From positions 32,678 through 49,473 of the forward strand of contig CAYVAH010000003.1 of the NCBI GenBank assembly GCA_964449215.1: DNA of 16,796 bases, in the 5' to 3' direction. The position numbers and the translations under genes are program-made. Below, in pieces: positions 1 to 16,796 of this stretch. The DNA is from Candidatus Undinarchaeota archaeon. GTDB taxonomy: Archaea > SpSt-1190. Under the pieces are notes generated by a model, which worked only from the letters and a program-made list of their open reading frames with translations, searched no databases and was not told the DNA's origin. How positions within the stretch are numbered: the stretch's first letter is position 1; the number at the start of each line of letters is the position of its first letter.

Positions 1-50
1 CCTTTATAAGTCGCCACTGCATGAAAGTTAAAGATGCATAAATAGACCGG

Positions 51-1172
51 ATGGGAGGAAAGGCAGTGGAAAGAGACAAGCGCAACGTCCTGCTGCTGGG
101 GACCACCAGCTTTTTCAACGACATAAGCAGTGAGACAATCTTCGCCCTGCTGCCCCTCTATGTGGGCTCCTCCGGAGTGGTTGGAATCCTGGGCGGAATA
201 ATCAGTGGTTTCGGTGACATTGTCAAGGTTTATTTCGGTTACCTTTCCGACCACTTGGGCAAGAGGAAACCTGTGGTCTTCGCGGGCTACCTCCTTTCCG
301 CAATATCAAAGTTCCTGATTACCATGGTCGCCACGCCCTTTCTGGTCCTTGTGCTGATAATGGACAGGCTTGGCAAGGGCGTGAGGGAAGGACCGAGAGA
401 CGCCATACTTTCCGTTGCGAAGAAAAAGGGCTGGGCTTTCGGGCTGCGGCAGGCAATGGACACTATGGGCGCCGTTGTGGGGGGACTTATCGCCTATTAC
501 TTCCTCAGCTCGGGAGCAGATTATGTGTCCGCAATGAGAATCGCCGCCTTCATAGGCCTGGGAGCCCTTGTGCCCCTGCTCTTCATCAGAGTTCCCCCCT
601 TCAAGAGGACTGAAGAGAGCTTCTCCAAAACGCTGGGCCATGTTTCCGGGAGAATAGGGAGAGTCCTGGTGATCGCCGTGCTCTTTGGACTCGTGCTCAT
701 ATCTCCGTTGATCCTGATAAAAACTTCATACGACCAGCTCGGCAACACAGGGGTCTTGGTCTACACGGCCTTTAATGTTGTGTATGCCCTGGCGTCGAAA
801 ACCCTCGGGGCGATGTCGGACACCTACGGCAGGAAAGCTGTGCTGAACCTGAGCTTTGTTTCGGCGGCCTTCGCCTTCCTCCTGGCCTTTGCAGGGGGGT
901 GGGCTGTGCTTCCCGGCTTCCTGCTCTACGGACTCGCCCTGGGAGCCTTCCGCTCCACCTCGGGTGCCCTGGTCAGCGACATAGCAGGCAGAGAAAGGGC
1001 CACCGCCCTGGGGCTTTTTCAGACCACTCTGGGAGTGTCGGTGTTCATCGGCTCTTCGCTTTTTGGCATCCTGCTTGACACCGTGGGCAGCGTAACGTAC
1101 CTGCTCGGGACCCTGCTCTCCACAGCCTCCCTCCTGACCTACAATTTCCTGCTGACCTCCGCCAGGGGATGA
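51..1172 (+). CDS. MFS transporter
   Basis: 373-aa hydrophobic ORF with many TM segments; MFS motif A in both halves (GYLSDHLGKRK, GAMSDTYGRK); DRLGKGVREGPRDA motif. GTG at 66 is an alternative start. Confidence 0.93.
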   Translation: MGGKAVERDKRNVLLLGTTSFFNDISSETIFALLPLYVGSSGVVGILGGIISGFGDIVKVYFGYLSDHLGKRKPVVFAGYLLSAISKFLITMVATPFLVLVLIMDRLGKGVREGPRDAILSVAKKKGWAFGLRQAMDTMGAVVGGLIAYYFLSSGADYVSAMRIAAFIGLGALVPLLFIRVPPFKRTEESFSKTLGHVSGRIGRVLVIAVLFGLVLISPLILIKTSYDQLGNTGVLVYTAFNVVYALASKTLGAMSDTYGRKAVLNLSFVSAAFAFLLAFAGGWAVLPGFLLYGLALGAFRSTSGALVSDIAGRERATALGLFQTTLGVSVFIGSSLFGILLDTVGSVTYLLGTLLSTASLLTYNFLLTSARG

Positions 1173-1522
1173 CCCTTGGCATGGAGGTGGAACTTCTTGT
1201 ACCAGCCGAAGGGGGCACGGTCACAGCCAAGCTCAACAGCAAGGGAATTCAGAACCTCCACCGCTTCCTTCGGCTTCGCGAGCTTTTCGGAAAGGTGGGC
1301 GTAGGGATAGAGGAATATGCGACCGCACTTGACCCTGGCTGCCACCTCACGAATGGCTGCAGCCGCCTCACTGACCTTGGCGGAGTCACCCGGCTCAACT
1401 GTCACGAAAACCACAAAAAGTTCTTCCAGCCTCCGGTGGTGGTCCCCTCCCTGCTCGGCAACCGGAGTCGCCCTGGTCGTCCAGTACTCCAGAAGGTCGG
1501 CGTGAATCATCAGCAACCTCAT
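1139..1522 (-). CDS. Stand-alone archaeal threonyl-tRNA synthetase editing domain (DTD-like fold)
   Basis: MRLLMIHAD start, VFVTVE, LYPYAHLS and RAPFGWYK..HPLAE.SR motifs of the archaeal ThrRS N-terminal editing domain; stop directly after the domain. Start moved from 1540 to the ATG at 1522. Confidence 0.9.
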   Translation of the reverse strand: MRLLMIHADLLEYWTTRATPVAEQGGDHHRRLEELFVVFVTVEPGDSAKVSEAAAAIREVAARVKCGRIFLYPYAHLSEKLAKPKEAVEVLNSLAVELGCDRAPFGWYKKFHLHAKGHPLAEVSRKL

Positions 1523-1576
1523 GTGCCTCGGAGAGTGCAAAATTAAAAGAGAATAATAATTACCCTGCGGTAGTAA

Positions 1577-1595
1577 TCTTTATATTCTATAAAGA
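1577..1595. promoter_or_regulatory. Palindromic bidirectional TATA element between divergent genes
   Basis: TCTTTATA-ttc-TATAAAGA is a perfect 8-bp inverted repeat; TTTATA (1579-1584) ends 25 nt before ATG 1609. Confidence 0.55.
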
Positions 1596-1608
1596 ACCCC
1601 TAACAGCT

Positions 1609-2325
1609 ATGGCCAACAGGCACAGAGGGCCGTGCCCGGAAACAGGAGTCGACTCAAGAAGGGGTGCAACCCTTGACAGGTTCAAGAACCTTCTCCATGT
1701 TTTCAACAGGATTGAAGAAAAAATGAAAGAAAGGGGCATTATAGACCGTGAGGACCTGGGGTATGGTGTAGTTGGAGGGATGGCCGTCCAGATTCACCTG
1801 AGGGGATACCAGGAAAAACACAACATAAAGGGGAAGCCGACGGGCAAAAGGCCCTCCAATGACATAGACATATACGTGAGCGAGAGCTTCTTGGAATACC
1901 TGCCTGTGGGCCTGAAGGAAGAAAGGGTCCGGGCCACCGAACTGAAACTAACTGAAGAACCATACAGGCTCGCGATAGAGGGCATGAAAAGCGGGACTTC
2001 GGCACAGCTCATCAAAGAGCTGAATTCAACAGAGGATATGGAACTCTTCGAAAAACTCGAAGTATATGGCATTCCTGTGAATGTGCTGAAGCTGGAGCAC
2101 CTCATACCCTTCAAAATATCCAGGTACAACGGGAAAAAAAGACCGCTGGATTGTTACGATGTTATGTCCCTCGCACCGGTTGTGGCAGACAGGCAGAAGG
2201 AGAAAAGCTTCTCTTGGAAGGAGTTCAAAAAGAACCTCAAAGAAGAATACACCACAAGGTCCATGGAAAGCCAAAGGCTCTACCAAGAATTCATATCTGA
2301 AGTCAAGAAATACCTGCGGAGTTAA
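1609..2325 (+). CDS. Pol-beta-superfamily nucleotidyltransferase, AbiEii/DUF6036-like
   Basis: VVGGMAV...R-x-x-x-DID motif (RPSNDIDI) and C-terminal LEHLIPFK...D-x-x-D helices typical of AbiEii-like NTases. Confidence 0.72.
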   Translation: MANRHRGPCPETGVDSRRGATLDRFKNLLHVFNRIEEKMKERGIIDREDLGYGVVGGMAVQIHLRGYQEKHNIKGKPTGKRPSNDIDIYVSESFLEYLPVGLKEERVRATELKLTEEPYRLAIEGMKSGTSAQLIKELNSTEDMELFEKLEVYGIPVNVLKLEHLIPFKISRYNGKKRPLDCYDVMSLAPVVADRQKEKSFSWKEFKKNLKEEYTTRSMESQRLYQEFISEVKKYLRS

Positions 2326-2993
2326 TGACTAAGTTTCCTGGCCACACACAGGAACGCCGTGTGGGCCAGGGTTTTGCTGCGCGGGCGGAAGGCGTCCGGG
2401 TTCGTGCGCCACTCCCACACCGTTGATGTGACAACCCTGTGCTCAGAGAACTTTTTTGTGGAAATCAACCACCGGCGAACCTGGTTAGTTGTGGGCAGGT
2501 ATGCTGCAAAATAGCCGCCCGGCCGGAGGGCGCGGAAGGCCGACCCGGTGCCATCCCAGGGATTCGGGAGGTCGAAAACCACAAGGTCCAGCCCCTCCTC
2601 CTCCAGCTCAAATATGCTCTTGTTCCGCAGGGTCACATTCTCCAGGCCCACCTTCCTGATGTTTTCCAGGGCAAGTCTGTGAAAATCCTCGCGAAGCTCA
2701 TAGGAATAAACATGCTCAACAAGATGGGCGAGCCAGGCCGTCAGGAAGCCGGAACCGGAGCCACCCTCCGCAACCCTCCAGCCCCCGCCAAGGCCGGTGA
2801 GTGAAACAAGCAGACCCACATCCTTGAGATTCACGACCTGCGGCCCCCTTTTGATCCTGGAAAGCCTGTCCAAGAAACCTGCCGGGAACACCGTGGCCCA
2901 TTCCGGCGGGTTATTCGGATCAACCGTGCCCCTGCTGGTGTTGACCCGTCCCTCGCCCACCCATTTTAGCCTGCCATCCGTGACAACCCGCAT
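2322..2993 (-). CDS. trmI: tRNA (adenine-N1)-methyltransferase (m1A58/57)
   Basis: KRGPQV..KD, EGGSGSG SAM-binding motif, YELRED, DLPNPW, YLPTTNQV, RP....HTAFL. Start at ATG 2993, with a TATA-like element about 25 nt upstream. Confidence 0.93.
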   Translation of the reverse strand: MRVVTDGRLKWVGEGRVNTSRGTVDPNNPPEWATVFPAGFLDRLSRIKRGPQVVNLKDVGLLVSLTGLGGGWRVAEGGSGSGFLTAWLAHLVEHVYSYELREDFHRLALENIRKVGLENVTLRNKSIFELEEEGLDLVVFDLPNPWDGTGSAFRALRPGGYFAAYLPTTNQVRRWLISTKKFSEHRVVTSTVWEWRTNPDAFRPRSKTLAHTAFLCVARKLSH

Positions 2994-3067
2994 GGAAGGT
3001 GGATACAAGGAAGTTTTTAAGGATGGAAACAGAAAAATTAATAATTAAGTAACCATATAGTAGTTAC

Positions 3068-4110
3068 ATGGTGTATTTCATTCGGTCTGAAGGGGCTGGA
3101 TGCCTTCCAAGCCGAAGCTCTAGTAGACAAAACTCTCAGGGAGTTTGAAAAGATTTATGGCATCCATGAAAATATAGATGAAAAAATTGTCATAAATTTC
3201 GATGATATTTCCATGTTTGGAAACCGCATGACCATCACCACCGGTTGTTTCTACCTCGAGTCGGGCCTTATAGAGATTTTCTGGAAGAACATTATAGAAC
3301 TCTCAAAGGATGGAAACTACAAGGATATGTTTGTTAATACTTTGCTCCACGAACTCGTCCATTTCAAGCACTACACAAATGTGTTTGGAGAAAACGGCAG
3401 AAGGGCAGAAGAAACGATAAAAACCTATGAGGCACTGAACAAAGCGGGGTTCGTAAAACTGGTAAGGGACTGGTGGCACAGGAGAAGGTACCACATCACC
3501 AGAACCTGCATAGACTCAAAATACGGAAATTATATTGAATTTGAAAAGTCAGGAATGAAAGACCGTATCGAGGATATTGACGGGATGTTCGTGAGAGCTT
3601 TCCTTTATGTAAGGGGCACCAAAAAATATGGAAACACCGAGGAGCTCAATGAAATAAAAACCGTATTTGAGGATTTCCTCTCCAGCTGTGATGAGAAAGC
3701 ATGCAAAGAAGGAGAAGTGCTCAACACAAAGGATTATTCAAGTCTCATATGGGATGAAATTGCCTCCTGTGATGCGGGGAGTAACAATGAAGAGGGATAC
3801 GGAACTGTTACCGAAGCAATAGCATACTACACCACAAATGCGTGGATAGGCTACTCGGAAAGGGGGGATACAACCCCAGAAGGAGCTCGAGGACCTGATA
3901 TCCCACCTGAAAGAGTATGAGTGTTACAAGGACAATGTGGAGGCATTAGAAACCATATTGGAACTGCATAAAAGGGCTGTTAATGTAATGGACTACAAGG
4001 ACGCGGTAAGGCATATCGCCACCAGAATTGTAAATGCAAAAGACCTGAGCGAACTCAAAGAGATATGCTACTCCACGGCCAGGAGGGTGAGTGGTAATGG
4101 GGCTGGTTAA
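3068..4110 (+). pseudogene. HExxH zinc metalloprotease paralog 1, interrupted by two +1 frameshifts (near 3083 and at the G6 tract 3862-3867)
   Basis: ATG 3068 MVYFI, then +1 shift to GLKGLDAFQAEALVDKTLREFEKIY, in frame with ORF 3213 (LLHELVHFKHY). After G6 another frame reads IQPQKELED...NVEALETILELH...AVRHIATRIVNAKDLSELKEIC to TAA 4108-4110. All three segments align with the intact neighbour 4156-5232. Sequencing error is not excluded. Confidence 0.85.
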
Positions 4111-4155
4111 TGCCAGCCGAACAAATTTTTTAAAGATATAATCACTCTTAAGTTA

Positions 4156-5232
4156 ATGGTGTATTACATAGGGGAAGCCACCAGGGACGTGGAACCCCTG
4201 GTGGACAGCACCCTCAGGGACTTCAAAGAGATTTTCCCGGATACTGACACAGAGGAGCTGAAGGACTACATCATAGTGAACTTTGGGGACACAGAGGTAT
4301 TTGGCTACCGACATCCTTCCACAGCAGGAGCCTTTTACTTCACCGGGACCCTTGGAGCTGTTGAGCTCTTTCACAAAAACATCAAGGAATATCGCATAGA
4401 CAGCGCCCCCAACGCACCCTATGAAGAACGGTTCAAATATGTGCTGCTTCATGAACTCGTTCACCTCAAGCACTACTTCAACTTGCTTGACAAAAAACCA
4501 GGGAACCCGGCGGAGCTAATTGAAGCATATAAAGCTGCAGAAAAGCTCGGGCTCATAGAAACCATGGACAGCTGGTGGCAGGGAACCAGAATGAGAACCC
4601 TCGGCGCAATCTACAGTGACACCCCTGTGGGGTGGAACTGCCGGCTTTCAGACAGACCAGAAAAGGAAAGGGAATACCTGACAAACATGGTGAAAGACAG
4701 GGTAAAAATGGCCGACACTCTGGTGGAAAAAATCATCCCGTATTTTTCCAGCCGCTATGAAGAGCATGAAAAGCTAAAACAGGTCAAAAATCTGCTCTCT
4801 GAGTTCATGGATGAGTGGGAGAGAAGATTTTTATTCACATTTCACCCCCCAAGACCTACAGAACCTAAGTTCATCAAGGATCCCGAGTGGAAGGACCTGC
4901 TCTTTTTTGATCAGGGGATTAGCAAAGAAAAAGACGAAAAATACATGTCCATCGGGGAAGCCGTTGCCCACTATGTGGTGGAAGCCTGGAAGTATGGATT
5001 GAAAGAAGGGATTGAAAAACTCAAGCAAAACATCCCGGAGAGATACCACAATGAAAACATCGCTGCACTTGACAGTATATACAGGCTCCACTGGGTCGTC
5101 GCGAGCATAGCCGGGGGTGAGCAGAAGGCAGTCAAGTTCATCGCTCCAGAAATTGTAAAGGCAAAACACCTCACGCACTTGGAGCATATCTGCGATTACT
5201 ACATCAGATGCCCGGAAGAAATAAGGGTTTAA
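4156..5232 (+). CDS. Putative zincin (gluzincin-like) metalloprotease, paralog 2, unknown function
   Basis: 358 aa; LLHELVHLKHY zinc motif, upstream AGAFY strand, distal GEAVAHY (ExxA candidate third ligand); TTTTTAAA TATA about 25 nt upstream. Confidence 0.8.
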   Translation: MVYYIGEATRDVEPLVDSTLRDFKEIFPDTDTEELKDYIIVNFGDTEVFGYRHPSTAGAFYFTGTLGAVELFHKNIKEYRIDSAPNAPYEERFKYVLLHELVHLKHYFNLLDKKPGNPAELIEAYKAAEKLGLIETMDSWWQGTRMRTLGAIYSDTPVGWNCRLSDRPEKEREYLTNMVKDRVKMADTLVEKIIPYFSSRYEEHEKLKQVKNLLSEFMDEWERRFLFTFHPPRPTEPKFIKDPEWKDLLFFDQGISKEKDEKYMSIGEAVAHYVVEAWKYGLKEGIEKLKQNIPERYHNENIAALDSIYRLHWVVASIAGGEQKAVKFIAPEIVKAKHLTHLEHICDYYIRCPEEIRV

Positions 5233-5567
5233 TAGGGGCACCTGGAAATATTGTGGTGGAAAGGCAGACGAGTCTGACCTTTGCCCTGGCGGGGCTGGCA
5301 ATGCTATCCTTGCTCTCCCACGAGTTCTTCTCGGCGCATTTCAACCTGAGAAACCCCTCTCTTTTCCCCCTGGCCTTCCTCTACATCTTCGCCTTCCCCT
5401 TGATGCTCATCTACGACGTCTACACCTATCATCACGAAGGTAAGCCAAAAGACCTGTGGAAAATCGGTTTTCTCGGGCTATTCGGCATTCTGGGAGCCCT
5501 CCCGCGCCTGGAAGTCAGTTTCTACGGTTTTTTCGGGCTTTTCGCCTTCTTCGGGCTTAAAAAATAG
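5208..5567 (+). CDS. Small hypothetical membrane protein
   Basis: About 4 hydrophobic segments; true start may be GTG at 5253 or 5256. Confidence 0.65.
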   Translation: MPGRNKGLIGAPGNIVVERQTSLTFALAGLAMLSLLSHEFFSAHFNLRNPSLFPLAFLYIFAFPLMLIYDVYTYHHEGKPKDLWKIGFLGLFGILGALPRLEVSFYGFFGLFAFFGLKK

Positions 5568-5637
5568 CAAGACTGCCTCTCAAAGCAACTTTTCACACCC
5601 ACAGTGCTGTCGGGCGGAGCGCTTGCCTCACTTTTGA

Positions 5638-5684
5638 TCAACCTTTTCACAGCGAGGCGAAGCCGAGCGTGGTGAAAAGGTTGA
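5638..5684. repeat. 13-bp perfect inverted repeat with a structured 21-nt spacer (hairpin element)
   Basis: TCAACCTTTTCAC (5638-5650) / GTGAAAAGGTTGA (5672-5684); spacer contains GGC-GAA-GCC; flanked by CTTTTGA. Confidence 0.85.
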
Positions 5685-5690
5685 GGGACT

Positions 5691-5837
5691 GGGCCCCGGT
5701 TGGGACGGTCGCGTCCCGAGCTGCGACCCGCTTTCGCTCCTCGACAGCCACGGTTATCGCCGCCCCTACGAGCAGAGATGTCAGATGGGAACCGGGCACT
5801 GACAGAGCTCTGGTCGCGTCGGAACCGGGATTGCCCC
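5691..5837 (-). ncRNA. Unidentified structured non-coding RNA (about 147 nt)
   Basis: GC-rich intergenic segment whose ends pair (GGGC..CCCGGUU / AACCGGGGCCC) and enclose several helices; TTAAATA TATA at 5865-5859, 22-28 nt upstream; G-U pairs favour the minus strand. Confidence 0.6.
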
Positions 5838-5840
5838 AAA

Positions 5841-5870
5841 ACATATATTAACTTGTTGTATTTAATCGTA
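5841..5870. promoter_or_regulatory. Divergent promoter region (ncRNA candidate / PRC-barrel gene)
   Basis: AT-rich ATATATTAA (+) and TTAAATA (-) TATA-like boxes; AGGTGAT Shine-Dalgarno at 5873-5879. Confidence 0.5.
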
Positions 5871-5883
5871 ACAGGTGATGCGG

Positions 5884-6126
5884 ATGGAAGAAAGGATCAG
5901 AGGTAAGGATATCATGGGCAAGACAGTGGTCAGCAAGGAGGGAAGGAAGTTCGGTATGGTGGGCGATGTCACGTTCGACCCTGGAACGGGAGAACTCTTG
6001 AAAATCATACTTGCCAATTCCACTCAATATGCCAAGAACCTTCTGGGGACCGAGCTGAAGGTTCCATTCAGCGCGGTCGTCAGCATAGGGGATTTCGTCA
6101 TTGTGAGTGAAGAGGACCTCGTTTAG
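5884..6126 (+). CDS. Single PRC-barrel domain protein (CdpB-like cell-division protein candidate)
   Basis: GKTVVSKEGRKFGMVGDVTFDPGTGEL...VPFSAVVSIGDFVIV is a typical PRC-barrel; SD AGGTGAT supports ATG 5884. Confidence 0.88.
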   Translation: MEERIRGKDIMGKTVVSKEGRKFGMVGDVTFDPGTGELLKIILANSTQYAKNLLGTELKVPFSAVVSIGDFVIVSEEDLV

Positions 6127-7124
6127 AGGAGCTCCGTTTCGAAGACCTTCCCCATGACTTCTTTTTCTATTCCGATTACGCTCCTGCCAACCTTCACTGA
6201 ATCTCCAACCTTTGAACCCTCCCCGATAAGGGACTCCGTAACAACAGCATTCTTCCCGACCCTTGCCTCCGGACCTATCACGGTGTCGGAAACGTTGGCA
6301 CCATCCCCGATAACCGCTCCCGGATAAACAACAGAATTTTTGAGCTTAACGCCCTTCCCCAGCCGAACCCCATATGCCGACACGTATGGCCCCACAAATG
6401 AAGCATCCCCGCGAACATCGCGCAGGCTCACAGGTGGATAAATGTTGACTCCGCTCACGTTCTCCTGTGTGAATTCCATCCTGCGGTTCAGGAAATCCCT
6501 GTTGGCAGCCACATACTCGGGAACGGAACCGATATGATACCAGAAGACCTTGAACTCATAACCATATACGGGCATCTTCCTCTGAACCAGGTAGGTTATC
6601 AGCTCCTGCATGTCCATCCGGTAGGGTATCTTGTCGAAGACCTTGCGGTCCATGACCATTATACCGGCAGAAACTGTGTTGGAAAACACGAGGTCCGGCC
6701 TTGGGTTGTGAAGGAACCGCACCACCCTCCCCGTGGGGTCCGTGCTCGCAACGCTGTATCTCCATGGGCTCTGTGTGGAGGTCAACGCCATGGTCACGAG
6801 GGGCTTCACCCTCTCATGAAAGCTCACCAGAGGCTCAATCTTGAAGGGGGTGAAAACATCAGAATAGTGGACAACAAAGCTATCATCAACAACACGCTCT
6901 ATCGCCCGCAAAGCCGAAGCCGAACCCGTGAAGTCGTCCTTCAGCACCTGGACATCATACTTCTTGAACTCCTTCGGAAACGGAGTGACAACTATCACAT
7001 CATGCCCCTCAAGTTTCTCAAGTATTGACGAGAAGAGCTGATTTCCCGCCAGCTCAAGAAAAGTCTGGGGTTTCTTCGTGACCGGAAAGCTCGGGTCATA
7101 ACCAGCTGGAATCACTACCTGCAT
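6123..7124 (-). CDS. NDP-sugar pyrophosphorylase family protein with C-terminal hexapeptide-repeat beta-helix; catalytic signature degenerate
   Basis: NTP_transferase layout (VHYSD, VSAGIMV, WYHIGS..EY..AN) plus I/V-G-x-G-A-x-V repeats; N-terminus reads IPAGYDPSFPVTKKPQ instead of LAGGxGTRLxPLTxxxPK. Confidence 0.82.
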   Translation of the reverse strand: MQVVIPAGYDPSFPVTKKPQTFLELAGNQLFSSILEKLEGHDVIVVTPFPKEFKKYDVQVLKDDFTGSASALRAIERVVDDSFVVHYSDVFTPFKIEPLVSFHERVKPLVTMALTSTQSPWRYSVASTDPTGRVVRFLHNPRPDLVFSNTVSAGIMVMDRKVFDKIPYRMDMQELITYLVQRKMPVYGYEFKVFWYHIGSVPEYVAANRDFLNRRMEFTQENVSGVNIYPPVSLRDVRGDASFVGPYVSAYGVRLGKGVKLKNSVVYPGAVIGDGANVSDTVIGPEARVGKNAVVTESLIGEGSKVGDSVKVGRSVIGIEKEVMGKVFETELL

Positions 7125-7159
7125 CTAATTATTTTGCACCCCAGGTTTAAAAACAACAC

Positions 7160-8362
7160 TCAAACGAGCTCATCAAGAGCCGCCAGGTAGCTCGGCCTGG
7201 TCACCAGATAGCCCACAGCTATTCCTATCCCAGTGGTGACAGCAAAGCCCCTGACTGCCCCCGCCCCTATCCAGGCAAGGGGAAGCATGGCAGCCATCAT
7301 GGTTCCGAAGGTCGCCATTATGACGAACATCGCCTCCTTGGTTCTCTGCTTTCCACTACCGCCGCGGAGAATTTCATCGGTCATTATTATCTCCTGATCC
7401 ACTCCCGTCCCTATGGCTATGACCAGACCGGCTATCGCACTCAAATCAAGCTCCCAGTTTATGAAACTTGCAACCCCAAGGGTGATTATCAGCTCGCTCA
7501 ACGACATGAAGAGAATCGCCCCCACAACATCAGGGTTGCGGTAACGGGCATAAAGCACAGCCGCCACGAGGGCAGCAGCCACGAGCGCGGCTATGGCAGT
7601 CGTCCTCAAAAATTCTGAACCGAGGATTGGGGACACCCGCTGGATGCTCTCAATCTCCAGTTTTGTGGGTATGGAACCCGTCATCAGTATGGCAGTCATG
7701 CGGTTCAGCCTTTTCACAGCCTCATCTCTTGTCTCGGCCCCGCCAGTGACCTGTGCATTTGGCACCTCCCGGCCCCTCAGGTCAGAGGATATCTGCAGGC
7801 TGTCAATGGGCTGACCGTCTATGAAGAGATCAAGGGTCTTGTCAAGATAGCCGGAACCGGTGGGGAAAAGGGCCTCCGTCGCCTTTGCGAACTTCCTGGC
7901 AGCCTCTGGGGAAAGCATGACCGGGATGCTGTAACTGTAAAAATTCCCCTTCTTCTGGAGCCGAATCCCCGCCTTATCAACCCTAACATCATCACCCGTG
8001 AAAATGGTCACATTGTTTATCTTCCCCTCAAAAAATCCCTCACTTGCCAGAAGGGATTGCACATCCTCCTCGCTCAACCCTGCAGCTTCCACAACCACCA
8101 GGGAGCTCTGCAGGTCACTGGCTCCCCTGACACGTATATCACGCAGACCGTAAACGTTCAGCCGGTTCTGTAGCACGGACGTCACATCCTCAAGGGAAAC
8201 GGACTGGTTGGTCGGGCGGAGTATTATCCTCGATCCTCCCTGAATGTCAAACCCCCAGTGGAGATTGAGACCGGCCCAGGGCCTCAGCTGATAGACAGAT
8301 AGGGCAATCACAATCAACAGGAACATCACCCTCCACTTCCTCAGCAACCTGTCCACATTCAT
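7160..8362 (-). CDS. secD: Protein translocase subunit SecD
   Basis: GFDIQGGSRI, RLNVYGL, VSPILG, LSAIAGLVIAIGTGVDQEII, RGFAVTT..G...TRP; ATG 8362 overlaps the secF stop (ATGA). Confidence 0.95.
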   Translation of the reverse strand: MNVDRLLRKWRVMFLLIVIALSVYQLRPWAGLNLHWGFDIQGGSRIILRPTNQSVSLEDVTSVLQNRLNVYGLRDIRVRGASDLQSSLVVVEAAGLSEEDVQSLLASEGFFEGKINNVTIFTGDDVRVDKAGIRLQKKGNFYSYSIPVMLSPEAARKFAKATEALFPTGSGYLDKTLDLFIDGQPIDSLQISSDLRGREVPNAQVTGGAETRDEAVKRLNRMTAILMTGSIPTKLEIESIQRVSPILGSEFLRTTAIAALVAAALVAAVLYARYRNPDVVGAILFMSLSELIITLGVASFINWELDLSAIAGLVIAIGTGVDQEIIMTDEILRGGSGKQRTKEAMFVIMATFGTMMAAMLPLAWIGAGAVRGFAVTTGIGIAVGYLVTRPSYLAALDELV

Positions 8363-9219
8363 TTTCTCCCCTCCGTGTACCACAGCACCATGCTGAGGCT
8401 CTGGAACCATGTGTTGATTATGTCAAAGAAGGAACCGAGCAACAGGACAATCACCATCTCTTTTATCAGGGGCGAAGCAGATATGAAATAAAGGGCTGAA
8501 AGACTGGCGAATATTGACATGCTCATCGTCATGGCTGTTTTCATCGCCCCAACAGCCCTCCTCTTCGGGTCCCCCTCAATCTCTTTGAGTATCTTCGTGT
8601 CAAAAAGCACCTCACTGTCAACGCTCCACCCCATAAGCATCAGCAGGGCACCTATGGTATGCGGAGCAAGCTTCACCCCGAGGAGAGTCATATACGCGGC
8701 CGCCTCAAAGACATTCAGGAAACCGGAAAGAATCACCGTAAAAGCAACTATGGGCTGCCGGAATATCAGGGCAAGAATAACACCCATCAACAAAAATGCC
8801 CACACCACCGAACGGGTGGCACCCCTCATAAAGCTCTCGCCCATCGCCGGGCCGACGGACTTCATGTCGTATTCCTTCCCGGGAAAGCTGGAATTGACAA
8901 GAAGAGCCACCTCCTGGGGTGAAAACCCCGGACCCGCCTCAATGGACACCGCAATCAACTCCCCTGTCTCATATGAATGAATTTCCCTGAAACTGAAACC
9001 CCTCGACTCGAACCTTTCCTTCACCCCCTCCGGAACCACAGAGGTGTAAACAGAAACAACGGTTCCACCGCTCAGGTCAATATCCTTGGGAAAGAACTCC
9101 CCGGCAGCCTGCCAGTTGTTGTAGAATATGAACGCCGCCGAGAGGAAAACAATGGCGGGAATCAGAATCAGGGCGCGGTAATTCTTTGAATACCATGCGT
9201 AGAACCTCTCGTAGAGCAC
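8359..9219 (-). CDS. secF: Protein translocase subunit SecF
   Basis: DIDLSGGT, VGPAMG, IFRQP, IGALLMLMGWSVDS, DIINTW; GGAGG SD before the GTG start; upstream of secD. Confidence 0.93.
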   Translation of the reverse strand: MLYERFYAWYSKNYRALILIPAIVFLSAAFIFYNNWQAAGEFFPKDIDLSGGTVVSVYTSVVPEGVKERFESRGFSFREIHSYETGELIAVSIEAGPGFSPQEVALLVNSSFPGKEYDMKSVGPAMGESFMRGATRSVVWAFLLMGVILALIFRQPIVAFTVILSGFLNVFEAAAYMTLLGVKLAPHTIGALLMLMGWSVDSEVLFDTKILKEIEGDPKRRAVGAMKTAMTMSMSIFASLSALYFISASPLIKEMVIVLLLGSFFDIINTWFQSLSMVLWYTEGRK

Positions 9220-9308
9220 AAGCCAACCTCCCGCGGTTATTTAAAATGAGTTCTTTACTACTGGTAAGTTGTTAGTATAAGATATTTACGGAGGCACCGG
9301 GTATTTTC

Positions 9309-9623
9309 ATGGCTCACCCACTGGTAGTGCTGTTGCTGGTGGTCCTCGGGTTCTTTCTGGGAAATATACTCGTAGGACTGGCAAAGAAGGCAGAGGAAAC
9401 AGAACTCGGTGAGGGGCCATTTGATAATTTATACGCCCTGCTGGTTGGTTCTTTCTACTTCTCCACCTTGTTCTCGATTCCTCTCTCCGGAAACATCCCC
9501 CTCTTCGTGCTCACAGCCGCAATATTGCTCTACACGCTTTACGGTCGCTTCGCGGCAGAAAAACTGAAGCCGCTGAAGCCCGAAGACAGGGTGGTAACAA
9601 AGTGGTTCTCGGGATATCCTTGA
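9309..9623 (+). CDS. Small hypothetical membrane protein
   Basis: 104 aa with about 3 TM segments; GGAGG upstream; stop overlaps the next gene. Confidence 0.7.
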   Translation: MAHPLVVLLLVVLGFFLGNILVGLAKKAEETELGEGPFDNLYALLVGSFYFSTLFSIPLSGNIPLFVLTAAILLYTLYGRFAAEKLKPLKPEDRVVTKWFSGYP

Positions 9624-10897
9624 AAAAAGTAGCTGCTCGGATAAGCCAGCTCGAAAACCCCGTTGTGGTGTGTCACCTGGACGCAGATGGGCTCACGAGC
9701 GGAGGCATAATCTACAAGAGCCTGAAGCTTCTGGGAAAGGATCCCAAGATTATCCCCCTCAGGCAGCTCGACAGAACCACCTATGATGAGGTTCCCTGGG
9801 ATGCGGAGCTCATATTCGTTGACATGGGCTCCGGGCAGATAGAATGGACTGAAAACCACGTGATAATAGACCATCACCAGCCCATCCGGGAAACAGCCTG
9901 GCAGCTTAATGCCCACTATCTCGGCATGGACGGCTCAAGGGACATAAGTGCCTCGGGACTCGCCTACCTCGTTTCGAGGGAGCTCATTGGACAGAGTGAG
10001 CTTGCCGGACCCGCCGTTGTGGGCATGATGGGAGACCGAATAAGGACACCCCTCTCAGGGCATGCAAGGGCCCCCCTGGAAACCCCCTGGGTGAAGGCTG
10101 AAAAGGGTCTCACCTACTTCGGCAGGGAAACCCGCCCCCTCCCGGTTATGCTCCAGTATGCCAGCGATCCCTTCATTCCAGGAATAAGCGGTGAACTCAG
10201 TGAGTGCTACAGATTTGTGAAGGAACTCGGGCTCGACGAGACAAAGACATACCACCAGCTCAGCAGGAAGGAAAGGACCCTTCTAAATGATGCCCTCATA
10301 AAACATGCCTCCAGGGAAGGTGTCATGGTTCACAGAATGCTCGGGGAGTATTATGTGCTCCCCCAGATGCCGGAGGGAACGGAAATGAGGGACGCCTCGG
10401 AATTCTCCACACTGCTCAACGCCTGTGGAAGGCATGAGCGCCCGGACATCGGACTGGGACTCGTAACAGGCGAGGACGTGTATGATGAAGCAAAGAAACT
10501 CCTCCGGATACACCGCAGGATGCTGAGCAGGGGAATAGAGGAGCTCTATGTGAAGGGGACTGAAAACTACAGGAATTTCCAGCTGTTCCGGGGAGACACA
10601 GTCAAACCAACAATAGTCGGGATTGTTGCGGGCATAGCCATATCCTCGCGCATAGTGGACCACCGCAAGCCAATAGTGGCTGTGAGCAGGGAGGAGGAGG
10701 GGTGGAAGGTCAGCGGCAGGGCAACCCTGGAACTGGTGGAGAGAGGTGTAAATGTGGGAAAGGCGATGCAAGAGGCCTCGGAGGGGCTTGGCGAGGGCGG
10801 TGGCCATGACATAGCTGCCGGAGCGTTTGTTCCGGGGGGAGAACTGCAAAAATTCTTAAACCGGCTTGACGCCTCCTTCGGGAGGCAGTTAAAATGA
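9602..10897 (+). CDS. DHH/DHHA1 RecJ-like nuclease (archaeal GAN/Cdc45-type)
   Basis: HLDADG, DMGS, DHH, GDR, GRETRPL, LLNACGR and GGGHDIAAGA motifs; start GTG 9602 or TTG 9620. Confidence 0.93.
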   Translation: MVLGISLKKVAARISQLENPVVVCHLDADGLTSGGIIYKSLKLLGKDPKIIPLRQLDRTTYDEVPWDAELIFVDMGSGQIEWTENHVIIDHHQPIRETAWQLNAHYLGMDGSRDISASGLAYLVSRELIGQSELAGPAVVGMMGDRIRTPLSGHARAPLETPWVKAEKGLTYFGRETRPLPVMLQYASDPFIPGISGELSECYRFVKELGLDETKTYHQLSRKERTLLNDALIKHASREGVMVHRMLGEYYVLPQMPEGTEMRDASEFSTLLNACGRHERPDIGLGLVTGEDVYDEAKKLLRIHRRMLSRGIEELYVKGTENYRNFQLFRGDTVKPTIVGIVAGIAISSRIVDHRKPIVAVSREEEGWKVSGRATLELVERGVNVGKAMQEASEGLGEGGGHDIAAGAFVPGGELQKFLNRLDASFGRQLK

Positions 10898-11865
10898 CGG
10901 GATACGAGGCTTTTATTGACTATGTGAAAAAATGGAAGCCCACAATAGATGCAGCAATAATGGGCAGCTTTGAGCCCTGGAGAAAGGATGGACTCCTGGA
11001 GCTCCACGAGTGGGCAAAGTCATACTTCCTTGCTGGAGGGAAGAGACTCCGACCGGCACTTGTGCTGCTGGGAGCCAAAGAAGCGGGTGGCAATGAGGAG
11101 GACGTGGTGAAGCTGGCAGCGGCTGTGGAAATACTCCACAACTTCACCCTGATACATGATGATATAATGGACAAATCGGACTACCGACGTGGAAAACCGA
11201 CACTCTACAAGGTGGCGGGAATCGACCTGGCAATAAATGTGGGTGATGCCCTCTTCTCCAAGGCCTTCAGTCTGGCCGCAGACTATGGAGGAGCTGTCGC
11301 CAAAAAATTCGCCGACACAACCACCATAATCGTCGAAGGTCAGGACATGGATGTCCGGTGGTCCCACAAGCACGGGTGGCTTCCCTCGGAAGACGAATAT
11401 GTTGAAATGGTGCGCCGAAAGACCAGTGTGCTTCTGGGCTCTTCACTCGAGCTCGGTTTCATGGCCGTCACGGGGAAGGAAAACCCGGCTCTGAACAGGT
11501 ATGGTGAGGCACTCGGTGTAGCTTTCCAGATTATAGACGACATTCTGGGGATATTCGGCGACCCGAAGAAAATGGGTAAGGACGCCGACAAGGACATACA
11601 GGAGGGGAAAAGGAGCCTGCCAATCCTGTGGGCAATAAAGAAGCACTCCGAAGGGAAGAAGATGCTGCAGGTGCTGGACAAAGACACCAAGACACCGGAG
11701 GACATTGAATGGGTAAAACGGGTCGTTAGGGAAAGTGGGGCTGTGGAGTATTGCATGAAGCGTGCGAGGGAATGGGTGGACAAAGCCAGCTACCCGTTCA
11801 AAGACAAAGAGGTTGAGAAATACCTCGAGGGGTTCAAAATGTTCATCATTGAAAGGGAATTCTGA
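10894..11865 (+). CDS. idsA: Short-chain polyprenyl diphosphate (GGPP) synthase
   Basis: GGKRLRP, FARM FTLIHDDIMD..RRG with aromatic residue at -5, GQDMD, KT, second motif FQIIDDILG, D..EGK. Confidence 0.93.
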   Translation: MTGYEAFIDYVKKWKPTIDAAIMGSFEPWRKDGLLELHEWAKSYFLAGGKRLRPALVLLGAKEAGGNEEDVVKLAAAVEILHNFTLIHDDIMDKSDYRRGKPTLYKVAGIDLAINVGDALFSKAFSLAADYGGAVAKKFADTTTIIVEGQDMDVRWSHKHGWLPSEDEYVEMVRRKTSVLLGSSLELGFMAVTGKENPALNRYGEALGVAFQIIDDILGIFGDPKKMGKDADKDIQEGKRSLPILWAIKKHSEGKKMLQVLDKDTKTPEDIEWVKRVVRESGAVEYCMKRAREWVDKASYPFKDKEVEKYLEGFKMFIIEREF

Positions 11866-11902
11866 CCCTCAATTTTTTTAATTTTGGAGTTGATACTTCT
11901 CC

Positions 11903-12142
11903 ATGGACAGGGATTCAAAATACAAGGACATGAAATATTCCCTCGAGGAACTGGGGCTCGAGGTTGTTTCCATAGAGAAAATTGACAACGGAACCTACAG
12001 ACAACCTCCGATTACCGTAACAGTCAGATGCGACAACCATGACCTGGCAGGCAGGTACACCCCGGACGGTAGAAGCACCGGGGACATTATGGACGAGTAT
12101 GGTATAACTACTCTGCGAGTCGAAAAACAATCATCCCAGTAG
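11903..12142 (+). CDS. Small hypothetical protein (79 aa)
   Basis: ATG about 25 nt after a TTTTTTAA TATA-like box; fills the gap between idsA and NYN; no recognisable motif. Confidence 0.55.
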   Translation: MDRDSKYKDMKYSLEELGLEVVSIEKIDNGTYRQPPITVTVRCDNHDLAGRYTPDGRSTGDIMDEYGITTLRVEKQSSQ

Positions 12143-12685
12143 AGACTTCTTGATTTCAACCCTTTTATCGCATACGTTGACAAGGCTCCAGTTAACAGAA
12201 GAAGGATGATAAAAAATACACACCTCGATACCCTCATCCTTAATTGCTTCAACAACAGGGATAAAATCGGAATCACCAGTCACAAATGCAACCTTATGGA
12301 TTTTTCCTTTCAAGCTCAGTTTCAGAGCATCAATAGCAAGTTTAACATCAACGCCTTTCTGTTCAAATTTGACATTTCCTTCCTCATCATAATACCTGCG
12401 GACTCTCCCAAGACGTACCTCCATCCTGTCAACACCGTCCAAAAACTGTAAAAAGCGATCAAAAGCACTTTTTCTCCGCCTTTCATCCTCAGTTGGGGGT
12501 TTACTCTGAAAAGGCTTAGCGTGGTAATAATATGTCCTGAACAGTACCCCACCACATTCCCTAGCAATATTCTCCCCCAACCTCCTGTAGTTCACTCTGA
12601 ATGGCCTGGACCGACTGCCAAACGAGGTTTTGCATAAATGGTTTAAGTAGCCTCCGTCCACAAACACCGCCACTTTGTCTTCCAC
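12131..12685 (-). CDS. NYN domain (LabA/DUF88, PIN-like) ribonuclease
   Basis: VFVDGGYL, EQKGVDVKLAID, VTGDSDFIPVVE motifs. Confidence 0.93.
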   Translation of the reverse strand: MEDKVAVFVDGGYLNHLCKTSFGSRSRPFRVNYRRLGENIARECGGVLFRTYYYHAKPFQSKPPTEDERRRKSAFDRFLQFLDGVDRMEVRLGRVRRYYDEEGNVKFEQKGVDVKLAIDALKLSLKGKIHKVAFVTGDSDFIPVVEAIKDEGIEVCIFYHPSSVNWSLVNVCDKRVEIKKSLLG

Positions 12686-12776
12686 GACAAAAAGACAACA
12701 AAATGATTATATTTTTTGCCCCAAAAGTGCCACAAAAGTTTTATAATAATTGGAACACCTTACTAATGTTATGCCC

Positions 12777-12802
12777 CCTGGTGTTCCTGCGGGGACACCA
12801 GG
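12777..12802. other. Strong GC-rich hairpin between rnpB and NYN (possible terminator or processing signal)
   Basis: CCTGGTGTTCC-TGCG-GGGACACCAGG: 11-bp stem with one G-U on the plus strand. Confidence 0.55.
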
Positions 12803-12841
12803 TTGTAATACCTTCTCAATTTCTTAATCATTATGGAGAAT

Positions 12842-13096
12842 GGGTGCCGGTGGTAGGCCCCCTTCTGTTTCCCCATCAGGGTTAGCGGCATCCATCTAAG
12901 CGGCACGTAGCCTTGCACCCAGCCGGGCGGAGACCGTTTCATCCCTCGTGCCTTCGTCCTTCGCTTTCGCACATCCGTCCAGCACTCGGGTATCGTTTCT
13001 GTTTCCCCGCCAGGGGCTCTCGCCCCTCCGGCCTTTGCGGGTGGGGGGACCTTCCTCGCTCCCCTTTCGGGCTCGGCTGCCGCCCCACCGGCTCCC
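12842..13096 (-). ncRNA. rnpB: RNase P RNA, type-M-like architecture
   Basis: Minus strand shows CR-I GAGGAAGGUCCCCCCAC, CR-II ACAGAAAC, CR-III UGAAACGG, GGGUGCAAG, CR-IV GCUUAGAUGGAUG, CR-V ACAGAAGGGGGCCUAC; P1 GGGAGCCGGUGG / CCACCGGCACCC. Confidence 0.96.
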
Positions 13097-13100
13097 AGAA

Positions 13101-13619
13101 CTACTTCCGTTTCTTCTTCTTTTTATATTTTCGCCTGCCAAACTTCACTCCAAACTTTATCTTTGTGACCCCAACAGACCACGTCCACAGGAAGAGTATC
13201 AGAGCCACAGACAAATACTGGAAAGCGGGATGGTAATAATTGAACCCCCCGCTAAAAAGGACAAGGAAGTCAAGGCGGATGAGGTTGTAGAGGAGAATGA
13301 CAATCATACTGAACAGAGCCTTCCAGTAATCCTTCTTTTTTGGCCATGAAAGAAAAAGGGCAAGGAACACCGCCAGCTCTTTCCACGCGGTGCAGTCAGT
13401 AACTATCTGCAGCTTGAAATCCCCCCTGCTGAGAAAGACCCCGTCCATAGCAGAAACTATAAGCTTCGAACCGGTGGTGTATGAAACAAGGGTCGCCGTG
13501 AAAAGCTTGAGGAAATCGAAGCTTGGAGAGAGCGACCACAGGCCGTAAAAGAGGAGCCCAAAAGCAAGAAGCCGGAGCGTGAACTCGAGCTTGAGGCGGT
13601 ATTTCTTCGGGAGTTTCAT
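13101..13619 (-). CDS. Exosortase/archaeosortase family protein
   Basis: Membrane protein with the catalytic pattern IVTDCTAWK (Cys), NLIRL (Arg) and YHP (His). Confidence 0.85.
   Translation of the reverse strand: MKLPKKYRLKLEFTLRLLAFGLLFYGLWSLSPSFDFLKLFTATLVSYTTGSKLIVSAMDGVFLSRGDFKLQIVTDCTAWKELAVFLALFLSWPKKKDYWKALFSMIVILLYNLIRLDFLVLFSGGFNYYHPAFQYLSVALILFLWTWSVGVTKIKFGVKFGRRKYKKKKKRK
13119..13136 (-). promoter_or_regulatory. Putative BRE-TATA promoter of rnpB inside the archaeosortase 3' end
   Basis: GGCGAAAATATAAAAAG located about 25-30 nt upstream of the RNA 5' end. Confidence 0.6.
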
Positions 13620-14389
13620 TTTCGAAACCTCTTCTTGTATTCCTCCATCATCCTGATTATGCGCTGCCTTATATCCTCTTTCACTGGCGCTTCCGCCTTC
13701 TTCAACCTTTTCAGTTCCGCCTCAATCCTTCCTATGCGGGCGTGGGCCTCCAGCAGCTCCAGTTCGAGGCGCTCACGGGCCGCCCTCTCCTCCTCAGCAC
13801 CCACGGGAATTGGCTTCAGGACCGTCCTCTTCTCCCCCTTCAGCCTCTTGACCTCTCTCTCCCTCTCCGCGAGAAGATGCTCCGCAACCTCCAGCTTCCT
13901 TTCGAGGTCCCTGACCCTGGACTCGAGAGCAAAATCCCTCTTCCTTCTCGGTGGGGGAGAGCCCTCCGGGAGCTTCAGAGCACCGGAAAGATTCGCCAGC
14001 TCCTCCTTCACCAGTTTCAGGAATATCTCCCTCTCCCTGTCAAACAGCTTCTTTATCAGCTTCCCGTAGTGCTTGTATGCATTGAGTGCTGCAGCCAGCG
14101 CATCCCTTTCGTGGCTATTCCCGGGGTGGTATCCCCGAACAAGAGCAGATTTCTCACGAACCGTCAGGTCTTTCTTGGGAAAAAACGCCACGGCACCGAA
14201 TGCCGAGGCAAGGCGACGGACAGATTCAGAATCATGCCTGTCGGACGCCACAATTGAAGGCTTAAAACCCCTGAGGAGCTTCACAGCCTCCATGAGTCCT
14301 CCTTTGAAGCTCTTTACAAGCACCGGGTTCTTCCTGAAATCCAGAACCGCCAGAGCCGAAGTGGTTCCCGGGTCGAAGCCCACTATCAC
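13616..14389 (-). CDS. DUF460 family protein (RNase H-like fold plus coiled coil), short form
   Basis: IVGFDPGTT, IVASD, DLTVREK and NSHERDALAAALNAY motifs, followed by a long E/R/K coiled coil. Confidence 0.88.
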   Translation of the reverse strand: MIVGFDPGTTSALAVLDFRKNPVLVKSFKGGLMEAVKLLRGFKPSIVASDRHDSESVRRLASAFGAVAFFPKKDLTVREKSALVRGYHPGNSHERDALAAALNAYKHYGKLIKKLFDREREIFLKLVKEELANLSGALKLPEGSPPPRRKRDFALESRVRDLERKLEVAEHLLAEREREVKRLKGEKRTVLKPIPVGAEEERAARERLELELLEAHARIGRIEAELKRLKKAEAPVKEDIRQRIIRMMEEYKKRFRK

Positions 14390-14435
14390 TGAAATAACGG
14401 AGATAGCCTTTTAAGTATATAGCGGAGAATAATCC

Positions 14436-15098
14436 GTGAGGATAGGAACTTGCGGTTGGAGTTATCTGCCAAAAAAGTACGTCAGCCCGGGGGAGAGCAG
14501 GCTGGTAGCGTACGCCAAAATTTTCAATGTGGCGGAAATAAATTCGACATTTTACCGGCTGCCAAAGACCAGCACCGCCCGTGCGTGGAGGAAGGAAGTT
14601 GATGAGGTCAACCCTGACTTTGAGTTCACCGTGAAGGTTCCGAAGCTCATCACCCACGTGAGTAACTTCTCGGACACAAAGACCTGGGAAAAAATCAAGG
14701 CGATAGGGGAAGCCCTGGACGCCAAAGTCATGGTCTTTCAGACACCCAAGAGCTTTGGGGAAACACAGGACAACATCAAAAGGATGAAGGAATTTTTCAA
14801 GACCGCCAAGGGCTTCAAGTTCGCCCTTGAACCAAGGGGATGGAGCCGGGAAACAATAGAAAAACTCTTCCCCAAGCTCGGGCTGATCCACATAGTTGAC
14901 CCGTTCAAGGAAAACCCCGTGAAACAAAAGTTCAATTACTACCGCCTCCACGGCAGGGGTAACATAATGTACCGCTACAGGTTTAAGGACGAGGACCTCC
15001 AGTTCCTCAAGAAAAGGCTCGTGCGGGGGGATTATCTGCTCTTCAACAACATTTTCATGTATGACGACGCAATGAGGATGATGGAGCTGGTCAAGTGA
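14436..15098 (+). CDS. DUF72 family protein
   Basis: IGTCGWSY, EINSTFY.LP, FTVKVPKLITH, QTPKSF, LEPRGW, YYRLHG, FNN. Confidence 0.95.
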   Translation: MRIGTCGWSYLPKKYVSPGESRLVAYAKIFNVAEINSTFYRLPKTSTARAWRKEVDEVNPDFEFTVKVPKLITHVSNFSDTKTWEKIKAIGEALDAKVMVFQTPKSFGETQDNIKRMKEFFKTAKGFKFALEPRGWSRETIEKLFPKLGLIHIVDPFKENPVKQKFNYYRLHGRGNIMYRYRFKDEDLQFLKKRLVRGDYLLFNNIFMYDDAMRMMELVK

Positions 15099-15835
15099 TA
15101 TTCCTCAAGATTGGTGGATCGGTCATAACCCACAAGAGCAGGCCCTTCACTGTGAACTGGACCGGGATAAACACGGCAGTCCAGGGAATAAAAGAAATAG
15201 AGGGACCACTCCTTGTCGGGCATGGAGGCGGGAGCTTCGGGCACTTCGTGGCCAGGGAATATGAGGGCATGCCGCAGGCATTTACAAAAATCCGCGAGGC
15301 AATGGCCAAGCTGAACCAGATATTTGTTTCAAGCCTTGTGGCGAAGGGTGTGCCGGCCGTGGGCTTCACACCCAGCAACTTCATGATTGCCAAGGGGGGA
15401 AAGGTAAAGCTCTTCCACGAGCCTTTGCTGGAAGCCTCGAAGGAGCATGTGCCGGTTGTCCACGGTGACGCCATTCTGGACCGCGAGAGGGGCTATGTGA
15501 TATTTTCAACTGAACGGGTGTTCCTCGAGCTGGCCAAGTTCATCAAGCCGCGGAGGGTCTTGCTGGCCAGTGATGGACCTGTGATGTCGGATGGGGAGCC
15601 CGTGAAGGAAGTGGCAGACTGGAACTTCCGGGATGTGCTGGAAGGGTTGACACCTCCAAAGCATACGGATGTGACGGGAGGAATGCGCGGGAAGCTGCTT
15701 GAAGCCGCCAGAATCTCGGCAAAACATGGTGCAGAGGTCTACATATTCGACGGTTCTGTTCCCGGAGCCATAAAGCGTGCCTGGAAATTCGGCGAGGGAA
15801 CACGCGTGAGAGTAACAAGAGTACCCTCACTGTAA
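15095..15835 (+). CDS. ipk: Isopentenyl phosphate kinase (amino acid kinase family)
   Basis: LKIGGSVITHK, HGGGSFGH with the IPK-specific His, PVVHGD, DVTGGMRGK. Confidence 0.92.
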   Translation: MIFLKIGGSVITHKSRPFTVNWTGINTAVQGIKEIEGPLLVGHGGGSFGHFVAREYEGMPQAFTKIREAMAKLNQIFVSSLVAKGVPAVGFTPSNFMIAKGGKVKLFHEPLLEASKEHVPVVHGDAILDRERGYVIFSTERVFLELAKFIKPRRVLLASDGPVMSDGEPVKEVADWNFRDVLEGLTPPKHTDVTGGMRGKLLEAARISAKHGAEVYIFDGSVPGAIKRAWKFGEGTRVRVTRVPSL

Positions 15836-16084
15836 AACAACCTCTGAGCCGATGGCCTGACCGGGCATGCCCTTCTCGAACCGCACCCTGATGGCACCTT
15901 TGTTCCCGTGGGTCCCGGTGACCTTTCCCGCAATCTCCTTGCCCGTCGGGGTCTTCCACACCACCTTCCTACCCACAAGCTCCTCTGCCTGCCCCCGAGT
16001 AGCAACGCCCTCAACCTTAACAATCATCTGATATGGATTCTGGGTATGCCTCCCCTGCCGGTAATTGACTATTCTTCCTTTCAT
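15827..16084 (-). CDS. rpl35ae: 50S ribosomal protein L35Ae
   Basis: NYRQGRHTQNP, GRKVVWKTPTGK.I.GKV.GTHGNKGAIRVRFEKGMPGQAIG. Confidence 0.97.
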   Translation of the reverse strand: MKGRIVNYRQGRHTQNPYQMIVKVEGVATRGQAEELVGRKVVWKTPTGKEIAGKVTGTHGNKGAIRVRFEKGMPGQAIGSEVVLQ

Positions 16085-16115
16085 GCCCCTTGTTCCCAGG
16101 GAACCATTAAAAAAC

Positions 16116-16742
16116 TTACATTTCAGCCACCCGGCGCTTCACATCATCAGCTATGTCCTCATCCAGAATCACCGTGGCTTTTTTCACATTCTTCAGGAGG
16201 TCCGAAAGCTCCTCCACAAGGACCTTGTTCGCCTCATTCACAAGAGCGAGAACATCCCTCTGGTCGCCGGGGATGAGGTTCACCACAAATGCCACTGCAC
16301 GGAGGAAGAGCTTGCGGAAGAAGACCCTCCAGGGACACCAGAAAAAAAGCGCATCAAATGCGACATAGAAATGGCGCGGGTAGCCGGAACCGGAAAGAAA
16401 CCACAGTCTGGCCTCCTGGAAAATCCTTTGGGCATCCTCCCCAAGGTTCAGCCTCTTCCCCGCCTTTGCCAGCACCCTGTCAATATCAGGTTCTATTAAC
16501 TTCACAGGCTTCTTGAAATTCCTACAAAGAAGGACAACCCGGACCCAGGGAATCTGCTCCGGGCGCTCGTATCCCGTCCTCTTCGAGACCTCCTCGAGAA
16601 AGGCTTCCTCAGGGAGGAGACCATCGAGGAACTCCTCCACAAATGGCTGGTATTTTATTGGTGCCTGAATGAAGAGCTTCCCCTTCACTTTCTCAATCCC
16701 ACGGATGTCCGGACGGACCCTGCTGAACGGGACAAGCTCCAC
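16116..16742 (-). CDS. Hypothetical protein (208 aa)
   Basis: Long ORF filling the space, with host-like codon usage, GTG start and a TTAAAT TATA-like box about 25 nt upstream; no family recognised. Confidence 0.7.
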   Translation of the reverse strand: MELVPFSRVRPDIRGIEKVKGKLFIQAPIKYQPFVEEFLDGLLPEEAFLEEVSKRTGYERPEQIPWVRVVLLCRNFKKPVKLIEPDIDRVLAKAGKRLNLGEDAQRIFQEARLWFLSGSGYPRHFYVAFDALFFWCPWRVFFRKLFLRAVAFVVNLIPGDQRDVLALVNEANKVLVEELSDLLKNVKKATVILDEDIADDVKRRVAEM

Positions 16743-16796
16743 GAAATACTCAAAGAAGCCACAATTTAAGAGGTGATTACAACTCCAGGGTATTAC

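Follow-up and report, generated by a model that had tools for sequence, protein, structure and literature searches.

The RNA1 Locus

The question raised by this locus is what kind of gene occupies the space in front of a PRC-barrel gene in an archaeal genome of 788 kb (95% complete). The whole stretch of DNA that was analysed, hereafter the window, is 16,796 nt long and lies on contig C3 of that genome. The original prediction had placed an independently transcribed, stable RNA of a possibly undescribed class on the minus strand of this space, and we regard it as virtually certain that the locus, termed RNA1, is a real RNA gene. Conservation, covariation, a TATA-like box and the lack of an Rfam match also back the fuller reading of a separately transcribed, stable and probably undescribed RNA. 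The conserved stretch (5688–5842) sits between a convergent and a divergent neighbour:

5208–5567, plus strand: ORF of 119 amino acids, convergent neighbour, without a Pfam hit
5632–5683, no strand assigned: palindromic repeat directly downstream of RNA1, outside the conserved RNA
5859–5865, minus strand: TATA-like box of the RNA1 gene (TTAAATA)
5875–6126, plus strand: PRC-barrel gene, divergent neighbour and synteny marker

All RNA motifs quoted in the original prediction were found in the sequence, and its upstream TTAAATA box was located as listed. An ORF of 105 amino acids that overlaps RNA1 is unlikely to be coding, since the lengths of the homologues differ by non-multiples of three. The PRC-barrel gene is present in all 17 genomes of the class and is thus not specific to RNA1. 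The gap that had been attributed to rnpB does contain an archaeal RNase P RNA (12842–13096, 99.8 bits), the sole Rfam match in the window. The claim that there are only two long non-coding gaps was, however, overstated, as gaps of about 200 nt (3009–3212) and 235 nt (3921–4155) are present as well. At 3213–3920 and 4156–5232 lie two ORFs that look related to each other and carry a zinc-peptidase-like HELVH motif; they have no Pfam hit and are variable among the relatives.

The palindromic repeat is a dispersed element of the form CAACCTTTT...AAAAGGTTGATCAAAA, often with a CGACAGCAC module next to it, and it sits behind stable-RNA genes. In the window it runs on from 5632–5683 to approximately 5575, and further copies were seen behind the RNA2 gene described below, behind tRNA-Phe (C3) and tRNA-Glu (C27), and at the starts of contigs C16 and C46. 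It is separate from the RNA and absent beside several homologues.

Homologues and the Paralogue RNA2

A BLAST search of 61 genomes revealed homologues in three of the nine other genomes of the family and, in addition, two partial matches in the host genome itself. The latter are one gene, RNA2, which is divided between two contigs, C37 and C16, whose ends overlap, and is contiguous in two metagenome contigs (L210 and L213). Divergent copies of both RNAs were added by neighbour-protein synteny searches in genomes G001 and G006, and a covariance model built from 15 copies added an RNA1 in G008 and an RNA2-type copy in G002. The six loci from the metagenome scan comprised three new RNA1 variants, one identical RNA1 and two copies of the host genome's RNA2. 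With L209 and L213 dropped as duplicates, and L210 standing for the split RNA2, 17 distinct copies were available. On this basis RNA1 and RNA2 appear to be two paralogous, separately promoted non-coding RNA genes, and the partner gene had escaped the original prediction.

At least one of the two RNAs was found in eight of the ten family genomes and both in six; the two genomes in which neither was found are 72% and 83% complete. No genome has more than two significant copies, which lie at fixed sites, one each of RNA1 and RNA2. No match was obtained in the seven other genomes of the class or in 141 archaeal genomes outside the family; because strict filters were applied in this wide search and no more than 14 candidates were scored in each genome, distant relatives may have been missed. 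A pattern scan of GTDB contigs returned at least 120 loci, and among the matches listed two (L077 and L101) were true RNAs and the others chance. Viral contigs gave seven chance matches and then none, and phages and plasmids gave no match. A stem in genome G014 that resembles a bulge-helix-bulge (BHB) proved to be the antisense strand of an ftsZ-like gene, and two weak model matches (L229 and L230) fall within coding genes.

The missing partners were not detected by pattern in G002, G004 or G005, and the best score at 17 syntenic loci searched with the filters off was 9.1 bits. In G008 the contig stops where RNA2 would sit. The RNA2-type copy that was found as the only one in G002 (L222, G002:C36:4878-5090) is the most divergent of all, with 182 nt and a shrunken domain-A loop, in a genome that is 90% complete; its partner may be unassembled, or this may be a single-gene homodimer state. 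About 150–300 nt downstream of the RNA1 of G001 we noticed a second GC-rich stretch (L174) that ends in the GAGGCCCAGTCCC word of the RNA. The covariance model does not match it, and it is perhaps a decayed partial duplicate. A weak C/D sRNA-like match (sR4, 27.6 bits, below the cut-off) lies at L191 2211–2258, about 800 nt from the RNA2 of G001.

Conserved Fold

Folding of RNA1 by itself gave a modest result (z = −2.24, with 2 of 200 shuffles equally good), and it is the homologues that identify it as a conserved RNA. RNAalifold, applied to RNA1 and RNA2 apart, produced the same skeleton for both: a terminal motif, helix P1 and a junction carrying domains A and B. Domain A is variable, and domain B is common to the two RNAs. 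In RNA1 the elements are:

5823–5829, minus strand: 5' strand of helix P1, pairing with 5695–5701
5768–5817, minus strand: domain A, the previously proposed arm A with a longer stem
5702–5766, minus strand: domain B, a 7+2-bp helix with a bulged A, stacked on P1, followed by a 4×4 internal loop
5754–5757 / 5712–5715, minus strand: 4×4 internal loop of domain B, followed by a stem and a large loop
5731–5736, minus strand: conserved turn CGAAAG between the segments B5 and B3 described below, from the alignments

Across the core, 93.6% of the cells in 15 copies were paired and 18 of the 28 pairs changed on both sides, against at most 52.6% pairing in slid controls; the shuffle control for this set is inflated by the relatedness of the copies. 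Helix P1 was the clearest element, with 99% of the cells paired and both-side changes in six of its seven pairs. The covariation expected of a structured RNA gene was thus present among the homologues, and the unpaired, purine-rich elements (the 4×4 loop, the bulged A and the CGAAAG turn) are near-invariant.

The fold originally proposed stood in part. When scored on the seven close RNA1 copies, and without its 3' hairpin, it reached 86.6% paired cells and 11 covarying pairs, while the skeleton described above reached 93.7% and 16. Its terminal helix (100% paired) and arm A (93%) held up, whereas the inner helix, arm B and the kissing loop lacked covariation. In these copies, the two parts of the inner helix, CCGA/UCGG and GCGACC/GGUCGC, were paired in 61.5% and 73.8%, respectively, and arm B in 82–86% with no both-side changes. 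The 3' hairpin GGGACG-CGAC-CGUCCC shares two G's with the inner helix, and therefore the two cannot both form. In the suggested intramolecular kissing loop (CGGUU/AACCG) the first pair is kept in one of the seven copies and the other four in all seven, with no changes on both sides; for the loop of arm A, a 9-bp pairing predicted with the second RNA is the better explanation.

A mobile-element remnant or viroid-like RNA without present function is scarcely credible as an explanation of the locus. The restriction to one family and the dispersed palindromic repeat that adjoins RNA1 would suit it, but the few copies at fixed sites, the strong structural covariation, the absence of matches in viral contigs, phages and plasmids, and the separateness of the repeat from the RNA all argue against it, so this reading is already largely refuted. 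A MITE was rejected likewise, as the copies are not dispersed and covary strongly in structure.

BHB Ends and Predicted Processing

The BHB, the cutting signal of the archaeal tRNA-splicing endonuclease EndA, is described in PMC6379350 as a pair of 3-nt bulges with a 4-bp helix between them. Both bulges, each 3' of a 4-bp helix, are present in all 17 distinct copies of RNA1 and RNA2. The original prediction had noticed one 3-nt bulge at the ends of the RNA and missed the second, as well as the outer helix, which together complete the BHB; processing at this motif was accordingly not part of it. In the window the ends are:

5837–5842, minus strand: leader, 5' strand of the BHB outer helix, with one contiguous pair in this copy
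5830–5836, minus strand: BHB 5' strand, GGGC (5833–5836) and the bulge AAU (5830–5832)
5688–5694, minus strand: BHB 3' strand, GCCC (5691–5694) and the bulge AGU (5688–5690)
5689–5830, minus strand: predicted excised RNA1 of 142 nt, probably circular, as deduced from the BHB geometry

The cut is presumably made after the second base of each bulge. The central helix, GGGC:GCCC, has all four pairs in 16 of the 17 copies, with one AGGC and one GGGU variant, and the inner helix is 4–8 bp long in all 17. The outer helix has 4–8 bp in 11 copies and less than 4 bp in six, including the RNA1 of the window (1 bp) and one copy with none. Its sequence varies freely yet pairs, as four of its five columns change on both sides. 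As RNA1 and RNA2 thus carry the cutting signal of tRNA splicing, both probably become circles, of a predicted 142 nt for the RNA1 of the window and 182–200 nt for the long forms.

Every one of the 10 RNA1 copies has a TATA-like match 29–39 nt upstream of the central helix. By pattern it was found in 13 of the 17 copies altogether, and in the remaining four, which are all RNA2, visual inspection showed (T/C)TTAATAT comparably far upstream. Transcription would therefore start near the outer helix, and the transcript would consist almost entirely of an intron, the exons being mere tokens. As for the enzymes, EndA is encoded in a single copy in all 17 genomes of the class, and RtcB was found in the host genome, the one genome checked for it. 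EndA is encoded on the contig of RNA2, about 3–4 kb away, in all seven genomes that have RNA2, and a conserved block of genes for small membrane proteins, ending at EndA, follows RNA2 (G000:C16:125-3991 and homologues). In the surroundings of the 16S gene (G000:C5:21800-23600), a simple fold and scan gave no clear BHB processing stem, in contrast to RNA1 and RNA2.

According to PMC6379350, relaxed BHB motifs are cut efficiently by only two types of EndA. The single EndA of the host, with 176 amino acids, looks by its size like the strict type. This, together with the short outer helix of the six copies, counts against the processing of such relaxed motifs.

Further indications of cleavage came from the 10 long copies (seven RNA2 and three long RNA1). 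In nine of them an internal loop is exactly complementary, over 6 nt, to GCCC and the two bases that open the 3' bulge, with the variants CUGGGC/GCCCAG, UUGGGC/GCCCAA and AUGGGC/GCCCAU; the tenth pairs five of the six. In the precursor, GCCC is held by the leader strand, so this junction pairing would be possible only after the cut. A cut linear RNA would also free the junction bases, and the pairing hence supports cleavage and not ligation. The seven short RNA1 copies, including that of the window, have no such internal loop. We observed that in short RNA1 the junction base at the sixth position nonetheless varies in step with the internal loop of the RNA2 from the same genome (G, U and A in G000, G003 and G007/G009, respectively), which could reflect pairing in trans or a concerted evolution of the two ends.

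Comparison with Known RNAs

Rfam gave no match at RNA1 in the window and none at the RNA in 14 homologue loci, the outcome expected for an undescribed RNA. The original prediction had set RNA1 apart from tRNA, 5S, SRP and C/D RNAs. The SRP, 5S and RNase P genes sit elsewhere in the genome, along with the 16S gene and the 5' part of the 23S gene; the 5S gene is cut by a contig end. The canonical SRP RNA gene is full length (114 bits), lies on another contig and gave no alignment above z 3 in 30 tests. For 5S rRNA there was no RF00001 match and no consistent alignment to the lineage's own 5S, with 1 of 150 tests above z 3. ARAGORN predicted no tRNA genes in the window, and the flanks are variable helices of 0–8 bp, which does not suit a tRNA, a tRNA intron or a permuted tRNA. 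A C box (RUGAUGA) was present in 0 of 15 circles, which does not suit box C/D sRNAs. The CUGANGA core expected of viroid-like RNAs and retrozymes was likewise absent from all 15, and there was no Rfam ribozyme match either. Words resembling tmRNA, Y RNA, group I introns and hairpin or HDV ribozymes were not conserved in the alignments, and no Ro60/TROVE gene was found in the host genome.

A known RNA (SRP, RNase P, 5S, an rRNA piece or a tRNA intron) that is permuted or has diverged strongly beyond Rfam detection would have a precedent in the permuted SRP RNA reported in PMC4731332. The Rfam matching covered unpermuted forms, and one hairpin of RNA2 bears, to the eye, a loose resemblance to SRP helix 8. 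Against this, the host has canonical SRP, 5S, RNase P and 16S genes and a partial 23S gene, the flanks do not form a tRNA, and the doubled circles showed no consistent likeness to the 5S, SRP, RNase P, 16S and 23S RNAs (scattered values above z 3 in 6 of 270 tests). We consider this explanation highly unlikely.

A two-subunit ribozyme or RNP enzyme, circularised for stability, is improbable, though less so. The VS ribozyme works as a dimer, and near-invariant unpaired purine-rich elements combined with long-range loop pairings are what such an enzyme might display. On the other hand, there is neither an Rfam ribozyme match nor a hammerhead core, protein enzymes already account for the maturation, and the 4×4 loop deviates in sequence in three divergent RNA2 copies.

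RNA1 and RNA2 share no Rfam homology with RNAs of the OLE, ROOL and GOLLD kind, while intermolecular-pair covariation is present in a small number of genomes. Literature searches brought up no description of the two RNAs, although one might be contained in the motif table of some supplement, and the parts consulted of a genomics paper on vent DPANN archaea (PMC8091004) make no mention of non-coding RNA. Judging by these comparisons, no known RNA family appears to fit RNA1 and RNA2.

Predicted Contacts between RNA1 and RNA2

The B loop of each RNA contains two segments that are complementary to both strands of the partner's domain-A loop, giving four predicted contacts, X1 to X4. The segments of RNA1 are:

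5794–5798, minus strand: segment A1 (UGCC), whose predicted partner is the 5' portion of the B loop in RNA2 (X3)
5785–5793, minus strand: segment A2 (GGUUCCCAU), predicted to form 9 bp with the 3' portion of the B loop in RNA2 (X1)
5737–5742, minus strand: segment B5 (GAGGAG), whose predicted partner is the 5' strand of domain A in RNA2 (X2)
5725–5730, minus strand: segment B3 (CGGGUC), whose predicted partner is the 3' strand of domain A in RNA2 (X4)

The strongest covariation between the two molecules was seen at X4, where four of the five columns change on both sides and the six genomes have CGGGUC/GACCCG, AGGUC/GAUCU, GAGUC/GACUC, GAUUUA/UAAAUC, GGAA/UUCC and GGGA/UCCC. With 25 of 30 cells in Watson–Crick pairs, the true partners at X4 were the best of 720 label permutations. 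A scan of 5-column windows also placed X4 first; here the true pairing had the maximum (33, the next being 32) of 48 within-clade permutations, a margin of one point obtained with the B domain of RNA1 anchored on an invariant motif. When the four contacts were summed, cross pairing amounted to 19–24 bp and self pairing to 11–16 bp in all six genomes, and the true RNA1–RNA2 partners were the best of 720 permutations and of 48 within-clade permutations, also without X4; the contact segments had been picked by eye before testing, and the six genomes are related and form two clades. Singly, X2, X3 and X4 were each in the top two of the 48 within-clade permutations, while X1 was not discriminating within clades (24 of 48).

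Two other searches gave a more mixed picture. A cruder scan of raw MAFFT columns in four genomes, in which all had to pair, did not separate true from swapped partners, and when half loops were searched freely for duplexes, X1 and X3 emerged in the close clade, though with much noise. In two genomes B3 is largely paired inside RNA1 (unpaired probability 0.02 and 0.19). The polarity of the contacts, 5' with 5' and 3' with 3', implies arms that meet head-on, which by its geometry suits intermolecular pairing better than pairing of adjacent arms within a single molecule and would fit a pseudo-symmetric dimer or an alternating ring.

It is also conceivable, if unlikely, that BHB-processed monomers or homodimers act alone and that the cross-complementarity is the relic of an ancestral self-docking module plus chance. 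The paralogues do carry the same loop modules, self pairings of some length exist, the raw-column scan was negative and one genome shows a single RNA. The excess of cross over self pairing in every genome, the success of the true partners against all swaps and the both-side changes at X4 nevertheless speak for pairing between RNA1 and RNA2.

In the close clade, X1 is equally complementary to loop C of 5S rRNA. The two RNAs could in principle form a ribosome-related regulator, with RNA1 mimicking this loop and RNA2 being antisense to it. The word GUUCCCAU is found in most short RNA1 copies and, in all six family genomes examined, in loop C of 5S, and the RNA2 loop is complementary to it over 9 nt in the close clade. 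Two divergent genomes, however, keep the 5S motif while RNA1 and RNA2 change together, and this regulator, which finds no support in the 5S alignments above either, is in our view very improbable.

Proposed Model

We therefore return to the pairing of RNA1 with RNA2. On balance we favour, with some reserve, a model in which BHB-spliced, probably circular RNA1 and RNA2 associate as a pseudo-symmetric heterodimer; it is built from sequence comparison, and its steps differ in strength. First, EndA would cut at both bulges and remove a short leader and trailer from each RNA, which is very probable. Next, RtcB would join the ends into a circle, as seems likely. In the long forms, the freed GCCC and the two bases following it would then pair with the internal loop and lock the mature fold, for which our confidence is high, slightly below that for the cut. 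Each B loop would subsequently dock head-to-head on both strands of the partner's domain-A loop, which we consider fairly likely; the resulting four short helices, 19–24 bp in total, would yield a pseudo-two-fold heterodimer or an alternating oligomer.

The last step is the weakest. The most conserved element left unexplained is the helix on P1 with the bulged A and the 4×4 loop, of which each partner RNA has one. Tentatively, the dimer might be a scaffold presenting these two helices to a protein or another partner; it would not be a guide, an mRNA switch or a known ribozyme. We rank this role as the likeliest, ahead of the two-subunit ribozyme and the 5S-related regulator, while still giving it less than an even chance.

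Relation to Known Systems and Significance

The phi29 pRNA and the VS ribozyme are three-way-junction RNAs that are linked between molecules by loop–loop pairs, and both form homo-oligomers, which belong to a packaging motor or a satellite RNA. RNA1 and RNA2 resemble them in the three-way junction and the predicted intermolecular loop–loop pairs. Closer parallels in oligomerisation are the natural homo-oligomers OLE, ROOL and GOLLD (Kretsch et al., 10.1101/2024.12.08.627333) and the assemblies of the short RNAs manA and EGFOA, also homo-oligomers, reported by Ren et al. (10.64898/2026.07.01.735769). As presented in these sources, they share with the predicted assembly of RNA1 and RNA2 the oligomerisation by loop contacts, the intermolecular covariation and a function that is largely unknown. 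They differ in that, in our case, the products of two distinct genes are predicted to pair with each other and to become spliced circles.

For the ends, the closest parallel is the permuted SRP RNA of Thermoproteus tenax, which according to Plagens et al. 2015 (PMC4731332) has BHB ends and a circular product, its cleavage having been demonstrated in vitro. Like that RNA, RNA1 and RNA2 have free-standing genes with a TATA box and a leader and trailer that form a BHB. The T. tenax RNA is cut by EndA and the junction of the circle forms a functional loop, for which a counterpart is predicted here. Unlike T. tenax, where this RNA is described as the only SRP RNA of the cell, our host has a coexisting canonical SRP gene and two paralogues without an SRP match. 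Circles derived from BHB motifs are also known from archaeal pre-16S and pre-23S rRNA and from tRNA introns (PMC12558985, PMC6379350), with which RNA1 and RNA2 would have the BHB-dependent excision and circularisation in common, as predicted from sequence. In contrast to these, RNA1 and RNA2 have no rRNA or tRNA host and no C/D boxes, the "exons" are a few variable bases and the "intron" is the product.

In the sources consulted, the known BHB circles are by-products of tRNA or rRNA maturation or a repaired SRP RNA. If our model is true, a dedicated pair of splice-circularised RNAs that recognise each other would put the splicing machinery to a new use and provide a natural example of a hetero-oligomeric RNA architecture. 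With 142–200 nt, specific predicted contacts and natural variant pairs, RNA1 and RNA2 are testable in vitro without culturing of the host, and they might find use as a circular RNA module that assembles itself. That both genes are kept in reduced genomes (0.6–0.9 Mb) points to a real role. At roughly even odds, then, a genome of less than 0.8 Mb may maintain two intron-only genes whose products would be made into circles by the tRNA-splicing enzymes, switched in their folding by the splicing and, co-evolving with each other, assembled into a lock-and-key, RNA-only heterodimer or ring with an essential job.
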